Source: a virus (lineage: Duplodnaviria > Heunggongvirae > Uroviricota > Caudoviricetes). Taken from it: a stretch of DNA of 64,000 nt. Made by a program: the position numbers and the translations under genes. A model generated the notes under the pieces. It worked only from the letters and a program-made list of their open reading frames with translations, had not been told where the DNA came from and made no database searches. The number at the start of each line of letters is the position of its first letter. Positions within the stretch are counted from its first letter, which is position 1. This document shows positions 1 to 64,000 of the stretch, piece after piece. The DNA lies in the IMG/VR virus record IMGVR_UViG_3300045988_161152; one strand, given 5' to 3'.

Positions 1-11292: not shown

Positions 11293-11559
11293 CCCAGAAA
11301 AACAAAAACCGGCGAGAAGTTACCACGAGAACGGAAAGTAAACAAGAATACTCCCATTGACTTATATCAATTAATCAACTTTTTATAAGCTATCCCTAAC
11401 TTATTGTGTATAGCTGAAAAGTCAGAGACAAGTTCACCATCTGCATTATTTCTTAAGTTAATAGTTTATTGCTAACTTAATTTATGTATCGACTATTGAT
11501 ATCCATCTTAAAGTTACAATATCCCTCTGCATTATTTTTCATCACAAATAATATATCTA

Positions 11560-11590
11560 TTGCACGACACTAATCTGCTCTAATAAATTT
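11560..11590 (+). promoter_or_regulatory. sigma70-like promoter (-35 TTGCAC, -10 ATAAAT) overlapped by C1 operator-like site (tcTGCTCTAATAAATTT); P51/Op51-like
   Basis: Hexamers with 17-bp spacing; operator matches ATTGCTCTAATAAATTT at 15/17. Confidence 0.55.
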
Positions 11591-11776
11591 GTATTTTTAA
11601 GTCGCGAATGCTATCTTTTCACATCATATTGACCTTTTAATCGTTCAGGCTTATAGTGCCGCCGTCGTAGCAAATTCTGCGACCGGGTTTAGCAGCCTGA
11701 ATACTTACGCGGACAACCGCAGATTTCCGATATTGCGGTATTTTTGTGTCCGTAAACCACGTTACGCCCGAATTAT

Positions 11777-11853
11777 GGTGGGGCGTGATGGGGAGGCTTC
11801 GGCCTGCTGGTTTCGTAAGTGCCAGTCTGCTAACCCCGTCACGTCCTGCCACC
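11777..11853 (+). ncRNA. c4: c4-like antisense repressor RNA (candidate, 77 nt)
   Basis: Between operated promoter and icd; GGTGG...CCACC closing helix, internal GAGGC-UUCG-GCCUG hairpin, and AACCCCGTCACGTC segment partly complementary to the ant RBS region (GACGTTCAGGGGGG at 12101-12117); boundaries inferred. Confidence 0.4.
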
Positions 11854-11902
11854 TGTTTAGCAGCGGGTCGCAGGTTGTTTATCAACTTACGAGGCCGTAA
11901 CT

Positions 11903-12124
11903 ATGGTTAATGCCAATCCTTGCGCACGCCAAGAATTCATCTGGCGTTTCTATTCCTGTAAAAAACACCACTATCACTTCGTTATCGCAGCAACAGAAGA
12001 CGAAGCACGCTCTCAATTGCCTGACGGCCCCTGCATTTTTACTGCCCGTTTTTCAACTAACTCGCGCAATCCACTTAGTTACTGGAGCCTCCCCTTCTCT
12101 GCCGACGTTCAGGGGGGTTTATGA
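11903..12124 (+). CDS. icd: Icd-like cell-division interference protein
   Basis: 73-aa ORF directly upstream of and overlapping (ATGA) the ant start, as in P1 immI. Confidence 0.65.
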   Translation: MVNANPCARQEFIWRFYSCKKHHYHFVIAATEDEARSQLPDGPCIFTARFSTNSRNPLSYWSLPFSADVQGGL

Positions 12125-13164
12125 AAAAACCTCTCGTCACCCGTAATGACATAGCCGAAGCGATCGCCCTGCATACTGCCTGTATGCCGACACGGGAGAT
12201 CCCCGGCGCAATTGCCAACTATTTCATGATAACCAGACGTTTTTATACCCGAACAGATAAGGCTGTGATCAACAAGCTACTGATAGCCGAGATCAGGGAT
12301 TATTTGATTGAACAAGGACGTCTACGTTACGCAACAGTGGCAGCAGAAATGAGAAAGGAGGCACATAGAATGACCGGTAATAATTTGAATGTTGAAAAAA
12401 CAGCACCTGTTACGTCAGCTACGCCAGCACCAGCCGTGAATATCATCCCCAACACCGGAGACACAATCGACAGCCTGACACTGTTAAAGATGGTCAATGA
12501 AGCGCGTAAGTTATGTGGGGAACCAGAGGTTCGGAACAACAAATTCATCGAAAAAATACTCGACGAATTAGAAGGTGAGGACGGTTACACAAAAAGTGCA
12601 ACCGTGCCGCCAGGTGGCGGTACGCCTATGGTTGTCATAACCATGACCTACAAACAAGCCCTGCGAGTCGCCGCACGCGAATCAAAAGCCGTCCGCCGTT
12701 CGCTGATCGACAAACTGGAAGAATTGCAGCAGGCAAACTCCCCTACCCCATCGATCCCCCAAACATTACCAGAAGCTCTACGCCTGGCTGCCGAGTTAGC
12801 AGAACAGAAAATGCAGCTGGAACAACAGCTGGTGGCCGCTGCCCCTAAAGTCGATTTTGCCGACCGGGTATCAGTGGCTAATGGAATCCTGATCGGGAAC
12901 TTTGCAAAGGTCGTTGGACTTAAGCAAAACGCCCTTTTCTCATGGTTGCGCCAGAACGGCATTCTCATGGCTTTTGGTGCGCGCAAAAACGTACCGCGCC
13001 AGCAGTATATTAACGCCGGGTATTTCACAGTGAAAGAAGTGGTGCTGGATGATGAAAATGGCTACCAGATACGGCTGACGCCCCAATTAACGGGTAAAGG
13101 CCAGCAGTGGTTAACTCGCAAGCTACTTGATGCTGGTTTGTTAAAACCAGTAGCAATAGGTTAA
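12121..13164 (+). CDS. ant: antirepressor Ant
   Basis: 347-aa ORF after icd; C-terminal ~130 aa (LPEALRLAAELAEQK...GKGQQWL) shared with the downstream kilA-like ORF. Confidence 0.65.
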   Translation: MKKPLVTRNDIAEAIALHTACMPTREIPGAIANYFMITRRFYTRTDKAVINKLLIAEIRDYLIEQGRLRYATVAAEMRKEAHRMTGNNLNVEKTAPVTSATPAPAVNIIPNTGDTIDSLTLLKMVNEARKLCGEPEVRNNKFIEKILDELEGEDGYTKSATVPPGGGTPMVVITMTYKQALRVAARESKAVRRSLIDKLEELQQANSPTPSIPQTLPEALRLAAELAEQKMQLEQQLVAAAPKVDFADRVSVANGILIGNFAKVVGLKQNALFSWLRQNGILMAFGARKNVPRQQYINAGYFTVKEVVLDDENGYQIRLTPQLTGKGQQWLTRKLLDAGLLKPVAIG

Positions 13165-13170
13165 CAAAAG

Positions 13171-13200
13171 AAAAAAACCTGCCAGCAAACTGGCAGGTTT
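13171..13200 (+). terminator. intrinsic terminator after ant
   Basis: A-run, hairpin ACCTGCCAG-CAAA-CTGGCAGGT, then TTT. Confidence 0.6.
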
Positions 13201-13242
13201 CTGAGCAGATCGTCCAACCCGATCTGGATCGAGTCAGAAAAA

Positions 13243-13259
13243 TTTGCTCTAATAAATTT
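13243..13259 (+). promoter_or_regulatory. C1 operator-like site (tTTGCTCTAATAAATTT), Op53-like, upstream of kilA-repL
   Basis: 16/17 match to ATTGCTCTAATAAATTT. Confidence 0.6.
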
Positions 13260-13328
13260 CGTTTTCTAAGTGCAAAGAATCACCATTTCGAGCTGGTGAT
13301 TGAAGGTTGATGCAAATTTGGAGAAAAA

Positions 13329-14113
13329 ATGCAACAAACATTCAATGCGGATATGAATATATCAAACCTTCATCAAAATGTCGATCCTTCAACCACTCTG
13401 CCTGTTATTTGTGGTGTTGAAATTACGACCGACCGCGCTGGCCGTTACAACCTTAATGCTCTACACAGAGCGAGCGGACTCGGTGCCCATAAAGCGCCAG
13501 CTCAATGGCTAAGAACGCTGTCAGCCAAACAGCTCATCGAAGAGCTTGAAAAAGAAACTATGCAGAATTGCATAGTTTCGTTCGAAGGTTTGCCCATGAA
13601 TTGCTCGCAGTGGAGTACGCGGGCTGGATTTCTCCCGCGTTTCGGCTGAAGGTAAACCAGACATTTATCGACTATCGAGCCGGAAGATTACAACCTGCTA
13701 TTCCGAAGAGCCTCCCAGAAGCTCTCCGTTTGGCTGCTGACCTGGCAGAGCAAAAGCAACGGCTGGAGCAAAAAATGCTGATGGATGCACCTAAAGTCGA
13801 ATTCGCCGAACGCGTTGCTACCGCCAGCGGGGTTCTAATCGGCAACTATGCCAAAGTGCTCGGCCTGGGCCAAAACTATCTCTTCACCTGGTTGCGTGAT
13901 AACGGAATTCTGATCGCAACCGGTGAACGCAGGAACGTCCCCAAACAAGAATACATATCCCGTGGGTATTTCACCCTTAAAGAAACCGTGATCGATACAA
14001 GCAATGGAAGCAGGATTTCTTTCACGACTCGTATAACCGGCAAAGGTCAGCAGTGGCTGATGAAGCGATTGCTTGATGCTGGTGTGCTGGTACCTGTCGC
14101 GGCAACGCGCTAA
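13329..14113 (+). pseudogene. kilA: kilA-like gene split by an apparent frameshift (ORFs 13329..13649 and 13568..14113)
   Basis: First ORF is KilA-N-like (106 aa); second ORF in another frame carries the Ant-type C-terminal domain; the two frames overlap 13550-13649; combined length ~262 aa. Confidence 0.45.
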
Positions 14114-14142
14114 CAGACGTAGTAAGAACCACCAGCATTGTA

Positions 14143-14988
14143 ATGCTGGCTAAAGTCACTTTCCTGAGCTGTATAACGATGAGCGATTTTACTTTTTCTG
14201 GCTATGAATTGGCCTGCTTTGTAACACACTCCGGTCTATCCCGTAGCGCCGGGCATATCCTGTCGCAATGTGCAAATCTCGCGGCAACAACCAGTGAATA
14301 CTTCATTCACAAGCCTCACCGCCTGATCGCGGCAGAAACTGGTTATAGCCAATCAACCGTCGTTCGTGCATTCCGTGAAGCTGTAAACAAAGGAATTCTG
14401 TCTGTAGAGATTGTTATCGGCGATCACCGTGAACGTCGCGCTAACCTGTACCGGTTTACACCATCCTTTTTGGCCTTCGCACAACAAGCCAAAAATGCGC
14501 TGATTGAAAGCAAATTAAAGATCTCTTCAGCGGCAACCAAGGTTAAAGCTGTTCTCGCTAAGACATTGGCTTTATTTAATTTTTTATCCACACCCCCATG
14601 TCAAAATGATACCCCCTCCCCCTGTCAGGATGACGTGGCAATAAAGAATAAGAAGTCACAAGTTAAAAAAACAAAAAGATCAGTTTCCGGCGGTGCCGGA
14701 ACGACCAGACTCAAAAAATTGACTTCATGGATCGCTGAGGCAAAAGCAAAGGCTGACAATCTGCGGTTATCCAAAAAACGCGCTCAAAAACATGAGTTCA
14801 AGCAGAAAGTAGAGGCGGCAGCGCGGAAATATGCTTACCTGAAGGACAAGCGTTCTCCTGATATTGGCGGGATATCAAACTTCGATAATCTGCCGCATTG
14901 CATGACGGTAAACGAAGCTCTTAATGCGGTTTTAGCCAAAAATAAAGATAACGAACAATGGGGTATACCTGCAGGATTCAGAGGGTGA
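14143..14988 (+). CDS. repL: lytic replication initiator RepL
   Basis: 281-aa ORF downstream of kilA; RepL-like size and position (oriL expected inside). Confidence 0.65.
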   Translation: MLAKVTFLSCITMSDFTFSGYELACFVTHSGLSRSAGHILSQCANLAATTSEYFIHKPHRLIAAETGYSQSTVVRAFREAVNKGILSVEIVIGDHRERRANLYRFTPSFLAFAQQAKNALIESKLKISSAATKVKAVLAKTLALFNFLSTPPCQNDTPSPCQDDVAIKNKKSQVKKTKRSVSGGAGTTRLKKLTSWIAEAKAKADNLRLSKKRAQKHEFKQKVEAAARKYAYLKDKRSPDIGGISNFDNLPHCMTVNEALNAVLAKNKDNEQWGIPAGFRG

Positions 14989-15038
14989 TAGATTGCTCTA
15001 ATCTGGAGTCACCTGGCGTTTTCAGTTTGAGGTCGGAG

Positions 15039-15284
15039 ATGCAATCTGATTTTTTACAGTTAGCGATCGCTTTTGCAGGATATGTTTGTATTGGCTTCTG
15101 TGTATACATGATCAGCCGAAAAATGCTTGTCGATATCGACCGCAAAGAACAAGCAGAGGAGATCTTAGTATGGATTTTCTTTGGCGCGGTCTGGCCATTA
15201 GGGATCATGTTTGCTGCAACATTTCTTCTGATGTGGATATTCACCCTTCCAGGTGATTTCTATAGAAAAAAAGCCAGACATTGA
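15039..15284 (+). CDS. small membrane protein (P1 rlfA position)
   Basis: 81-aa ORF from ATG 15039 with GAGG SD; two hydrophobic segments. Confidence 0.35.
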   Translation: MQSDFLQLAIAFAGYVCIGFCVYMISRKMLVDIDRKEQAEEILVWIFFGAVWPLGIMFAATFLLMWIFTLPGDFYRKKARH

Positions 15285-15374
15285 TACAATCGTTGCGGGT
15301 GCTTGAGGCTATCTGCTTCAGGCATTACCCGAAAAGCAGATAGAAGAAAGCCCCAGATAACATTACGCGTCCTG

Positions 15375-15445
15375 CAAGACGCTTAACATTAATCTGAGGC
15401 CATATCTATGCTTAGCATACGTAGATTAGCCTCTTACCGACCAAA
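15375..15445 (-). ncRNA. sok: sok-like antisense RNA (predicted position only)
   Basis: By analogy with R1 hok/sok, antisense to the mok translation-initiation region; promoter and ends not resolved. Confidence 0.3.
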
Positions 15446-15614
15446 AGGTCAAGGAGAAGCAGGCTATGAAGCAGCAAAAAGCGATATTAATCGCTCTGAT
15501 CGTCATCTGTTTAACCGTCATTGTGACGGCACTGGTAACGAGGAAAGACCTCTGCGAGGTACGAATCCGAACCGGCCAGACGGAGGTCACTGTCTTCACA
15601 GCCTACGAATCTGA
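15408..15614 (+). CDS. mok: mok-like overlapping reading frame of a hok/sok-type locus
   Basis: 68-aa ORF overlapping hok out of frame and ending 7 nt before the hok stop, the mok arrangement. Confidence 0.55.
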   Translation: MLSIRRLASYRPKGQGEAGYEAAKSDINRSDRHLFNRHCDGTGNEERPLRGTNPNRPDGGHCLHSLRI

Positions 15615-15621
15615 AAGGTAA
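15466..15621 (+). CDS. hok: Hok/Gef-family type I toxin (51 aa)
   Basis: ATG 15466 with AGGAG SD; MKQQKAILIALIVICLTVIVTALVTRKDLCEVRIRTGQTEVTVFTAYESER; leader has 5' GGTGCTTGAGG (15298-15308) complementary to 3' CCTCAATGCACC (15669-15680), tac/fbi-like. Confidence 0.85.
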   Translation: MKQQKAILIALIVICLTVIVTALVTRKDLCEVRIRTGQTEVTVFTAYESER

Positions 15622-15694
15622 GAGACCTGGCGGGGAGAGATCCCTGCCACTCTTCGTGTGTCAGGTATCCTCAATGCACCCTTTCCTCTCCAAA

Positions 15695-15720
15695 TAAAAA
15701 AGCTCCCGAAGGAGCTTTAA
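15695..15720. terminator. bidirectional intrinsic terminator between hok locus and convergent structural operon
   Basis: AAAAAA-AGCTCC-CGAA-GGAGCT-TTT; T-run stronger on minus strand. Confidence 0.65.
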
Positions 15721-15737
15721 AATACAAGGGATGACTC

Positions 15738-16247
15738 TTAATTCCAATCAATCCAGTTGTAGACGATACGAAGTGACGGGCGCACAGCAGCAGTCACATC
15801 TTCGGTACTAAAGTCGATTGCATCACTGTAGATTTTGCAGTCCAACATTTCAATTGTTGTAGCAGCTTTTGTCACAGCGTTAACCCCGGAAGATTTGGAT
15901 TCAGGGGTAGCAGCCATCGTGATATCAACATAGTCCTTCGCCGCAATGCGATCTTTAATGAACTGAAGAATATCGCCTTCGATAGTCTCCACGCACTGGA
16001 CCTGGATTTCCCCAGAGTTTCGAATTGGACCGTGCTGGTTGAACTTCACACCATTCGGACCATAGTCCTCCACATCCTCGCGGGTCATTTCAGGAATTTG
16101 CGACGTGCGAACCAGTACGCTGATATCTTCATGGCCTGCAAAAGTGAGCTGGAATTCAGAAGATACCAGTCGTTCGCCTTTGGCCGCGTTGGCAGTATAG
16201 CGGCCCTTAATAAATTTACGGTTTCCCTTAGTGTTATTGTGCCCCAT
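15738..16247 (-). CDS. virion structural protein (tail/baseplate; P1 bplB/pmgF region)
   Basis: 169-aa ORF at the 3' end of the minus-strand head/sheath operon. Confidence 0.4.
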   Translation of the reverse strand: MGHNNTKGNRKFIKGRYTANAAKGERLVSSEFQLTFAGHEDISVLVRTSQIPEMTREDVEDYGPNGVKFNQHGPIRNSGEIQVQCVETIEGDILQFIKDRIAAKDYVDITMAATPESKSSGVNAVTKAATTIEMLDCKIYSDAIDFSTEDVTAAVRPSLRIVYNWIDWN

Positions 16248-16258
16248 ATAAAATCCTT

Positions 16259-16840
16259 TTACTGGAACGCCCGAACAATATCGGAGCTGTTATATATCGA
16301 AGAACCGGTCAACTGGAGGTTGACGGTGTTTTTCAGGAAATGTCCATTGCTGTCCCTGGGCGCATCGAGATCGAAACTTATGTCCTGGATAGCGACATCA
16401 ATGATGTTGATCCGGCGACCAATGTTTAGCGTCACACGCTCCGGGATTCGACCACCAATACTGGCATCTTTAAGTTCCGGGCTAATCATCGCTGACAATG
16501 CGGCGATAGCTCCTGAAACCTCCGTGAATGGGTCAAACAAAGCGATGAAAGTTACTGGCAGCGTGAAAGTCGGCGGTGTTCCCCCTTCCCAAACCATTAA
16601 GCTGTTCCAACGGGCAACCGACGTTGTTTCAGTACCAACCTGCGCAAAACCACTGAAGGCACCAGCAACAGATCCCATGGACATACCGGTAAACGGCGCT
16701 TCCCAATTCTGGGCCATGTTCATTGCCGCTCCCTGGCTGATATATCCGGTAACCTGGTACTGAGAGTTCGTTAAAGTAACTTTCAGATATGGCGATACAC
16801 CGTCAGCCTGGCTGTAAACCCCATAAGGAATAGGTGCCAT
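16259..16840 (-). CDS. virion structural protein (P1 pmgG/bplB region)
   Basis: 193-aa ORF in same operon. Confidence 0.4.
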   Translation of the reverse strand: MAPIPYGVYSQADGVSPYLKVTLTNSQYQVTGYISQGAAMNMAQNWEAPFTGMSMGSVAGAFSGFAQVGTETTSVARWNSLMVWEGGTPPTFTLPVTFIALFDPFTEVSGAIAALSAMISPELKDASIGGRIPERVTLNIGRRINIIDVAIQDISFDLDAPRDSNGHFLKNTVNLQLTGSSIYNSSDIVRAFQ

Positions 16841-16875
16841 TCAAGTTAAAGGCCGGAGTTCTCCGGCCTCCTCCT

Positions 16876-17691
16876 TTAGCCAAGGCGCTTACGGCGCAGT
16901 TTCATTGACTTTTTGCGGGCAAGTTTTGCCGCGCCGGTCTGGGCTTTTCGACGCGCTTTTTTCAGCGCCGATTTTTGAGCCGCAGTCAGACGTTTTTTAC
17001 GCAGGCGTTTACGGATGAGTTTGATCTCACCGTTACGAACAACCTTCTTAAATGCTTCAGTCAGCATTTCATCAGAAGTGCCAGCAACAACAAACGCCGC
17101 TTCCAGTTCGTCGCGGTCGTCGCTATCTAAACCAGCGATAGAGGCACCAACATCAGCAGCTGCGTCGTCGTCTTCATCGTCAGCCAGTGCTTCGATCAGG
17201 TCATCATCTACACCGCATGCTGCGAGGAAGTCAGCAACATTTGCCCATGCTTCGTTATAGGCATCGTCCTGTTCTTCTGTAACTTCGGAGTCGTCGTCAT
17301 CAGAGATACCAGCGATAGCCTGAACGAAACCATCAAGGGAGTCGAAAGTCAGATCACCGCTATCAGCCCAGGCGAAAACGGCGTCGGCCGCATCACTCAA
17401 CGCATTTTGCATAGCACTTCGATTTGCAGCTTCCAGAATCATCTGGTGCGCCTGTTCGACGGTCCATTCTTTACCGTCTTTCCCTTCCAGGATTTGCTCA
17501 GGAGCCTGGGCAGATGGAACGTTATCGTTAGTCTGTGCCGCCGGTTCCGGATTATTATTAATAACCGGATCTGTTGGCGGTTCAGCGCTTGCTCGGGCAG
17601 ACTCCATCAGCTGCACAGGATCAGAGTTCAAAGCGAAACGAGACAGTCCATTCCCCAAAAATGCCCCGGATTGAAAAAAGTTTTTGCTCAT
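16876..17691 (-). CDS. highly acidic protein with strongly basic C-terminal tail (scaffold or internal-protein-like)
   Basis: 271 aa; D/E-rich body (DDDDSEVTEEQDD, ADDEDDDAAAD) ending KKRLTAAQKSALKKARRKAQTGAAKLARKKSMKLRRKRLG. Confidence 0.4.
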   Translation of the reverse strand: MSKNFFQSGAFLGNGLSRFALNSDPVQLMESARASAEPPTDPVINNNPEPAAQTNDNVPSAQAPEQILEGKDGKEWTVEQAHQMILEAANRSAMQNALSDAADAVFAWADSGDLTFDSLDGFVQAIAGISDDDDSEVTEEQDDAYNEAWANVADFLAACGVDDDLIEALADDEDDDAAADVGASIAGLDSDDRDELEAAFVVAGTSDEMLTEAFKKVVRNGEIKLIRKRLRKKRLTAAQKSALKKARRKAQTGAAKLARKKSMKLRRKRLG

Positions 17692-17700
17692 TGTATTCCC

Positions 17701-19290
17701 TTACTTAATAAGCAGCGGTACGCCCTGGATACGACGGGCTACGCCAGTCGGGCAGCAGGCCCAGACTACTTCCCATTTATCGAATTCCGCCTGCGTAACT
17801 TTCAGCACATACGGTTCTGTACCGTCAGCATCAGGATCACGAGGAGCCACCAGAGCGCCGGAGGCGACAAAGCGATCTAAAAGTTTGGTCATCCCTTTAG
17901 TCAGGCCAGCCGCAGTAATACCGTCCGGGCTATGCTTCATCTGTCGGGCTAACTGGACAAAGAAACGGCTGATTGCATTCATCAGGGATGGGACGTGCTG
18001 GAAGTGCAGATAGTTATCCTGCGTGCAGCAAGTTAAAGCATCGTCGATGATCATCTGGCCAGAGGTGCCAACAGATACTTTATTGAGACGGCCCTTGACC
18101 ATTGCTTCTTCGTCCGGGGTATCTTCCGGATACAGCGGTTGAATTGACGCACGAGCAATGACGGCACGTTCTTCACCAGCCGGTGAGTAATGCCAACCGC
18201 CGACATCAGAGTTTTTCTTGACGCCACGAGCTTTCGCCGCATACGCCACGCCAGACAGACCAAAGACCACACGGGATTGGGTCCATTTGTCTTTGCAGGA
18301 GAACGGGTAGTGATAGACAGCACAGCTTACATAATCGGTACCAAGTAAACCGGTATCTTCAACAGCAGAGATCGCTTCCGTGTACGTCAATGTCGGTTTG
18401 ACATCAAAGAAGCCATCAATCAGGCGATCTGCACAGATTTTACCTAATGCGGTGATAGCCGCATTGTCATAGCAGCCCAGGCCAAGAACAGCGGTGTACA
18501 TGTACGGCGCATTATTCAGCACTTTAACCGCACGCAGGTACGCAGCGGTTGAGATTTTCGACTGATCGCCGTTGGTACCGCCAGTGAACGCCAACGATTT
18601 TTTGTTTGTTACTTTCGCTGTCGAAATCAGCTCTTCATTAACAACCGCGCGCAGATATTTAGAACGGGCTTCCAGAGCCGTAGGCAGATAACACAAGCGG
18701 CCCATGTCATCTTTCGCTTCTTCCGCCAAAGACACAGTGTGTGTCTCCAGGGTCGTTACCACGCCGAGCGAAGTCGTCTGGGTCAGTTTTAAGAGGAAGC
18801 GTTCATTACCCGCGCTGTCCGCTGTTGCCGTTTCGATGGTTAACTCACGGGTAGGTGAAATACACGGATCACCATCATCAACGTAGATAGCAAAGGCTTC
18901 GCCACTATCAAGTTCAATTTCAGAACCGTATGGCAACGCACTGTAAGCCGGTTCGCCTGATTCATCGAACATAATAATCGGGAACTTCGCATCATCCGGA
19001 ACAGCGCGAACAACATAACCAGACGTTTGCTGAATAGCTTCGTATACATGGCGAATTGGTTCGAACTGTGAGCCGGAAGACGGCTTCAGCGGTTCGCCGA
19101 GAACATCTTCGTAATTGGACTCAGTAACCGCAAGAACAGTAAACGGCTTGCCACGCGCAAATACGCCAATACCAGCCCATAAGCTGCTATTTAATGCAAC
19201 ACTGGTAGATAACGTCGCATCGGCATTGATCGGGCTAACCGCGACGCCGGATGCATTACCTAATGACTGTTGAATTGAATATTGAGACAT
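17701..19290 (-). CDS. major tail structural protein, probably sheath (P1 gene 22 position)
   Basis: 529-aa ORF (~57 kDa) in structural operon; assignment by size and synteny. Confidence 0.45.
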   Translation of the reverse strand: MSQYSIQQSLGNASGVAVSPINADATLSTSVALNSSLWAGIGVFARGKPFTVLAVTESNYEDVLGEPLKPSSGSQFEPIRHVYEAIQQTSGYVVRAVPDDAKFPIIMFDESGEPAYSALPYGSEIELDSGEAFAIYVDDGDPCISPTRELTIETATADSAGNERFLLKLTQTTSLGVVTTLETHTVSLAEEAKDDMGRLCYLPTALEARSKYLRAVVNEELISTAKVTNKKSLAFTGGTNGDQSKISTAAYLRAVKVLNNAPYMYTAVLGLGCYDNAAITALGKICADRLIDGFFDVKPTLTYTEAISAVEDTGLLGTDYVSCAVYHYPFSCKDKWTQSRVVFGLSGVAYAAKARGVKKNSDVGGWHYSPAGEERAVIARASIQPLYPEDTPDEEAMVKGRLNKVSVGTSGQMIIDDALTCCTQDNYLHFQHVPSLMNAISRFFVQLARQMKHSPDGITAAGLTKGMTKLLDRFVASGALVAPRDPDADGTEPYVLKVTQAEFDKWEVVWACCPTGVARRIQGVPLLIK

Positions 19291-19350
19291 AACTTTCCCT
19301 GTTATGCGCCCCGCACGGGGGCGCTATGTTAAACGGAGAACTTCCCCTGA

Positions 19351-21078
19351 TTACTCAGAGTCACCGGCATCAATCGTGTCGCCGCTAATGAAGTTAAGCC
19401 CGCCTTTTTTGGCCATTGTCAGCGTTACACGAGTGAAGTAATCAGCGCCGTTGCGTGGGTGCATATCGTTGATAGCCGAACCCCACAGCGTGGTACGGTT
19501 GACCAGCGCCGGAGTGGTCGGATGCTGGAACGGGATGGCCGGGACAGCATCACCAGTCACGAAGCCTGCTTTACCCGGATTTTCATCACGGACGTAGCAC
19601 AGCACATCCATCGAGCTGAACTGAATGTTCTCTGTCGTTAAGTTCTTACAAATACCAGCAGGTACTTCGTACACTTTCACGTTACCGAACAGGGTACCGA
19701 TGTAGTGAACATACGGAGTCTGGATATAGTCTTCGGCTGGCTGGAAGAAATCCTTCGGCAACTGTTTGAAGAAAGATGCTGCATCAGCACCAGCAAACAT
19801 CCCCATCGCACCAGAAGATTTAACGCGCTCAATAATGTCGCGATATACAGTCTGGAATTTGCCACGAATGATGGTTGCCCATACATCAAAGGACTGGTTA
19901 ACCGGCAGAGCGATGTCAAAGGTGTCGGTCGCAAGAGTACGCCAGATCATGATGCGAAGACGCAGCATATCCTGTTCATGAGACAGGTATTCCTTCAGGG
20001 TGCGGAACTGTAGGGAACCCAGGTCCAGACCAAATTCACGCTGTGCTTCATACGCCGCCTGTACCGTGTGCTCAGCCGCGATAACAAACTGGCTTGGGAA
20101 CAGGGTGTATTTCTTCATTTCGTGGTTGATCAGCGGGATCAGCTCAGGAGCGGCTTCAATATTGATTTCCGTCTCAATTGCGATCTCAGTGCCTTTATCC
20201 GGCGCTTTGGAGAACGACAGGGCAATCTGACCAATGTTGTAGTTCAGAGAGCAGGTAACAGTGATTTGCTCACCAGCAGCATTAGTAAACGAGTGAAGTA
20301 GGCTGCCGGAACCGTTATCAACAACAGACTTAATACGGTTAACGTAGATATTAGTGCGACCTTTTCGGATTGGTACATTCTGGCCTTCGAAGTCTTCCAT
20401 CTTGAAGGTTGCGGTTTTGCTGGTGCCATCGGAGCTTGCCACCAGCACATAGCGGCGGCGTAACTGGCTGTACACACCGACGGATTGCATGTCCAGAACA
20501 TCACCAGCAGCATAAGAACCAAAAGAGGAACCTGCCACGTTAAAGACTTCATAGATGTCGGACTGGTCACGCGTAACCGGAATGAAGGTACACGCATCAG
20601 CGGTAGCTGCCCCCAACTGAACAGGCAGGATCATCGCGAGGAATAAAGGCAGACGCATAACACCGTCAGAAACGCTCATCATCTCTGCTGCGACGGATTC
20701 CAGCATCGCTTTATTAGTGGCATCCATGCTATTGCGGGTGGACTCAATCAGGCAGTTTTCCAGCGTCTGGTGGCAGGAGGCCAGAATTTCCGGACGCGGC
20801 ATAGATTTATGTGCTGCGGCGTAGTCAGCCAGTGCACTTGCCCACGCTGTAGCGATTTGAGCGGTGGCATTATCAGAGATACCCGCAAAAACCGGGTCTT
20901 TACGTGCAGCTTCAAGGATAGATGCGGCACGCGCGGCATCATCTTTAATGAATTGGTTATCAGTACCGAACTGCGCAGTGCTTGCCCAGCCAAGCACAGC
21001 TTTAGAGCGTTTTGCGATATCTGCAATACGATTCTGGTATTCGCGTAAGTTACTCAATTTACTCTTCCTTAAACACAA
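19351..21078 (-). CDS. major head protein-like (P1 gene 23 position)
   Basis: 575-aa ORF adjacent to parS; likely true start TTG 21057 preceded by AAGGAAG. Confidence 0.45.
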   Translation of the reverse strand: MCLRKSKLSNLREYQNRIADIAKRSKAVLGWASTAQFGTDNQFIKDDAARAASILEAARKDPVFAGISDNATAQIATAWASALADYAAAHKSMPRPEILASCHQTLENCLIESTRNSMDATNKAMLESVAAEMMSVSDGVMRLPLFLAMILPVQLGAATADACTFIPVTRDQSDIYEVFNVAGSSFGSYAAGDVLDMQSVGVYSQLRRRYVLVASSDGTSKTATFKMEDFEGQNVPIRKGRTNIYVNRIKSVVDNGSGSLLHSFTNAAGEQITVTCSLNYNIGQIALSFSKAPDKGTEIAIETEINIEAAPELIPLINHEMKKYTLFPSQFVIAAEHTVQAAYEAQREFGLDLGSLQFRTLKEYLSHEQDMLRLRIMIWRTLATDTFDIALPVNQSFDVWATIIRGKFQTVYRDIIERVKSSGAMGMFAGADAASFFKQLPKDFFQPAEDYIQTPYVHYIGTLFGNVKVYEVPAGICKNLTTENIQFSSMDVLCYVRDENPGKAGFVTGDAVPAIPFQHPTTPALVNRTTLWGSAINDMHPRNGADYFTRVTLTMAKKGGLNFISGDTIDAGDSE

Positions 21079-21116
21079 GGCACTTGTGTGAATCCCTTTT
21101 CGGAAGAGATTTTATT

Positions 21117-21137
21117 GAAAGTCACTTGTTGACTTTC
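21117..21137 (-). promoter_or_regulatory. inverted repeat GAAAGTCA-N5-TGACTTTC followed by AATAAAAT; candidate late-promoter element upstream of head gene
   Basis: 8-bp arms read directly; late-promoter assignment is inference. Confidence 0.3.
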
Positions 21138-21189
21138 TCGCTAAAAGTAATTTTTTAAATTTTTTGTGCGGGGGAGGGGGGCAAGTAAA

Positions 21190-21290
21190 ACAGGCGTGAA
21201 ATCGTGGGAATTTCAGTCTGAAATTTTCCATGAATATCTATATATATCATATATTTATACATGAAATAGGCGCGGGACATTTTAGACAGG
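21190..21290. other. parS: parS-like partition site (heptamer boxes flanking AT-rich IHF-like core)
   Basis: GTGAAAT / ATTTCAG / CTGAAAT / ATGAAAT boxes around atctatatatatcatatatttatac, immediately downstream of parB. Confidence 0.5.
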
Positions 21291-21323
21291 GGAGGGGGCT
21301 AAAGCCGCCTCCCACCAGCGGGA

Positions 21324-22289
21324 TTATTCCCCAGCAGACATTTTCCCAATGATTTTTTTTATTGCTTCGTCAATTTCAGTTTGCACTTCAGACGGGAGTC
21401 TGGAGAACTCGTAGGCGACAACCCGTTTTTTCGGATCGGACTTCTTTCGGGCATATTGGCGACGGTCAGAGAAGTCTCGCAGCTTCTCAACCACCACAGA
21501 TTTAACCGGCGCGGGCTTCAGGCTTTTGCTTTCCGCTTTGAAGATAGCCAGTATCTTCGCTTTATCCTCTTTCGCGCCCTCAGTCTCTGCAATTCGTTCG
21601 CGCACCGTATCAACCAGCTCTTCAATCGGCACGCTTTTAGCGTTAGCATCCTCGGCGATCTGGAGCAGTAACTGGTAATCTGGAAGGGCGAGATCGCTGG
21701 CTACGGGGAAGACAGCAATCATCTCATCCGGCACCGCGGCAGCCTGGAAAGCTCGCGTCACTTTTGCCTTTGAGATGTTCTCAGCTCGGGCGATCTCTTC
21801 TTTGGTCATATTCTTACCGTACATAACCTCGAAGCGTTTACCCAGCTCGCGCAGAGTGTGTTCGCGGGCTGTCTGGATATCAATGGCCAGCTGGCGGGCA
21901 TCCGCCAGGCTGATCTCATCTTTCGTCACCAGAATCTCAAATTTCGTTTCATTGAAGATACACGCAGCGCGGCGACGCGATCCGTCCAATACCTCAATGC
22001 GCTCCCCAACCATACGACCGATAGCCGGGAAGAACTGTTGCAATTTAATGGTGCGGGAAATATCGCTTACCGACTCAGGGGTGAGCAGAGACTGATCGCG
22101 GCCGTTAACTGCCGGGTCAACGAACGTGCGCGACTCAATCTCACCACTCAGCACGACGGTAAGCAAGAATTTAGCCTGGCGGCCAGATTTTAGGGTAAAG
22201 GTTTTGGTGCCTTCACTGCCTTCAAGCATGCGAGCAAACTCGGAGCTATTCTTGCCCAGCACTCGTCCACGGGAAACTATTTTTTTCAT
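21324..22289 (-). CDS. parB: partition protein ParB (centromere-binding)
   Basis: 321 aa with ParB motif VLDGSRRR; downstream of and overlapping parA. Confidence 0.85.
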   Translation of the reverse strand: MKKIVSRGRVLGKNSSEFARMLEGSEGTKTFTLKSGRQAKFLLTVVLSGEIESRTFVDPAVNGRDQSLLTPESVSDISRTIKLQQFFPAIGRMVGERIEVLDGSRRRAACIFNETKFEILVTKDEISLADARQLAIDIQTAREHTLRELGKRFEVMYGKNMTKEEIARAENISKAKVTRAFQAAAVPDEMIAVFPVASDLALPDYQLLLQIAEDANAKSVPIEELVDTVRERIAETEGAKEDKAKILAIFKAESKSLKPAPVKSVVVEKLRDFSDRRQYARKKSDPKKRVVAYEFSRLPSEVQTEIDEAIKKIIGKMSAGE

Positions 22290-23497
22290 GCCGCCTCACC
22301 CCTAACAAACTCAATTCGATCAAACACAGCCTTAGTGAAACGCTCGGCCTCGGTTCGTGCCTTCTTCAGCGCCTCTGCACTGCCTGGATACGATTGCGGG
22401 TTGGCACTGATTACGGTGTCGAAAGACTCGCCGCATCGCTCAAAGCCATCCAGACGAGGCAGAGAAGAGTCCAGAATGTTGCTGGCGTAAACCTCACGCG
22501 CAAGGCTGTGTGATGTCTCGTGATCGCGCTTGCCGGTCATCTTCGACATAAAACCAATGCTGGCGCTCAAACGCGGTTCTACGCCTTCCTCCTCCAGTTG
22601 CTCCAGCATTTCTGGCAGACGGGTGAGATATTTCAGTGTTGAGTGGAAGTCAACCTGGGCTGGTGGGGTAGGGGTAAGCAGCAAATCGCTGGCCGCCAGA
22701 CCGTTGAGCAGGAACGGATCCAGGTGTGGACCGGTATCAATAAAGATAAAGTCATAATCATCCGCAACACGATCAATGATATTGCGTCGAAGGATTTCGT
22801 ACTGATTTTGTCCGGGAAGATGCTCTTCAACCAGCTCTTTCCATTGGCTGGCAACAAAGCCATCGTCGATAGAGGCTGGAATCACGTCTACGCCAGGAAC
22901 GATGGTCGGACGAATCACCTCTTTGCGTAGCGTCTCCGCGTCCAGGTCGTTCAGCATCGCCTGCGCGGCGGTTTCCAGGATGGAACCAATACTGTGAGTA
23001 TGGTCGAGGAACATTGTGCTGGATGCCTGAGGGTCAAGGTCAATTACCAGAATGCGTAGATCGTGACGCAGTAAATCCTGATGCACACGCAGAGCGTGCG
23101 CCAACGTGACTGTGGAAACCGTTTTGGATACGCCACCCTTCAGGTTTACGACAAAAATAACGTAAGGCGATTTGTGAATGTCGCGATATTTGGGGATCTT
23201 ACGGTGGGCATAGATATCAATGACGTTCTGGATGGTCAGCGCGTACTGTTCAACGTTACCGACCTGTTTCTTGTTGAACTGGTACCCATCATCTTCCATC
23301 TCTTTGATGGCCTGCTCCACAATACGGCGGCTCAGCTTCGGCAACTTTGCCACAGCGTTACGAGTGAACGTCTGATAATACTCGGTCTGATTGAACTCTT
23401 TGCGCTGATCTTCAATATCCTGACTCATGGCCTTAAGTAATGCGCTTGCACGAAGAGCTATGGTGCCGACACCGCCGTAATCGCGTTTCATCATCAT
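22286..23497 (-). CDS. parA: partition ATPase ParA (type Ia, N-terminal HTH extension)
   Basis: 403 aa; deviant Walker A NLKGGVSKTVSTVTLA; C-terminal LPRLDGFERCGESFDTVISANP. Confidence 0.9.
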   Translation of the reverse strand: MMMKRDYGGVGTIALRASALLKAMSQDIEDQRKEFNQTEYYQTFTRNAVAKLPKLSRRIVEQAIKEMEDDGYQFNKKQVGNVEQYALTIQNVIDIYAHRKIPKYRDIHKSPYVIFVVNLKGGVSKTVSTVTLAHALRVHQDLLRHDLRILVIDLDPQASSTMFLDHTHSIGSILETAAQAMLNDLDAETLRKEVIRPTIVPGVDVIPASIDDGFVASQWKELVEEHLPGQNQYEILRRNIIDRVADDYDFIFIDTGPHLDPFLLNGLAASDLLLTPTPPAQVDFHSTLKYLTRLPEMLEQLEEEGVEPRLSASIGFMSKMTGKRDHETSHSLAREVYASNILDSSLPRLDGFERCGESFDTVISANPQSYPGSAEALKKARTEAERFTKAVFDRIEFVRGEAA

Positions 23498-23606
23498 CTC
23501 CTTATCATTTCGTATGAGTGAATTGTACGTTTGATTCTGCTACGTGCAACTTTTTTTGATTCGTGCGTCAATTATTGCACGTAAAGAAATGGCGATGTGG
23601 CTATTA

Positions 23607-23890
23607 GATGTGTGCTGGAGGGATGATGCAGGACCAGAATGTGCGATAGAGGGAAGTCGCATTAAATTATGTGCTGTGGAGGGATCGCTGGTATCAAATA
23701 TGTGTGCTGGAGGGAAAGGCAGAGAATTACATGTGCACTGGAGGGAAAAACGGATGGACAGATGTGTGCTGGAGGGAAAGTCTGGGCAAACTGCGGGGCG
23801 TCCCCCTCCAGCGCACATCAAAAACAGGAAATTGGACAAGCCTTCCCGGCAGCACACATTTTTTTAATGCAGCTTCCCTCCAGCACACAC
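23607..23890. repeat. incA iteron array: 9 copies of the ~19-bp RepA iteron (GATGTGTGCTGGAGGGAAA-like), 6 direct + 3 inverted
   Basis: Iterons read directly, e.g. gatgtgtgctggagggaaag at 23761; inverted copies tccccctccagcgcacatc etc. Confidence 0.85.
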
Positions 23891-24751
23891 TTATTCTGGG
23901 AGTTTCAGCTTTGGATTGCGAGAATGGACGATTACAAAACTTTCCCGGCCTTTCTTCTCAATTGAACAGTCGAGATAGCCGATTGTTTTAAGCTGTTCTA
24001 TCGCTTTCTTAATGATACGGTTTTGCTCGCCAACAGCTGACTGCAAAGCCAGGCGCTCACGGATTCGGGCGAAAGATAGCGGCAACGGATTCTGCGGAAG
24101 GCTTTCGATGAAAGTGTAAATGGCTTGTGCAGCTTCTTTCTTCGGAAGGGCACGCAAGGCGTGGTGTTGCAACAGAACGCGATAATCAAGCTGGAACAGC
24201 TCCCACAGCTTCGAATCAGCCTCCAGCTCTATCAGATCAAGGTCAGCATCAAAACGACCGACCTTTAGCAGACCAGTCTGATAGCCGCCTTTAGCATCTT
24301 TTCCGCGCTTAAAAGCGATACCCTTGTTACGTAAGCGTCCAAGTGATTCATGAATGGTTAAACGCAGTTTCGCATCCAGACGTTTTGAGGGGAAACCACA
24401 GGCTTTAGCGAATTCCTGAAACGATAACTGGATGGTGTTTGAGGACAAGCCGTATTTGCTGAACGCGTAGATGACACCGATCCACGTTTTGAAATCAGTA
24501 TCCATATCGAGTCGAGGACCGGTGATTTTAATATCATCGTAACCCTCGGCTTTAGCTATCTCCAGCTGGGAAAACGCTTTGGTGGCATCAATCTCTTTAC
24601 TTTCTCCTTTGCTCTTTGATGGCTTCGGAACGAATACCCCCAAGCGCATCAACGCTACAGGCTGGACAGTGTTGTTTGAATTAACTGTTAGTTCTTTTGC
24701 CTTACTTTCAATGTCTGCGTAAAGAATATCGGAGATAAATGATTGATTCAT
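23891..24751 (-). CDS. repA: plasmid replication initiator RepA
   Basis: 286-aa ORF flanked by iteron arrays; sequence MNQSFISDILYADIESKAKELTV... as P1 RepA. Confidence 0.9.
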   Translation of the reverse strand: MNQSFISDILYADIESKAKELTVNSNNTVQPVALMRLGVFVPKPSKSKGESKEIDATKAFSQLEIAKAEGYDDIKITGPRLDMDTDFKTWIGVIYAFSKYGLSSNTIQLSFQEFAKACGFPSKRLDAKLRLTIHESLGRLRNKGIAFKRGKDAKGGYQTGLLKVGRFDADLDLIELEADSKLWELFQLDYRVLLQHHALRALPKKEAAQAIYTFIESLPQNPLPLSFARIRERLALQSAVGEQNRIIKKAIEQLKTIGYLDCSIEKKGRESFVIVHSRNPKLKLPE

Positions 24752-24807
24752 ATTACTTTTTCCGAATTGTGTGGATAGTTTTTATAAGTGGTGATAACTA
24801 CCCAGGC

Positions 24808-24911
24808 TTTCCCGTCAGCACACATCCTATATCCCGCCAGCACACATTAGCAACCCGTCAGCACACATTTTTATCCCTCCAGCACACATCGTTTTCCCTC
24901 CAGCACACATC
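24808..24911. repeat. incC iteron array: 5 direct iterons upstream of repA
   Basis: tttccc(g/t)(t/c)cagcacacatc repeated five times. Confidence 0.85.
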
Positions 24912-25030
24912 GCGATACACTTCTAAGCCAGACGTGGCGCGGCCTGCAACGATCAGGGATCTATATGGATCTAATTGGGATCTGTATGGACCTGATTATT
25001 GGATCTATCCAGTGGATAATGTGGATAAGT
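24912..25030. other. plasmid origin oriR: five GATC (Dam) sites plus two DnaA boxes
   Basis: GATC at 24951, 24958, 24968, 24979, 25002; TGTGGATAA at 25020-25028 and AGTGGATAA at 25011-25019. Confidence 0.8.
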
Positions 25031-25069
25031 GAAAAACCGGCCAACGTAGCCGGTTGGAAGGCAGTCGTA

Positions 25070-25462
25070 TTATTCTACGCTTTCGATGAGAAGACCATGT
25101 TCATAGCATTTAAGCTCATCGCCCTCGTACAGGAATTGGTATCCAATACCACCATATTCAGGCACATTAGGGAATAACTCATCACTTACCGAAGAACAAA
25201 TCACACCAATGCAGCGATCAACGCCTTCTCGTTCTTCAGTGCTGAAAAAATCCTCTTCGGTAAGAACATGAGTACATTGCTCATCAGCATAGGTCGGAAA
25301 TACATGCTCGATGCAATCCGGGTGTTTTAAACCAAGCTGATCGGCAAGCTCGAAAGCATGACGGTATTGTTCAGATCCTGGCTTGCCAACAGTGATGTGC
25401 TCAATTTTGTAGATTGAAGTCGCTTTGTTGATAGTTTGCTTTACTGTTACTTTATCAGACAT
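25070..25462 (-). CDS. acidic protein of unknown function (P1 upfA position)
   Basis: 130-aa ORF. Confidence 0.35.
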   Translation of the reverse strand: MSDKVTVKQTINKATSIYKIEHITVGKPGSEQYRHAFELADQLGLKHPDCIEHVFPTYADEQCTHVLTEEDFFSTEEREGVDRCIGVICSSVSDELFPNVPEYGGIGYQFLYEGDELKCYEHGLLIESVE

Positions 25463-25473
25463 AAAAATCCCTT

Positions 25474-25725
25474 TTAGTTACCGCTGATAGCGCGGTTGTA
25501 ATCATTAACGTTGCGATTCTTCCTGTTAATCCCCTTCAGCATCGTTTCTGTATCAAGGATATAGGCTGGCAGATCATCAAAATATTCACTGCTAAATTCT
25601 GGCATCCTGCACATAAATGCACTTTTGGGGGCAGGGTGGTTAACCTTTGTCGGCGTCGGCGTTAAATTCGCTGATCGACTCCCGGAGCAACCGCTGAGTG
25701 TCAGCAGGAATACGCTGGCGAACAT
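25474..25725 (-). CDS. small membrane lipoprotein (P1 mlp position)
   Basis: Start taken at internal ATG giving MFASVFLLTLSGCSGS (lipobox LSGC). Confidence 0.45.
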   Translation of the reverse strand: MFASVFLLTLSGCSGSRSANLTPTPTKVNHPAPKSAFMCRMPEFSSEYFDDLPAYILDTETMLKGINRKNRNVNDYNRAISGN

Positions 25726-26089
25726 TACCCGCCGCAACCAGTTGTTTCTGAACTTCAGCTTTTCGTTCCATTTGCCTGTCAGCATACTTGGCTTGTTCTG
25801 ATTCATTTTTCACTTCCTGGCTGTGAAAATGTTGCTCTGCTTTGTTCATCGTCTCAATGGCCTGGTTAAGATCCATTATTGACTTATCACGTTCCTTAAC
25901 AGCCTGATCAAGACTGCCAATTTTCTCCATGGCTTGCTTTAGCTGATGACGTTCCCATGCAAACCCAGCACCAACAAGTGCGCAAATCAGAACAAGAACA
26001 CCAGTAGCAGCAAGTTTCTCCTTCAAAGACAAAGCTGTTTTTAACGTAGAAAAGAATGACATGTCTTCCTCCTGAAGAAAAATTATCAA
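25640..26089 (-). CDS. membrane-anchored coiled-coil protein (P1 ppfA position)
   Basis: 149 aa with TM segment LAATGVLVLICALVGAGFAW; overlaps lipoprotein gene out of frame. Confidence 0.35.
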   Translation of the reverse strand: MIIFLQEEDMSFFSTLKTALSLKEKLAATGVLVLICALVGAGFAWERHQLKQAMEKIGSLDQAVKERDKSIMDLNQAIETMNKAEQHFHSQEVKNESEQAKYADRQMERKAEVQKQLVAAGNVRQRIPADTQRLLRESISEFNADADKG

Positions 26090-26101
26090 TGAAGTCCTTT
26101 G

Positions 26102-26890
26102 TTACTGTGCCGCTTTGTTTAATTCATCAAGAACAGAATCAGGAACCAAAGCGGCAACTGCGCTGGCTGTGCTGGCCTTATTTGCTGATGCTTCCGCAAG
26201 CGCGGTACCGATAGCATGGTTATAAGCAGTTATGGCTACGTTGGCGCTTTCATTCGCTCGTTCATACTGCTGTTGTAACGCAGTTGTGGGCGCTGTTGTC
26301 TGGTTGAAAACAACCTCAAACTGTTCAGTTGCTACTTTCAGAGATTCAATTTGCTCTTCTGTTAGTGCTGGTGGGGGAGTGGCAGTGCCGCCGCCTGAAC
26401 CAGAGCCTGACGAGCTTCCTGAGCCAGTGTTAAGGGTCTGGTTAATCTCCCCCATAGCAGCGACTAAACTTGATGTATTAAGCGCGTTTACAGCGTCCTC
26501 AAGCGATTTAGTAATAGTCACATCACCAATGGCAATAGAGATCGGCAGTTCTGATACTTCTCGCTCATTAGCACGGCAGTAAACATCCCAACCAATATCG
26601 AGTTGAAGCAGCATTGACAGATCTGCATAACCAGCCAACAGGTCCGCGTGCTTAGTTGCCAGTTCTCCAATGTTCGTTAAGCCGGTTGTGGTTGTTCTGA
26701 TCGTTGAAACATAGCTGGTAATAGTGTCGGGATAGACAATTGTATCCAAAATTAATCCGATCAATTCTTCTGCAAGCTGTTTTGCCGTGTTAGCACTGTT
26801 TCGTGCCGATGTTATGGCACCAGGTGTTTTCATCCCACCGGCGGCGGCCAATTTTTTATATGCGGATAACTGGTAGTCTTTTTCCAGCAT
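26102..26890 (-). CDS. Gly/Ser-rich protein of unknown function (P1 upfB position)
   Basis: Start at ATG 26890 with AGGAG SD; contains GSGSSSGSGSGGG linker. Confidence 0.4.
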   Translation of the reverse strand: MLEKDYQLSAYKKLAAAGGMKTPGAITSARNSANTAKQLAEELIGLILDTIVYPDTITSYVSTIRTTTTGLTNIGELATKHADLLAGYADLSMLLQLDIGWDVYCRANEREVSELPISIAIGDVTITKSLEDAVNALNTSSLVAAMGEINQTLNTGSGSSSGSGSGGGTATPPPALTEEQIESLKVATEQFEVVFNQTTAPTTALQQQYERANESANVAITAYNHAIGTALAEASANKASTASAVAALVPDSVLDELNKAAQ

Positions 26891-26898
26891 GATATCTC

Positions 26899-27183
26899 CT
26901 AACTTACCTGAACCAGGCCGTCTCCGGACGCTACGGTAGATCCGCATGAAACAGGGTCACCAACGCATACGATCCCTTTACCATTGACGGTAAACCATGC
27001 CCTGGTTGATATAGCTTGCCCACCGTGCGTACTGTTTCCATCGGTATGCTGTGCATATTGCTTACCATCAACTAACACTTCGACTCCGTTGACTTTAAGT
27101 AGTGGTTCACTCTCTACAGGAGGCCTGGATGGGAATCCTCCGTGCCCCGAACAAATGCTGTCTTTTGTTGCAATACTTGCCAC
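26899..27183 (-). CDS. PAAR-like domain protein (94 aa)
   Basis: GTG start; Gly/His/Cys pattern DSICSGHGG...VNG...HTDGNSTHGG...VNGKGIVCVGDPVSCG resembles PAAR/DUF4150 repeats. Confidence 0.45.
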   Translation of the reverse strand: MASIATKDSICSGHGGFPSRPPVESEPLLKVNGVEVLVDGKQYAQHTDGNSTHGGQAISTRAWFTVNGKGIVCVGDPVSCGSTVASGDGLVQVS

Positions 27184-27264
27184 GTCATCACCAATTATTT
27201 GCTCTGATTTTCGTTATTTTAACTCAGGTTGTTTGTGGTCTACACGGAGTTCAACTATTGCAAA

Positions 27265-27281
27265 ATTGCTCTAATAAATAT
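27265..27281 (+). promoter_or_regulatory. C1 operator-like site ATTGCTCTAATAAATAT
   Basis: 16/17 match; in divergent intergenic region. Confidence 0.6.
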
Positions 27282-27352
27282 TGTTTTTTATGTCGTATTT
27301 TCGGTACCATTCAGCCATCGCCCTTCAATGGGCATTTGTTTGGAGTCGTCAG

Positions 27353-27637
27353 ATGCAGATGGAGCTAATAAGCCGCAAAGAGTTCGATAGCCGTGTAACC
27401 AGCGGTGAACTCGACAACTTGCAGGCTATCAAGGTGAAAGAAGGCTTTTGCCTCATTGGGAATCAGAGCGGAACAAATCGCGTTTTTATGCTTCGCCGTA
27501 CGGATTTGAAGCCATTTGTCTGGAAGAACGAAATTGGTCCCAGCTCATACGCTCAAACGAGGGGGTGCCACAACCTGGCCTTTTTCTACAAAGACGAGCT
27601 TTCTGTGGTTGATATTCAAGGGTTACAACATGTTTAA
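27353..27637 (+). CDS. small protein upstream of hrdC (P1 uhr position)
   Basis: 94-aa ORF from ATG 27353 with GGAG SD. Confidence 0.35.
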
Positions 27638-28535
27638 GCACTGGAAAAACATTACTATTTATAAACTTTCTCGTGAGGCGGATCTGACCGACTTAGAAGA
27701 TAAAAAGAAAATGATCCTTTTCACGCCATGCGGTAGTCAGGATATGGCCAAGTTCGGTTTTGTATCTCCATTTGGTGATAATTCCGAAGTTATCGCTATG
27801 CATGGAAATGGTTTTATCCTTGTTGAAGCAAAGCGCGAAACAAAAATTCTTCCCCCGCCGGTTATCCAGCGAGCTATTCAAGAAAAAATTGAAAAACTTG
27901 AGCAAGAACAAGCGCGTAAACTGAAGAAAACAGAGAAGGACTCCCTGAAAGACGAAGTTCTGCATTCTCTTCTGCCACGGGCTTTTTCAAAGTTTTCTGT
28001 TATCCAGGCGATCTACGACGGTTCAACTAAACGTATCTATATCAATGCCAGCGCGCGGCAGGCAGAGGATATGCTCGCGCTTATGCGTAAGTCTCTGGGT
28101 TCTCTTCCTGTTGTTCCCCTGAGTGTTGAAAATCCCATTGAATTAACGCTGACCGACTGGGTACGTGATGGTAGTGCTCCACAGGGATTTCAAATGGGGG
28201 ATGCGGCAGAACTTAAGGCAGTGCTTGAGGATGGCGGTATTGCCCGGGTGAAAAAGCAGGATTTGGGAAGCGATGAAATTTCCACACACCTGGAAGCTGG
28301 CAAGCTCGTTACTAAGTTGGCACTCGACTGGCAGAACCGCATTAAATTTACACTGGACCATAACTTCAGCCTTACCAGCGTCAAATTTGCGGATGAATTG
28401 CTTGAGCAGAACTCTGATATTGATAGTGAAGATGTTGCGCAGCGACTGGACGCAGATTTCTTCCTGTTGACCAGTGAAATTTCGTGCCTGGTTGATGCTC
28501 TGGTAAATGCCCTTGGTGGAGAGGCTAAGCAGTGA
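27630..28535 (+). CDS. hrdC: RdgC-like recombination-associated protein
   Basis: Start ATG 27630 ([13 protein letters not shown]); [15 protein letters not shown] and [10 protein letters not shown] motifs as in RdgC. Confidence 0.8.
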
Positions 28536-41942: not shown

Positions 41943-42572
41943 ATGAACATACCACCCAGGGCGACTAGGACTGTTTTTTGTGTCGGTAGCGGTCCGTCAC
42001 TCACTCGTGAGGACTGTGCTGCTATAGAAAAAACTGGCTGTTCAATCATCGCGGTTAACAATTCCTGGCAGATGTTCGATGACATTTATGCCTTATACGC
42101 CGGTGATTTGTCATGGTGGAAGCAATACGGATCCACCATACCGGGAGGGAGATTCCGCAAAGTGACAGCCAACCTGGCGGCGGCGAAATCATTTTCGTTG
42201 GAGTACAGGCGATATTGTGGACCGGCGGAAGGGGTAAATAGCGGCGCGCAGGCTATCAGTCTGGCTGCTGAATCAGGGGCTGAAGTAGTGGTATTAGTCG
42301 GCTATGACTGTTCTCTGCAAAACGGCCTTCATTGGCATGGCGCGCACCCTCAAGCACTACGGAATCCAACGCAGGTGTCTATTTCAAAATGGCAACAGCA
42401 GTTCCTGGATACCCGCAAAAAACACGCAGATTTACATATTTTGAATGCAAGTAGGAGCAGTGCAATTCAATGTTTCCCAAGAATAAATTTAGAGGCAGTG
42501 ATCGCGTTATTATCGTCGGCAGTGGCCCAAGCGCCGCAAACTTTGTTGCGCCGCGCGGAGTGCCGATTATAG
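41943..42572 (+). CDS. DUF115/CstII-like (GT-42-like) Rossmann-fold protein, paralog A
   Basis: FCVGSGPSL...IIAVN...VLVGYDCS pattern parallels the N-terminus of CstII-type sialyltransferases. Confidence 0.4.
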   Translation: MNIPPRATRTVFCVGSGPSLTREDCAAIEKTGCSIIAVNNSWQMFDDIYALYAGDLSWWKQYGSTIPGGRFRKVTANLAAAKSFSLEYRRYCGPAEGVNSGAQAISLAAESGAEVVVLVGYDCSLQNGLHWHGAHPQALRNPTQVSISKWQQQFLDTRKKHADLHILNASRSSAIQCFPRINLEAVIALLSSAVAQAPQTLLRRAECRL

Positions 42573-43096
42573 CGGTCAATGGGGCCATCGACTGGCTTAA
42601 CCGCGCTTCTTATTTTTTCACCCTTGATCCATCCCCAGACAATATGCGGCGCGTTGGTCGTGGCCGCCGTCGCCGTGGTGTTTGTTATTGCATGGCACTA
42701 CCCGATGTTAAAGAACGTGAAGTCAGAGATGGCGTTCTGTGCTTCCGTCGTGTGGCTGAACGCGGCATGGAGCCAAAAAATACGAATTCTCCCGAGTGGT
42801 GGGCGTGGCGCTGGTCCGCACATTTCGGCCTTTGCGAAGATGAGAATGAAATTGCCAGCGGCAATAGTGCATATGGTGCTCTGAACCTGGCTTTCCATAT
42901 CGGATTCAAACATGTAGCTCTGGTGGGCGTTGACGCTACGCAAGAACTACGCGTTCACTCCGGCGGCACGCCAAAAAATCTAAGTCACCTGCCTTTGTTA
43001 TTCCAGTCTGCGCGTGAACAGATTGACGTTGTTTCATGCGGGAAAATGGGAGGTATTCCGCAGATGACTCTTAAAGAATGGCTGAAGAATACATGA
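42470..43096 (+). CDS. DUF115/CstII-like (GT-42-like) Rossmann-fold protein, paralog B
   Basis: IIVGSGPSA...IIAVNGA...ALVGVDAT; paralogous to preceding ORF, overlaps it out of frame. Confidence 0.4.
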
Positions 43097-43770
43097 TGGC
43101 ACCCACAATTTATCACCGTATCGACGGTACCAAATACAGGAATGTCTGGGTTGTTGGTGATCTGCATGGTTGCTACACCAGACTGATGTCCGAACTCCAT
43201 CGTGTGGATTTTGACCCGGCGCAGGATTTACTGATATCGGTCGGCGACCTTATCGATCGCGGTACTGAAAATGTCGAATGTCTGGAACTATTGCAGATGC
43301 CCTGGTTCAGGGCAGTGATGGGGAACCATGAGCGGCTGATGATTGATGCGTTAAGTCCAGATGGCAACGTGAATAACTGGCTAATGAATGGCGGACAATG
43401 GTTCTTCATGCTGGACACTGATCAGGAAATATTAGCCTGGGCGCTGGTGGAGCTGGTAAAGCGTCTGCCCTATATCATTGAGCTGAACACCGGGCAAGAA
43501 ACTATCGTTATAGCCCATGCCGACTATCCGGATAATGAATACCAATTCGGTAAGGAGGTACCGCTTTTCAACGTTGTCTGGGCGCGCGAGCGTATCAGTG
43601 ATTCGATGGATGATATTGGTGGCGAAATTTCGGGCGCAGATCGTTTTATCTTTGGCCACACTCCGGTGAAAAGCCCGAAGACATTCTGGAATCAGCAGTA
43701 TATCGACACTGGTGCCGTATTTTGCGGAAACCTGACATTGATGAAAGTGAAAGGTGATGGTGCAGCATGA
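43078..43770 (+). CDS. ppp: Ser/Thr protein phosphatase (lambda-PPase-like metallophosphoesterase)
   Basis: GDLHG, GDLIDRG, GNHE motifs. Confidence 0.8.
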
Positions 43771-44468
43771 AGATTGCTTTAGTTTTTCGCTCTGGTGGTG
43801 ACTATAACGCTTCCGATGTGCAGTGGCTGGTTAATCAACTGCCAAAAGGCTATGAAATTATTTGCCTGACAGACCTGAAGCGTTTACATGTACCTGGCGT
43901 CAAAGTTGTCCCATTGATCAACCAGTGGCAAAAGTGCCGTGGCTGGTGGGCGAAAATCGAGTTGTTCCGACCGGATATAACCGATGATCTGTTCTATCTG
44001 GATTTGGACACGGTTATTGCCGGTGATATACGCCCAATCCTAGAGCATCCACCAACCAGCTTCACCATGCTTAGGGATTTTTACCATCCACAATATCGTG
44101 GCAGCGGTGCCCTGTGGATACCAAATAGTGTTAAAGCGCATATCTGGAGTTCATTCTGGCAAGATCCGGAAGGTTGGATTTCTCGTTGTGTCACTACTGA
44201 GTGCTGGGGTGACCAGGGGTTCTTACGAAAGGTTATGGGCGATGATACACCAGCATTTCAGGATCTGTATCCAGGATGGTTTGTAAGTTACAAGGCCGAT
44301 GTTGTGGAACCTGGTTCAAAATATGCGAGCGCGCGTTACTCCAGGGGGAATGGGGCATTACCAAAAGACTGCCGAATAATCTTTTTCCACGGCAAACCGC
44401 GACCTCGCGAAGTGTCAGAGGATTGGCTTCCCCTTATCAGCTCATTTTTTGAGCGAGAATCAGAATAA
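43767..44468 (+). CDS. putative nucleotide-sugar transferase-like protein
   Basis: 233 aa; DxD-like LDLDTV; weak assignment. Confidence 0.3.
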
Positions 44469-44469
44469 T

Positions 44470-44536
44470 ATTGCTCTAATAATTCCATATTTTTAAAACG
44501 TGATGTACACTCATCACGTTTTTTATTAGAGCAATC
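44470..44536. promoter_or_regulatory. pair of inverted C1 operator-like sites flanking an intrinsic terminator
   Basis: attgctctaataattcc (44470-44486), hairpin AACGTGATG...CATCACGTT + T-run (44497-44525), ttttattagagcaatc (44520-44536). Confidence 0.55.
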
Positions 44537-44769
44537 TACAAGGTGCACTATGTGGCCATTCCGACGGAAATATCACTACTGGCTGATCGCCTTTGTTACG
44601 CCGACCGGCGGTATCAGGCATGTCATCACCAGGTATCGCAACAAGAGACTCACCTTAGCCAGAATTTTACAGGCTGCCATAGGTGAGGGACTGGATACAA
44701 ATTGCGTAGTCCTTCCTCCTTCATACTTAGGAAAAATGACCGAAGCACAAGCTAATACGGAACTTTGAA

Positions 44770-46032
44770 ATGAGCACTTCAGCACAAAACCAATCAATCG
44801 AAAATGTATCTATCCCTGACGTCCTGAATGCCGGTATCCCGGCCATTATCCAGAACATCCGGGCCGCGCAACGCCGCGTTAGTTGTGATGACCTCACAGC
44901 GCGTTTTTTTGATAATGCGGTTCAGTCAGCGGAGATGCTTCACGCACAGCTTATTGATGTTTATAACGCAGAAGCTGATAGCCATAACTCCCTGGTAGAT
45001 GCAGCTGAAAATATGCAGTTGGATCTCGGTCTGAAGGGTAAAGAAATTGAAGAGCTTCAGCTGGAAATTGAACATTTGAAACGCCAGCAACAGGACGCGA
45101 TCGACGATGCGACGCATGACGCCAACCAGCGTGCTGATAATGCCGAACGTATAAGCATTGAGCTGGAAACAAAACTCAATGAAATGACCGCGATGGTTGA
45201 ACTGCGGAACTCACAGATTTCAACGCTAAAATCTCAATATAAAGAGATCATGAAACTTGATCCTTTTAACCTTGAGAAACGCTATAACAAAGCTAAAAGC
45301 GAGCGACAGGAACTGCGTAAGCAGGTCGCCGACCTTAACCAACAGCTCAAAAAAACTATTAAAGATGCAAGCGAAGCGCGCGTGGCATTTGCTAATAAAA
45401 AAGCAGAGGTTACCGCGCTGGTTAATGAGAATGCCAAATTTGCGACGCTCAAGAAGGAAATGTATGGCATTACTGAGCACCGTTTCCCTGCAAGCAAACT
45501 TCATCCGACGTTAGGGCAAATCTCCTTCTTCCCGCGTCTCCTGGCTTATGGGATCTCATCGCCTAAAGAGTTCAATAACGAGCGTCCTTATATCGTTTCT
45601 AAGCTGGACTTTGCTTATCAGTTCTGCTGCGACATGGGCTATGCCATTGATATCCGAATCAACGAATGGTTGATGCCAAACTTCCAGCCGTTGGCAATTT
45701 TCCGCGAGTTCCAGCCGGAAGGTTGGGTAGAGTTCTTCCATGAATTGATCTGTAAAGAGATGGAAAGCCGCCGCCCGGAACTGGTCCGCCGTGTCGAGTG
45801 GGCGCAAGAGGTTATGTTGGCAGATGCAGAGCTGCCGTTCGAACCGGAATTCATTGATGATCTGGCAACTAAAGGGCTGCATACCCTGTTTGATGTGGTT
45901 ACCCGCCGTCATGAGCAGTTGGTTGTCGAATTGGGTTTAGAGGAAACTGCGGCAAGAAGACTTCTCGATGTTTGCTATGCACGTAGCGATGCATGGGAAA
46001 AAGAGAACGGCGGCACTATTTACGTTCGCTGA
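44770..46032 (+). CDS. coiled-coil protein of unknown function
   Basis: 420 aa; long heptad region 44950-45450. Confidence 0.35.
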   Translation: MSTSAQNQSIENVSIPDVLNAGIPAIIQNIRAAQRRVSCDDLTARFFDNAVQSAEMLHAQLIDVYNAEADSHNSLVDAAENMQLDLGLKGKEIEELQLEIEHLKRQQQDAIDDATHDANQRADNAERISIELETKLNEMTAMVELRNSQISTLKSQYKEIMKLDPFNLEKRYNKAKSERQELRKQVADLNQQLKKTIKDASEARVAFANKKAEVTALVNENAKFATLKKEMYGITEHRFPASKLHPTLGQISFFPRLLAYGISSPKEFNNERPYIVSKLDFAYQFCCDMGYAIDIRINEWLMPNFQPLAIFREFQPEGWVEFFHELICKEMESRRPELVRRVEWAQEVMLADAELPFEPEFIDDLATKGLHTLFDVVTRRHEQLVVELGLEETAARRLLDVCYARSDAWEKENGGTIYVR

Positions 46033-46104
46033 TAGTTACAGTGTCACTTTTAATGCTGGTGGAGTGCTCCCACCAGCATTTTTTTCGTCCAATGAGGAGG
46101 GCAT

Positions 46105-46611
46105 TTGAGTATTTTCAATAAACACGCACACCAGGAACGTCCGTACATCGTCATAGTAGATATTGATGGGACGATATCAGAGGCAACGGAAGACAGGCTG
46201 CATTTACTTCCACCACCTGGCAAAGGTGCATTAACAGAGCACTGGAACGAGTTTAACCTTGCCTGTGACACTGATGCTCCCATCACTCCAGTTATTGATA
46301 TGGTGCGCCAGTTGTCCGGCATTTACACCCTCTGGTTTGTAACCGGGCGCTGTGAGATAGCCAGGGATAAAACACGAGCCTGGTTGCGTAAGCACGTAAC
46401 AAATGGGGCTGAGCCTTTGCTATCTATGCGTCCTGCCACCGATGACAGAAATGACGGTCCAGCAAAGATTGATCTCCTTAAGAAAATTGGTCTAAGTAAA
46501 ATTGCGTTCGCGCTGGAAGATAAGATTGAAGTGGCGCGTGTATTCAGGAGGCACGGCGTGCTTACGTTAATGGTCAGGGAGTATGAAAACGCGCTTCTCC
46601 ATCAACAATAA
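46105..46611 (+). CDS. HAD-superfamily phosphatase-like protein
   Basis: TTG start with GAGGAGG SD; HAD motif I VIVDIDGT. Confidence 0.5.
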   Translation: MSIFNKHAHQERPYIVIVDIDGTISEATEDRLHLLPPPGKGALTEHWNEFNLACDTDAPITPVIDMVRQLSGIYTLWFVTGRCEIARDKTRAWLRKHVTNGAEPLLSMRPATDDRNDGPAKIDLLKKIGLSKIAFALEDKIEVARVFRRHGVLTLMVREYENALLHQQ

Positions 46612-46627
46612 TTGCTCTAATAAATAT
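46611..46627 (+). promoter_or_regulatory. C1 operator-like site ATTGCTCTAATAAATAT
   Basis: 16/17 match; overlaps stop codon of preceding gene. Confidence 0.6.
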
Positions 46628-46705
46628 TGATTTTTAAAACAGAGAAAGTGAAAATAAAAACATGCCGCAAGGCGCGGCATGTATCCAATCACAGGAGCTG
46701 AAAAT

Positions 46706-46792
46706 ATGAACACGGCATTCAAAATCATTATGGCCGCGATCTATTTCTGGCTGTTCTCTATCACTTTTGGCGGCATCGTCGCACATGGGTAA
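46706..46792 (+). CDS. small hydrophobic peptide (28 aa), not in ORF track
   Basis: AGGAG SD 8 nt upstream of ATG; MNTAFKIIMAAIYFWLFSITFGGIVAHG; ends 9 nt before next gene. Confidence 0.35.
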   Translation: MNTAFKIIMAAIYFWLFSITFGGIVAHG

Positions 46793-46801
46793 GGGGGATG
46801 C

Positions 46802-47389
46802 ATGAAAGGCGAAGTGAAAGAGCGCGGCATGATTTTTAACGATGAGATGGTCCGGGCAATTCTTGGCGGGAATAAAACACAGACTCGCAGGATTGTTGAA
46901 GAAAAATTCTATGGACGGGCAGTGGCCGCAGAGTTGCTTGCCAAGCATTGTCCATATGGTCAACCGGGCGATCGTATTTGGGTTCGCGAAACCTACCGGG
47001 TACATGGCAAAGCGACGGACGTCGCAACGCTGGTTTATCGCGCAAGCGTGCGTAACTCCTGGACAGAACAAACGCACCGGGTTCCGGTCGAGGTTTGTAA
47101 TAAACCAGTATCAGAAAAGTGGACGCCATCAATTCACATGCCGCGCTGGGCATCGCGCATTCTTCTGGAAATTACCAACGTGCGCGTTGAGCGGTTGAAC
47201 GATATCAGCGAATGCGATGCAAGGGCTGAGGGCGCACCAACAGAATCGACCCTCATTGGCGATAAGCATTACCCAAGTTTCCGTAGCCTATGGAAATCAA
47301 TTTATGGCGAAGATAGTTGGAACGCTAATCCTTGGGTGTGGGTAATCGAGTTTAAGCGTATTCAGGGGGCAACCAGTGAGCAAAATTAA
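46802..47389 (+). CDS. ASCH-domain protein
   Basis: AILGGNKTQTRR (ASCH motif ILxGxKTxExR) and C-terminal WVWVIEFKRI. Confidence 0.5.
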   Translation: MKGEVKERGMIFNDEMVRAILGGNKTQTRRIVEEKFYGRAVAAELLAKHCPYGQPGDRIWVRETYRVHGKATDVATLVYRASVRNSWTEQTHRVPVEVCNKPVSEKWTPSIHMPRWASRILLEITNVRVERLNDISECDARAEGAPTESTLIGDKHYPSFRSLWKSIYGEDSWNANPWVWVIEFKRIQGATSEQN

Positions 47390-48080
47390 CTATCAAGAAC
47401 TGCGCGAGGCGGCGGAACAGGCAACGCAAGATGAATGGGTAGCATATATTTTGCCGGGTCATAACGGCATTTATCCTGCGCGCACGTCTGAGGGTAGGCA
47501 TTGCGGATACTTTATTGACTGGCCTGGCATTGATGGACAAAGGAATGCTGGTGCCAATGCCCGTTATATCGCGGCTATCCCACCAAAAGTTGCGCTGGCG
47601 CTACTGGATAAAATTAAGCACCTGGAGGACACAAATATTGATGCCACATGCCGTATTGCGGAGTTTGAGACTAATCTCGCGGCGCTGGTGGCAGAGAACG
47701 CCGGGCTGAAACACGCAATGGCCGTAACTCTTGAGCATGTGTCGGTCACGGATGCAGGGCAGGCTGGTGTTGCTGCAATGATTATCAACGATGCCCTATA
47801 CCACAGCGAAACTCCAGCTACCGATGCTTTTCTGGCTGAAATTCGTGCGGAAGCACGCAACGAGGGGATTAACTATACCGCCAGCCGTCTTGCTGCTGCG
47901 TTCAATCACGGATTTATCAATAAGTCTTTGCGTGAAGTTTTCGACGTTACACGCATGATTTTGTCAGCGAAAGAAGAGTTGGCTAATGAAGCGCATCCGA
48001 TTGATGGCCTGTCTGGTGAATATGCGGAGAAATCCCTTGAAGAATGGGCGGAACAGATTCGCAAAGGAAGCAGCCAGTGA
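47376..48080 (+). CDS. paralog family member 1 (MSKINYQELREAAEQA...)
   Basis: Shares N-terminus, ATDAFLAEIRAE and C-terminal EEWAEQIRKGSSQ motifs with 48364..49077 and 49375..50064. Confidence 0.45.
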   Translation: MSKINYQELREAAEQATQDEWVAYILPGHNGIYPARTSEGRHCGYFIDWPGIDGQRNAGANARYIAAIPPKVALALLDKIKHLEDTNIDATCRIAEFETNLAALVAENAGLKHAMAVTLEHVSVTDAGQAGVAAMIINDALYHSETPATDAFLAEIRAEARNEGINYTASRLAAAFNHGFINKSLREVFDVTRMILSAKEELANEAHPIDGLSGEYAEKSLEEWAEQIRKGSSQ

Positions 48081-48367
48081 ATATCGACACGACAATAACG
48101 ATCGATACGCTCCTAAATACCGGTCTGGCACTTCTCGGTTGGCTTTACATCATGTCCCGTACATGGCGATGGCTGGGTTCCATTTTCCTAAAACAGTGGA
48201 AAAAACGGCGCAAACAGGAACTACGCCAGAAGGCATTAGAAGCGTTCTATGACGCATTTGAGCTTAGCCGCATTGAACCAGGTACAACAGCCAGGATAGC
48301 GACAAAAGGCGACCTGATGATAGTGATGTTCCGACAGGAGAGAGCAGAGAAAGGGGAATCAGCATGA
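48077..48367 (+). CDS. small membrane protein interleaved between paralogs
   Basis: GTG start overlapping upstream stop (GTGA); TM segment LALLGWLYIMS. Confidence 0.35.
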   Translation: MNIDTTITIDTLLNTGLALLGWLYIMSRTWRWLGSIFLKQWKKRRKQELRQKALEAFYDAFELSRIEPGTTARIATKGDLMIVMFRQERAEKGESA

Positions 48368-49077
48368 AATTTTCCAAATTTTCTGAGTTGGTGAATCGTA
48401 TTTTGTCCAACAACCACAGCCATCGTCGCGATATGGATGTAACAATCGTTGTTCATTCGCCTGGCAGCATTGGTTCAACACCTTCAGTTGAGGTTCAGTC
48501 AATTCACGCTGGTTTTGATTGGGATTCCGGGAAAGTGCTGATTTTCCCATCACAGCCACTGACCACGCTAACACCAGAACAGATTACTGATATCACTGAT
48601 AGTGTGCGCAAAGGTCAGTCTTGGCACGCATATCAGGAATACAAGAAGCATCAAGAGCAGTTGGAAAAATTGTCGATTGAACTGGATGCCGCAAAACAGC
48701 GCATTGCAGAGCTGGATGGTAATCGCACGGCGCTGGCAGTGGAGAATGCCTCAATGAAGCTGTTTATCAGGGGCTGTTGCTACGTGTTTGATGGCCAGCA
48801 GGATGAAATATCTGATGCGTATATCTGCGCAACAGACGGAGGGATGCCGCAAATTCCAGCCACCGACGCTTTCCTGGCTGAAGTTCGGGCGCAGGGGGTG
48901 GATGCTGCTATAGAAGCTGCAAAAAATCTGGTGGCCCAAGAATATGAGTATAAGGATTTCAAAGCGGCGCAGAGTGATTGCTGTATGCACCCTGGTTCAG
49001 ACCGGGTAGGGAAGGTTGAAATGACTGAGTGGTTAGTTGACTTTGCTGCCCAGCTTCGCAAAGGAGGCAACCAGTGA
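48364..49077 (+). CDS. paralog family member 2
   Basis: IPATDAFLAEVRAQG and WLVDFAAQLRKGGNQ shared with members 1 and 3. Confidence 0.45.
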   Translation: MKFSKFSELVNRILSNNHSHRRDMDVTIVVHSPGSIGSTPSVEVQSIHAGFDWDSGKVLIFPSQPLTTLTPEQITDITDSVRKGQSWHAYQEYKKHQEQLEKLSIELDAAKQRIAELDGNRTALAVENASMKLFIRGCCYVFDGQQDEISDAYICATDGGMPQIPATDAFLAEVRAQGVDAAIEAAKNLVAQEYEYKDFKAAQSDCCMHPGSDRVGKVEMTEWLVDFAAQLRKGGNQ

Positions 49078-49373
49078 CTGTATGTCTTATTGATAAACGT
49101 CGACGTGGGCAACAAATACCATCTGTTGAAATGCCGAATCACACATGGTTTTGCGTACTTGATATCGATGGTATGGATACGTTGGTTGACACTCGTCATT
49201 ACTGCGATACCGCAACAGCTACTCCGGCGAAAGCAAAGAAAATGGCTGCTCTGATAGAAAACTGGACTCCACCTGATGGTTGGTGCAATGGGAATGATCG
49301 AGATTGGCACGAAAAAATGAAGGGCTATATCTGCGATTTTTTACGTAAATGCAACGGCTTCAGGGTGATGTGA
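49074..49373 (+). CDS. small Cys-containing protein interleaved between paralogs
   Basis: 99-aa ORF translationally coupled on both sides. Confidence 0.3.
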   Translation: MTVCLIDKRRRGQQIPSVEMPNHTWFCVLDIDGMDTLVDTRHYCDTATATPAKAKKMAALIENWTPPDGWCNGNDRDWHEKMKGYICDFLRKCNGFRVM

Positions 49374-49374
49374 T

Positions 49375-50064
49375 ATGACCAAAATTAACTATCAGGCACT
49401 GCGTGAGGCGGCAGAACGTGCAATTCCGGCAATGGAACGCCTGTTAATGTTGCCAGTTGATGATGATCTGATAAGCGAACAGGAACTTAAAGATTACGGT
49501 GTGGATATTGATGCGCTCAACGCCTTCAAATTTCTGGCCGGACCAGAAACCGTGCTGGCACTGCTGGATGAACTGGAAAGAAACCAGCAATACATCAAAC
49601 GCCGTGACCAGGAGAACGAGGAAATTGCGCTAACGGTAGGGAGGCTTCGCGTTGAGCTGGAAGGCAAAGACAGCAAAATAGCCAATCTTACCGCCGAACG
49701 CGATGCTCTTCGTGAAGGTGAGATGGGCGACGCTAGGCATAGCAACACACGGGCCGCAGCTGATATCTACTTCCAACTGGTCGAGGAGTGCGAAATTCCT
49801 GCTGGCGGATCTCTGGTCGAGTACGTTGACGATATGCGCGAGAAGCTGGAAGCCGCAGAGAAGCGCATTGCAGAGTTAGAAAGTGGTTCTCAGGCACAAA
49901 AGTTAGTTGAAGCAATCATTGTTGCGATAGAAAACGAACAGGAAAGGCTTTTTGATGAAGATTACCTAATGGATTCGAAAGAATGCATTGACGTAATTCG
50001 TGAAGAAGTAAAGCGATGGAATGATTCCCGTGCCGCTGGCATTCGCATCAACGGAGGTGAGTAG
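49375..50064 (+). CDS. paralog family member 3 (MTKINYQALREAAERA...)
   Basis: N-terminus near-identical to member 1. Confidence 0.45.
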   Translation: MTKINYQALREAAERAIPAMERLLMLPVDDDLISEQELKDYGVDIDALNAFKFLAGPETVLALLDELERNQQYIKRRDQENEEIALTVGRLRVELEGKDSKIANLTAERDALREGEMGDARHSNTRAAADIYFQLVEECEIPAGGSLVEYVDDMREKLEAAEKRIAELESGSQAQKLVEAIIVAIENEQERLFDEDYLMDSKECIDVIREEVKRWNDSRAAGIRINGGE

Positions 50065-50239
50065 TGCGTGTGGCATGTATCGGCTTGTTACCGTACCCGA
50101 CTCGTTTTTGGGCTTCTGCGCTAATTGCAAAGCCACATGTCCTGATGGCTGACAACATCATCCCGGCACCAAAGCGCCGCCATACCGGTATTGCAGCGGC
50201 ACGACGAGCAGCAAAGAGACGCAGGAGAGCAAAGCGATG
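50064..50239 (+). CDS. small basic protein (58 aa), copy 1 of tandem triplet; not in ORF track
   Basis: GTG start after GGAGG SD; ends AARRAAKRRRRAKR; stop overlaps next ATG (ATGA). Confidence 0.35.
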
Positions 50240-50412
50240 AAAAACCGTAAGGCAAAACGACTTTTTTTACAGCGTCCTGTGCGTGTGGTGGAGCTGGTTA
50301 TTAGCAACCATAAGATAGCGGTACTCCATCCATTTGGTCAGGTGGCTTTTGCCGCAAAGCGTAAGCCTACTGCGTCACAGAACAGGCGGAAGAAAGGGTA
50401 CGCTGTAAGATG
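50236..50412 (+). CDS. small basic protein (58 aa), copy 2; not in ORF track
   Basis: MKNRKAKRLFLQRPVRVVEL...KRKPTASQNRRKKGYAVR. Confidence 0.4.
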
Positions 50413-50598
50413 AAAAACCGTAAAGCAAAGATTCTGTTAGTTCGTAGAAACGCTCCTGGCGTCTGGCAGTGGGTGAGACTCAGCAACCGACGGATGGGGT
50501 TGATGAAATATTACGGGATGATGGATTGTGGTTTTTGCAAAAAGCCCAGCGCGGCGCAAAACCGCTGGAAAAACCACTTGCGCACTAAAGGAGAGTGA
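50410..50598 (+). CDS. small basic protein (62 aa), copy 3
   Basis: MKNRKAKILLVRR...CGFCKKPSAAQNRWKNHLRTKGE; shares MKNRKAK start and C-terminal motif with copy 2. Confidence 0.4.
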   Translation: MKNRKAKILLVRRNAPGVWQWVRLSNRRMGLMKYYGMMDCGFCKKPSAAQNRWKNHLRTKGE

Positions 50599-50599
50599 T

Positions 50600-51115
50600 A
50601 TGGCGTTAACACACCGCGAACTCTGTCAGATTGCGTACAAGTTCCTTAAGCGCAACGGGTTCAAGGTTTGTTTTCATGACCGCTTTATAGCTGTAACCAG
50701 TACCGGAGAACAGCCAGATGCTATGGGATTCAGAAATTCAGCATCATGCCTGATAGAGGCGAAATGTTCTCGTGCTGACTTGTTGGCAGATAGAAAAAAG
50801 CGTTTTCGTAAAAATCCGTCTCTTGGAATGGGCGACTGGCGATTCTTTATTAGTGAGCCGGGAATTATTTCAATTGAGGATTTACCACCTGGCTGGGGAT
50901 TACTTCACGTTGTTAACGGAAGAGTACGGAAAGTACATGGGTGGCCCAAGGGTAATTGCTGTTGGGGTAATCCTGACGATAAGCCATTTACTGGAAATAA
51001 GCAGGTTGAATGCGATTACATGTTATCTGCATTAAGGCGTATGGAGTTGAGAGGGCACCTTAATGAAATATATGACGGTGTAATTGTTAATAAGAAAGAA
51101 GGAAACGCGGCATGA
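50600..51115 (+). CDS. PD-(D/E)XK nuclease-fold-like protein
   Basis: ATG 50600; PDAMGF...CLIEAKCS resembles a D...E-x-K core; weak. Confidence 0.35.
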   Translation: MALTHRELCQIAYKFLKRNGFKVCFHDRFIAVTSTGEQPDAMGFRNSASCLIEAKCSRADLLADRKKRFRKNPSLGMGDWRFFISEPGIISIEDLPPGWGLLHVVNGRVRKVHGWPKGNCCWGNPDDKPFTGNKQVECDYMLSALRRMELRGHLNEIYDGVIVNKKEGNAA

Positions 51116-52122
51116 CCACTATTGCCAAAGATCGACTACTGACAATCAAGCAGTGGCGCGAAACATACGGACCGGGTAGCAACGTTGTACTGCCAGCAGA
51201 AGAAGCGGAAGAACTGGCACGAATTGCTCTGGCATCGCTGGAAGCAGAGCCTGTTCTGTATCAGTCCTGCACTCGCCCCACTTGGAATAGCGGTGTTCCG
51301 TGGACGGAATGGAAAGAACGAAGTCGTGAGTGCTACGAAGACGATTTGCGCTTTACAGACACGCCTGACCATGCCGGTTGGATATACAAATGTCGAAAAT
51401 TATATACCACTCCGCCAGCGCCGATAGCGTTAGAGGCCATCGAAAACGCAATTGAATACATCCGCAGTATCGCTTTTCACATCGATGACGACGATTACCA
51501 CGGCAAACATATTGCGTATTTCATGCGACAAGCATTGGCCTGGCTGGAAGGGCATTCATGCAGCGACGACAGACTGGGTAAGGCCGACAATCAACCCGCA
51601 TCTGGTAACCAGGCTGCCGAATCCAATCGCGGTAATGAGTGGACCGGCAATCCTGATATTGATAACGCCATCATCATGCTCGACCGCATAGATACGGCGG
51701 AAAGTTGCGATGATGACCGTATTGAGGCCGTTAAGGCTGTGTTGCGTAGACTGGCAGGCAACTATCCGGATATTCCGGATAGTTCGGTGCCAGCGCCAGG
51801 AAAGGGCGTCACCGGTGAACGTATCCGCATTAAGCCGCATGTTTATCGCGAACTGGTTAACCGTCTCCACGATACAGCGATCAAGTGTGCTGGCACCCAG
51901 CAATTACGAGAAAGAATTAGCCGTGTTTTGGGCGACGTTATTACGCCATATCATCATAAACAAGCCGAGAAAAGCGGTCTGGAAAGGTGTCATCTTGAGG
52001 CAGCATTAAACATTAAGCCGGGGCATACGCTTGGCATTATTGATGCACTGTTGGTTCATAAGATGGCCAGGGCTTTATTGTCGTTGGTGGACGCTGGTGA
52101 TACAAGCGAGGGTGAAGTATGA
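51112..52122 (+). CDS. protein of unknown function (336 aa)
   Basis: Translationally coupled ORF. Confidence 0.3.
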   Translation: MTTIAKDRLLTIKQWRETYGPGSNVVLPAEEAEELARIALASLEAEPVLYQSCTRPTWNSGVPWTEWKERSRECYEDDLRFTDTPDHAGWIYKCRKLYTTPPAPIALEAIENAIEYIRSIAFHIDDDDYHGKHIAYFMRQALAWLEGHSCSDDRLGKADNQPASGNQAAESNRGNEWTGNPDIDNAIIMLDRIDTAESCDDDRIEAVKAVLRRLAGNYPDIPDSSVPAPGKGVTGERIRIKPHVYRELVNRLHDTAIKCAGTQQLRERISRVLGDVITPYHHKQAEKSGLERCHLEAALNIKPGHTLGIIDALLVHKMARALLSLVDAGDTSEGEV

Positions 52123-52481
52123 GAGTTGCAGATCACATCAAACACCTTGAAAGAATTATCGAAAACGGTGAACTCTTAAGAGATCAGATGAGACGCACGG
52201 CAGAAGCCAGGGAGGCGATAATCCGCAGTCAGGCTGGTAAATTAAAGCAATTGTCAGAGATTAACACGCTATACAAGAACAGACGTAACCGGGCGGTGAT
52301 GCGGCTTCAGAAAGCACGTAATGAAATTAAATTGGTGGAGGCAAAACTGAAAAAACAGATCCAGCGTTACGATCAGCAAGATGCTTTTTATGCCGCCATC
52401 AAGGCGGCTGCTAATGAAATAGGCATCTGGAAGTTGCTGGTGGAGAAAGCAAAGACGAAGTTAAATGCCAACGAAAGCTGA
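52119..52481 (+). CDS. coiled-coil protein of unknown function (120 aa), last gene of early operon
   Basis: Heptad-rich, basic. Confidence 0.3.
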   Translation: MRVADHIKHLERIIENGELLRDQMRRTAEAREAIIRSQAGKLKQLSEINTLYKNRRNRAVMRLQKARNEIKLVEAKLKKQIQRYDQQDAFYAAIKAAANEIGIWKLLVEKAKTKLNANES

Positions 52482-52537
52482 ACTACAGGTGCCCACCAGC
52501 ACATACAGAAAATGATTGTTTCCACATCAAGGAGATT

Positions 52538-52560
52538 TTAATGTTTCACTGAAACATTAA
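52538..52560. other. perfect palindrome TTAATGTTTCA-C-TGAAACATTAA
   Basis: 11-bp arms; overlaps stop codon of the minus-strand small ORF. Confidence 0.6.
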
Positions 52561-52694
52561 GTAAGCCAGTGCATAATTCCATTTTTTACTGACCTTAAAA
52601 GCAAAATCAAAACGATGATGAGGATAATAGCCAGAATCTGGCTAATAATAGGCGCATCTAAAAATGCACTCAGGAACTGAAAAAAAGCGTTCAT
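52557..52694 (-). CDS. small hydrophobic peptide (45 aa), type I toxin-like or holin-like; not in ORF track
   Basis: ATG 52694 with AAGGA SD 9 nt upstream; MNAFFQFLSAFLDAPIISQILAIILIIVLILLLRSVKNGIMHWLT. Confidence 0.35.
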   Translation of the reverse strand: MNAFFQFLSAFLDAPIISQILAIILIIVLILLLRSVKNGIMHWLT

Positions 52695-53556
52695 TCAGGT
52701 GGTTCCTTGTCAAATGTAAAGGTGCACTTGCTCACGTTGACGTAGAAACCCAACCCCTATATAGTTGGATTCGGTGAATGAAAGTCGTTAACGTGAGCTT
52801 ACGGCACATGTTTTCGGAAAAACATCAGGGAACGGCTAATTCCTTGATGCGGGTGGGGTCTGTAATACAGACCCTATCTATTAACGTCATGATTGCATCT
52901 CAAATTTTCTCCTTATCTTCAATTAATCTACATTCATTTCATCTGTTAGCCACCACAATATGTAGAAAATGGCCCTCTTGCAAGTGCATAACTTTGTGGA
53001 TAACTCAGGAAGGAAAAAGTGGCTTTCGCGCACCTTCGGTCAGACAAGGTGTCCGGGAAAGTCAACGCAAAGAAAAAAATTGTTAAAAATAACGTTTGTT
53101 GGAATTGTATATTTTTATCCCCTTCAATGGTTAGCATTCCATTAACATCTTTTTTTAGAGACAGAAAAACATATCGTAACAACATATATACAGTATTAAG
53201 AGGCGAGTATTATCCTGCGGTGGGAATTCTGGGCGCTGTTAGATTCGACTTTCTCAGCAGGATTACATCGTCAACTTGCGACGTTGCCGTATGACTTTCG
53301 TGTAATAGGTGACAATGATGCGGCTAGTGAGTTACTTGTGAAGTTTTTCGGAAAAGGTTTTGTGGCCTCGGATCTTGATGAGCTACAGCAACATGAAGTG
53401 TCTAATTTGATTTTTAGCCATAGCCAATAAGCCTCCCTCCTCCATCAAGGCCACAATTTGTGACCTTAAACAATTTGTTTTCTGCTTTTTCTTATTTGAG
53501 AAAATAACGTTGTTGACAGCTAATAGGCTCGTTGTTGTTATACATGCCTGTATAGA

Positions 53557-53913
53557 TTATGACCGTAAATTATTAGCGGATTTTAAGCCATATTCACCGT
53601 TGTAGAAATTACTCATGTTCCATTCATTAGGAAGTTCTTTTCTGTCCAATGTATAGTGGCGCACGATATAACGATCTTCATCTTCTTCGATGGACAGGCG
53701 GACATAGCCAATGTGGATCACCGATACGGGCGGTGTTCGTATTGCATAGATGTCGCGGAGATATACCGGTAGCTCGACAAATGCATCAGGTGCATCTGTG
53801 ATGCTCGTTTTTTCACAGTATTCATATAACGCATCGTTGATATCGTTAAGAGATTCATGATCGTATATTTCCAGGTAATTACCGCGATCGCGATGGTACT
53901 CGATTTTAGCCAT
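53557..53913 (-). CDS. protein of unknown function (118 aa)
   Basis: Second gene of minus-strand pair divergent from humD. Confidence 0.35.
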   Translation of the reverse strand: MAKIEYHRDRGNYLEIYDHESLNDINDALYEYCEKTSITDAPDAFVELPVYLRDIYAIRTPPVSVIHIGYVRLSIEEDEDRYIVRHYTLDRKELPNEWNMSNFYNGEYGLKSANNLRS

Positions 53914-54498
53914 TCAAAATCCCCTGTTATCGTTTTGCATTTCTCTAATCCGGTTCAGAACTACTTCATGCTGGGCTTGGATAGCGGCTTTTTCGTTTTC
54001 AAGTCGGGCAATAGACATCTCTAATTCTTTGCTGTACCAGGCGAGTTGGGCCAGGTTCATCCGGTTGTGGTCGAGAGTTGGAGACACTTCGACGCGCTCC
54101 CTTTCTTCCTGCTTTAATGAGAAGAGATTCATCTCATCCCTAGAGGAAAATTCAGCAACAATTTCTTGTTGATGATCCGGTCGCTGCGGCATCCTCGCCA
54201 GTATAAATGGCGGTTCTTTTGAAAACATGAATGTCGGTTCAGAACGTGTTTTCACCCATCTAGCCTGCTGTCTTTCGGCAAGTTCACAGGCTTCATCATA
54301 GTTATTTGCCAAACCAAGCACGGATGGGCGGTCCCACGCGCCACCATTCAGACAATAAACAACAATTTTCCCGTCATGTTCTGTAACCCCATAGGGATGG
54401 TCCCACCAGGCGTCCAGCTGAGCTTTAGAGCGTTTCTCGTTAGGAGTGCAGTCAAAATTTTTGGGCAATACAGGATCGAGAGGAATGCGATTAGGCAT
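53914..54498 (-). CDS. protein of unknown function (194 aa), candidate LexA-regulated gene (P1 lxr region)
   Basis: Starts 138 bp from the LexA box shared with humD. Confidence 0.35.
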   Translation of the reverse strand: MPNRIPLDPVLPKNFDCTPNEKRSKAQLDAWWDHPYGVTEHDGKIVVYCLNGGAWDRPSVLGLANNYDEACELAERQQARWVKTRSEPTFMFSKEPPFILARMPQRPDHQQEIVAEFSSRDEMNLFSLKQEERERVEVSPTLDHNRMNLAQLAWYSKELEMSIARLENEKAAIQAQHEVVLNRIREMQNDNRGF

Positions 54499-54635
54499 AG
54501 CTAATTCCTTATTAACTGATTGGCAACGAGGTTACGCTGATCCGTTGGTGATGAATAGTAGCAAAGAGCACAAAATCATCAGCGGTGGTTGATGTACGTA
54601 ACGCGTTTGCACCAAAGGTGTCTCTTTAATGTATA

Positions 54636-54651
54636 CTGTATAAATGAACAG
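54636..54651. promoter_or_regulatory. LexA (SOS) box CTGTATAAATGAACAG
   Basis: CTGT-N8-ACAG inside TACTGTATAAATGAACAGTA, 22 bp upstream of humD. Confidence 0.8.
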
Positions 54652-54672
54652 TATTATTGAGGTGAAAACGCT

Positions 54673-55062
54673 ATGGGCTTCCCTTCTCCTGCGGCGGATT
54701 ATGTTGAAAGCCGAATTTCTCTTGATCAGCAACTAATCAGGCATCCATCAGCAACCTACTTCATGCGGGCAGCTGATAGCCATCACCGTGAGGGAATATT
54801 GCAGGGTGCTTTGCTGGTGGTTGATTCCTCGCTTACTCCGGTTGATGGTTCTCTGCTTGTCTGCGCTATGGAGGGTGAATATCGCATAAAGAGATACCGA
54901 AAGTATCCGCGCCAGCACCTGGAGGATTTAAGCACCGGGAAGAAAGAGGCGTTACCAGTAGATGACGATGGTTACACGGGTAGTAATGCTGTTTTTGGTG
55001 TGATCACTCATGTCATCAATGATGCCCGAAGTGGGGAATTTGATGATTGTCCGGTGATTTAA
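54673..55062 (+). CDS. humD: UmuD'-like translesion-synthesis accessory protein HumD
   Basis: MGFPSPAADYVESRISLDQQLIRHPSATYF... aligns with UmuD from its processed N-terminus. Confidence 0.8.
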   Translation: MGFPSPAADYVESRISLDQQLIRHPSATYFMRAADSHHREGILQGALLVVDSSLTPVDGSLLVCAMEGEYRIKRYRKYPRQHLEDLSTGKKEALPVDDDGYTGSNAVFGVITHVINDARSGEFDDCPVI

Positions 55063-55134
55063 GCTGCAAAGTGCTGGTGCTTTATGCCTGTGAAGTTTAT
55101 AATTGTGTACACATAACGAGTACACGAGGTGTTT

Positions 55135-55356
55135 ATGCAATCCATTAACTTCCGTACCGCGCGCGGCAACCTTTCTGAAGTGCTCAACAATGTTGAAGCC
55201 GGGGAAGAGGTTGAAATCACCCGCAGAGGCCGTGAGCCAGCAGTAATTGTCAGCAAGGCTACTTTCGAAGCCTACAAAAAAGCGGCGCTGGATGCTGAAT
55301 TTGCATCCCTGTTTGACACCCTGGACTCCACCAACAAGGAACTGGTTAACCGATAA
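55135..55356 (+). CDS. phd: antitoxin Phd
   Basis: 73 aa, [41 protein letters not shown]... Confidence 0.9.
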
Positions 55357-55736
55357 TGAGACATATATCACCGGAAGAACTTGTTGCGCTTCATGATGCG
55401 AATATAAGCCGCTACGGCGGCCTGCCGGGAATGTCTGATCCGGGTAGGGCAGAGGCCATTATCGGGAGAGTTCAGGCCAGAGTTGCCTACGAAGAGATCA
55501 CCGACCTTTTCGAAGTCTCCGCCACCTACCTGGTGGCTACAGCGAGAGGGCATATATTCAATGATGCCAATAAGCGTACCGCGCTAAACAGTGCGCTGCT
55601 ATTTCTACGCCGTAACGGGGTGCAGGTATTTGATTCACCTGAACTGGCAGACCTTACCGTAGGCGCTGCGACTGGCGAGATATCTGTATCTTCTGTCGCC
55701 GACACGTTACGTAGATTGTATGGTTCTGCGGAGTAG
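55356..55736 (+). CDS. doc: toxin Doc (Fic-fold kinase)
   Basis: 126 aa, [36 protein letters not shown]...; start overlaps phd stop. Confidence 0.9.
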
Positions 55737-55740
55737 ATTA

Positions 55741-55920
55741 ATGGCACGTAAATACAACAAGTTGTCCCGTGAAGCGTTAAAGATGCTTCTTGATGGCGTG
55801 AGCCGCCGCAAGGTAAAGCAATACCTGGTCGGTAAGCAAATTGGAGTCAGGACCGCTATTGCTGTGTTATGCCGTCAGGAAATGGTTGTGCTTAAACAGA
55901 GAATGCCGGGCAGCAGATAA
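55741..55920 (+). CDS. small basic protein (P1 pdcA position)
   Basis: MARKYNKLSREALKMLLDGVSRRKVKQYLVGKQ... Confidence 0.35.
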   Translation: MARKYNKLSREALKMLLDGVSRRKVKQYLVGKQIGVRTAIAVLCRQEMVVLKQRMPGSR

Positions 55921-55947
55921 AGCCCAATCAGTGATTAAAGGTGTGAT

Positions 55948-56991
55948 GTGAAAGCCATAATTACTCCCTTTGTACAGAAAGAGCTTGGCCTCGCCACGTT
56001 CAAAGTGGATCAGGAGGTCAGAAAGCTGGTGGAGGCTGGCCGTAAATTTATTATGGAGCCGGTGCCGCGTGAGTTAATCGAGCACATGGAAGACGGCCTC
56101 GTTGTTACCGAGCAAACCATGGCAACAAATGAGGCGTTGCAGCCGTTTTTTAACAGCGATGAACTGTTTCGCCGTATTGGTGGAATTGACTCGCTGGTGG
56201 CGTGGTTGCGTAGGAAAGAGGGTCAATGCCAGGCCGCAGATCGTAGTTGGTGTGACAACCATATTGTCCACGCTGAACGAGACAATAGCGCGGTGTTGTT
56301 GTGCTGGCATCACGATAACCATTACCGGATGCGTGGTTTTAATGAGCTGAAAGAAACGTTGCACAATAATCGCGTTAACTGGATACTGGATGTCGCCCGT
56401 CAGGAAATGGGCCTTTCAAATAGCCATGATTTAAGTATTCAGGAGCTGTGCTGGTGGGCTTTCATGCGCAACATGATGCACCTGATGCCGGAAGAAGTCT
56501 GCCGCATATCAATAAATAAGATGAAGGCTACTCCGCAGGATAGCGGACCTCTGAAAGAGGCGGATATTCGCCCGTATGACGATCGCGCTACAGCATATGT
56601 TCAGATGATGGAAGAACGCGCCGCGCCGATGCGTGCAAAAGTATGCCCTGTGGATGTTGACTCCGACCCAGGTATGGCGCATTTCAAAATACCAAAACTT
56701 CAATCGCTAAAATTGCCCGAGTACATGGACTTTGTGGCTTCCCGTCCATGCTGTGGCTGTGGAGCTGCGGGAGCTGGCGCTCACATTACGCCTTATATCG
56801 TTCGTCATAGTCGATTATGCGCGCATGACATTTATGCTATTCCTCTGTGCCAGTCATGCCAGCGTGATATTGAGCGTGACCGCGATAATTGGGAGAAGAC
56901 GCACGGTAGGCTGGCGATGCATCAACGATTGTTCTTTGATTACGCGCTTGGAGTCGGCGCTATCACAAGTCATTCGTCGAGCGTTAGATAA
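55948..56991 (+). CDS. Cys-rich protein (P1 pdcB position)
   Basis: 347 aa; C-terminal [12 protein letters not shown]...[18 protein letters not shown]. Confidence 0.4.
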
Positions 56992-56992
56992 A

Positions 56993-57009
56993 ATTGCTCT
57001 AATGTATTG
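56993..57009 (+). promoter_or_regulatory. C1 operator-like site upstream of lpa
   Basis: attgctctaatgtattg; first 11 nt match consensus. Confidence 0.4.
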
Positions 57010-57079
57010 CTATTTCTTTAATCGAGGGTATTATATTCGACGTTGATTAGTTGACATGGGCTAATCAGTAGGTGACAGG

Positions 57080-57532
57080 ATGTTACTTAACTGGCAGGGA
57101 CGCCACTTCATGGAAATAAATCACTCACGAATAACATCGTACGAGATTGCGGATTACATGATCCGCACTAAATCTCTTCTATCAGCGAAAGAACTCGCAG
57201 CAATTCTTGAAAAGGAATACCCGCATCTGGATGTCGATAAGCGCGATGTTTATCTGCGCTTAAAGGCTATCGCTGTGTCTAAGTATTCGTCTGTTTTGAT
57301 TGATGACAGTACACGCCCACGTAGATTTCAGATCCACTCTCTGAATCCTGAATTCTTTCGCCGCAGCCGCGCTCCGCGCCGGTTTGATGAAAAACTCCAG
57401 AACGAACTCTATATGACGCAGGACGAAAAGGAACGCCGGGAGCACCAGCCTTGGGTGATGGCGCGTCAACTTTTCAATAAGGTGGTCCGTCAGCACCGTC
57501 ATTACGGTAATGCCACATCCGCACGTATCTGA
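57080..57532 (+). CDS. lpa: late promoter activator Lpa
   Basis: 150-aa ORF between operator and pacA; by size and synteny. Confidence 0.55.
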   Translation: MLLNWQGRHFMEINHSRITSYEIADYMIRTKSLLSAKELAAILEKEYPHLDVDKRDVYLRLKAIAVSKYSSVLIDDSTRPRRFQIHSLNPEFFRRSRAPRRFDEKLQNELYMTQDEKERREHQPWVMARQLFNKVVRQHRHYGNATSARI

Positions 57533-57618
57533 TTGATTGCTTGCCCGTTCCGGGCCTTTTGACATGTGACTTTCGTTACCCTCGCGTCAAAAAGAGTTTT
57601 ATACGAAAGGAAGCATAA

Positions 57619-58812
57619 GTGACCTGGGACGATCACAAGAAGAATTTTGCTCGCCTGGCGCGAGATGGTGGTTACACCATCGCACAGTATGCCGCCGAGT
57701 TTAATCTTAACCCTAATACCGCACGTCGTTATCTCCGTGCCTTCAAAGAAGACACCAGGACAGCGGACAGCCGCAAGCCAAATAAGCCAGTCAGGAAGCC
57801 TCTAAAAAGCATGATCATTGATCACGCTAATGATCAACGTGCATGTGATCACATTGTGGCTGAAATGGCTGAAAAACAAAGAGTTAATGCTGTTGTCAGT
57901 GCCGCAGTCGAGAACGCTAAGCGCCAAAATAAGCGCATAAATGATCGTTCTGATGATCATGACGTGATCACCCGCGCCCACCGTACCTTACGTGATCGCC
58001 TGGAACGCGACACCCTGGATGATGATGGTGAACGCTTTGAATTCGAAGCTGGCGATTACCTGATAGATAACGTTGAAGCGCGGAAGGCCGCGCGCGCTAT
58101 GTTGCGTCGGTCCGGGGCCGATGTTCTGGAAACCACTCTTCTGGAAAAGTCTCTTTCTCATCTCCTTATGCTGGAGAACGCCAGGGATACGTGTATTCGC
58201 CTGGTGCAGGAAATGCGCGATCAGCAAAAAGACGATGATGAAGGTACTCCGCCTGAATACCGTATCGCGAGCATGCTAAACAGCTGTTCCGCGCAGATAA
58301 GCAGCCTGATCAACACCATTTACAGCATCCGGAATAACTATCGAAAAGAAAGCCGGGAGGCGGAAAAGCACGCTTTATCTATGGGGCAAGCTGGCATTGT
58401 TAAGCTGGCATACGAACGAAAGCGTGAAAATAACTGGTCAGTGCTGGAAGCGGCTGAATTCATCGAGGCGCATGGAGGAAAAGTGCCTCCCCTGATGCTG
58501 GAGCAAATCAAAGCCGATCTGCGTGCTCCTAAGACCAATACCGATGATGAGGAAAACCAAACAGCATCTGGCGCTCCATCACTTGAAGATCTGGATAAAA
58601 TCGCGCGAGAACGGGCCGCCAGCCGCCGCGCTGATGCCGCATTGTGGATTGAGCATCGTAGAGAAGAAATTGCCGATATCGTCGATACAGGTGGTTATGG
58701 TGATGTCGATGCGGAAGGCATATCAAACGAAGCATGGCTTGAACAGGATCTGGACGAAGACGAGGAGGAAGACGAAGAAGTTACCCGCAAACTGTACGGG
58801 GATGATGATTAA
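57619..58812 (+). CDS. pacA: terminase small subunit PacA
   Basis: GTG start with AAGGAAG SD; 397 aa; contains pac hexamer cluster; acidic C-terminus. Confidence 0.8.
57812..57970. other. pac packaging site: TGATCA/G hexamers in clusters of four and three, each containing a Dam GATC
   Basis: TGATCA at 57812, 57819, 57831, 57846 and TGATCG/TGATCA at 57942, 57954, 57965. Confidence 0.8.
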
Positions 58813-60296
58813 TGGCCAGAAGTTGCGTAACGGACCCACGTTGGCGCGAGCTTGTGGCGCTATATCGTTATGACTGGATTGCGGCCGCTGATGTGTTGTT
58901 TGGGAAGACACCAACCTGGCAGCAGGATGAGATCATTGAGTCCACGCAGCAGGACGGCAGTTGGACAAGTGTGACCTCCGGCCATGGTACTGGTAAATCG
59001 GATATGACGAGTATCATTGCAATACTCTTCATCATGTTTTTCCCCGGCGCTCGCGTCATTCTGGTCGCTAACAAAAGACAGCAAGTCCTTGATGGTATTT
59101 TCAAATACATAAAGAGCAATTGGGCTACTGCTGTTAGCAGATTCCCGTGGTTGTCGAAGTATTTCATTCTTACAGAAACGTCTTTTTTTGAGGTGACTGG
59201 CAAGGGTGTTTGGACAATATTGATAAAGTCCTGTCGCCCCGGGAATGAGGAGGCGTTGGCTGGTGAACACGCCGATCATCTCTTGTATATCATCGACGAA
59301 GCGTCGGGTGTGAGTGATAAAGCATTCAGTGTGATAACAGGTGCGCTGACCGGTAAGGATAACCGTATTCTGCTTCTTTCCCAGCCTACGCGACCTTCAG
59401 GCTATTTCTACGATTCACACCACAGACTAGCTATTCGCCCGGGAAATCCTGATGGATTGTTTACTGCGATAATACTGAATAGTGAAGAATCTCCGCTTGT
59501 AGATGCAAAATTTATACGAGCAAAACTTGCGGAGTATGGCGGTCGTGATAACCCCATGTACATGATCAAAGTACGTGGTGAATTTCCCAAATCTCAAGAT
59601 GGCTTTCTTCTTGGTCGTGATGAGGTTGAGCGGGCGACGCGGCGAAAGGTCAAGATTGCCAAAGGATGGGGCTGGGTTGCATGTGTTGACGTTGCTGGTG
59701 GCACAGGACGAGATAAGTCCGTTATTAATATCATGATGGTGTCCGGCCAGCGAAATAAACGCCGTGTAATCAACTATCGTATGCTGGAATACACAGACGT
59801 TACAGAAACGCAGTTAGCCGCCAAGATTTTCGCAGAATGTAACCCAGAACGGTTCCCGAACATAACCATAGCTATTGATGGCGATGGCTTGGGGAAATCG
59901 ACGGCTGATCTAATGTACGAACGCTATGGCATTACCGTCCAGCGTATCCGCTGGGGTAAAAAGATGCACAGCCGTGAAGATAAAAGCCTTTATTTCGATA
60001 TGCGCGCTTTCGCGAATATTCAGGCGGCAGAAGCTGTAAAATCAGGGCGTATGAGGCTTGATAAGGGGGCTGCGACTATAGAGGAAGCATCAAAGATACC
60101 GGTAGGGATAAATTCCGCAGGTCAATGGAAGGTGATGTCAAAGGAAGATATGAAGAAAAAACTCAACCTGCACTCACCGGACCATTGGGATACATATTGT
60201 TTCGCTATGTTGGCGAACTATGTTCCCCAGGATGAAGTGCTTAGCGTCGAAGACGAAGCGCAGGTTGATGAAGCTCTGGCATGGCTTAATGAATAA
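58812..60296 (+). CDS. pacB: terminase large subunit PacB
   Basis: 494-aa ORF overlapping pacA stop. Confidence 0.75.
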
Positions 60297-60320
60297 CTCA
60301 TTAACCATGCCGGATAGAAA

Positions 60321-61172
60321 CTATTGCGCGCTTTCGGGGTTGTCGTTTACTGGCTGCCCCTTCTTAGTTTTACGGCTGCGCGTAACTGATGCGGCTGATT
60401 TGACCTTTTTCTCTTCGCGAGTGATGGCAATTTGTTTTTTTACATTTTCAATATCTGCCAGGCGATATATTTTTGCCTGCGGCCAGCGGTCGCAGATGAT
60501 CGGTTCTATAGAGTCATAAAGGCTAAATTTTGCTTTCTCGAATTCACCGTTGATGATGATTCCATCACGGAGAGTTTCATCGCAGATAAACACACCACAC
60601 AGCGGCACATGGTAACTAACTGATTTACCATCATTGTAGTTAGGGCTACTGGAAATGTAATGGACGCGCAGCATTGTTTCGCTAAAGCCGTGTACACGCA
60701 TACGGAATTTTTCATCCTCCGGGTACTGCTTCATTAGCTCTTTTGTTGCTTCCAGGTTCTCTATGTATTTCGCACTGTGCTCATTGATCCCCGCGCTTTT
60801 CTGGATGCGAATGTCCTTATCAATCAGATGAATAATGCGGCCAGCGGTCATGTTGACGCTGTTCACAGCTTCTGTCTGATACGTTGTAACCTTACGCACA
60901 CCGCGAAGGATGTTAGGCACTGGATATAAAATAGTCTTTGGGATATTGAGGTCTGGGTACTGTTCCAGTTCTCGCGCCATTAAAGTCCATTTATCAATTT
61001 CAGCCTGAATGCTGTCCGTTTCTTTGAACGGCAGAACGACAACCGGGCGTACAGGACGACCGTCGCTGGCGGCATCAACGTGTTGGGCGCGTGCAACAGC
61101 TTTTTTTAGAAAGAGATCCCTGAAGCTGACGAACTCCTGGTACAGTTGTTCGCCGTAGACATAATTTATCAT
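60321..61172 (-). CDS. c1: C1 repressor of lysis
   Basis: 283 aa, MINYVYGEQLYQEFVSFRDLFLKKAVARAQHVD...; cognate operator motif occurs throughout window. Confidence 0.85.
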   Translation of the reverse strand: MINYVYGEQLYQEFVSFRDLFLKKAVARAQHVDAASDGRPVRPVVVLPFKETDSIQAEIDKWTLMARELEQYPDLNIPKTILYPVPNILRGVRKVTTYQTEAVNSVNMTAGRIIHLIDKDIRIQKSAGINEHSAKYIENLEATKELMKQYPEDEKFRMRVHGFSETMLRVHYISSSPNYNDGKSVSYHVPLCGVFICDETLRDGIIINGEFEKAKFSLYDSIEPIICDRWPQAKIYRLADIENVKKQIAITREEKKVKSAASVTRSRKTKKGQPVNDNPESAQ

Positions 61173-61194
61173 TGATCCTCCTCCAGAATTGACA

Positions 61195-61229
61195 TGGCCA
61201 ACAACTCACAGCGGATTACACTGGGAGTT
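61195..61229 (-). promoter_or_regulatory. 10-bp perfect inverted repeat (CCAACAACTC / GAGTTGTTGG) in c1 leader between coi and c1
   Basis: Read directly; 15-nt spacer; no T-run. Confidence 0.45.
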
Positions 61230-61267
61230 GTTGGCCACCATTATAGAAGGATCCAACGAAAATAATA

Positions 61268-61284
61268 GATTTATTAGTGCATTT
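61268..61284 (-). promoter_or_regulatory. C1 operator-like site near coi/c1 junction
   Basis: atttattagtgcat, inverted orientation, partial match. Confidence 0.35.
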
Positions 61285-61492
61285 ATTGTGAGTCTGGCTG
61301 GTTAGTGGCCATGAGATATTCGATTGTGTCAGTGAGATCATCCAGGTCGTCTTGGGTGATGCGGTACTCCTGATTGGATATCTTTGAGTAGTGTTCAGCA
61401 ATGGCGCGGGCAGCGTCGGTTTCGGCAGGGTCTACAGATAAAGCGTTAGAGCAATGTCTAACGTCGTCGATGGTTGGTGGAATGAAAGCCAT
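61283..61492 (-). CDS. coi: C1 inactivator Coi
   Basis: 69-aa ORF immediately upstream of c1. Confidence 0.75.
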   Translation of the reverse strand: MAFIPPTIDDVRHCSNALSVDPAETDAARAIAEHYSKISNQEYRITQDDLDDLTDTIEYLMATNQPDSQ

Positions 61493-61730
61493 AATTATGC
61501 CTCACTGTATTGACAACACAGAGCCTGAAGCTCTGACCTACTGTTTCACCCATGATCCATGCTGGGGTAATCTAACAACATTGCGCTGTGTGTAAGATGA
61601 GCAATGCATAGCTGTAATGCCGTTGTATAAGGTTTCCCTGTTTGCTCATTTCCTTCTGAGCCGCTCTACAACGCTGAAGACACATTAAATAGTGAATCCA
61701 AAGTCGTATTACGAAACGGCGGCAAAACTA

Positions 61731-61747
61731 TAATTTATTAGAGCAAT
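61731..61747 (-). promoter_or_regulatory. C1 operator (inverted; Op99-type) upstream of coi
   Basis: aatttattagagcaat = reverse complement of ATTGCTCTAATAAATT. Confidence 0.65.
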
Positions 61748-61813
61748 TGTCAAACAACAATGAAAAACAATCCAGTTTTTGGCTGGTGGAGTGGGATTTT
61801 TCTCTCAAAATTT

Positions 61814-61830
61814 ATTGCTCTAATAATTCT
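61814..61830 (+). promoter_or_regulatory. C1 operator-like site ATTGCTCTAATAATTCT
   Basis: 14/17 match. Confidence 0.5.
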
Positions 61831-61873
61831 TGATTTTTATGCGCAGCTGGACGTAAACTCCTCTTCGGACCTA

Positions 61874-61907
61874 ATAACTTCGTATAGCATACATTATACG
61901 AAGTTAT
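61874..61907. other. loxP: loxP recombination site
   Basis: Exact ATAACTTCGTATA-GCATACAT-TATACGAAGTTAT. Confidence 0.98.
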
Positions 61908-62325
61908 ATTAAGGGTTATTGAATATGATCAATTTACCTGTAAATCCATACAGTTCAATACCTTAGCAGGTCAAATAGTGACCACTTGATCATTTGATCA
62001 AGGTTGCGCTACGTAAAATCTGTGAAAAATTGGCGGTGTTAGTCCTACAGATTTCGCGTAGCGCACTTAGCACCACCAATCAATCAGAGGTGAAAAATGG
62101 GATATTCAACTGCTAAAGTGTCCACTCATCTTGAGCTTGAGAAAAACCGTGGTTACTGGCGGGCAAAAGGGTTTGATCGTGATAGTTGCCAACTGTCATT
62201 ATCGCGCGGTGAAGAGAAAATAGAACGCACGCGCGGTCGCTGGCGTTTCTATGACGAGAACCATAAACAGGTAAAGGCAGAGCCGATCCTGTACACTTTA
62301 CTTAAAACCATTATCTGAGTGTTAA

Positions 62326-63357
62326 ATGTCCAATTTACTGACCGTACACCAAAATTTGCCTGCATTACCGGTCGATGCAACGAGTGATGAGGTTCGCAAG
62401 AACCTGATGGACATGTTCAGGGATCGCCAGGCGTTTTCTGAGCATACCTGGAAAATGCTTCTGTCCGTTTGCCGGTCGTGGGCGGCATGGTGCAAGTTGA
62501 ATAACCGGAAATGGTTTCCCGCAGAACCTGAAGATGTTCGCGATTATCTTCTATATCTTCAGGCGCGCGGTCTGGCAGTAAAAACTATCCAGCAACATTT
62601 GGGCCAGCTAAACATGCTTCATCGTCGGTCCGGGCTGCCACGACCAAGTGACAGCAATGCTGTTTCACTGGTTATGCGGCGGATCCGAAAAGAAAACGTT
62701 GATGCCGGTGAACGTGCAAAACAGGCTCTAGCGTTCGAACGCACTGATTTCGACCAGGTTCGTTCACTCATGGAAAATAGCGATCGCTGCCAGGATATAC
62801 GTAATCTGGCATTTCTGGGGATTGCTTATAACACCCTGTTACGTATAGCCGAAATTGCCAGGATCAGGGTTAAAGATATCTCACGTACTGACGGTGGGAG
62901 AATGTTAATCCATATTGGCAGAACGAAAACGCTGGTTAGCACCGCAGGTGTAGAGAAGGCACTTAGCCTGGGGGTAACTAAACTGGTCGAGCGATGGATT
63001 TCCGTCTCTGGTGTAGCTGATGATCCGAATAACTACCTGTTTTGCCGGGTCAGAAAAAATGGTGTTGCCGCGCCATCTGCCACCAGCCAGCTATCAACTC
63101 GCGCCCTGGAAGGGATTTTTGAAGCAACTCATCGATTGATTTACGGCGCTAAGGATGACTCTGGTCAGAGATACCTGGCCTGGTCTGGACACAGTGCCCG
63201 TGTCGGAGCCGCGCGAGATATGGCCCGCGCTGGAGTTTCAATACCGGAGATCATGCAAGCTGGTGGCTGGACCAATGTAAATATTGTCATGAACTATATC
63301 CGTAACCTGGATAGTGAAACAGGGGCAATGGTGCGCCTGCTGGAAGATGGCGATTAG
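62326..63357 (+). CDS. cre: Cre tyrosine recombinase
   Basis: 343 aa, MSNLLTVHQNLPALPVDATSDEVRKNLMDMFRDRQAFSEHTWKMLLSVCRSWAAWCKLNNRKWFPAEPEDVRDYLLYLQARGLAV... Confidence 0.98.
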   Translation: MSNLLTVHQNLPALPVDATSDEVRKNLMDMFRDRQAFSEHTWKMLLSVCRSWAAWCKLNNRKWFPAEPEDVRDYLLYLQARGLAVKTIQQHLGQLNMLHRRSGLPRPSDSNAVSLVMRRIRKENVDAGERAKQALAFERTDFDQVRSLMENSDRCQDIRNLAFLGIAYNTLLRIAEIARIRVKDISRTDGGRMLIHIGRTKTLVSTAGVEKALSLGVTKLVERWISVSGVADDPNNYLFCRVRKNGVAAPSATSQLSTRALEGIFEATHRLIYGAKDDSGQRYLAWSGHSARVGAARDMARAGVSIPEIMQAGGWTNVNIVMNYIRNLDSETGAMVRLLEDGD

Positions 63358-63407
63358 CCATTAACGCGTAAATGATTGCTATAATTATTTGATATTTATG
63401 GTGACAT

Positions 63408-63719
63408 ATGAGAAAGGATTTCAACATCGACGGAAAATATGTAGTGCTGTCTGTAAGCACTAATATTCAGTCGCCAGCCGTCATTGTCACTGTAAAGCTG
63501 AGCGATAGAATGCCTGATATTGACTCAATATCCGTTGCGTTTCCTGTCAAAAGTATGCGTAGTGCTGAACATTTCGTGATGAATGCCACCGAGGAAGAAG
63601 CACGGCGCGGTTTTGCTAAAGTGATGTCTGAGTTTGGCGAACTCTTGGGTAAGGTTAACAATGTCCTTTCAATCAGTTCAGCAAGGTCCAAAGCGTTAAC
63701 AGCTTCCATGATGAAATAA
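63408..63719 (+). CDS. cra: Cre-associated small protein (P1 cra position)
   Basis: 103-aa ORF directly downstream of cre. Confidence 0.5.
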   Translation: MRKDFNIDGKYVVLSVSTNIQSPAVIVTVKLSDRMPDIDSISVAFPVKSMRSAEHFVMNATEEEARRGFAKVMSEFGELLGKVNNVLSISSARSKALTASMMK

Positions 63720-63724
63720 AAAAA

Positions 63725-63745
63725 AGCCTGGCAAGGAGCCAGGCT
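63725..63745 (-). terminator. intrinsic terminator oriented for minus-strand transcription
   Basis: A8 then hairpin AGCCTGGC-AAGGA-GCCAGGCT; on minus strand hairpin is followed by U8. Confidence 0.5.
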
Positions 63746-63850
63746 GCACAAAAGAGCGGGTTTGTATTCCGCATCCAATCAATCAAGAAGGAGTATAGCA
63801 CACAGGTACTGAAGTGAAAAAATGTGATTCGCGATAAACAAAATATCTAT

Positions 63851-63867
63851 CATTGCTCTAATTGATT
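63851..63867 (+). promoter_or_regulatory. C1 operator-like site next to a consensus -10 (TATAAT 63869-63874)
   Basis: attgctctaattgattg. Confidence 0.45.
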
Positions 63868-63935
63868 GCTATAATTGAGCCGCAGTTTTTGTCAACTACG
63901 AAGACGTTGCCATTACTTCACTCCTTGACATCATT

Positions 63936-63961
63936 GGCGGCCATTAGGCCGCCTTTTTTTT
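63936..63961 (+). terminator. intrinsic terminator (GGCGGCC-ATTA-GGCCGCC + T8)
   Basis: Perfect 7-bp GC stem followed by TTTTTTTT. Confidence 0.7.
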
Positions 63962-63965
63962 GCCA

Positions 63966-64000
63966 TATGAAAACAATCGAACAAAAAATTGAACAGTGCC
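63966..64000 (+). CDS. 5' end of a CDS running off the window (MKTIEQKIEQC...; P1 hxr/ref region)
   Basis: ATG 63966 directly after terminator; open to window end. Confidence 0.35.

Follow-up and report, generated by a model that had tools for sequence, protein, structure and literature searches.

A natural 16-bp deletion disrupts kilA in one lineage of a P1-like plasmid prophage

The closest described system is the kilA region of phage P1, in which the annotated order is ant1/ant2, the promoter P53 (PkilA), the C1 operator Op53, the antisense promoter P53as, kilA and repL. P1 kilA (NC_005856, 49896..50696, 801 nt) encodes a protein of 266 aa (YP_006517.1, KILA_BPP1). Intact P1 KilA shows one KilA-N match at residues 27–123 (profile positions 5–106, 75.8 bits) and an ANT match at residues 152–254, and a search of the PDB with the intact KilA sequence gave no match. 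The intact gene is lethal to E. coli when expressed, and it is needed neither for lytic replication nor for plaque formation of P1 (PMC9948254). When kilA is knocked down by CRISPRi, the efficiency of plating is 0.86 (PMC10695390). The native ribosome-binding region of repL corresponds to the last 24–53 nt of kilA (PMC9948254), and the P1 origin oriL sits within repL. In P1-like phage-plasmids, kilA is also one of the 21 genes described as 'extremely conserved' (PMC9603915).

The window (the whole stretch of 64,000 nt that was analysed) contains a counterpart of this region. When positions 13200–14250 were compared by megablast, P1, P7 and other punaviruses were matched at 97–98% nucleotide identity, and the same search recovered 512 records of plasmids and 520 of complete E. 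coli genomes (more than 1,000 P1-like records in all). The counterpart of P1 kilA is the segment 13329..14113, located between ant1/ant2 and repL and 3' of the C1-controlled P53/Op53. Identity to P1 is high along the whole gene, with 12 substitutions over 785 aligned nt. This level of identity and the preserved gene order indicate homology rather than a chance pattern, and by this comparison the segment is the ortholog of P1 kilA. In place of one unbroken 266-aa ORF it holds two ORFs (106 and 181 aa), and it is therefore classed as a pseudogene allele. The window also includes the P1 plasmid replicon, with repA, parA and parB identified from the annotation of the E. coli plasmid pDETEC74, and is thus a P1-like plasmid prophage. 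The gene neighbourhood runs c4 RNA, icd, ant1/2, kilA, repL and hok/sok, and the features around kilA are:

11651-11856: c4-a1b1 target and C4 RNA (Rfam)
11903-13164: icd and ant1, in a layout matching P1
12121..13164, plus strand: ant1/ant2 antirepressor gene, intact, with a C-terminal KilAC domain paralogous to the C-terminus of kilA
13225..13259, plus strand: P53 (PkilA) promoter and operator, with -35 TGGATC at 13225-13230 and -10 TCTAAT at 13248-13253; positions transferred from the P1 annotation
13243-13259: C1 operator Op53/OrepL, TTTGCTCTAATAAATTT, overlapping the P53 promoter; position transferred from the P1 annotation
13356..13384, minus strand: P53as (PaskilA) antisense promoter, within kilA at its 5' end, ahead of the lesion
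14143..14988, plus strand: repL, lytic replication initiator of 281 aa, second gene of the operon, intact

Both the promoter P53 and the C1 operator are intact. Compared with P1, the 171-nt upstream region differs at a single base (13232), which lies outside the operator and both hexamers. The antisense promoter P53as was recognized in a consensus scan as TCGACA-17-TATATT (10 of 12 matches), and its position agrees with the annotated PaskilA of P1. The length of repL is the same in the window, P1 and pDETEC74. The region downstream of repL contains a hok/sok-type toxin-antitoxin module at 15297-15621, consisting of an Rfam sok match (15297-15471, 114.9 bits) and a 51-aa Hok-like ORF (15466-15621). 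In P1 this position 3' of repL is instead occupied by rlfA/rlfB, while pDETEC74 is annotated with hokD there.

Alignment to P1 kilA and to the kilA of MH422554 places the sole lesion between window positions 13588 and 13589, where 16 bp, CCGTGGCGGCGGCACT, are deleted. The placement is unambiguous, and the junction reads GAAGG directly followed by TTTGCC. The last base of codon 87 and the whole of codons 88–92 (RGGGT) are lost, and these codons lie midway along the KilA-N domain, at its core. The gene is consequently divided into the following parts:

13329..13649, plus strand: truncated kilA ORF1, 106 aa, with stop TGA at 13647-13649
13554..13579: perfect palindrome GAAACTATGCA-GAAT-TGCATAGTTTC in the kilA coding sequence, 26 bp with 11-bp arms and a 4-nt spacer
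13568..14113, plus strand: ORF2, 181 aa, in the -1 frame relative to ORF1
13588..13589, plus strand: deletion junction, with kilA nt 261-276 missing
13589..14113, plus strand: rest of kilA in its native frame, with the end of KilA-N and a complete KilAC/ANT domain; stop TAA at 14111-14113
13765..14113, plus strand: candidate internal translation unit of 112 aa, with GGAG at 13765-13768, a 6-nt spacer and ATG at 13775

The first 87 residues of ORF1 (13329..13589) are native KilA, and the remaining 19 (residues 88–106) are an aberrant, out-of-frame sequence, LPMNCSQWSTRAGFLPRFG. The segment 13589..14113 carries no lesion beyond the deletion itself. The two ORFs overlap by 82 nt when counted from start to stop, or by 100 nt when counted from 13550, where the frame of ORF2 opens. 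The joined reading frame comprises 785 nt, and with the 16 nt put back it encodes 266 aa. A preliminary description of this DNA had recognized a kilA-like gene broken by a frameshift, with KilA-N and Ant-type parts in different frames overlapping by about 100 nt and a joined product of ~262 aa, the size of P1 KilA. This picture holds, and alignment to the intact gene further shows that the lesion is one 16-bp deletion and not a single-base indel. The same description considered the C-terminal domain to be a paralog of the Ant C-terminus, and the two indeed share 63% identity over 142 aa (KilA versus Ant1, E=3e-66).

The domain matches follow the division of the gene. The KilA-N profile (PF04383) matches ORF1 at profile positions 5–57 of 107 (34.2 bits) and ORF2 at positions 76–106 (26.2 bits), the latter in a different frame, and no contiguous match covers most of the 107-position profile in the window. 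The ANT/KilAC profile (PF03374) matches ORF2 at positions 1–106 of 108 with 112.6 bits (cutoff 25.3, E=1.4e-32), so that this domain is present at full length.

The exact 106-aa product of ORF1 is recorded from NCBI, JGI, ENA and Logan, the longest contig being 92,373 bp. Three further carriers have the identical junction (ENA ERZ27293744 k109_8280, JGI 3300056500 Ga0250059_00220 and Logan SRR413706_1729), and these match the window at every position over 20.3, 20.3 and 12.1 kb, respectively. These observations bear on the possibility, raised in the preliminary description, that the frameshift is a sequencing or assembly artefact and that the true molecule has an intact kilA. The deletion allele is indeed missing from ~1,000 related complete records, and the site is 9 nt from a perfect palindrome where short-read assemblies often break. 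However, an NCBI record shares its junction with the Logan assembly of SRR413706, a JGI contig and an ENA contig of MEGAHIT style. Since several assemblies from distinct sample accessions and archives agree on the molecule, an error made once in assembly is ruled out. The loss of 16 bp from non-repetitive sequence is also not a typical platform error. Furthermore, the 64,000-nt window aligns to pDETEC74 (NZ_CP116091.1) in two blocks with 32 mismatches and one gap, which is the 16-bp deletion. With a single gap over 64 kb, the assembly of the window is not indel-prone. An artefact is extremely improbable in light of these comparisons, and the deletion is a real allele of one clonal lineage rather than an assembly error. 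As these three carriers are 100% identical to the window over 12–20 kb, they represent this single lineage and not a conserved arrangement.

The overlap of ~100 nt with the downstream frame at -1 has the geometry of many recoding sites, and the preliminary description had allowed for a programmed frameshift. A programmed -1 ribosomal frameshift, or another form of recoding, would rejoin both ORFs into one protein. However, none of the frames of the interval 13550-13649 contains a slippery heptamer of the form X_XXY_YYZ, and the one homopolymer run of at least 4 nt is AAAA at its very start. The arrangement of two ORFs is confined to sequences that are 100% identical to the window and is not seen across diverged homologs, thousands of which are single ORFs. 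In addition, a rejoined product would still be without the conserved RGGGT, since recoding cannot restore deleted residues. Programmed frameshifting was rejected because there is no slippery site, the homologs are single-ORF and five conserved codons are physically absent, and its remaining probability is negligible.

The palindrome at 13554-13579, also conserved in P1, ends 9 nt upstream of the deletion. Read on the minus strand, it precedes a run of T residues and scores as an intrinsic terminator. The alignments reveal no microhomology flanking the 16-bp deletion. A hairpin was rejected as the cause of the deletion, as the single-stranded DNA of the intact site folds at -6.6 kcal/mol (z = 0.66), no differently from shuffled sequences, and to give the palindrome a part in the deletion would be speculation. 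Among the 'partial' KilA fragments of public assemblies, many stop at aa 71–73 or start at aa 77, which suggests that short-read contigs tend to break at the palindrome. The idea that the palindrome makes this stretch a mutational hotspot at which kilA is inactivated time and again was considered and not adopted, because the N-terminal fragments come from a cluster that preselects similar lengths and their positions are therefore biased.

The deletion allele is rare. None of the phage, plasmid and complete E. coli records (~1,000) contains the junction, and the top matches span 1,067 nt for a query of 1,051 nt. When a 91-nt junction query was compared by BLAST with complete E. coli genomes, all of the full-length matches (499/499) spanned 107 nt and are therefore intact. 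The exact 32-nt junction was found 0 times in each of the viral_contigs, genome_contigs and metagenome_contigs collections, which do not include the carriers; these were instead found by exact-protein look-up. In terms of contigs, the deletion allele is represented by 4–6, and the intact KilA of P1 and that of pDETEC74 by at least 1,000 each. In an evenly spaced sample of tblastn matches, kilA is in one piece over the whole protein, with no frameshift, in 46 of 48 plasmids. The 90%-identity cluster of intact KilA (266 aa) also lists RepL (281 aa), including as its representative, and this co-clustering is probably a database clustering artefact and not biology.

Based on the number of contigs that carry each common intact allele, plasmid prophages normally retain an intact kilA even though it is lethal when expressed. 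The preliminary description had argued from this lethality that inactivation in a plasmid-prophage is plausible. As a trend this rationale finds no support, given the counts above and the place of kilA among the most conserved genes (PMC9603915); moreover, the C1 operator that keeps kilA off in the lysogen is intact here. Disruptions do occur elsewhere. One of the two exceptions among the 48 plasmids (CP088832.1) has a 14-bp tandem duplication in kilA, and in the other (NZ_CP070295.1, from E. albertii) the C-terminal half of the gene is replaced. In addition, WP_273681679.1 reflects a frameshift that leaves the native sequence after aa 75, and WP_262930783.1 diverges from KilA after aa 80. Disruption of kilA is thus rare, and its recurrences involve lesions that are unrelated to one another.

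Of the 12 substitutions that separate the window from P1 kilA, 10 are synonymous and 2 are non-synonymous, a ratio which indicates that purifying selection acted on the gene before the deletion arose. The nearest intact allele, that of MH422554 (the closest phage record), differs from the window by one synonymous SNP, and on this basis the deletion is recent. In the comparison with pDETEC74, 22 of the 32 SNPs cluster in 2.5 kb (35645-38100) and the remainder of the 64 kb is almost identical. By the annotation of pDETEC74 this interval contains a baseplate gene and neighbouring hypothetical genes beside dnaB, and it looks like a recombination patch.

Ribosomes that initiate at ATG 13329 would synthesize 87 native and 19 aberrant residues before the stop at 13649, yielding a product with approximately half a KilA-N domain and no KilAC. 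As half of KilA-N and all of KilAC would be missing, the domain architecture suggests that the host-killing function is most likely lost. Transcription from P53, repressed by C1, should still reach the intact repL with its own ribosome-binding region, and this region at the 3' end of kilA is untouched in the window. A stretch of 493 nt (13650-14142) is left untranslated by ribosomes from ATG 13329, with a possible polar effect on repL. The same stretch gives no clear signal of a Rho-utilisation-like C-rich, G-poor tract, and its GC skew is never below -0.16. Since kilA is dispensable and repL is intact, the phage-plasmid is probably viable and the deletion probably has little effect on the phage. 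A comparable arrangement exists in P1-derived cloning vectors, where the P1 DNA starts at kilA nt 300 (P1 50195), 24 nt beyond the deletion, and which reportedly have a working lytic replicon. Taken together, it is very probable that kilA of this P1-like plasmid prophage has been made a pseudogene by a recent 16-bp deletion, which is rare, neutral or nearly so, and confined to one clonal lineage.

The portion of the gene that encodes KilAC raises the possibility of a split, partly functional gene, in which the N-terminal fragment is inert and KilAC alone is produced from ATG 13775 as an antirepressor-like or growth-inhibiting protein. No other in-frame start downstream has a Shine-Dalgarno-like element (here GGAG-6 nt-ATG, 13765-13777), and this ATG is the start picked by gene callers in three assemblies. 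The predicted 112-aa product matches the Pfam ANT profile at positions 6–106 (E=3.6e-32), and would comprise the whole KilAC domain; an identical 112-aa protein is annotated as KilA in the cloning vector pSacBII (AAA73431.1). However, every intact kilA gene has this GGAG-ATG as well, as plain coding sequence for Leu-Glu-Gln-Lys-Met, and the equivalent position of ant1 lacks it. E. coli also tolerates P1-derived cloning vectors that carry the same KilAC-coding fragment of kilA. The C-terminal ORF is free of secondary lesions, but this absence of decay is equally explained by a recent deletion. Such a product would be analogous to Ant2, the internal-start product of ant1, and the KilA-C domain of Gp07 from phage Phi11, over-expressed by itself, inhibits the growth of E. 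coli (PMC5944126). By analogy with Gp07, some residual activity from the undamaged KilAC part is conceivable. Overall, a split gene of this kind seems unlikely. It is very unlikely that the deletion unmasks a stand-alone 112-aa KilAC protein with continued action on the host or C1 repression; if true, the kilA of this lineage would be a natural 'domain-split' version with a changed phenotype, and not a dead gene.

With a pseudogene as the preferred reading, both ORFs are best annotated as one kilA pseudogene, and not as a 'KilA-N protein' and an 'antirepressor'. The window also represents a natural kilA-null P1-like plasmid, which together with the near-identical, intact pDETEC74 forms a pair for asking what KilA contributes. 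The survey additionally provides population data showing that kilA is usually intact in plasmid prophages despite its lethality on expression.

Compared with known systems, the locus shares with P1 kilA its position, promoter, operator, antisense promoter and its neighbours ant1/2 and repL. P1 kilA has nt 261-276, whereas the window is without these 16 bp and as a result has no 266-aa ORF, a KilA-N domain that is cut and a KilAC domain that is out of frame. The nearest relatives, pDETEC74 (kilA WP_001187871.1) and MH422554, both have a full-length kilA with the 16 bp. Ant1/Ant2 of P1 have a KilAC/ANT C-terminus that is paralogous to that of KilA, but they differ in the N-terminal part, which has no KilA-N match, and in their regulation by the C4 antisense RNA; they are intact in the window. 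In the other natural kilA lesions of P1-like plasmids the same gene has been hit independently, although the position and type of the mutation differ and none has the junction found here. Cloning vectors such as pSacBII/pAd10sacBII and pCYPAC6 are similarly without a functional 5' part of kilA and keep the KilAC part and repL. In these vectors, however, the truncation was engineered at nt 300 and a foreign promoter is used, whereas the window has a natural deletion with the 5' part and P53 still present. The event described here is an ordinary breakage of a known gene.

Follow-up and report, generated by a model that had tools for sequence, protein, structure and literature searches.

The repL-bplB interval

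The DNA analysed here (the window, 64,000 nt) is a P1-like phage-plasmid in which ant1/2, kilA and repL (14143-14988) lie upstream of a small cassette, and bplB (15738-16247, minus strand), pmgG, 21 and 22 lie downstream of it. To judge from its sequence, the cassette between repL and bplB is a complete hok/mok/sok-type type I toxin-antitoxin locus; both ORFs, both promoters, tac and fbi, ucb and the 3' hairpin are all intact. A first-pass annotation of the window had called such a complete locus beside repL. The gene upstream is indeed repL, with one small ORF in between, and the call is borne out by Rfam, Pfam, RNA folding, covariation and the mapping of the phage 933W locus. A C4 antisense RNA with its a1/b1 targets and three tRNA genes were also located (11651-11856 and 31470-33323). 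Immunity and tRNA features of this kind are typical of P1, which confirms that the backbone is P1-like.

In a blastn comparison of the window with P1, homology ends at 15002 and restarts at 15696. The segment in between (15003-15695), which holds orf81 and the hok/sok cassette, substitutes for rlfA-rlfB-pmgF of canonical P1 (NC_005856 51586-53411). P1 can do without these three genes (PMC10695390), and none of them occurs anywhere in the 64,000-nt window, so none has been relocated within it. The suspicion that canonical P1 has no hok here was correct, as P1 has rlfA, rlfB and pmgF between repL and bplB. The left junction falls inside the P1 C1 operator Orlf/Op55, of which the first 11 of 17 bp (ATTGCTCTAAT) are kept at 14992-15002, and C1 control of rightward transcription from this junction is therefore probably lost. 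The right junction immediately precedes the bplB hairpin on its 5' side.

The small ORF between repL and hok, orf81 (15039-15284, plus strand), encodes 81 aa with two hydrophobic stretches. The product falls into PHROG family 3772 (phrog_3772, 'unknown function'), and it gives sub-threshold matches only with Pfam. Its TGA stop codon and the extended -10 of the hok promoter overlap. The gene accompanies hok in P1-like plasmids, not in lambdoid phages.

The window also carries phd-doc, the type II addiction module of P1 (55135-55736, promoter from 55075, plus strand), with 99.4% identity to P1 over 662 nt by blastn. The element thus has two addiction modules of different types, as the first-pass annotation had proposed.

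The hok and mok reading frames

The hok toxin gene (15466-15621, plus strand) encodes 51 aa and was identified by two profile matches and by likeness to R1-type Hok. The ORF matches Pfam PF01848 (HOK_GEF) over model positions 2-42 of 42 with 76.3 bits (cut-off 22, E 1.3e-21) and PHROG 251 ('MokW-like host killing') with 108.8 bits. A Shine-Dalgarno (SD) sequence, AAGGAG, is located at 15451-15456, and the ATG follows 9 nt further on. The initial description of a 51-aa Hok/Gef ORF with an AGGAG SD holds on both counts.

The mok-like frame that had been noticed overlapping hok is likewise present. This leader frame (15408-15614, plus strand, 68 aa) comes from the ORF list, and its ATG at 15408 aligns with the annotated mokW start of phage 933W. 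An SD motif, GAGG (15396-15399), lies 8 nt upstream. In all 29 aligned hok loci (see below) an ATG stands in the mok-start column or at most 2 nt away. The frame begins 58 nt before hok and is consequently in a different reading frame from hok, passing over the SD and start codon of that gene. The mok product has no Pfam match, and the products of hok, mok and orf81 have no NCBIfam match above cut-off (Hok 50.2 vs 73).

Whether mok is in frame with hok is set by a 1-nt indel near 15449 in the alignment of loci. In 933W and most loci the offset is 57 nt, giving an N-terminally extended Hok; the window, Rac and R1 share a 58-nt offset with mok out of frame. The out-of-frame mok of these three fits the published view that translation of mok matters and the Mok peptide does not.

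The hok mRNA and its fold

A promoter-like site was found by promoter scan at 15263-15290 (plus strand). It consists of TAGAAA, a 16-nt spacer and TACAAT with the TG of an extended -10, and the scan predicts the transcript to start at G15297. The position of the -10 relative to GGGTGC is conserved in all the other hok loci. From this start to the end of fbi, the full-length hok mRNA body would comprise 385 nt (15297-15681, plus strand), a boundary that draws on Rfam, homology to the Rac and 933W loci, the fold and covariation.

A match to the Rfam hok/sok models had been proposed as a check on the locus, and RF01794 ('sok') matches 15297-15471 (plus strand) over the full model with 114.9 bits (gathering score 59, E 2e-25). 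The model opens with tac and closes at the hok AUG, so that what it represents is the leader of hok, the target of Sok, and not Sok itself. The match covers the hok-encoding strand, and Sok corresponds to the reverse complement of its central part; reading the strand off an RF01794 hit would mislead.

The two ends of the mRNA body are complementary, as the first-pass annotation had seen. The translational activator element, tac (GGGTGCTTGAGG, 15297-15308), pairs with the fold-back inhibitory element, fbi (CCTCAATGCACCC, 15669-15681), in a duplex of 12 pairs with one bulged U (-19.4 kcal/mol), and fbi was assigned from this duplex energy, the full-length fold and covariation. The 385-nt RNA folds with tac/fbi closing its ends at a minimum free energy of -153.3 kcal/mol (z = -9.5; 0 of 100 shuffles as good), and the pair probability of tac/fbi in the full-length RNA is 0.976. 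The closed fold is unchanged when the downstream hairpin is added.

The ucb or anti-SD box (AAGCCCCA, 15348-15355, plus strand) was located by consensus-fold pairs between columns 56-61 and 101-107 and by the Rfam alignment. Its partner is the mok SD in the closed form of the RNA and tac once the RNA is open; in the Rfam alignment, whose model structure pairs tac with ucb, the tac/ucb helix has 7 bp. Forcing the tac/ucb conformer by constrained folding costs 11.7 kcal/mol in the full-length RNA vs 2.6 kcal/mol in its truncated form without fbi (15297-15650), where the open form lies that 2.6 kcal/mol above a minimum-energy fold that does not contain it. Constrained folding is compatible with a switch of tac to ucb, rather than proof of one, and reproduces the energetic switch in part.

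A GC-rich hairpin in the 3'-UTR (GGCGGGGAGAGATCCCTGCC, 15629-15648, plus strand) is presumed to be the protective 3' stem-loop of the processed mRNA. It corresponds to helix 15 of the consensus fold and shows compensatory changes.

For the covariation analysis, 46 hok loci were gathered from species-representative genomes, and 29 intact ones, drawn from Escherichia, Kluyvera, Citrobacter, Pantoea and Photorhabdus, were aligned. The consensus fold of the 29 recovers the closing tac/fbi helix, the ucb/SD-mok helix and the GC hairpin of the 3'-UTR, and 98.5% of the cells in this consensus structure are paired. Compensatory changes occur in 17 of 78 pairs, vs 8.6 +/- 1.8 in shuffles (0 of 500 reach 17) and 1-5 in slid controls, with the caveat that one and the same alignment supplied both the structure and its test. 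At tac/fbi column 4/403, 16 of the 29 sequences have U-A and 11 have C-G. The second half of this helix covaries too, with UUGAGG/CCUCAA replaced by UUGAGA/UCUCAA in Photorhabdus. The ucb/SD-mok helix contains one compensatory pair, A-U to G-C, in 9 loci. Compensatory changes across the 29 aligned sequences thus support the closed fold.

Short ORFs and 12-nt complementarities can in general arise randomly, and nothing else speaks for a reading in which a chance ORF and a chance complementarity coincide and there is no toxin-antitoxin locus. The Rfam match (E 2e-25), the Pfam match (E 1.3e-21), the fold (z = -9.5) and an identity of 87-91% to annotated hok loci leave this reading with practically no probability.

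The predicted Sok RNA

The annotated sokW of phage 933W maps to 15346-15416 on the minus strand, where it marks a predicted Sok antisense RNA of ~71 nt; the Sok RNA of R1 has ~64 nt. The predicted RNA begins with a 15-nt 5' tail, continues into a long hairpin (15401-15350) and finishes with a U-rich tail, and it spans the mok SD and start codon. Its fold reaches -32.9 kcal/mol (z = -6.0).

A promoter-like site for Sok (15423-15452, minus strand) was read by eye and by homology. It consists of TTGACC (15452-15447), an 18-nt spacer and TAATCT (15428-15423), with a putative start at 15416, 7 nt downstream of TAATCT. Both hexamers keep their positions across the alignment. The site escaped the automatic promoter scan because its weak -10 matches only 3 of 6 positions. 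As far as the sequence goes, the predicted Sok has the two attributes of an antisense regulator of this type, its own promoter and complementarity to the mok translation-initiation region.

The 3' end of the cassette

Similarity to other hok loci reaches as far as 15681, the substituted segment runs on to 15695, and P1 homology resumes at 15696. An intrinsic terminator had been thought to follow the locus. A hairpin is present at 15699-15718 (AAAGCTCC-TTCG-GGAGCTTT), but its T-run lies on the minus strand and it belongs to the P1 backbone: the terminator scan scored it on the minus strand only (tail TTTATTTGGA), the plus strand continues with AAAATA, and the hairpin is identical in canonical P1, where it follows bplB. 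We therefore rejected it as a part of the cassette and regard it as the bplB terminator and as a possible weak stop for the hok mRNA.

Rac-type and chromosomal relatives have a terminator of their own within a few bases downstream of fbi, whereas the window copy has none, the cassette having been captured without it. The true 3' end of the hok mRNA is probably at or beyond the backbone hairpin. With no terminator of its own and with the U-tract of the backbone hairpin on the other strand, the 3' end and the kinetics of its processing are uncertain.

Comparison with known hok systems

The closest of the known loci compared is a Rac-type prophage hok/mok (MN652886), with 90.8% nucleotide identity from the -10/tac through fbi, followed by hokW/mokW/sokW of Stx2 phage 933W (AF125520), with 87.3% over the same extent. 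Homology to these loci spans 15285/15294-15681. In Rac, 933W and the window, tac, ucb, Sok, mok, hok, the 3' hairpin and fbi come in the same order and with the same spacing, and Hok has 51 aa in all three. The mokW start and hokW of 933W map to 15408 and 15466-15621, respectively. The loci differ in detail. In 933W-type loci mok is in frame with hok and has 70 aa, whereas the 68-aa frame of the window is out of frame, like that of Rac. The bulged fbi base is U in the window and C in Rac and 933W. The Rac and 933W loci reside in integrated lambdoid prophages, the window locus in a plasmid prophage.

The R1 hok/sok system (parB) is more distant: a global DNA alignment gives ~52% identity between the two loci, with only islands conserved, and R1-type Hok (52 aa, vs 51 in the window) is 42% identical to the window Hok, with the motif TRK-LCE-R...EV-F-AYE kept. 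The architecture is nevertheless alike. Both have end pairing by tac and fbi, sequestration of the mok SD by ucb, mok-coupled hok and a Sok RNA over the mok initiation region; in both, fbi is followed by a hairpin. The R1 mok-hok offset implied by the numbering in PMC9841398, 58 nt, equals that of the window. The mechanism is presumably the same.

The Hok protein of E. coli K-12 hokD (relF, in relBEF) is 94% identical to the window Hok (locus L016). K-12-type hokD, however, is preceded by relE sequence and has no tac, ucb, mok or sok (L016, L030); the window has all four and no relBE. As an equivalog assignment the PGAP name hokD was not borne out, the NCBIfam score being below cut-off (50.2 vs 73). 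Because K-12-type hokD has no leader and the NCBIfam Hok models stay below cut-off, 'hokD' is best read, on sequence grounds, as a similarity label for the window gene and not as a statement of orthology.

A further relative, gef/hokC of E. coli K-12, has IS186 downstream. This recalls 161 sister plasmids of the window in which IS421/IS186B, in the same GC hairpin of the 3'-UTR, separates fbi from hok; the window copy itself has no insertion.

Proposed mechanism and role

We applied to the window locus the R1 mechanism as summarised in PMC9841398. A constitutive promoter (15263-15290) would make a stable hok mRNA from G15297. In the full-length RNA, tac (15297-15308) would pair with fbi (15669-15681) and ucb (about 15350-15355) would sequester the mok SD (15396-15399), so that this closed form would be neither translated nor bound by Sok. 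Slow trimming of the 3' end back to the GC hairpin (15629-15648) would remove fbi, upon which tac would switch to ucb and the mok translation-initiation region would open. In plasmid-bearing cells the short-lived Sok RNA (15416 to 15346, minus strand) would pair with the mok initiation region and RNase III would cut the duplex. Upon loss of the plasmid Sok would decay first, mok would be translated with hok translation coupled to it, and the 51-aa membrane toxin would kill the cell. Together with phd-doc, the locus would provide the plasmid prophage with a second, mechanistically independent addiction system.

The sequence elements of the window hok/sok, their positions, complementarity and conservation are demonstrated at the level of sequence, and from them we infer transcription, RNA half-lives, processing, toxicity and a stabilising effect. 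On this basis we consider R1-type post-segregational killing, adding to phd-doc, the most likely function of the intact cassette, with a probability of roughly 0.78.

The same RNA mechanism could serve another trigger. The locus would then be functional, but selected for abortive infection against lytic phages that shut off host transcription, or for competition between incompatible P1-like plasmids, rather than for plasmid maintenance. Close relatives of the locus belong to integrated lambdoid and Stx prophages, for which loss of a plasmid is no issue, and the element already has phd-doc for addiction. R1 hok/sok reportedly excludes T4 (Pecota and Wood 1996). The repL-bplB interval is, moreover, a known variable region with alternative cargo in P1-like plasmids (PMC9603915). 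Nothing in the sequence, however, separates such a role from post-segregational killing, no defence-system genes adjoin the locus, and orf81 has no informative family match. We regard a role other than maintenance as unlikely, and post-segregational killing remains the reading that we prefer.

Distribution and decay among P1-like plasmids

About 510 PLSDB records match a query that covers the 3' end of P1 repL and its junction with rlfA, and 101 of these records have the canonical P1 repL-rlfA junction. The intact repL-orf81-hok-bplB arrangement is found in 209 PLSDB plasmids with at least 99% identity; 161 further plasmids have hok followed by an IS186-family element that lies between hok and fbi. 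Among natural P1-like plasmids in PLSDB, no arrangement is thus as common as the one with hok, and the isolated phages phi456 and vB_EcoM-Ro157c2YLVW share it. The first-pass annotation had taken the locus for lineage-specific cargo. That it is absent from canonical P1 stands, but the counts of 209 intact and 161 interrupted copies vs 101 canonical junctions make clear that its spread was understated. P1-like phage-plasmids are vehicles of resistance genes, and in nature they usually have a type I addiction module besides phd-doc. Such a second, RNA-based system could help to explain the stable upkeep of these plasmids and could complicate their curing.

The position has been annotated before. 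RefSeq labels the window-type ORF of these plasmids hokD, and MH422554 names it MokW. Venturini 2019 described '2 orfs including antibacterial toxin' in place of rlfA-rlfB-pmgF and, at this place, IS186B with direct repeats GGATCTCTCC (PMC6906374). Zhang 2022 listed eight variable regions in P1-like plasmids, rlfA-rlfB-pmgF among them (PMC9603915). Public records annotate the toxin ORF only and leave out the Sok RNA, mok and tac/fbi. Literature and full-text searches for hok with P1-like elements returned no paper describing a hok/sok system in P1-like plasmids and none on the Sok RNA, mok or tac/fbi of this copy. Our finding is the correct identification of a textbook system already annotated at the repL-bplB position, and nothing here alters existing knowledge of hok/sok. 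The prevalence, the 3' hairpin as an insertion hot spot and the remnants with sok alone are modestly useful and unsurprising.

Disruption of the fbi/tac complementarity in close relatives had been named beforehand as a sign that the locus is a decaying remnant. Such disruption is seen in many relatives, 161 with the insertion element and others with hok deleted; in the window copy the complementarity is intact. In the 161 plasmids IS421/IS186B sits within the GC hairpin, between the hok stop and fbi, with 15633-15644 duplicated; NZ_CP110512 has such an IS421-interrupted allele. Other P1-like plasmids have no hok and keep only the leader (L006 2141-2672, corresponding to 14900-15431 of the window) or only 90 bp with the Sok sequence and its -10 (L007 2501-2590, corresponding to 15342-15431); NZ_CP057246 is one of the plasmids with sok only.

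These lesions bear on whether the cassette is a selfish passenger, attenuated or silent like most chromosomal hok loci, that hitch-hikes and decays. The insertion between hok and fbi is the same lesion that is known for gef/hokC of K-12 (PMC3562002) and is seen in locus L022, leader-only and sok-only remnants occur, and the native terminator is absent; all of this would suit a passenger. Every element is intact, however, in the window and in the 209 plasmids with at least 99% identity, and recurrent inactivation by insertion elements is what would be expected for an active toxin. Repeated inactivation is as much a sign of an active toxin as of decay. A mere passenger therefore seems to us very unlikely for the window copy, which we continue to read as a post-segregational killing system, although the many relatives in which the locus is disabled indicate that selection to keep hok/sok is not strong.

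The same remnants may be cast as traces of an arms race among P1-like phage-plasmids. The cassette would then be more than a simple stabiliser: an intact copy would kill the cell upon plasmid loss or upon infection or displacement by a competitor, sisters with sok only (15342-15431) would use it as an anti-addiction antidote, and insertion of an IS186-family element into the 3' hairpin would be a frequent off-switch. We offer this as a speculative, quite unlikely extension.

The GC hairpin of the hok 3'-UTR (15629-15648) is a recurrent target of IS186-family elements (IS421/IS186B; L005 6386-7722). The chromosomal hokC-like locus L022 has the same insertion-element end in the same hairpin. Laboratory P1 is not representative of the repL-bplB interval. 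In hok-less P1-like plasmids, a 198-aa ORF (phrog_7522, 'unknown function') stands in the place of hok.

Follow-up and report, generated by a model that had tools for sequence, protein, structure and literature searches.

In the P1-like phage DNA analysed here (the window, 64,000 nucleotides), pmgO, pmgP and pmgQ form a conserved cassette of sugar-adding enzymes, which is newly recognised in this work. Coarse annotations of two of its members were already available, with RefSeq and PHROGs labelling PmgO as 'alpha-2,3-sialyltransferase' and PmgQ as 'glycosyltransferase', so that the enzymology, which the initial annotation expected to be new, is not wholly so; what is new is the linkage of the three genes. 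The reading that we put forward tentatively, at somewhat less than an even chance, is that the cassette builds a glycan in the cytoplasm during lytic growth, with a virion protein as the most likely acceptor.

The region is 99.2% identical to positions 78682-83682 of P1 (NC_005856) with no indels, and P1 features were carried over to the window by the offset 37682 (Table 1). This bears out the earlier suggestion that these are uncharacterised P1 pmg genes. All five ORFs from pmgN to pmgQ, including ppp, are intact. The first of these, pmgN, has a GTG start with GGGAGA 7 nt upstream, overlaps the start of pmgO and is confined to P1-type loci. The start of pmgO itself is ambiguous, being either 41910, as annotated, or 41943, and its last 103 nt are shared with pmgP, which is read in another frame. 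According to the P1 annotation the pmgN-pmgQ block is flanked by C1 operators. One of them, Oppp, with the sequence aaattaattagtgcatg in the window, overlaps the predicted sigma-70 promoter region PpmgN, and on the reverse strand about 13 of its 17 positions fit the C1 operator consensus. The presence of operators at both ends of the block fits early, C1-controlled expression, and to this extent the earlier assignment to an early operon stands. The late promoter LPpmgL lies upstream as well, and late transcription through pmgL-pmgQ could occur. Since C1 represses the operon, lysogenic conversion, which had also been proposed, is improbable for P1 itself. The P1 cassette adjoins pmgR, which is a head-completion gene (PMC9024508). 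Neither knocking out pmgO, pmgP or pmgQ singly (PMC9024508) nor targeting them by CRISPRi impaired plaque formation or antirestriction. Together with ppp, these are known non-essential P1 genes of uncharacterised function; a literature search returned neither a study of what pmgO, pmgP or pmgQ do nor a paper that connects DUF115 proteins with phage biology.

Table 1. Features of the cassette region and related genes, in window coordinates.
Feature	Description	Position	Strand	Remarks
dbn	possible GT-B (GT4-like) glycosyltransferase	34977..35975	+	
LPpmgL	late promoter, upstream of pmgL	40813..40831	+	P1 annotation 78495-78513
Oppp (Op83)	C1 repressor operator	41753..41769	-	P1 annotation 79435-79451
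pmgN	small ORF, first gene of the block	41813..41968	+	phrog_2350, function unknown
pmgO	DUF115/Maf/CstII-fold, putative CMP-ulosonic-acid transferase	41910..42572	+	
pmgP	distant pmgO paralog, same fold	42470..43096	+	
ppp	lambda-type Ser/Thr protein phosphatase	43078..43770	+	
pmgQ	GT8-like (GT-A fold, retaining-type) glycosyltransferase	43767..44468	+	DxD at 44001-44009
OpmgRa	C1 operator; closes the block, with the separately controlled pmgR-pmgS unit beginning here	44470..44486	+	P1 annotation 82152-82168
pap	HAD_PNKP-type phosphatase	46105..46611		

PmgO and PmgP had been described as two paralogs with the CstII/DUF115 motif pattern, and the description holds. PmgO (209-220 residues, depending on its start) carries VGSGPSL...IIAVN...VGYDCS and PmgP (208 residues) VGSGPSA...IIAVN...VGVDAT. 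The two sequences match weakly in a pairwise BLASTP (E 0.003), and their family profiles align over 161 columns in hhalign with a probability of 98.3% (E 2.3e-14); their paralogy is far above chance. Both families keep a set of active-site-like elements without exception: GxGPS, (A/C)VN, an Asp in the middle of the domain, (N)S(G/A), and a GxD with His-containing loops behind it. The invariant residues include D55, S100 and D122 in PmgO and D53, S133 and D155 in PmgP, with H130/H132 and H173, respectively, as the candidate histidines for a general base. PmgP further has a poly-Arg loop (42647-42679) and a Trp/Arg-rich insertion (42788-42820), conserved in its family, which could be a membrane-interface element.

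Both proteins have the Rossmann-like fold known from Maf, MptE and thiamine pyrophosphokinase and carry the GxGPS loop in its N-terminal part, and both show the features of GT42, i.e., a GT-A variant-1 fold, no DxD, and a lid loop after the GxD strand. The top structural match of each is the glycosyltransferase Maf, and a fold search of BFVD matched solely uncharacterised phage DUF115-like proteins. Against PF01973 (DUF115/MptE-like) the scores are 23.4 bits for PmgO and 20.9 bits for PmgP, both below the Pfam gathering cut-off of 34.6; precomputed PF01973 matches exist on many homologs, with one member of the PmgP family (P0257) reaching 44.1 bits, and PmgO and PmgP belong to PF01973 at the family level by transitivity through these homologs. 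For a combined O+P profile a natural O-P fusion was aligned with both families (MAFFT) and both families were stacked on its C-terminal half, the alignment serving as a profile only and not for folding. GT42 members were matched with E 0.4-0.7 by the PmgO profile and with E 0.011-0.04, CstII ranking first, by the combined profile, which are borderline values.

Comparison with the characterised enzymes of this fold shows what is shared and what is missing. Maf (PF01973/DUF115; PDB 5mu5) has at least about 600 residues (632-666 for the 5mu5 target), with N- and C-terminal parts, taken here as flagellin-binding, around the matched central domain, whereas PmgO and PmgP are bare domains, each of some 200 residues, and come as two paralogs together. 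Maf activity requires two acidic residues (E324 and D415 in the M. magneticum enzyme) and a conserved Ser. The spacing from Ser to Asp is 23 in C. botulinum Maf (S334-D357) and 22 in PmgO (S100-D122) and PmgP (S133-D155), a comparison of positions along the chain. In E. coli, Maf enzymes transfer Kdo from host CMP-Kdo onto Ser/Thr (bioRxiv 10.1101/2020.06.03.131540). Neither flagellar nor nonulosonic-acid (NulO) genes were seen near the cassette in the loci examined. Campylobacter CstI/CstII (CAZy GT42) have a C-terminal membrane-association region that is absent in PmgO and PmgP; the acceptor of CstII is lipooligosaccharide, and the counterpart of its catalytic His188 in the phage proteins is only putative. 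To our knowledge E. coli K-12 makes no CMP-Neu5Ac. WaaZ (CAZy family GT73) is the sole known Kdo-specific enzyme with detectable similarity to the PmgO/PmgP fold family and uses CMP-Kdo; it differs in its length of 283 residues and in acting on the lipid A-core of E. coli and Salmonella LPS as Kdo III transferase. The similarity is faint: PmgP scores 11.9 bits with the WaaZ model TIGR04437 against a cut-off of 200 (E 0.1, N-terminal motif only), the match to PF27901 is likewise faint, and hhalign of K-12 WaaZ against both families gave a probability of about 40%.

The additional transferase-like gene with a DxD motif that the initial annotation had singled out is pmgQ, and its product is a GT8-like glycosyltransferase as judged from its sequence, with the motifs DxD, GDQ and HG-P-P kept. 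The PmgQ family profile matches AgtA (Skp1 alpha-galactosyltransferase; PDB 6mw5) with E 1.6e-6 over 157 residues and GlyE (5gvv) with E 0.0025. These protein-acting, retaining GT8 enzymes are its closest solved relatives by profile and share with it DxD, GDQ and a C-terminal H-x-G-x-(K/R)-P, whereas PmgQ is shorter (233 residues) and has an invariant GWWAK motif of its own; GlyE acts on a serine-rich repeat adhesin. Invariant in the family are W60-W61, K63, D79-L-D81, G148-D149, H208-G209, P211 and P213, and Q150 nearly so. The PmgQ of the window has no Pfam match, and weak matches to Glyco_transf_8 (PF01501) were obtained in 11 of 33 family members (best E 0.026); the GT8 gathering cut-off is thus not reached, with GT8 homology and the motifs DxD, (G)DQ and H-x-G-x-K/R-P being present. 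The motifs of PmgQ also align with WaaJ. Direct membership of the cassette proteins in WaaZ or WaaJ/WaaO was rejected at hhalign probabilities of 14-40%.

The sequences examined for the distribution of the cassette included viral contigs, where a scan led by the P1 sequence returned only P1 copies and was repeated with a distant homolog placed first in the alignment. Wherever the flanking sequence was long enough, P and Q occur together, and O accompanies them in about three quarters of the loci (approximately 40 non-redundant loci), in Gamma-, Beta- and Alphaproteobacteria, Bacteroidota and Gemmatimonadota. The genes have overlapping start and stop codons, and natural fusions were found of O+P, P+Q (twice), Q+P, Q+P+methyltransferase and methyltransferase+P. 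Accessory genes interleaved in other cassettes encode a GT-A enzyme (family F192, GT2-like) and SAM/FkbM methyltransferases. This linkage supports a single pathway. Several phage lineages that differ in their portal or capsid families carry the cassette within the head module or next to it: behind the capsid gene (L004 and L114, and L098 from ORF order only), the portal gene (L112) or a MuF-like gene (L118), between the head genes and the tape-measure gene (L101, L126), or just before the terminase (L105, L108). HK97-like and other prophages carry it inside late head operons. This frequent position among head genes suggests that the cassette may decorate virus particles with sugars. Other positions were also encountered: in several lambdoid prophages it is found next to lysis genes, a classic location of morons, sites next to Q antiterminators, also typical of morons, are occupied too, one Bacteroidota phage has it together with a methyltransferase between the DNA polymerase and ribonucleotide reductase genes, and in chromosomal islands PmgO is co-oriented with and directly downstream of Big_1/inverse-autotransporter adhesin genes.

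The phosphatases that had been grouped with a glycan system do not belong to it, although both are phosphatases as predicted. Ppp matches Metallophos (PF00149) with 59.3 bits against a cut-off of 21.5 (E 9e-16), the PrpA/PrpB model NF008516 with E 3e-81, under the equivalog cut-off, and the NinI-like phrog_246 with E 5e-113. It lies between P and Q in P1/P7-type phages only, was missing from all non-P1 cassettes examined, distant P1-like phage-plasmids included, and is probably functionally unrelated to the cassette. Pap scores 44.7 bits with PF25109 (HAD_PNKP; cut-off 27.6) and matches PHROG polynucleotide-kinase families with E 1e-55, identifying it by homology as a polynucleotide-kinase-type 3'-phosphatase outside the cassette. 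A role of either as a sugar-phosphate phosphatase (e.g., KdsC-like) was rejected because Ppp is of a protein-phosphatase family and absent elsewhere and Pap is PNKP-like. For Dbn the proposed GT-B character rests below threshold, its match to Glycos_transf_1 being 23.9 bits (E 3.3e-5, cut-off 26.4) with an EX7E-like ESLGLTVLE motif, and no match to PDB sequences was found; participation in a shared system is the part of the proposal that may stand. In P1 dbn follows the ban helicase gene. Homologs of Dbn begin at the position of its Met9 (window 35001). In Serratia plymuthica and in Buttiauxella, such homologs with about 40% identity are separated by 3 kb from PmgQ-PmgP pairs, and a contig distantly related to P1 (L121) has one beside its cassette. 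Dbn may therefore be an accessory enzyme of the pathway.

In the scheme that we favour, PmgO and PmgP would be minimal catalytic domains of Maf/CstII/WaaZ type, a metal-independent GT-A variant without DxD, and would probably work as a heteromer. The characterised glycosyltransferases of this fold use CMP-activated 2-keto-3-deoxy-ulosonic acids, and CMP-Kdo would be the donor because it is the only one of these in E. coli K-12 and is common to all Gram-negative hosts seen. PmgQ would act as a retaining hexosyltransferase adding UDP-hexose, giving a short glycan, probably Kdo plus hexose, on protein, which may be lengthened or capped by Dbn and, in other phages, by their additional GT-A enzymes and methyltransferases, with Ppp and Pap standing outside the pathway. 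The cassette would act in lytic growth, in P1 upon derepression from C1 and downstream of the late promoter. By analogy with Maf on flagellin and with capsid glycosylation in mycobacteriophages, we infer that Ser/Thr residues of a phage structural protein are the most likely acceptor. A virion or other protein as target is favoured by the head-module positions across lineages, by the neighbouring pmgR in P1 and by the PmgO copies behind adhesin genes. Virion glycosylation of mycobacteriophages was reportedly described in 2023 and is said to involve phage-encoded glycosyltransferases near structural genes. It resembles the present case in that cytoplasmic phage glycosyltransferases lie in or beside the structural operon and are dispensable for plaques, but it differs in its enzyme families, its Gram-positive-type hosts, its donors and its C-terminal acceptor tails on the capsid, which are said to be rich in Ser/Thr; no Ser/Thr-rich tails were found at the C-termini of capsid proteins adjoining the cassette. 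We know of nothing comparable demonstrated for phages of Gram-negative hosts. The P1 virion proteome paper does not mention glycosylation, and no P1 glycoprotein has been reported. Several observations speak against a virion target: the normal plaques of the knockouts, the capsids without such tails, the cassettes at moron and polymerase/reductase sites, the action on LPS core of WaaZ and the GT8 enzymes WaaJ/WaaO, which among cellular relatives come nearest in function, and the possible membrane-interface insertion of PmgP. In its full form, i.e., that P1 and many Gram-negative temperate phages O-glycosylate virion proteins with a Kdo-containing, sometimes methyl-capped glycan made by a PmgO/PmgP heteromer from CMP-Kdo together with PmgQ, the proposal is on the doubtful side.

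An acceptor in LPS or on a lipid carrier, as the initial annotation had it for LPS, is a serious rival with a comparably modest chance, and genomic contexts favour a virion or protein target over it. The host core would here be remodelled by WaaZ-like addition of Kdo and GT8 addition of hexose, masking or truncating the terminal-glucose receptor and thereby excluding superinfecting phage or keeping progeny off debris; in prophages that express the cassette constitutively it would be a lysogenic-conversion trait. In its favour, no Kdo transferase other than WaaZ shows any similarity, faint as it is, and WaaJ and WaaO of the LPS core are GT8 enzymes. A series of cytoplasmic glycosyltransferases also fits core assembly, no membrane partner genes having been recognised among the scanned neighbours. 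The Trp/Arg-rich insertion and poly-Arg loop of PmgP, the moron-like sites by lysis genes and Q antiterminators, and the LPS borne by every host seen count on the same side. Against this, the P1 operon is repressed in lysogens, LPS made so late as the head-operon cassettes are expressed could replace little of the outer membrane, the WaaZ and WaaJ similarities are well under family thresholds, and we know of no adsorption-exclusion phenotype of P1.

It is improbable that PmgO and PmgP are instead ATP-dependent pyrophosphokinases resembling MptE or thiamine pyrophosphokinase and acting on a small molecule or modified polymer whose product PmgQ uses or decorates, since fold comparison selects Maf and sequence profiles select CstII and no kinases; moreover, the obligate partners, including those covalently fused, are glycosyltransferases and sugar-type methyltransferases, which fits glycan assembly, and no partners from pterin, thiamine or nucleotide metabolism were recognised in the cassettes examined. 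Glycosylation of a host cytoplasmic or envelope protein, redirecting metabolism or blunting defence in the manner of Legionella and clostridial GT-A glucosyltransferases, would suit the C1-controlled and hence early operon of P1 and the dispensability of the genes in the laboratory. GT-A DxD enzymes are common effectors, and an acceptor of other than phage origin is possible, as the chromosomal copies beside adhesin genes show. This takeover function is nonetheless unlikely: a PADLOC search gave no defence-related matches, embedding in head modules across lineages is unexpected for early takeover genes, and effectors typically add one sugar, so that a multi-enzyme glycan with methyl capping would be unusual. 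Least probable by far is modification of phage DNA or tRNA to evade restriction. The cassette between polymerase and reductase genes in the Bacteroidota phage and the location of dbn after ban are in its favour, but no 5-hmC/5-hmU synthases, TET/5mYOX or ThyS homologs were recognised in the cassettes examined, the known DNA glycosyltransferases are JGT/TarP-like GT-A or T4-type GT-B enzymes and neither DUF115 nor GT8, and the P1 knockouts left antirestriction unchanged. Restriction enzymes readily cleave P1 DNA, which depends on the Dar proteins. The missing partner enzymes and the different glycosyltransferase families led us to reject DNA glycosylation, the other target originally suggested.

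As a transducing phage P1 is a classic, and it serves as prototype for the widespread P1-like phage-plasmids, yet about a fifth of its genes have no function assigned; 'pmg' (putative morphogenetic) is itself a placeholder label. A conserved, fusion-linked cassette joins three of these orphan genes in one testable hypothesis and is common to prophages from Enterobacterales to Bacteroidota, mostly in head modules. Should virions prove to be glycosylated in the way proposed, the system would be the first of its kind among phages that infect Gram-negative bacteria and would provide the first natural linkage of Kdo to protein. Immune recognition and adsorption of P1 and the stability of its particles would be affected, and virion glycosylation would bear on phage therapy (antibody recognition and clearance), host range and glyco-engineering; small soluble Kdo and hexose transferases working in E. 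coli would be useful tools. If LPS is the target instead, the cassette would represent a new kind of phage-encoded core modification.

Species-representative genomes, viral contigs and assembly look-ups supplied the loci, which were scanned with HMMs of the PmgO, PmgP and PmgQ families. PmgP and PmgQ were found together in every locus with enough flanking DNA and PmgO in roughly three quarters of loci, the genes usually overlapping by a few bases; a profile search over 1.84 billion representatives yielded 551 PmgP-family clusters. Hosts or bins of this cassette include Enterobacterales, Pseudomonas, Zhongshania, Microbulbifer, Methylophilaceae, Brevundimonas, Sinomicrobium (Bacteroidota) and Longimicrobiales, and all are LPS-bearing diderms. 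Natural fusions among the profile-search and earlier matches, checked domain by domain, join O to P (P0051), P to Q (P0222 and P0288), Q to P (P0306), Q and P to a SAM-methyltransferase (P0271) and a methyltransferase (Methyltransf_24) to P (P0308); these are Rosetta-stone evidence, which would place the partners in one pathway or complex. Other cassettes have additional genes interleaved: six loci hold a member of a GT-A-like family (192 residues, DVD motif), two a GT2-like protein, three SAM-dependent methyltransferases and three FkbM-type methyltransferases. Given the co-occurrence of P and Q, the overlaps, the fusions, the interleaved extras and the linkage of the GT-B-like protein Dbn, the gene set bears the hallmark of a modular pathway of glycan assembly built on a P+Q core, as opposed to a loose assortment of transferases and phosphatases.

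Coordinates of the features discussed, in the window or in comparison loci (L-numbers)
Feature	Sequence	Coordinates	Remark
dbn	window	34977-35975	nearby gene named in the initial annotation
pmgM	window	41168-41746	
pmgN	window	41813-41968	precedes pmgO-pmgQ block, overlaps pmgO start
pmgO	window	41910-42572	known P1 gene
pmgP	window	42470-43096	known P1 gene
PmgP poly-arginine loop	window	42647-42679	11 residues
PmgP Trp/Arg-rich insertion	window	42788-42820	11 residues
ppp	window	43078-43770	known P1 gene
pmgQ	window	43767-44468	known P1 gene
pap	window	46105-46611	nearby gene named in the initial annotation
mosaic junction	window	46800-48400	downstream of pap
O+P fusion P0051	L003	10001-11131	
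Dbn homolog	L005	11522-12526	near cassette, unrelated genomic island
Dbn homolog	L100	11515-12501	near cassette, unrelated genomic island
Dbn homolog	L121	13194-14150	near cassette, unrelated genomic island
Sinomicrobium cassette	L102	5-12095	phage-like contig
Pseudescherichia cassette	L090	3345-13338	chromosomal
Serratia plymuthica chromosomal cassette	L005	674-3115	

The window is from a P1-like phage, and the suspicion that these are known P1 genes was correct: Escherichia phage P1 (NC_005856) aligns with positions 41000-46000 in a single ungapped piece of 99.2% identity (window coordinate equals P1 coordinate minus 37682). The C1 operator Oppp also lies before the pmgO-pmgQ block and the C1 operators of pmgR follow it, while the P1 annotation places the late promoter LPpmgL upstream of pmgL. 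The start codon of pmgO is ambiguous: position 41943, the start chosen in the initial annotation, is the second in-frame ATG, the annotated one at 41910 being the first; homologs begin at points between these two ATGs, and both lack a Shine-Dalgarno sequence at good spacing (a GGAGG lies 18 nt before 41943). Downstream of pap the sequence departs from the reference P1 arrangement (pmgT) and is a mosaic junction, carrying ead/Ea22-like and DUF4752-type ORFs with 90-98% identity to Stx-converting lambdoid phages and P7/RCS47-type P1 relatives. Genome-wide CRISPRi and cited single-gene knockouts report pmgO, pmgP, ppp, pmgQ, dbn and pap as non-essential (PMC10695390), and 24 of 29 P1 knockout mutants had no plaquing or antirestriction defect in a study where PmgC and PmgG were the only previously unknown proteins added to the virion proteome (PMC9024508). 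Our literature searches found no functional study of pmgO, pmgP, ppp or pmgQ. It should be noted that pmgN, found only in P1-type loci, is essential by CRISPRi (efficiency of plating 1.4e-2) and non-essential by knockout in the same table (PMC10695390); since pmgO-pmgQ are dispensable, the CRISPRi effect is not simply polarity on them.

The motifs from which a pair of DUF115/CstII-like paralogs had been proposed are present in both PmgO and PmgP. Pairwise the two are barely similar (BLASTP E 0.003 over 36 residues), but alignment of their family profiles, built from 32 and 33 homologs, bears out the relationship (hhalign probability 98.3%, E 2.3e-14, 161 columns), and by this measure they are to be regarded as true but ancient paralogs. 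The fold assignment is also right, because PF01973 (MptE-like, formerly DUF115) matches many homologs, with one PmgP-family member above the cut-off of 34.6 bits (PmgO and PmgP themselves are sub-threshold at 23.4 and 20.9 bits), the AlphaFold models are confident (pLDDT 87.6, pTM 0.85 and pLDDT 93.6, pTM 0.91, respectively), and a combined O+P profile searched against the PDB ranked CstII first, at a borderline E of 0.011, with its GNGPSL and TSG...GID aligned to the Pmg motifs. PmgP has two segments absent from PmgO, a poly-arginine loop with nearly invariant R61 and R68 and a highly conserved Trp/Arg-rich insertion (P108, W111 and R114 invariant) which could be a membrane-interface or sugar-stacking element. 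Two PmgP-family members, P0337 and P0343, have a second C-terminal domain (residues about 225-420) with the DUF115-like pattern LG(G/S)A...AAND/AAKG...GGSSGLFAV...CG(V/M)P(M/L)D; it did not match the PmgO model and may be a third paralogous partner type.

PmgQ itself has no Pfam match. The profile of its family matches the GT8 enzymes AgtA (6mw5, E 1.6e-6 over 157 residues) and GlyE (5gvv, E 0.0025), and its invariant columns are GT8 hallmarks (WW-K, D79-L-D81, G148-D149-(Q150), H208-G-x-P-x-P) which align with counterparts in E. coli WaaJ. Dbn has a sub-threshold GT-B match and an EX7E-like motif, with no solved relative detectable by sequence; Serratia plymuthica and Buttiauxella have homologs (about 40% identity) at a distance of 3 kb from their Q-P pairs. 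As the homologs begin at Dbn Met9, the true P1 dbn start may be 35001. The two phosphatases, originally grouped with the system, do not belong to it: by profile matches Ppp is a lambda/PrpA-type protein phosphatase and Pap a polynucleotide-kinase-type (PNKP) HAD 3'-phosphatase, and only P1/P7-type phages have Ppp inserted between P and Q, the P1-like phage-plasmids further removed carrying PmgM-O-P-Q-PmgR-PmgS without it. PmgM is a VRR-NUC nuclease-family protein (phrog Holliday-junction-resolvase-like), and, like Pap, suggests a role in repairing or processing nucleic acids, as opposed to one in morphogenesis or glycan metabolism.

The cassette occupies varied positions, though with a pattern. 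In the HK97-like prophages L004 and L114 it comes immediately after the major capsid gene and ahead of the head-tail genes. The same arrangement seems to hold in L098, judged by ORF order and size only, in L096, judged by its resemblance to the L004 head genes, and in L109/L111, where a portal gene lies upstream and no capsid gene was identified. The cassette follows terminase and portal in L112, portal and a MuF-like head protein in L118, and lies between major head and tape-measure genes in L126 and L101, between lysis genes and terminase in lambdoid prophage L105, between antiterminator Q and holin in lambdoid prophage L106, and just before terminase in L108. The Sinomicrobium contig, with O-Q-P and an FkbM methyltransferase flanked by family-A DNA polymerase and ribonucleotide reductase genes, is the one context at odds with a late or structural role. 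Chromosomal, non-phage copies occur in five Pseudescherichia species (L090 to L094), where the cassette is interleaved with Big_1/RCC1 surface proteins: PmgO lies on the same strand directly downstream of a 1166-residue inverse autotransporter (IAT_beta plus seven Big_1 domains), with two further Big_1 proteins next to P and Q. PmgO of Serratia plymuthica comes after two Big_1 genes. These chromosomal cassettes may glycosylate adhesins.

Characterised DxD-less GT-A-variant enzymes (Maf, CstI/II, eukaryotic sialyltransferases) use CMP-activated ulosonic-acid donors and work by inversion without needing a metal (PMC8433944). Since the cassettes examined held no recognisable genes for nonulosonic-acid synthesis, the donor would have to be host-derived, presumably CMP-Kdo, the one such donor in all these hosts. 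Maf enzymes expressed in E. coli transfer Kdo onto Ser/Thr of flagellin, and their essential residues are two acidic and one Ser (bioRxiv 10.1101/2020.06.03.131540 and work cited there). PmgO and PmgP each have invariant residues that correspond to these and are spaced alike, so both appear capable of catalysis. A heteromer is suggested by the O+P fusion and by translational coupling; it may transfer two Kdo residues or form two linkages. PmgQ would add a hexose with retention, and Dbn may add another hexose.

Most of the uncertainty concerns the acceptor. The acceptor we favour is a protein, with a virion component as the likeliest, since Maf, AgtA and GlyE, the closest relatives in structure and sequence, are protein glycosyltransferases, the cassette is repeatedly embedded in head modules and chromosomal copies are linked to adhesins. 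The strongest rival is modification of the LPS core, for which WaaZ and the GT8 Waa enzymes are functional analogues; its chemistry requires no extra membrane proteins, and the two PmgP-specific segments could bind membrane or acidic core. However, the resemblance to WaaZ and WaaJ stays far below family level, lysogens keep the P1 operon repressed, and late head-operon expression leaves little time for outer-membrane remodelling. Pyrophosphokinase activity of PmgO and PmgP is compatible with the fold alone but fits the glycosyltransferase and methyltransferase partners poorly. DNA, initially offered as another target, has essentially no support, and a host-protein effector is a possible reading.

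The predicted enzymology is not wholly new, as databases already hold the labels 'alpha-2,3-sialyltransferase' and 'glycosyltransferase'. What appears new is the confirmation of PmgO/PmgP paralogy at fold level, the O-P-Q cassette with its Rosetta-stone fusions and its varying set of accessory glycosyltransferases and methyltransferases, the exclusion of the phosphatases, and the bias toward head modules and adhesin islands. The cassette is akin to phage-encoded glycosylation systems and to Maf-like protein glycosylation.

Follow-up and report, generated by a model that had tools for sequence, protein, structure and literature searches.

The closest described relatives of the genes treated here are lambda Ea22, the Ea22 proteins of the Shiga-toxin (Stx) phages 933W and Phi24B, and P22 Ead, which have a common plan of head, coiled coil and variable C-terminal domain (CTD). 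For Ea22, a short N-terminal region, a long central coiled coil and a separate CTD have been described (PMC10834534); the protein is early, pro-lysogenic and tetrameric, with CTDs that vary, and it raises host survival after infection (PMC7093339, PMC10834534). Deletions of ea22 in lambda and Stx phages show phenotypes (PMC7093339), the pro-lysogenic effect is the sole experimental phenotype of the family (PMC7093339, PMC10834534), and yeast two-hybrid screens with lambda Ea22 yielded zero partners (PMC10834534). A second described system is ‘variable region 8’ (pmgT-humD) of P1-like phage-plasmids (PMC9603915); CRISPRi has shown that P1 can do without pmgT, pmgU and pmgV (PMC10695390).

The locus analysed here lies in a 64,000-nt stretch of a Caudoviricetes genome (IMG/VR record IMGVR_UViG_3300045988_161152; hereafter the window) and occupies this variable region. 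The slot is a known hypervariable site that in the window holds accessory genes of the exo-xis or ‘ea’ early-region type of lambdoid phages, including Stx phages. While lambda, 933W, Phi24B and P22 have one Ea22 gene in a lambdoid pL operon, the window has three, in a P1-like phage-plasmid and under C1 control.

A C1-controlled operon in a hypervariable slot

The stretch forms the cargo of a pmgT-type operon that C1 represses, in a P1-like phage-plasmid (Table 1). Matching to the 17-bp asymmetric ATTGCTCTAATAAATTT gave 15 C1-operator-like sites in the window, where 0.18 would be expected, and the annotated operators of P7 and P1 have a position equivalent to that of the site upstream of this operon, downstream of pap. 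As in C1-controlled operons of P1, the 17-bp operator overlaps a promoter-like site upstream of the first gene; the equivalent place in P1 has the annotated promoters P1pmgT and P2pmgT. Shine-Dalgarno (SD)-like sequences and overlapping stop/start codons occur at each operon junction, and from 46640 to 52500 the plus strand has no strong terminator-like site; two weak candidates, at 47452 and 52017, have stems of 5-6 pairs and poor T tails. The operator and the translational coupling thus bear out the preliminary description, which had placed these ORFs inside a C1-controlled early operon. Upon C1 inactivation or infection, all 12 coupled genes would be expressed together. The product of the first gene is 98% identical to P7 upf86.8 and 47% to P1 pmgT, with a PHROG match, and the gene carries the portable junction CAACCAGTGAG at its 3' end; the counterpart of the penultimate gene is annotated as EaA in JL22 and MH422554.

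Table 1. Features of the operon and its control region in the window
Feature	Position	Strand	Remarks
Sigma-70 promoter-like site	46583..46612	+	9/12 in consensus scan; abuts C1 operator
C1 repressor operator	46611..46627	+	16/17 vs ATTGCTCTAATAAATTT (one mismatch); counterpart of P1 Op88/OpmgT, P7 Op(hea)
First operon gene, upf86.8-like	46802..47389	+	partial homolog of P1 pmgT; phrog_874
Junction AGGGGGCAACCAGTGA	47364..47379	+	SD and GTG start of E1; repeat family D6; copies 48065-48080, 49062-49077
E1, Ead/Ea22-family, 234 aa	47376..48080	+	canonical head and N-domain, coiled coil, PATDAFLAE hinge, CTD, RKGSSQ tail
Ea22 ‘head’ DNA, repeat D1	47377..47424	+	second copy 49376-49423, 85% identical
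Hinge DNA encoding PATDAFLAE(I/V)RA, repeat D3	47809..47849	+	second copy 48851-48891, 85% identical; crossover point
DUF4752 protein, 96 aa	48077..48367	+	PF15944 2.4e-42; RefSeq start
E2, divergent Ea22-family, 237 aa	48364..49077	+	non-canonical N-domain phrog_6026, coiled coil, PATDAFLAE hinge, CTD, RKGGNQ tail
DUF7739 protein, 99 aa	49074..49373	+	PF24881 1.5e-21
E3, lambda-type Ea22, 229 aa	49375..50064	+	canonical head, ERNQQYIKRRDQENE coiled-coil start, unrelated CTD, GIRINGGE tail
S1, basic, 58 aa	50064..50240	+	arginine-rich C-terminal tail; phrog_13831, PHROG 8.6e-42; pI 12.0
S2, basic, 58 aa	50237..50413	+	MKNRKAK family; phrog_1380
S3, basic, 62 aa	50410..50598	+	MKNRKAK family; phrog_1380 1e-40; RefSeq WP_000797279
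171-aa protein, P7 upf89.0 equivalent	50600..51115	+	100% identity to upf89.0; phrog_9263, phrog_631
EaA-like protein	51112..52122	+	C-terminal third equals P1 pmgU region; tblastn to P1, P7, JL22
pmgV, last coupled operon gene	52119..52481	+	97-100% identity to pmgV of P1, P7

Among relatives, the slot holds 0 to 4 Ea22-family genes, hence copy number is not fixed, as it would have had to be for the preliminary description to give up its defence reading on this count. P1 has zero compared with three in the window. P7 (upf88.3) and JL22 (ra22) have one, with the same lambda-type head, in a slot that likewise follows pap and the C1 operator and has the same flanking genes (upf86.8, upf89.0, EaA/pmgU, pmgV), but S genes are absent from both, whereas the window has three Ea22 genes plus S1-S3; JL22 differs further by an extra DNA methyltransferase. 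Other relatives carry DNA methyltransferases, a PAPS-reductase-family gene or a type I restriction-modification (R-M) system in the slot; in some the R-M genes, which lie on the opposite strand, take the place of Ea22 genes. Lambdoid Ea22 copies adjoin Dam and DndB-like genes, and in 933W and lambdoid prophages equivalent cassettes occupy the interval from exo to xis.

Three modular Ea22-family genes

The known phage family Ead/Ea22 has three modular members here, E1, E2 and E3. The three ORFs of about 230 aa lie where they had been placed initially, and they are indeed paralogous. All three match phrog_368 (E1 at 6e-68, E2 at 1.6e-75), while E1 and E3 exceed the gathering score of the Pfam model (PF13935, cutoff 27 bits) with 89 and 97.6 bits, respectively, and E1 corresponds to RefSeq WP_042198324, annotated as ead/Ea22-like. 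Unlike the lambda, Stx and P22 members, E2 has no Pfam match and no canonical head, its N-terminus being MKFSKFSELVNR, and its tie to the family is given by phrog_368 together with a BLASTP match to E1. Pairwise identity is low, with 26% over 172 aa for E1/E2 (E=2e-8) and 32% over 82 aa for E1/E3 (E=6e-7), and the similarity of E2 and E3 is confined to the coiled coil (E=0.002). All three proteins are acidic (pI 4.5-5.2) and encoded in an early operon among accessory genes of the exo-xis or ‘ea’ type.

Each appears to be built in the same order: the head, a short peptide, is followed by a variable N-domain, then come coiled coil and hinge, and a variable CTD ends in a short tail. The motifs that had been ascribed to all three genes are each present in two: the MxKINYQ.LREAAE head in E1 and E3, the ATDAFLAE(I/V)RA motif and the RKG(S/G)(S/N)Q tail in E1 and E2. 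In an AF2 model of E2, an N-domain (1-82) precedes a helix (87-138, pLDDT about 80), which a disordered linker joins to a helical CTD; at a mean pLDDT of 54, only the central helix of this putative three-part architecture is firm. A plan of N-terminal region, coiled coil and CTD is consistent with the alignment and the module map. Over its first 102 aa, which cover the head and first part of the coiled coil, E3 shows 53% identity to lambda Ea22 (E=3e-26), and the 3' end is homologous as well. The CTDs of E1-E3, in contrast, are unrelated to the solved lambda Ea22 CTD, and a PDB sequence search with the Ea22 proteins gave no match.

A small coupled ORF follows each of the first two paralogs, as described previously. 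Both begin with a GTG in the GTGA stop overlap of the preceding Ea22 gene, and the two products (DUF4752 and DUF7739) are unrelated to one another. The C-terminal tail owes its conservation mainly to its DNA, which supplies the next gene with its ribosome-binding site, the SD, and with the stop/start overlap. Across 21 genes from 11 elements the tail type follows the downstream gene, with a hybrid tail in TL-2011b and a relic retained in lambda; similarly, the S3 tail TKGE* holds the SD of the gene behind it. A basic-Gly-Glu (+GE) C-terminal tripeptide has been described for the Ead/Ea22 family (PMC7093339). This motif is a poor membership criterion, since it follows the ribosome-binding site of the downstream gene and not the family: E3 ends in the variant NGGE, and E1 and E2 in KGSSQ and KGGNQ.

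Mosaicism and no support for local duplication

The preliminary description took the array as the outcome of serial duplication and divergence in place. Our analysis does not support this. The genes were put together from modules exchanged with lambda-like phages: the nearest relative of each module lies in another phage, and similarity breaks at the conserved motifs. Single modules are 81-100% identical to modules of other P1-like or Stx/lambdoid phages, compared with only 26-32% between neighbouring genes. Blastn segments end at 47380 (where homology to P7 and JL22 stops), 47849, 48851-48902, 49661, 50028-50049 and 50581, and the conserved motifs are the points at which similarity to other phages begins or ceases. 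The E1 copy of Ro157c2 is 98% identical (149 codons) outside its N-domain, which has diverged, and the E2 copy is 99% identical over its first 175 aa but has a replaced CTD. The first Ea22 gene of an Stx2c phage is a chimera of an E1-like N-terminal part and coiled coil up to the hinge, followed by the CTD of E2 (97% nucleotide identity). The array contains direct DNA repeats of 48 nt (85% identity), 41 nt (85%), 27 nt (89%) and 21 nt (95%), well beyond what chance would give. In-situ tandem duplication found no support: neighbours are not closest relatives, and Tandem Repeats Finder detected no residual tandem DNA repeat.

Recombination at the ‘boundary sequences’ of lambdoid mosaics belongs to classical phage modular evolution, and here, too, short conserved borders of genes or domains coincide with similarity breakpoints. 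Unlike in the lambdoid case, the boundary at the gene end doubles as the SD and start of the next gene, and further boundaries lie within coding sequence, at the head and hinge. Homologous recombination at such short sequences between co-resident phages probably drives diversification of the family by exchanging domains and adding or removing entire genes, as opposed to duplication followed by divergence through point mutation. The conserved head and hinge could also be kept for protein function, instead of or besides recombination.

Purifying selection acts on the alignable modules, whose dN/dS is 0.14-0.5, values that are rough given short, partly saturated segments and a protein-guided alignment favouring the annotated frame. 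Replaced modules are only 14-30% identical, and the non-alignable ones look like replacements. Point substitutions bore no mark of positive (diversifying) selection, neither in the modules (0.14-0.5) nor in the S genes (0.06-0.65).

Small basic genes S1-S3

The overlapping stop/start codons reported for the three basic ORFs (pI 11.3-12.0) behind E3 are present, but their period is 173 nt and not 174, and the MKNRKAK start is repeated in S2 and S3 only, S1 being unrelated. S2 and S3 match phrog_1380 and S1 phrog_13831, both unnamed families of small enterobacterial-phage proteins. S2 and S3 are paralogs (37% identity, E=5e-10), while S1 and S2 gave no alignment. To speak of two triplicated families was therefore an overstatement, as the array comprises one mosaic family of three members, one family of two and an unrelated basic ORF. 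The S2/S3 pair is old; S2 is 98-100% conserved in the four examined elements carrying it, and S3 varies. S3 falls into 60 clusters at 90% identity, with Escherichia and Salmonella as the only named sources, and into 48 at 50%.

Judging from substitution patterns in the sequences, S1-S3 look protein-coding, with pN/pS of 0.43 in the own frame of S1 (about 1 in the other two; frame kept across a 3-nt indel) and of 0.53-0.64 in that of S3 (at least 0.84 in the others), and with five synonymous and one non-synonymous change between S2 and its TL-2011b counterpart in its own frame. The three genes travel with the lambda-type Ea22 gene: the order S1-S3 or S1-S2-S3 recurs in P1-like elements, TL-2011b, 933W and lambdoid prophages, and the cassette lies directly 3' of an Ea22 gene in all examined loci except one. 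The Ea22 gene of 933W has the same early-operon position as here and is likewise followed by S1 and S3. The S proteins are probably nucleic-acid binders. In the RefSeq record of 933W, S1 and S3 are present but unannotated.

Discussion

We read the locus as the hypervariable slot of a C1-controlled operon with mosaic Ea22-family cargo, coiled-coil proteins that would be pro-lysogenic by analogy, and assign this reading as a whole a probability of about 0.6. Lambda and Stx Ea22 provide the analogy for the oligomeric state, partners and phenotype of E1-E3: the proteins would be coiled-coil oligomers whose exchangeable end domains meet partners from host or phage, and would tip the choice between lysis and lysogeny. 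As their N- and C-terminal domains are different, the lambda phenotype might not hold for them.

The earlier proposal, that pressure from host defence led genes for anti-restriction or anti-defence proteins to multiply and diverge, seems unlikely to us, also in the form in which each copy would counter a different system early in infection. Early, repressor-controlled expression would suit it, as would variable copy number with exchangeable end domains, acidic proteins, the methyltransferases, PAPS-reductase-family gene or entire type I R-M systems in the slot of relatives, and the Dam and DndB-like neighbours of lambdoid copies. However, Pfam, PHROGs and NCBIfam yielded no named family besides Ead_Ea22, DUF4752 and DUF7739, PADLOC returned no match, and we found no literature linking Ea22 or the exo-xis region to anti-defence. 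Moreover, selection on the modules is purifying and not positive, P1 carries none of these genes, and the family's one measured effect is pro-lysogenic (PMC7093339). A role in shielding the lysogen from other phages, through prophage-encoded defence or superinfection exclusion, would agree with the type I R-M systems in some relatives and with the improved host survival attributed to Ea22 (PMC7093339, PMC10834534). Yet the operon is expected to be off in the lysogen because it lies behind the C1 operator, while the R-M genes of relatives are on the opposite strand, beyond C1 control; with PADLOC negative, too, we regard this as very improbable.

Alternatively, recombination at portable junctions might insert and delete lambdoid early-region cassettes as neutral passengers, leaving the array without a selected role in the P1-like element. 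The junction sequences account for insertion without invoking function, the P1 slot genes are non-essential, and the range of 0-4 copies, absence from P1 and replacement by R-M genes elsewhere all point in this direction. What makes such neutrality rather improbable is the dN/dS of the alignable modules and the intact ORFs in all elements examined, the occurrence of the exact E2 sequence on 515 contigs, the excess of synonymous changes in S2, and the phenotypes of lambda and Stx ea22 deletions (PMC7093339).

Further down the operon, the 171-aa protein had no Pfam or PDB match. A D..EAK motif in it was noticed by eye and could be a PD-(D/E)XK nuclease signature.

Ea22-family genes in a variable slot of P1-like phage-plasmids

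The outcome of this analysis is mostly corrective, since both the gene family and the hypervariable slot that holds it in P1-like phage-plasmids are already known; beyond existing annotation it adds three modest points, namely a proposed explanation of the conserved Ea22 tail, recent cassette exchange across phages, and small genes missed in annotation. The observations of the preliminary description are partly confirmed. As to its interpretation, paralogy, early operon and variable copy number hold; neither local duplication in series nor a role in anti-defence is supported.

The three large ORFs (E1, E2 and E3) are members of the known, poorly understood Ead/Ea22 family of phage early proteins and not part of two triplicated families. 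All three match phrog_368 and are paralogs, with little similarity between them (E1/E2, 26% identity over 172 aa, E=2e-8; E1/E3, 32% identity in the first 82 aa, E=6e-7; E2/E3, coiled-coil stretch only, E=0.002). The motifs ascribed to all three do exist, but each is common to only two: the MxKINYQ.LREAAE head to E1 and E3, the PATDAFLAE(I/V)RA hinge and the RKGxxQ tail to E1 and E2. The two ORFs between the E genes encode DUF4752 and DUF7739 proteins and are mutually unrelated. E3 is of the lambda type: its first 102 residues are 53% identical to those of lambda Ea22 (E=3e-26), its 3' end is homologous and its C-terminal domain differs.

The description as a C1-operated early operon proved sound: a consensus scan placed a promoter-like site abutting the C1 operator, and at every junction within the operon a Shine-Dalgarno (SD)-like sequence accompanies stop and start codons that overlap or abut (GTGA, ATGA, TAGTG or TGAtATG). 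Scans for terminators and promoters found no strong signal inside the operon, the plus strand having two weak terminator-like sites and no strong terminator; an Rfam scan found no RNA element. C1-operator-like sites number 15 in the window against 0.18 expected, which together with three tRNA genes fits a P1-type genome. Flanking sequence matches Punavirus genomes, among them P1, P7 and JL22, at 95-99%, and several ~96-kb E. coli plasmids that are 100% identical to window 46600-51200, typed IncY or p0111-like, are P1-like phage-plasmids.

Coordinates of features in the window and in comparison records
Feature	Record	Position	Remark
C1 operator	window	46611-46627	one mismatch; directly after pap; annotated there as Op88/OpmgT in P1, Op(hea) in P7
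C1-operator-like sites (n=15)	window	11574-63868	span
Operon	window	46802-52481	12 same-strand ORFs
Weak terminator-like sites	window	47452; 52017
E1	window	47376-48080	above Pfam Ead_Ea22 threshold
E2	window	48364-49077	below Pfam Ead_Ea22 threshold
E3	window	49375-50064	above Pfam Ead_Ea22 threshold
171-aa ORF	window	50600-51115	equivalent to P7 upf89.0
phrog_9263 match	window	50410-51115	S3 and 171-aa protein
Similarity break	window	47380	gene junction
Similarity breaks	window	47849; 48851-48902	hinge
Similarity break	window	49661	end of conserved ERNQQYIKRRDQENE..LRVELE core
Similarity break	window	50028-50049	E3 tail
Similarity break	window	50581	S3 tail
Tail sites	window	48054-48080; 49051-49077; 50040-50066; 50575-50602
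Tail site	lambda (L014)	1040-1075
Frame-shifted middle of rare S3 variants	window	50469-50588	equivalent segment
Frame equivalent to 933W's alternative	window	50528	start of open frame
All three frames open	window	~50528-50588
tRNA genes (n=3)	window	31470-33326	Asn, Thr, Met-anticodon
S1; S3	933W (L018)	3500-3655; 3652-3840	directly after ea22
Dam or DndB-like gene after orf60a	L010-L012	1832-2896	lambdoid prophages with the Ea22/S cassette
Type I R-M genes	L016	7007-13000	replace Ea22/pmgT cargo
Type I R-M genes	L017	9774-15833	replace Ea22/pmgT cargo
Ea22 gene	JL22 (L006)	11930-12562

The slot, the cargo region behind pap and the C1 operator in a pmgT-type operon, is known from the literature on P1-like phage-plasmids as 'variable region 8' (PMC9603915). 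It holds 0-4 Ea22-family ORFs: none in P1 (pmgT-pmgU-pmgV only) or in two plasmids with type I hsdRSM on the other strand, one in P7 and in JL22 (with a DNA methyltransferase), two in Ro157c2 and MH422554, three in the window and four in NZ_CP103469. Among lambdoid phages, lambda and 933W have one copy and a Stx2c phage has three. The exact arrangement found in this slot recurs over at least 80% of its length in only 9 of ~1,300 matching PLSDB records. In P1-like slots with several copies, and in the Stx2c phage, the lambda-type gene stands last, after those of E1/E2 type. Other cargo includes methyltransferases, a PAPS-reductase-family gene, DUF551, DUF968 and ASCH, and CRISPRi has shown pmgT, pmgU and pmgV of P1 to be non-essential (PMC10695390). 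In some P1-like phage-plasmids, type I restriction-modification genes (hsdR, hsdS, hsdM) on the opposite strand fill the slot from pap to phd/doc, and in lambdoid prophages with an Ea22/S cassette a Dam methyltransferase or a DndB-like protein follows orf60a.

Mosaic structure of the Ea22-family genes

Serial local duplication, as the preliminary description had it, is not supported for this array, given that similarity to other elements (blastn) breaks at the motifs, chimeric copies occur elsewhere and there is no tandem repeat. Because the breaks coincide with the motifs, the latter are module boundaries, in genes whose published plan combines a short N-terminal part with a coiled coil and a C-terminal domain that varies (PMC10834534). 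In phage Ro157c2, the E1 copy is 58% identical in its N-domain and 98% in the other 149 codons, while residues 1-175 of the E2 copy are 99% identical and its C-terminal domain is unrelated. The first Ea22 gene of the Stx2c phage is E1-like to the hinge and, past it, has a C-terminal domain 97% identical in DNA to that of E2. Alignable segments have dN/dS values of 0.14-0.5 per module; non-alignable segments are 14-30% identical and are read as probable replacements. Since the genes are mosaics, whole-gene 'ortholog' dN/dS (0.35, 0.67) is misleading and was dropped in favour of module-wise values, and dN/dS between paralogs is not meaningful at 26-32% identity. Cassettes common to P1-like phage-plasmids and Shiga-toxin or other lambdoid phages are 93-99% identical in DNA, and must therefore have been exchanged recently across very different phage types.

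The conserved tail and the start of the next gene

The 3' ends of 20 Ea22-family genes and S3, from 11 elements, show that tail type tracks the downstream gene. Tails ending in ...CGCAAAGGARGCARCCAGTGA (RKG[GS][NS]Q*) precede a gene that starts at the GTG of GTGA, either DUF4752, DUF7739 or an Ea22 gene (VSKIDYQ...); those ending in ...GGAGGTGAGTA(G/A)TG (GIRI[KN]GGE*; GIRIKRGE* in 933W) precede S1; and those ending in ...AAAGGAGAGTGAtATG (IKGE*, also the TKGE* tail of S3) precede the 171-aa gene. The conserved Ea22 tail (codons AAAGGAGG), including a '+GE' motif described as of unknown significance (PMC7093339), thus coincides with the SD and the stop/start overlap of the next gene. We infer that the tail is the ribosome-binding site of that gene, which would explain the '+GE' motif. 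Lambda keeps the IKGE*-TGA sequence and its downstream gene is gone, so that the tail there appears to be a relic. The upf86.8-type first gene of the operon has the same CAACCAGTGAG end in P7, JL22 and the window, and the gene starting at its GTG is upf87.4 in P7 and JL22 and E1 in the window. The tail would also act as a recombination joint: in TL-2011b, S1 is preceded by a hybrid tail (KLRKGGE*), which implies a crossover within the SD, and recombination between shared heads or tails would offer a simple route for gene gain and loss.

Possible functions of the Ea22-family proteins

We commit to the reading that the E proteins act as early-expressed coiled-coil adaptors, which would bias the choice between lysis and lysogeny via exchangeable end domains. 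It is preferred because of the experimental record of the family and because neither a match nor a paper pointing to anti-defence was found. Ea22-family genes are transcribed very early and their deletion speeds induction and raises progeny; the protein is tetrameric with a dimeric C-terminal domain (PMC7093339, PMC10834534). Pfam, PHROGs and NCBIfam gave no named family beyond Ead_Ea22, DUF4752 and DUF7739, PADLOC gave no hit, and literature searches found neither a link of Ea22 or the exo-xis region to anti-defence nor a paper on DUF4752. A role in the established lysogen is disfavoured by C1 repression. The anti-defence role originally suggested is unlikely, and is kept in consideration because of the company of Ea22 genes in the slot and the pace of module turnover. 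Improbable as well is a specific form of it, a plug-and-play conflict system with a conserved coiled-coil scaffold whose exchangeable N- and C-terminal 'warheads' would each bind a different host-defence or rival-phage factor. A phage-plasmid moving between many Enterobacteriaceae would then gain a broader range from an array of 2-4 such genes, whose products might form mixed oligomers and act with the linked basic S proteins; the pro-lysogenic phenotype in lambda would be incidental to the disarming of an abortive-infection or stress pathway. If Ea22 did act against host defences, new inhibitors could usefully be sought in its modular arrays.

PDB sequence searches with E1, E2, E3 and the E2 N-domain gave noise only, and the AF2 model of E2 (pLDDT 54) was too poor for a fold search because the alignment listed only near-identical homologs. 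A match of E2 to a 'multi-ubiquitin domain' protein was set aside after weakening from 0.015 to 0.25 with the N-domain searched alone. In the JL22 Ea22 protein, of which Pfam reports only the Ead_Ea22 N-part, a Walker-A-like motif (GFTGCGKS) was spotted by eye in the C-terminal domain.

Small basic genes and the 171-aa protein

Three small, strongly basic ORFs (S1-S3; pI 11.3-12.0) do follow E3, but the supposed triplicated family shrinks to S2 and S3 (37% identity, E=5e-10); S1 does not align with S2 and falls in a different PHROG. Nor is there a 174-bp repeat: starts are spaced by 173 nt and Tandem Repeats Finder shows no tandem repeat. All three are probably protein-coding. Compared with a variant sharing 76% identity, S1 has a pN/pS of 0.43 in its annotated frame; the two alternative frames give ~1 and contain stops, and a 3-nt indel keeps the reading frame; S2 differs from the TL-2011b copy by five synonymous and one non-synonymous change; and for S3 variants, compared in a protein-guided alignment, the values are 0.53-0.64 in the annotated frame and 0.84 or higher in the others.

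The MKNRKAK family is small. It comprises 60 clusters at 90% identity, with organism-named sources in Escherichia or Salmonella only; at 50% identity, 48 clusters belong to it out of 1.84 billion representatives. A variable middle lies between invariant ends (MKNRKAK.L ... QNRWKNHLRTKGE), and diverged members retain R(I/V)SNR and SA.QNR. Multi-repeat matches from the exhaustive search (P0193, P0214) look like translated repetitive DNA and were ignored. S1 with S3 behind it, or with S2 and then S3, is found again in a P1-like phage, TL-2011b, 933W and lambdoid prophages, directly 3' of an Ea22 gene in all but one locus examined; S2 is 98-100% conserved in the four examined elements carrying it, and S3 varies. 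Annotation has missed these genes: the 933W RefSeq record lacks S1 and S3, and the gene tables of the plasmids identical over window 46600-51200 lack S1 and S2.

The AF2 model of S3 (pLDDT 68) has an alpha-beta3-alpha arrangement, for which Foldseek returned nothing below E=1 in the PDB; the family profile against PDB sequences gave noise only, without a fold or family match. Judging by charge, the S proteins could perhaps bind nucleic acid. Descent from the Ea22 N-domain was dropped, as profile-profile comparison of the S family with E2 was empty. P0001, P0049 and P0017 join the first ~20-50 residues of an Ea22 protein to one of S3 type, and represent additional recombinants of the two gene types.

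In 933W, where S1 has 51 aa, the next annotated gene has been assigned a GTG start inside S3 in another frame (MVFAKSPAR...), and an equivalent frame is open in the window. Rare S3 variants (P0054, P0060) have their middle in an alternative frame (GETQQPTDGV...) and regain the normal frame before the conserved end.

Of the 230 aa of phrog_9263, the first 61 correspond to S3 and the remainder to the 171-aa protein, so some phages encode both as one fused protein; loss of the T in the TGA stop would fuse them in frame. Searches of the 171-aa protein against PDB sequences gave noise only. A D...EAK motif spotted by eye in it might be a PD-(D/E)XK nuclease signature. Its labels are inconsistent: in P7 RefSeq it is a 'minor tail protein', and in pLAO38, a 100%-identical plasmid, only a shorter version of 111 aa is listed.

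Follow-up and report, generated by a model that had tools for sequence, protein, structure and literature searches.

The three genes at the distal end of the early operon of a P1/P7-like phage-plasmid are best explained as reshuffled early-operon cassettes, the first of which (gene 1) would encode an MmcB-like repair-type nuclease aiding phage replication and recombination; we put the probability of this reading at about 0.6. The genes lie at positions 50,600 to 52,481 of a 64,000-nucleotide stretch of viral DNA (IMG/VR record IMGVR_UViG_3300045988_161152), referred to here as the window, which is a P1/P7-like phage-plasmid. Gene 1 belongs to a widespread and so far unannotated phage branch of a known nuclease family, gene 2 is a mosaic of exchangeable modules, and gene 3 is a variant of the named P1 protein PmgV.

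Genomic setting and operon organization

Genes 1-3 are the final genes of a C1-repressed early operon that starts at an Op88-type operator after pap. The features of the locus are as follows:

46611..46627, + strand: C1 repressor operator, the equivalent of P1 Op88/OpmgT; 17-mer ATTGCTCTAATAAATAT, with one mismatch to the consensus, just past the pap stop codon
50410..50598, + strand: small basic ORF of 62 aa (MKNRKAK...), stopping 1 nt short of gene 1 and often accompanying it; phrog_1380 and phrog_9263
50600..51115, + strand: gene 1, 171 codons plus stop (171 aa); predicted PD-(D/E)XK nuclease-fold protein of the phage MmcB-like branch, corresponding to P7 Upf89.0
51112..52122, + strand: gene 2, 336 aa
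52119..52481, + strand: gene 3, 120 aa; corresponds to P1 PmgV and P7 Upf90.8; basic, with a coiled-coil pattern; P1 lineage only
52482..53800, no strand: AT-rich stretch following the operon, common to P1 up to 53102 and to P7 up to 53302

P1 and P7 have annotated operators at the equivalent position. No second C1 operator was found between this site and position 56993, and no promoter-like site was seen on the + strand within 46.6-52.5 kb. Within 50-55 kb, Rfam yielded no RNA family, the sole match (BsrG, E 0.94) being noise. GC content drops from 0.45-0.52 to 0.37-0.41 at approximately 52.4-53.8 kb, and together with the operator this bears out a preliminary description of the DNA, made from the sequence alone, that had placed the three genes at the end of the early operon before an AT-rich island.

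The gene 1 ATG is preceded 8 nt upstream by an AAGGAG Shine-Dalgarno sequence, and the gene 1/gene 2 and gene 2/gene 3 junctions are both 4-nt ATGA overlaps (GCATGACC and GTATGAGA, respectively), as expected from the earlier proposal of three coupled ORFs, the coordinates of which were also correct. Translational coupling of genes 1-3 would also fit a functional complex. The sizes first reported for gene 2 (336 aa) and gene 3 (120 aa) stand, and that of gene 1 is corrected from 172 to 171 aa. All three ORFs are real genes and not chance ORFs, because gene 1 has 3,215 relatives (clusters at the 50%-identity level), the exact gene 2 protein is present on 307 contigs, and a homologue only 63% identical to gene 3 has the same 120-aa length.

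An array of lambdoid ea/nin-type cassettes makes up the operon body (approximately 46.9-51.75 kb), with Ead/Ea22-like proteins, DUF4752, DUF7739 and small basic ORFs among them; upstream of the trio, Ead_Ea22 is found twice, along with DUF4752 and DUF7739. The 62-aa ORF immediately before gene 1 and the ORF at 50237-50413 are paralogues, and phrog_9263 spans both the 62-aa ORF and gene 1. A toxin-antitoxin reading, in which this small upstream ORF is paired with gene 1, was rejected, the two being adjacent in only 39 of 80 viral contigs that carry gene 1 copies at least 99% identical to this one.

Gene 1 is a putative MmcB-like nuclease

The possible nuclease motif of gene 1 comprises PDAMGF (residues 39-44) and CLIEAKCS (residues 50-57), and lies within a signature, G-E37-x-P-D40 ... 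E53-x-K55, whose residues E37, D40, E53 and K55 are invariant among 38 close homologues. In a wider set of 58 homologues (33-59% identical to gene 1), D40 is again invariant and E37, E53 and K55 are each conserved in at least 90%. The catalytic signature of the PD-(D/E)XK superfamily – an acidic residue, (P)D, and (D/E)xK – is present in gene 1, and an AlphaFold model (pLDDT 85) predicts a restriction-endonuclease-like alpha/beta core fold.

A family profile built from the 58 sequences matches 3dnx with an E value of 3e-4; this wider profile is needed for the match, and the 38 close homologues reach 3dnx only at E 0.5. The 3dnx fragment is itself MmcB-like (PF06319, E 2e-31), and hhalign comparison of the gene 1 family with the MmcB-like family gave 97.8% (E 1e-12), with the motif ECKxSRxDFxxD in common. 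BFVD matches of gene 1 include proteins annotated as MmcB-like, and the homology to a bona fide MmcB-like member takes in the active-site motif of the family. These comparisons place gene 1 in a large branch of the MmcB-like PD-(D/E)XK nucleases that is found in phages and prophages and has so far gone unannotated. The preliminary description had suggested a D...E-x-K core and a nuclease-like fold, and had regarded the assignment as weak; the core and fold are supported. The remote homology searches and structure prediction that it had recommended find a nuclease fold for gene 1, of MmcB-like type.

Several searches gave no match. A single-sequence PDB search with gene 1 returned only noise, PF06319 matched neither gene 1 nor any of the 38 homologues even at E up to 10, nor ten more distant relatives at E up to 0.01, and direct scans with curated models (Pfam, NCBIfam and PADLOC) found no significant match for gene 1, gene 2 or gene 3. 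Gene 1 therefore differs from the MmcB-like proteins (PF06319; e.g. 3dnx, which is SPO1766, and Caulobacter crescentus MmcB) in falling short of the PF06319 threshold, and also in two features of its own, a conserved insert (GMGDWRF) and a C-terminal segment (KPFxxNKQxE...RR). The setting differs too, in that gene 1 is no chromosomal SOS gene but is borne by phages and prophages and is under a phage repressor. In Caulobacter, MmcB has been described as a PD-(D/E)XK endonuclease that is induced in the SOS response and gives protection from mitomycin C (PMC9578287).

Gene 1 would be a metal-dependent DNA endonuclease that is produced soon after induction or infection and has damaged or branched DNA as its substrate, for example blocked forks, crosslinks, or intermediates of recombination. 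This substrate and role are proposed because of the distant homology and the gene neighbourhood.

Distribution and neighbours of gene 1

The gene 1 family is, by the matches found, common in enterobacterial prophages. The version present here is found in 931 of 5,426 complete E. coli genomes (17%), including Stx-converting prophages, and also in P1-like phage-plasmids carrying resistance genes; its RefSeq label is "hypothetical protein". Prophages of Providencia, Lonsdalea, Morganella and Klebsiella carry a gene 1 homologue between the replication genes and Q, adjoining NinB and NinG or RusA in the nin region, and in E. coli O157 the genes upstream of gene 1 are gam-bet-exo and an Ead/Ea22 gene. 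Since accessory genes of all kinds collect in the nin and exo-xis regions, the adjacency of gene 1 to recombination genes is weak evidence of function.

A bona fide resolvase gene (RusA or NinG) directly adjoins the gene 1 homologue in four of five prophage contexts, and in two of them the homologue runs 8 nt into the start of that gene. These contexts bear on the idea that gene 1 itself resolves Holliday junctions or branches in the manner of Hjc, RusA or Rap, clearing branched DNA before packaging. Archaeal Hjc and other small PD-(D/E)XK resolvases do resemble gene 1 in fold class, size and placement of catalytic residues, but the likeness is much weaker than that to the MmcB-like proteins and all of the sequence matches are sub-threshold: the best, among the 16 of 38 gene 1 family members that match the Hjc family PF01870, has an E value of 0.018, and more distant relatives score 16.9-17.4 bits against a gathering threshold of 21.1 bits. 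Moreover, because RusA or NinG is adjacent in four of five contexts, gene 1 would not be a substitute for a resolvase, and homologues of gene 1 co-occur with these proteins and do not replace them. We therefore regard a resolvase role as unlikely; as an MmcB-like nuclease, gene 1 would serve phage replication and recombination beside the NinG and RusA junction resolvases.

Lar-type restriction-alleviation genes lie near the gene 1 homologue in the Providencia and Morganella prophages, and Dam is also near in Providencia. A restriction-modification reading of gene 1 was rejected, Dam being near a homologue in one context only. The same neighbours, together with early expression from a repressor-controlled operon and the accessory, patchy distribution of gene 1, could fit an offensive or anti-defence nuclease that attacks host or competitor DNA, or a nucleic-acid signal of a defence system, early in infection. 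Nothing favours this specifically, however: a repair protein is the nearest relative to have been characterised, conservation across the family is strong and includes an extended motif also present in cellular MmcB, and the neighbours vary. We consider such a role quite improbable compared with the repair-type function.

Mosaic structure of gene 2

The preliminary description took gene 2 for an unknown of no recognisable family. This does not hold: its C-terminus is the named P1 protein PmgU, and its N-terminal two thirds are common to lambdoid DUF551 proteins. The modules are arranged as follows:

51112..51261, + strand: module 1, a leader of approximately 50 aa ending ...ALASLEAEPV; the part of gene 2 most often kept with gene 1
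51262..51752, + strand: modules 2-3 (aa 51-214), of which the first part is a variable insert and the rest a conserved central region; common to lambdoid proteins ending in DUF551
51753..52122, + strand: C-terminal module, corresponding to P1 PmgU (93% identical); the block common to P1 and P7 starts at 51753

Residues 1-226 are 94-97% identical to lambdoid DUF551 proteins of 285-292 aa, in which DUF551 sits at the C-terminus at the place of the PmgU module in gene 2, while residues 226-336, the last 111 aa, are 93% identical to PmgU. The leader is 92% identical to the N-terminus of P7 Upf89.5 (432 aa), and the final 122 aa are identical to its end; the middle of the P7 protein differs from gene 2 aa 51-214. 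Relatives have alternative inserts at aa 51-100, breakpoints fall at approximately aa 50, 100, 214-226 and 326, and similarity to Stx and other lambdoid phages ends at approximately 51254-51261.

This arrangement recalls the Ea22-type and DUF551 early proteins of the lambdoid exo-xis region, which like gene 2 are encoded in early operons and are built from a leader, a middle and an exchangeable C-terminal domain, a design described for Ea22 variants (PMC10834534). Gene 2 differs in having the P1-specific PmgU module as its C-terminal domain and in lacking a match to Pfam Ead_Ea22 or DUF551; neither Ead/Ea22-like PF13935 nor DUF551 PF04448 was matched at E up to 1, with only a spurious hit to NAPRTase_N. 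A PDB sequence search with gene 2 found nothing, and a structure prediction from 29 mosaic homologues had a pLDDT of 48.5, too low for use of the fold. Gene 2 may be a non-enzymatic, mostly helical modular protein of Ea22-like build, in which the DUF551 domain has been swapped for a PmgU module; it is called non-enzymatic solely because no matches were found. Its in-frame linker junctions provide a clear example of module shuffling between lambdoid phages and phage-plasmids.

Gene 3 is PmgV

Gene 3, too, had been described as belonging to no recognisable family, and is instead the named P1 protein PmgV, from which it differs at 4 of 120 residues. It is basic (27 K+R versus 15 D+E) and contains no proline, and one heptad register places hydrophobic residues at 68% of a/d positions, which fits the coiled coil that had been predicted for it. 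A PDB sequence search with gene 3 found nothing. It is a basic, predicted coiled-coil protein specific to the P1 lineage.

Independent assortment of genes and modules

Gene 1 is a lambdoid cassette, and the C-terminus of gene 2 together with gene 3 is of the P1 lineage. The P7 gene upf89.0 shares 98% nucleotide identity with gene 1, which is absent from P1, and P1 also lacks gene 2 aa 1-214. Positions 51753-53102 of the window are collinear with P1 85188-86535, and, as in P1, the PmgU part of gene 2 and PmgV close the Op88 operon and precede the upfM region. The breakpoint common to P1 and P7 (nt 51753) therefore falls inside gene 2.

The preliminary description had treated the three genes as a unit. 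Counted in aggregate, plasmid records with pap number 655, those with gene 1 297, and those with PmgU plus PmgV 198, and the trio is present in only 15 of 552 matching records. Among the 80 viral contigs with near-identical gene 1, the leader module of gene 2 is found in 52 and PmgV in only nine. With gene 2 itself cut by a breakpoint, a three-gene unit is not supported, and genes and sub-gene modules assort independently. The cassettes have been reshuffled by recombination, in part at the conserved in-frame linkers ...LEAEPV and ...AGNYPxIPD, and genes 1-3 are therefore co-transcribed and translationally coupled neighbours and not an evolutionarily linked system.

A unit of this kind could have been a single accessory defence, exclusion or toxin system with gene 1 as effector nuclease and genes 2 and 3 as sensor or regulator, as the tight ATGA coupling, the location in a variable phage-plasmid region beside AT-rich DNA, and the frequency of PD-(D/E)XK nucleases among defence effectors (e.g. 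the Can2 and restriction enzyme matches) might suggest. We consider this very unlikely. Besides the poor co-occurrence and the breakpoints within gene 2, PADLOC-DB 2.0 has no match to any of the three proteins at E up to 1, C1 silences the operon in the lysogen – the wrong state in which to protect it – and the prophage copies of gene 1 have quite different surroundings, among nin or Red genes. Reshuffled cassettes remain the preferred explanation.

Discussion

The P1 and P7 counterparts of these genes (PmgU and PmgV; Upf89.0, Upf89.5 and Upf90.8) are annotated as unknown or 'putative morphogenetic'. Beyond this historical annotation of pmgT, pmgU and pmgV, from which the 'pmg' names derive, nothing favours a morphogenetic role, and we regard it as scarcely credible: P1 plating is unaffected by CRISPRi knock-down of the three pmg genes, which are non-essential in that screen (PMC10695390), many P1-like elements lack the genes or have others in their place, C1 controls the operon, which is an early one not driven from a late promoter, and gene 1 has a predicted nuclease fold. 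The 'putative morphogenetic' names are thus misleading, and the P1 annotation is clarified accordingly.

The pmgT-humD stretch has been recognized as variable region 8 of P1-like elements (PMC9603915). The presence/absence comparison that had been proposed shows that the genes are not universally conserved in P1 relatives; the suggestion that they are accessory cargo agrees with the variable location, the absence or replacement in many relatives, and the dispensability of pmgT, pmgU and pmgV. None of genes 1-3 would be needed for P1-type lytic growth, and P1 pmgT and pmgU seem to be what is left of a longer cassette operon, which survives in P7-type elements.

What is new about gene 1 is its place as an unannotated relative of the already known MmcB family; P7 Upf89.0, PmgU and PmgV had been named earlier. 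A gene labelled as a hypothetical protein is thereby given a fold and a family, together with the testable prediction that its product may be a metal-dependent, structure-specific or damage-specific endonuclease. More speculatively, and with a low probability, the whole branch of 3,215 clusters could represent a dedicated early phage function for dealing with blocked or crosslinked forks or for anti-defence. In P1 the Op88 operon is followed by hot, lxr and humD, although hot is absent from this window. If the branch does have such a function, the terminal genes of the P1 Op88 operon and then hot, lxr and humD would form a phage-borne toolkit for DNA-damage tolerance and not a random assortment of cargo.

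Operon structure

The window is a P1/P7-like phage-plasmid, and the segment from 46600 to 52700 is 100% identical to E. coli plasmid NZ_CP058881. All three + strand open reading frames of the preliminary description were found where it had placed them, although the first encodes 171 aa, not 172. They and the nearest upstream binding site for C1, the P1-type repressor, are as follows:

46611-46627, C1 operator, 17 bp with one mismatch, directly 3′ of the stop codon of pap (the gene immediately upstream of the operator)
50600-51115, + strand, gene 1, 171 aa, with an AAGGAG ribosome-binding site upstream
51112-52122, + strand, gene 2, 336 aa
52119-52481, + strand, gene 3, 120 aa

Both gene junctions are ATGA stop/start overlaps, and between about 52.4 and 53.8 kb GC content is lower, at 0.37-0.41. 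The next operator-like site after 46611-46627 is at 56993, and a scan of 46.6-52.5 kb revealed neither a + strand promoter-like site nor a convincing terminator; the three genes therefore close an early operon, as first suggested, which is C1-repressed and controlled by this operator. The other operon products are of lambdoid early-region type: two Ead/Ea22-like proteins, DUF4752, DUF7739, and small basic ORFs.

The window as a whole contains 15 matches to the 17-bp C1 operator consensus (≤3 mismatches; 0.18 expected by chance), including one at 30787-30803 without any mismatch, which overlaps an inverted partner at 30798-30814. Two adjacent small basic + strand ORFs (50237-50413 and 50410-50598; 58 and 62 aa; phrog_1380) look like tandem paralogues, since both begin MKNRKAK and share an ...AxQNR... 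motif; phrog_9263 models the two as one fused protein. The second stops 1 nt short of gene 1 and accompanies it in 39 of 80 viral contigs.

Gene 1 and the MmcB-like nucleases

Gene 1 matches no Pfam, NCBIfam or PADLOC model, and its PHROG families are of unknown function. The family is large, with 324 clusters at 90% identity in a word-indexed search and 3,215 representatives at 50% identity in an exhaustive profile search. The residues originally flagged as a possible nuclease core are its conserved center: G-E37-x-P-D40 and E53-x-K55 are invariant in 38 homologues, and across 58 homologues sharing 33-59% identity with gene 1, D40 never varies, with conservation of 90% or more at E37, E53 and K55.

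Profile and structural evidence agree on a nuclease fold. The AlphaFold model is confident (pLDDT 85, pTM 0.79), and the wider family profile retrieves 3dnx by sequence (E 3e-4), the aligned fragment of which is MmcB-like (Pfam PF06319, E 2e-31). An hhalign comparison returns a probability of 97.8% (E 1e-12; identity 35% across 82 columns), with a common ECKxSRxDFxxD motif that reaches beyond the generic nuclease signature, and Foldseek matches among viral models include proteins annotated as MmcB-like. What began as a weak nuclease call is thus a well-supported fold and superfamily assignment, with conserved catalytic residues and homology to MmcB-like proteins. Gene 1 lies outside formal PF06319 membership, and is a separate phage branch of MmcB-like PD-(D/E)XK nuclease homologues. 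Caulobacter MmcB has been described as a PD-(D/E)XK endonuclease that is SOS-induced and gives protection from mitomycin C and cisplatin, with a proposed role in crosslink repair together with translesion polymerases (PMC9578287).

Genomic neighborhoods of gene 1

Near-identical copies of gene 1 are present in 931 of 5,426 complete E. coli genomes, at 1,050 chromosomal and 250 plasmid places, and every copy among the matches listed carries a 'hypothetical' annotation. In E. coli O157:H7 the gene belongs to the leftward early operon, in the order cIII, kil, gam, bet, exo, small exo-xis ORFs, Ead/Ea22, gene 1, DUF551, xis, int. Prophages of Providencia, Lonsdalea, Morganella and Klebsiella carry a homologue in the nin region, with the replication genes on one side and the Q antiterminator on the other; it adjoins NinB and is directly upstream of RusA or NinG, with an 8-nt overlap with the resolvase gene start in two contexts; in Klebsiella it is also near DUF551, Ead/Ea22 and DNA polymerase III theta genes. 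These placements fit a role in DNA metabolism, and lend it weak support because nin and early regions also gather unrelated accessory genes. A junction resolvase is an unlikely reading of gene 1, as the co-occurrence of RusA or NinG argues against its being the phage's own.

In the nin regions of two Klebsiella prophage loci, a theta (Hot-like) gene is a few genes downstream of the gene 1 homologue; the P1 pmgT-to-hot region resembles a transplanted lambdoid nin/ea segment, as the gene content of these loci mirrors that stretch.

Mosaicism of the three genes

Gene 1 corresponds to P7 upf89.0 (98% nucleotide identity). Gene 2 resembles P7 Upf89.5 at its two ends alone (gene 2 aa 1-50, 92%; aa 215-336, 100% identical), P1 PmgU is the last 111 aa of gene 2 (93% identical), and gene 3 is P7 Upf90.8 and P1 PmgV, differing from the latter at 4 of 120 residues. 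Gene 2 is itself a patchwork of modules:

aa 1-50, leader, ending ...ALASLEAEPV
aa 51-100, insert, with several alternative versions
aa 101-226, conserved middle, followed in lambdoid prophages by a DUF551 domain
aa 227-326, PmgU module
C-terminal tail, two alternatives; in the window, P1 and P7 it is the DAGDTSEGEV version, overlapping the start of PmgV

This design parallels that of Ea22 variants, which have a common N-terminal part and exchangeable C-terminal domains, DUF551 among them (PMC10834534). The structure model of gene 2 is unreliable (pLDDT 48.5), mostly helices with low-confidence linkers between, and no solved relative was found. Gene 3 is basic, proline-free and heptad-patterned, with sub-threshold matches of coiled-coil type. 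With low confidence, gene 2 could be a modular adaptor and gene 3 an oligomeric coiled-coil partner.

The proposal that the genes constitute one unit does not stand. P1 and P7 become collinear with the window again at one and the same nucleotide, 51753, which lies inside gene 2 at its AGNYPDIPD linker, and similarity to Stx and other lambdoid phages is limited to 50400 or 50542 through ~51260 – the small upstream ORF, gene 1 and the gene 2 leader. In aggregate PLSDB counts, uncorrected for phylogeny, pap has a match in 655 records, gene 1 in 297, and the PmgU module with PmgV (≥80% covered) in 198; the whole trio has any match in 552 records and is ≥80% covered in one place in 15, and the whole operon reaches that coverage in 9 of 1,316. 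Of the 80 viral contigs whose gene 1 copy reaches 99% identity or more, 52 retain the gene 2 leader, nine carry PmgV, and the complete arrangement of the window occurs in none. PmgV forms only 15 clusters in 5.8 billion proteins, all on P1-size contigs. From these breakpoints, counts and clusters, gene 1 is a lambdoid cassette and the PmgU module and PmgV are of P1 lineage; genes and modules are inherited independently, as a mosaic, and their adjacency in the window is one recombinant outcome among many. That the trio is a three-component defense system is very improbable.

Accessory status and the P1 pmg genes

The accessory character originally proposed is borne out. Gene 1 and aa 1-214 of gene 2 are missing from reference P1, and the trio is clearly not a universal set of structural genes among P1 relatives. 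The locus falls inside pmgT-humD, which is among the eight highly variable regions published for P1-like phage-plasmids and where replacement of pmgT left JL22 lysogeny unaffected (PMC9603915); pmgT, pmgU and pmgV are dispensable in P1, being non-essential in a genome-wide CRISPRi screen (PMC10695390).

In its N-terminal part P1 PmgT resembles the product of the gene that opens the window operon (46802-47389), whereas the 50-odd residues at its C-terminus are gene 2 DNA read out of frame and match window ORF 51710-52009 (positions 4301-5370 of the P1 locus compared with window 46802-47389 and 51710-52122). Judged from sequence, PmgT looks like a fusion ORF and PmgU appears to be a leftover C-terminal piece of a gene 2-type protein. 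We infer that the P1 locus is what a deletion or recombination event left of a longer P7-type operon, the direction of that event being unproven.

DNA downstream of gene 3

A perfect 9-bp inverted repeat (AATGTTTCA-C-TGAAACATT, 52541-52559), passed over by the terminator scan because it has no T-run, lies 60 nt beyond the end of gene 3 and directly adjoins the stop codon of a strongly hydrophobic 45-aa ORF on the - strand (52557-52694, MNAFFQFLSAFLDAPIISQILAIILIIVLILLLRSVKNGIMHWLT), the ATG of which is preceded by an AGGA motif. This ORF is intact in P7 (100% identical) and P1 (two substitutions), where only + strand upf ORFs are annotated; it has no PHROG or Rfam match, and could be a small membrane peptide or type I toxin-like gene. 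At 53294-53302, the exact point of the IS903 insertion in P7, the window carries the empty site; in window coordinates the P7 blocks on either side share 9 bp, which is what a 9-bp target duplication would leave. Collinearity with P1 is broken at 53102-53931. Here the window has P7-type - strand genes of 118 aa (53557-53913, phrog_5797) and 194 aa (53914-54498, phrog_6164), and P1 carries upfO, hot and part of lxr; that stretch of the window showed no hot homologue.

Proposed role of gene 1

We tentatively propose, with a probability of roughly 0.45, that the gene 1 product is an active metal-dependent DNA endonuclease, made early, that would act on damaged or branched DNA and so support phage replication and recombination. 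An anti-defense role for gene 1 is doubtful, slightly more so than the resolvase reading. The analysis assigns a very common prophage gene, labelled 'hypothetical', to a family and corrects the reading of P1 pmgT, pmgU and pmgV.

Follow-up and report, generated by a model that had tools for sequence, protein, structure and literature searches.

A conserved stretch in the upfM-upfO region of P1/P7-type phage-plasmids with a candidate small membrane protein gene, a host-type nrdA promoter and a predicted antisense RNA

Phage P1 is a classic model, and as a plasmid prophage it is widespread and carries resistance genes. The window analysed here, a stretch of 64,000 nucleotides of P1/P7-type plasmid prophage DNA, holds an interval of about 1.1 kb (52482-53556) whose current annotation is either empty or made of plus-strand ORFs that fail under comparison. 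What does such an interval contain, and does any part of it act as a genetic unit? The original prediction had described an AT-rich stretch devoid of a credible long ORF, and both features were borne out: the GC content is 39.3% in the island against 48.0% for the whole window, and a plasmid that is 100% identical across window positions 51000-55500 has no PGAP gene within 52482-53556. The region is known as 'variable region 8' of P1-like phage-plasmids (PMC9603915), and the phd/doc addiction system adjoins it in P1. The literature searched contained neither a transcript map of P1 nor a report of small RNAs from this region.

Two unrelated halves of the interval

The interval is composed of two unrelated halves, the left one spanning about 52500-53030 and the right one about 53030-53556. 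The left part is colinear with the upfM-upfO stretch of P1 and is common to P1, P7 and a more divergent P1-like lineage. By its sequence conservation it can be described as a compact module, which no annotation treats as one unit.

The right half reads, from its alignments, as gene and promoter debris left by recombination with an SSU5/pLF82-type phage-plasmid and not as a non-coding regulatory region. Plus-strand positions 53031-53225 correspond to the decayed umuD upstream region of SSU5/pLF82-type phage-plasmids, in which the umuD start codon has been deleted. Identity to pLF82 reaches 82% over window positions 52979-53213, and the alignment reveals deletions of 11 bp (the left half of a LexA box) and 13 bp (ATGGGCTTCCCTT), with the right half of the LexA box, TATACAGTA (53187-53195), and the Shine-Dalgarno sequence AAGAGG (53198-53203) surviving. 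Further along the same strand lies the remnant of a 5'-truncated primase/Toprim-like gene (53230-53430), reduced to its last 66 codons and stop, which shares 88% amino acid identity with residues 109-174 of a 174-aa protein of phage PhiR41_1 and matches phrog_17952 'DNA primase' with E=2.4e-26. Three different IS elements are inserted in the interval, and the insertions of IS903 (in P7) and ISKpn26 are located in or beside the primase-like remnant. These debris assignments are direct observations, as are the sequence anatomy, the conservation pattern and the identity to the host promoter described below.

In P1 this neighbourhood was expected to carry hot and lxr, and the failure to find a HolE-like ORF had raised the idea that the content was replaced. 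Between upfO and lxr, the window indeed holds no ORF homologous to Hot/HolE, and the same is true of P7, which is colinear with the window apart from IS903. P1 aligns only to window positions 51753-53102 and 53931-55500, and the 306-bp hot segment of P1 (L002, 2502-2807) has no counterpart in the window. The skipped segment, 53103-53930, replaces hot and the -10 of the P1 late promoter, and includes upf93.6 (minus strand, 53557-53913) and the 3' end of an lxr-like gene. Replacement is limited to this segment, because the small ORF that drew attention to the interval belongs to the P1-colinear part and is present in P1 itself with 96% identity. The homolog of lxr is present, and lies just outside the interval on the minus strand (53914-54498).

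The minus-strand ORF and its surroundings

The left half carries the minus-strand ORF of 45 amino acids that had been described as having a good Shine-Dalgarno sequence, one transmembrane helix and basic residues, and we found it with these properties at 52557-52694 (MNAFFQFLSAFLDAPIISQILAIILIIVLILLLRSVKNGIMHWLT). The Shine-Dalgarno AAGGAA (52703-52708) precedes the ATG by 8 nt; in the divergent type it reads GAGGA and is one base closer to the start codon, and pairing of this element with the conserved upstream GGGUUUCU is predicted in both lineages. The peptide, with a GRAVY of 1.56, one hydrophobic helix and a net positive, basic C-terminal tail, is a candidate small membrane protein or toxin and falls within the size (<~60 aa) and hydrophobicity of the membrane peptides of type I toxin-antitoxin systems.

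The ORF is intact in all 55 loci examined. Between the window and the divergent lineage 33 of its 138 nucleotides differ (24%) without any indel and with start and stop unchanged, and indels are present in both flanks. When the same substitutions were placed at random, only 1.4% of trials left the ORF open with a similarity as high or higher. The dN/dS of 0.41 and the spread of differences over the three codon positions (12/8/13) offer moderate evidence for coding, and no more than that. PGAP calls the ORF in certain P1-type plasmids (WP_000123562.1), and the annotations of the P1 and P7 records lack it. Those records describe the same DNA as upfM, upfN, upfO and PupfN, or as upf91.3-upf91.7, and differ from our description in that the annotated plus-strand ORFs are not conserved and the conserved ORF is on the other strand: upfM and upfN/upf91.4, which compete with the small ORF, contain stops and frameshifts in the divergent lineage. 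Disruptions of the C-terminal part of the 45-aa ORF recur, with two independent IS1 insertions, two frameshifts and one junction. Taken together, the sequence comparisons suggest that a single-pass membrane peptide is probably encoded by this ORF. Other short reading frames of the region, a 21-codon minus-strand ORF and 3-codon mini-ORFs with strong Shine-Dalgarno sequences, were rejected as coding because their substitutions are mostly non-synonymous or because, in the divergent type, only ATG-TAA is left of them.

The stop codon of the 45-aa ORF (52557-52559) does lie, as had been claimed, inside a perfect palindrome, TTAATGTTTCA/TGAAACATTAA, which occupies 52538-52560 on the minus strand with 11-nt arms and a 1-nt centre. 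Chance rarely produces such repeats: of 1000 dinucleotide shuffles of the region, 0.2% contained a perfect arm of 11 nt or longer and 0.5% contained two or more arms of 9 nt or longer. This palindrome is not conserved as DNA, with a 1-nt deletion in the commonest P1-type allele (L005) and imperfect arms in the divergent type (L004). At the same position, the best predicted minus-strand fold of the divergent type (L004/L006) contains an 8-bp hairpin (-8.8 kcal/mol for 47 nt), which that of the plus strand does not form. We propose that the palindrome would resemble an RNA 3' hairpin of the small-ORF transcript more than a protein-binding site.

The suggestion of a type I toxin or a small holin found no backing at the level of protein families. 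The 45-aa peptide and its variants gave no significant match in Pfam, NCBIfam, PHROGs or PADLOC, whether to toxins, holins or defence proteins, with E-values considered up to 1-10 for Pfam, NCBIfam and PADLOC and a best PHROGs match to phrog_1184 at E=0.058. Likewise, the peptide matches no profile of the named type I families (Hok/Gef, Ldr, TisB, Ibs, ShoB, ZorO, DinQ/DqlB, Fst and others). What stands of the proposed type I toxin architecture is its layout, a predicted long leader faced by a strong antisense promoter and a predicted structured RNA; affiliation to a known toxin family does not. No Rfam antitoxin or toxin-mRNA family reaches its threshold, the best match being BsrG with 16.7 bits for a cut-off of 55, and permissive thresholds return matches at chance level. 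Membership in Ldr/Fst, considered on a likeness to a 'DAPII/AAPIL' motif, was rejected because the shuffle z-scores against Ldr and Fst sequences were only 0.3-4.1 and no HMM supported it.

Wider searches, by word index, by exhaustive HMMER on 1.84 billion representatives and by profile, retrieved only P1-family variants and a related 33-aa ORF from other enterobacterial plasmids. The latter gives z=12.9 when compared with the divergent 45-aa variant and z=8.0 when compared with the window peptide, and its similarity score was reached by 0 of 2000 shuffles. The locus of the 33-aa ORF has no alignable upstream DNA, no credible promoter and no comparable layout; it thus lends no support to the layout and was discarded as an independent replicate. 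Scans of genome collections either confirmed nothing or gave 12 matches in unrelated MAGs, about the number estimated from chance. Three relaxed patterns applied to viral contigs recovered the same ~54 P1-like contigs and one chance match inside an unrelated coding gene (L065), and one and the same set of 54 viral contigs carried both the 45-aa ORF motif and the core of the RNA block described below. The use of PmgV as a search anchor led to close relatives only, so that more distant P1 relatives were not reached.

Convergent promoters and a predicted antisense RNA

Upstream of the small ORF, the best minus-strand promoter candidate (10.2 bits) is of nrdA type and spans 52955-52983, with a -35 TTGCAA (52983-52978), a 17-nt spacer and a -10 TATTGT (52960-52955). 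Its predicted start near 52948 would give the small ORF a leader of about 254 nt. The candidate overlaps a 66-bp minus-strand segment (52965-53030) that is 97-100% identical to the region upstream of chromosomal nrdA in E. coli, matched in all 5426 E. coli genomes, and includes both halves of a double DnaA box, TTATCCACA (53003-52995) and TTATGCACT (52991-52983). As nrdA is on the minus strand in window orientation, the copy points toward the small ORF. An 'nrdA-like promoter' with a dnaA box is already annotated in M95666 (Lehnherr et al.). The double box is a DnaA site bound in ChIP-seq at nrdA (Table 1, PMC11317965), and the nrdAB promoter is regulated by DnaA (PMC11317965, PMC8203912). In the phage copy the arrangement is of the nrdAB type, TTATCCACA-N3-TTATGCACT abutting the -35 TTGCAA and a -10 placed at 17 nt, which makes it, by identity of sequence, a putative DnaA-regulated promoter. 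The two promoters share the 66 bp with both DnaA boxes and the -35, as well as a -10-like hexamer at the same 17-nt spacing. They differ in that identity stops about 14 nt before the host start site, in the -10 itself (TATTGT in the phage and TATCTT in the host), and in the leader and downstream gene. Host nrdAB has further regulatory inputs, namely a DnaA-ATP-specific box, Fis and IciA. P1, P7, the divergent type and pLF82 all share the spacing of -35 and -10 seen in the host nrdA promoter; the double DnaA box shows 100% identity in the divergent lineage and occurs in pLF82 as well, and the DnaA boxes are kept in 54 of the 55 loci.

Facing it on the plus strand is a sigma-70 promoter, TTGACG-17-TATAGT (52737-52765, 14.1 bits), which corresponds to the 'PupfN' prediction of the P1 record and which we propose as the promoter of an antisense RNA. 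In no lineage does any other site, on whichever strand, score higher than this promoter; its hexamers do not vary among the 55 of 55 loci and the segment is 97% identical in the divergent lineage. Downstream, a structured RNA of about 115 nt with three hairpins is predicted (plus strand, 52769-52885), fully complementary to the leader of the predicted small-ORF transcript. The minimum free energy of this block is -43.2 kcal/mol (z=-5.5), to be compared with -28.8 kcal/mol (z=-3.0) for its reverse complement, and the divergent type adopts the same three-hairpin fold (z=-4.2). A second palindrome had been reported as near-perfect at 52858-52874; it is real, and also larger and one base away from that position, GGGTCTGTA/TACAGACCC at 52856-52874 with perfect 9-nt arms. 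In the modelled fold it forms the core and top of hairpin 3.

Covariation within the RNA comes down to one compensatory pair (52859/52871), an underpowered basis on which 80 of 500 shuffles did equally well, so that the covariation is not significant. Three substitutions fall in the hairpin-2 loop, and paired columns are not depleted of substitutions (7 of 15, for about 9 expected), three of which break pairs. The 3' end of the RNA is undefined because the U-tract of hairpin 3 is poor, and in P1 the plus-strand RNA may extend in the direction of hot. An antisense RNA that would pair with the small-ORF mRNA is predicted from the convergence of the promoters and the stability of the plus-strand fold.

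Within an otherwise diverged stretch, peaks of identity to the divergent lineage coincide with the predicted elements: 97% for the promoter, 86-97% for the RNA and 100% for the DnaA boxes, with 76% for the ORF, 58% for the proximal leader and 51% for the spacer. Comparative power comes essentially from this one divergent lineage, and micro-mosaic recombination could thus mimic such peaks.

Possible functions of the module

We infer the activity of both promoters, the existence and pairing of both RNAs, and the translation and toxicity of the peptide from the anatomy above. In the explanation that we tentatively prefer as a possible one, the module would either act as a type I toxin-antitoxin locus or encode a small membrane protein gated by antisense RNA, with the right half being SSU5/pLF82-type debris. 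The nrdA promoter captured from the host, double DnaA box included, would fire leftward from about 52948 and produce a minus-strand transcript composed of the ~254-nt leader and the 45-codon gene (52694-52560), and ending at the hairpin of the first palindrome. The opposing sigma-70 promoter, the strongest of the interval and located about 176 bp away in convergent orientation, would make the ~115-nt plus-strand RNA. Most likely, the abundance of this antisense RNA combined with transcriptional interference would keep the peptide mRNA silent or unstable, and synthesis of the peptide would have to await a shift in this balance, for instance upon a change in DnaA status or plasmid loss. Since neither C1 operators nor LexA boxes occur within the module, it should be expressed in the lysogen. 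The narrower proposal that P1-family phage-plasmids own a so far overlooked type I toxin-antitoxin system, whose toxin belongs to a new family and is driven by a captured nrdA/DnaA promoter, appears doubtful to us; if it were true, killing or growth arrest would be tied to the level of DnaA-ATP and not to the SOS response.

Compared with hok/sok of plasmid R1 and ldrD/rdlD of E. coli, the module likewise has a hydrophobic single-helix peptide of less than 60 aa, behind a predicted long 5' leader. It also has, as a prediction, the short structured RNA of the opposite strand, with a strong constitutive promoter and complementarity to the leader rather than to the coding region, and the full-length mRNA is predicted to sequester its Shine-Dalgarno. 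The replicon that carries it is again a low-copy plasmid. In contrast to these systems, it shows no sequence similarity to them (Pfam, NCBIfam) and has no mok-like overlapping frame, its antisense RNA lacks a U-rich terminator, and its toxin-side promoter would be the captured nrdA/DnaA one. With tisB/istR-1 and dinQ/agrB it would share a small membrane peptide, a promoter wired to a DNA-metabolism signal and a constitutive adjacent small RNA, the last of these again predicted, and the neighbouring humD and lxr belong to the DNA-damage response. Unlike those two LexA-controlled systems, to which it has no sequence similarity, the module carries the nrdA double DnaA box in place of a LexA box.

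Were the module real, the P1 and P7 annotations would need a minus-strand small gene and an antisense RNA replacing upfM/upfN, and P1-like plasmids may possess, in addition to phd/doc, another module for maintenance or stress. This would also represent a clear capture of a host DnaA-controlled promoter by a mobile element for its own small gene, linking prophage behaviour to the replication status of the host. Under the toxin-antitoxin reading, one of the best-studied phages would contain an RNA-based addiction or stress module.

The same anatomy could serve a benign small membrane protein without toxin-antitoxin or addiction function, such as a lysogenic-conversion factor, a modulator of a host membrane protein or an exclusion factor. 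In that case DnaA would adjust its expression by way of the captured nrdA promoter, and convergent transcription would dampen it. Many bacterial single-helix small proteins are not toxic, this peptide resembles no toxin family, and P1 already possesses its adjoining addiction system. We nonetheless consider this rather unlikely: a strong invariant antisense promoter set against a long leader is more typical of loci in need of silencing, and the recurrent C-terminal disruptions fit a relief from harm, as they would also fit neutrality or the preference of IS1 for AT-rich targets. Quite improbable is an explanation by which the conserved block consists of PupfN and the structured 5' leader of downstream hot, a homolog of the DNA polymerase III theta subunit, in P1-type elements, with a fortuitous or unrelated ORF; in the P7-type window the block would be an orphan left when hot was replaced. 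Here hot does lie downstream on the same strand in P1 and the divergent lineage, covariation for a discrete small RNA is weak, and read-through is plausible because hairpin 3 has no good U-tract. Conservation, however, ends around 52916, and the 40-60 bp that follow in the direction of hot vary more than any other part of the region (51% identity and an 18-bp indel). Moreover, hot has its own mapped late promoter, the convergent nrdA-type promoter sits between the block and hot, and the ORF is constrained and has a relative elsewhere. The full retention of the block in more than 90 P7-type plasmids devoid of hot points the same way, with low weight as these plasmids are closely related.

Less probable still is that nothing in the interval is functional, and that a recombination hotspot in a hypervariable region filled up with decayed genes, IS targets and DNA captured from the host, AT-rich mosaic DNA having produced the palindromes and the ORF as by-products. 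The designation as a variable region, the demonstrable debris of the right half, the three IS elements, the lack of conservation of the first palindrome as DNA and the non-essential character of upfM/N/O all agree with it. The dispensability of upfM/N/O was reported for lytic growth (PMC10695390) and is neutral for a lysogen function, which it does not support either. Against it stand the ORF and plus-strand hexamers intact in all loci, the near-invariance of the DnaA boxes, the match of identity peaks to predicted elements, the promoter geometry kept in four lineages, the strand-asymmetric RNA fold and the ORF constraint test. Even if the module were not real, the island would still be explained as a mosaic junction of host promoter capture, SSU5-type debris and IS targets. 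Finally, we find it hardly conceivable that the peptide is a small holin, an antiholin or another lysis-timing factor of lytic growth, as its single transmembrane helix and charged C-terminus might suggest. Its sequence matches no Pfam or PHROG holin, its predicted control involves sigma-70 and DnaA with no late (Lpa-type) or C1-controlled promoter, and the ORF is not beside the P1 lysis genes. Its neighbours are pmgV, humD and lxr-like genes, and CRISPRi and deletion data indicate that the neighbouring features are dispensable for plaque formation (PMC10695390).

Genomic context of the island

Comparison of the 1.9 kb around the island (52482-53556) identified the window as a P1/P7-type plasmid prophage, with 99.5% identity to phage P7, 100% identity to many IncY-type plasmids of E. 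coli and Salmonella, and only 51% coverage by P1. Apart from an IS903 at window 53294-53302, P7 and the window are colinear. P1 is colinear over 51753-53102 (94%) and 53931-55500 (98%), and the 828 bp at 53103-53930 replace 306 bp of P1 comprising the late-promoter -10 and hot, the gene for a HolE-like theta homolog. The absence of a HolE-like ORF, noted originally, was confirmed; an lxr homolog lies just right of the island (53914-54498, minus strand, 194 aa). This gene and upf93.6 (53557-53913, minus strand, 118 aa), which in P7-type elements is part of the hot-replacing segment, have PHROG matches of unknown function only (phrog_6164 and phrog_5797, respectively) and matched no defence-system model. 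In P1-like phage-plasmids the pmgT-humD stretch is known to be hypervariable (PMC9603915).

The island is AT-rich, as had been noted (GC 39.3% versus 48.0% for the window), and an identical plasmid carries no PGAP gene across 52482-53556, in agreement with the reported lack of a credible long ORF. It has two parts: on the left (about 52500-53030) a candidate module that is conserved but unannotated, and on the right debris whose origin can be explained. Window 52979-53213 aligns at 82% with pLF82 (NC_011917.1), a plasmid of the SSU5 type, in the stretch immediately preceding umuD, and the window copy has lost the left half of the pLF82 LexA box (TACTGTATGTGTATACAGTA) and the umuD start (ATGGGCTTCCCTT). 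Window 53230-53430 retains the C-terminal 66 residues of a primase-like protein of 174 aa, which phage PhiR41_1 has in complete form (88% identity; phrog_17952 at 2.4e-26). The same DNA was hit by the IS903 of P7 and by ISKpn26 in a Salmonella plasmid (53239-53242). Read from these alignments, the right half of the island is recombination debris. In pLF82 itself, the 800 bp upstream of umuD lack annotation and contain an amphipathic 27-aa ORF (MVNLLFKIVPPMFAIIKAIIEYVNQRP; L064 2087-2004, minus strand), which is preceded by the SD GTGAGG and has a GC-rich terminator of its own. This ORF is TisB/DinQ-like in size and character and had no PADLOC match.

A conserved small ORF and its proposed 3' hairpin

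The predicted 45-aa ORF (52557-52694, minus strand) is present, with AAGGAA 8 nt upstream of its ATG. The P1 copy has two amino-acid changes. PGAP calls the ORF in some P1-type plasmids (WP_000123562.1); in the curated records of P1 and P7 this DNA is instead assigned to ORFs on the plus strand. The ORF was also compared with a divergent P1-like lineage (L004/L006); identity between L006 and P1 is 94-100% in humD, phd and doc and only 63-90% over the variable region. In this lineage 33 of the 138 nt of the small ORF differ from the window, yet start, stop and length are kept without indel, 26 of 45 residues are identical and the remaining changes are conservative, whereas the plus-strand upfM and upfN/upf91.4 are disrupted by stops and frameshifts. 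When the same 33 substitutions were placed at random, 7.8% of trials left the ORF open, and only 1.4% left it both open and no less similar than observed. dN/dS is 0.41, and the 45-aa ORF is intact in every one of the 55 loci whose flanks were long enough to assess. The small ORF is probably a real gene. In both lineages its SD has a predicted pairing partner in a conserved GGGUUUCU farther upstream.

Palindrome 1 (52538-52560) is perfect and contains the stop codon of the ORF, as originally described; such palindromes are rare by chance, an 11-nt perfect arm arising in 0.2% of dinucleotide shuffles. As DNA it is not conserved, with a 1-nt deletion in the commonest P1-type allele and an imperfect form in the divergent type. 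There, an 8-bp hairpin with a G.U pair occupies its position in the best predicted minus-strand fold and is absent from the best plus-strand fold, and homology between the lineages starts about 57 nt past the stop codon, just outside the hairpin. We therefore infer that palindrome 1 would form a hairpin at the 3' end of the transcript carrying the small ORF and would not be a protein-binding site. A third, imperfect palindrome (52625-52647, 11-nt arms, 91%; TAATAGCCAGA/TCTGGCTAATA) lies within the coding sequence and is not conserved in the divergent lineage.

Predicted converging promoters and a predicted structured RNA

Window 52965-53030 has 97-100% identity to the site just upstream of nrdA in all 5426 complete E. 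coli genomes. Because nrdA lies on the minus strand in the window orientation, the captured promoter points leftward, toward the small ORF. The copy holds the double DnaA box TTATCCACA-AAG-TTATGCACT and the -35 TTGCAA, after which identity stops; beyond it, a -10-like hexamer follows in every lineage with the 17-nt spacing unchanged (TATCTT for the host and pLF82, TATTGT for P1 and P7, TACTGT for the divergent type). The host promoter geometry agrees with an nrdA leader of about 110 nt. This promoter is the best minus-strand candidate upstream of the ORF, with a predicted start near 52948 and a leader of 254 nt, and Lehnherr and colleagues annotated an 'nrdA-like promoter' and a dnaA box on the same strand in M95666. 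ChIP-seq detected 16 regions bound by DnaA, the same double box among them (PMC11317965), and DnaA activates or represses nrdAB according to its level and bound nucleotide (PMC8203912). pLF82 has the same promoter and double box (L064 about 2505-2385, minus strand), with a strong bidirectional terminator (AAAAAGCCCAG...CTGGGCTTTTT) some 70 nt beyond. This arrangement suggests that DnaA may control a small RNA there, about 80 nt long and so far unannotated.

On the plus strand, the sigma-70-type promoter TTGACG-17-TATAGT (52737-52765) scores highest of all sites on both strands in every lineage (14.1 bits). None of the 55 loci shows a change in its hexamers, and it coincides with the 'PupfN' prediction of the P1 record. 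The 117 nt downstream are predicted to form three hairpins (-43.2 kcal/mol, z=-5.5). Because the RNA stems use G.U pairs, folding of the reverse complement is weaker (-28.8 kcal/mol, z=-3.0). The fold is also predicted in the divergent lineage (z=-4.2), in which the hairpin-2 loop takes three substitutions and three others break terminal or apical pairs. Palindrome 2, described as near-perfect, proved perfect and larger (9-nt arms, 52856-52874); it forms the top of hairpin 3, where T-to-C and A-to-G changes are compensatory in the divergent lineage. This single compensatory pair is formally weak covariation, 80 of 500 shuffles being as good. No good U-tract follows hairpin 3, and folding a longer RNA gains no further hairpin.

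Within the diverged stretch, L006 and the window share 100% identity at the double DnaA box, 97% at the plus-strand promoter and at the tail of the RNA block, 86% at the hairpins, 83% from the nrdA-type -10 to -35 and 76% in the ORF, against 65% in the 3' flank, 58% in the proximal leader and 51%, with an 18-bp indel, in the spacer between RNA block and nrdA-type -10. This pattern fits the predicted elements. The ORF motif and the RNA-block core occur in the same 54 viral contigs. Each promoter and the RNA are more likely real than not. In the whole window, fifteen sites match the P1 C1-repressor operator consensus with up to 3 mismatches, where chance would give 0.18. A P1-type genome should have such sites, and the 5 kb on either side of the module hold none of them. 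With no C1 operator or LexA box inside it, the module should be expressed in the prophage state.

Two three-codon mini-ORFs each follow a perfect AAGGAG: AAGGAG-6-ATGTTTCACTGA (52529-52552, plus strand) inside palindrome 1, and AAGGAG-10-ATGCAATCATGA (about 52912-52884, minus strand) in the conserved tail of the RNA block. Both reading frames are lost in the divergent lineage, the second being reduced to ATG-TAA. The conserved leader AAGGAG could be a ribosome standby or start-stop element.

Interpretation of the module and related loci

The best-supported reading is a convergent-promoter module, in which a host-derived, DnaA-responsive promoter would drive a long leader and then a 45-aa membrane peptide, and a strong constitutive opposing promoter would make a structured RNA antisense to the leader. 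Its architecture is that of the type I toxin-antitoxin loci hok/sok and ldr/rdl, and its wiring to DNA metabolism resembles tisB/istR-1 and dinQ/agrB. The full antisense-gated, toxin-like mechanism is the most likely single explanation, though we hold it tentatively and at less than even odds. The original observations were confirmed and their interpretation is partly supported: the layout matches type I loci, and the peptide belonged to no named type I toxin family when tested. Curated families gave no match, and the proteins returned by exhaustive and profile searches were without exception variants from the P1 family, each labelled 'hypothetical'. A supposed likeness to Ldr and Fst failed testing and was rejected. 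As no family membership was found and the toxicity is putative, the module is filed as one that works like such loci, not as one of them. A holin, also proposed originally, is very improbable.

The ORF has several natural disruptions. An IS1 in pNord122_1 (52579-52586) lies within its 3' end and replaces its last six residues; a second, independent IS1 insertion occurred in the divergent lineage (variant P0003), and public assemblies hold two frameshifts (P0001, P0004) and a junction after residue 31 (P0002). Among the natural insertions found in relatives, none lies in the RNA block or either promoter. These disruptions are compatible with relief from a harmful product and equally with neutrality and the IS1 preference for AT-rich targets. 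A benign small membrane protein is a less likely but serious alternative. A hot leader orphaned in P7-type elements is unlikely, and non-functional mosaic DNA slightly more so. Altogether, three different IS elements have entered the interval among relatives, IS1 in the small ORF and ISKpn26 and IS903 in the debris.

Outside the P1 family, 25 Klebsiella, Enterobacter and Citrobacter plasmids carry an unannotated 33-aa ORF (MVLLLDAFLSAPLLSQCAATVFLLLLIWLKKME) sharing the motif AFLxAPhhSQ...LIW..K with the 45-aa peptide. The resemblance (z=12.9 to the divergent variant, z=8.0 to the window peptide; 0 of 2000 shuffles reach the score) is far beyond composition. The 33-aa ORF sits in a sharply bordered module of about 215 bp, at 2386-2600 in K. 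pneumoniae pKP124-3-NDM-4 (L061) and at the same coordinates in a second locus (L062); no promoter was found. It occurs in 25 plasmids of PLSDB and 125 contigs of a large collection, unannotated or 'hypothetical'. At L062, a gene annotated as a DinQ-like type I toxin, dqlB, is some 900 bp away.
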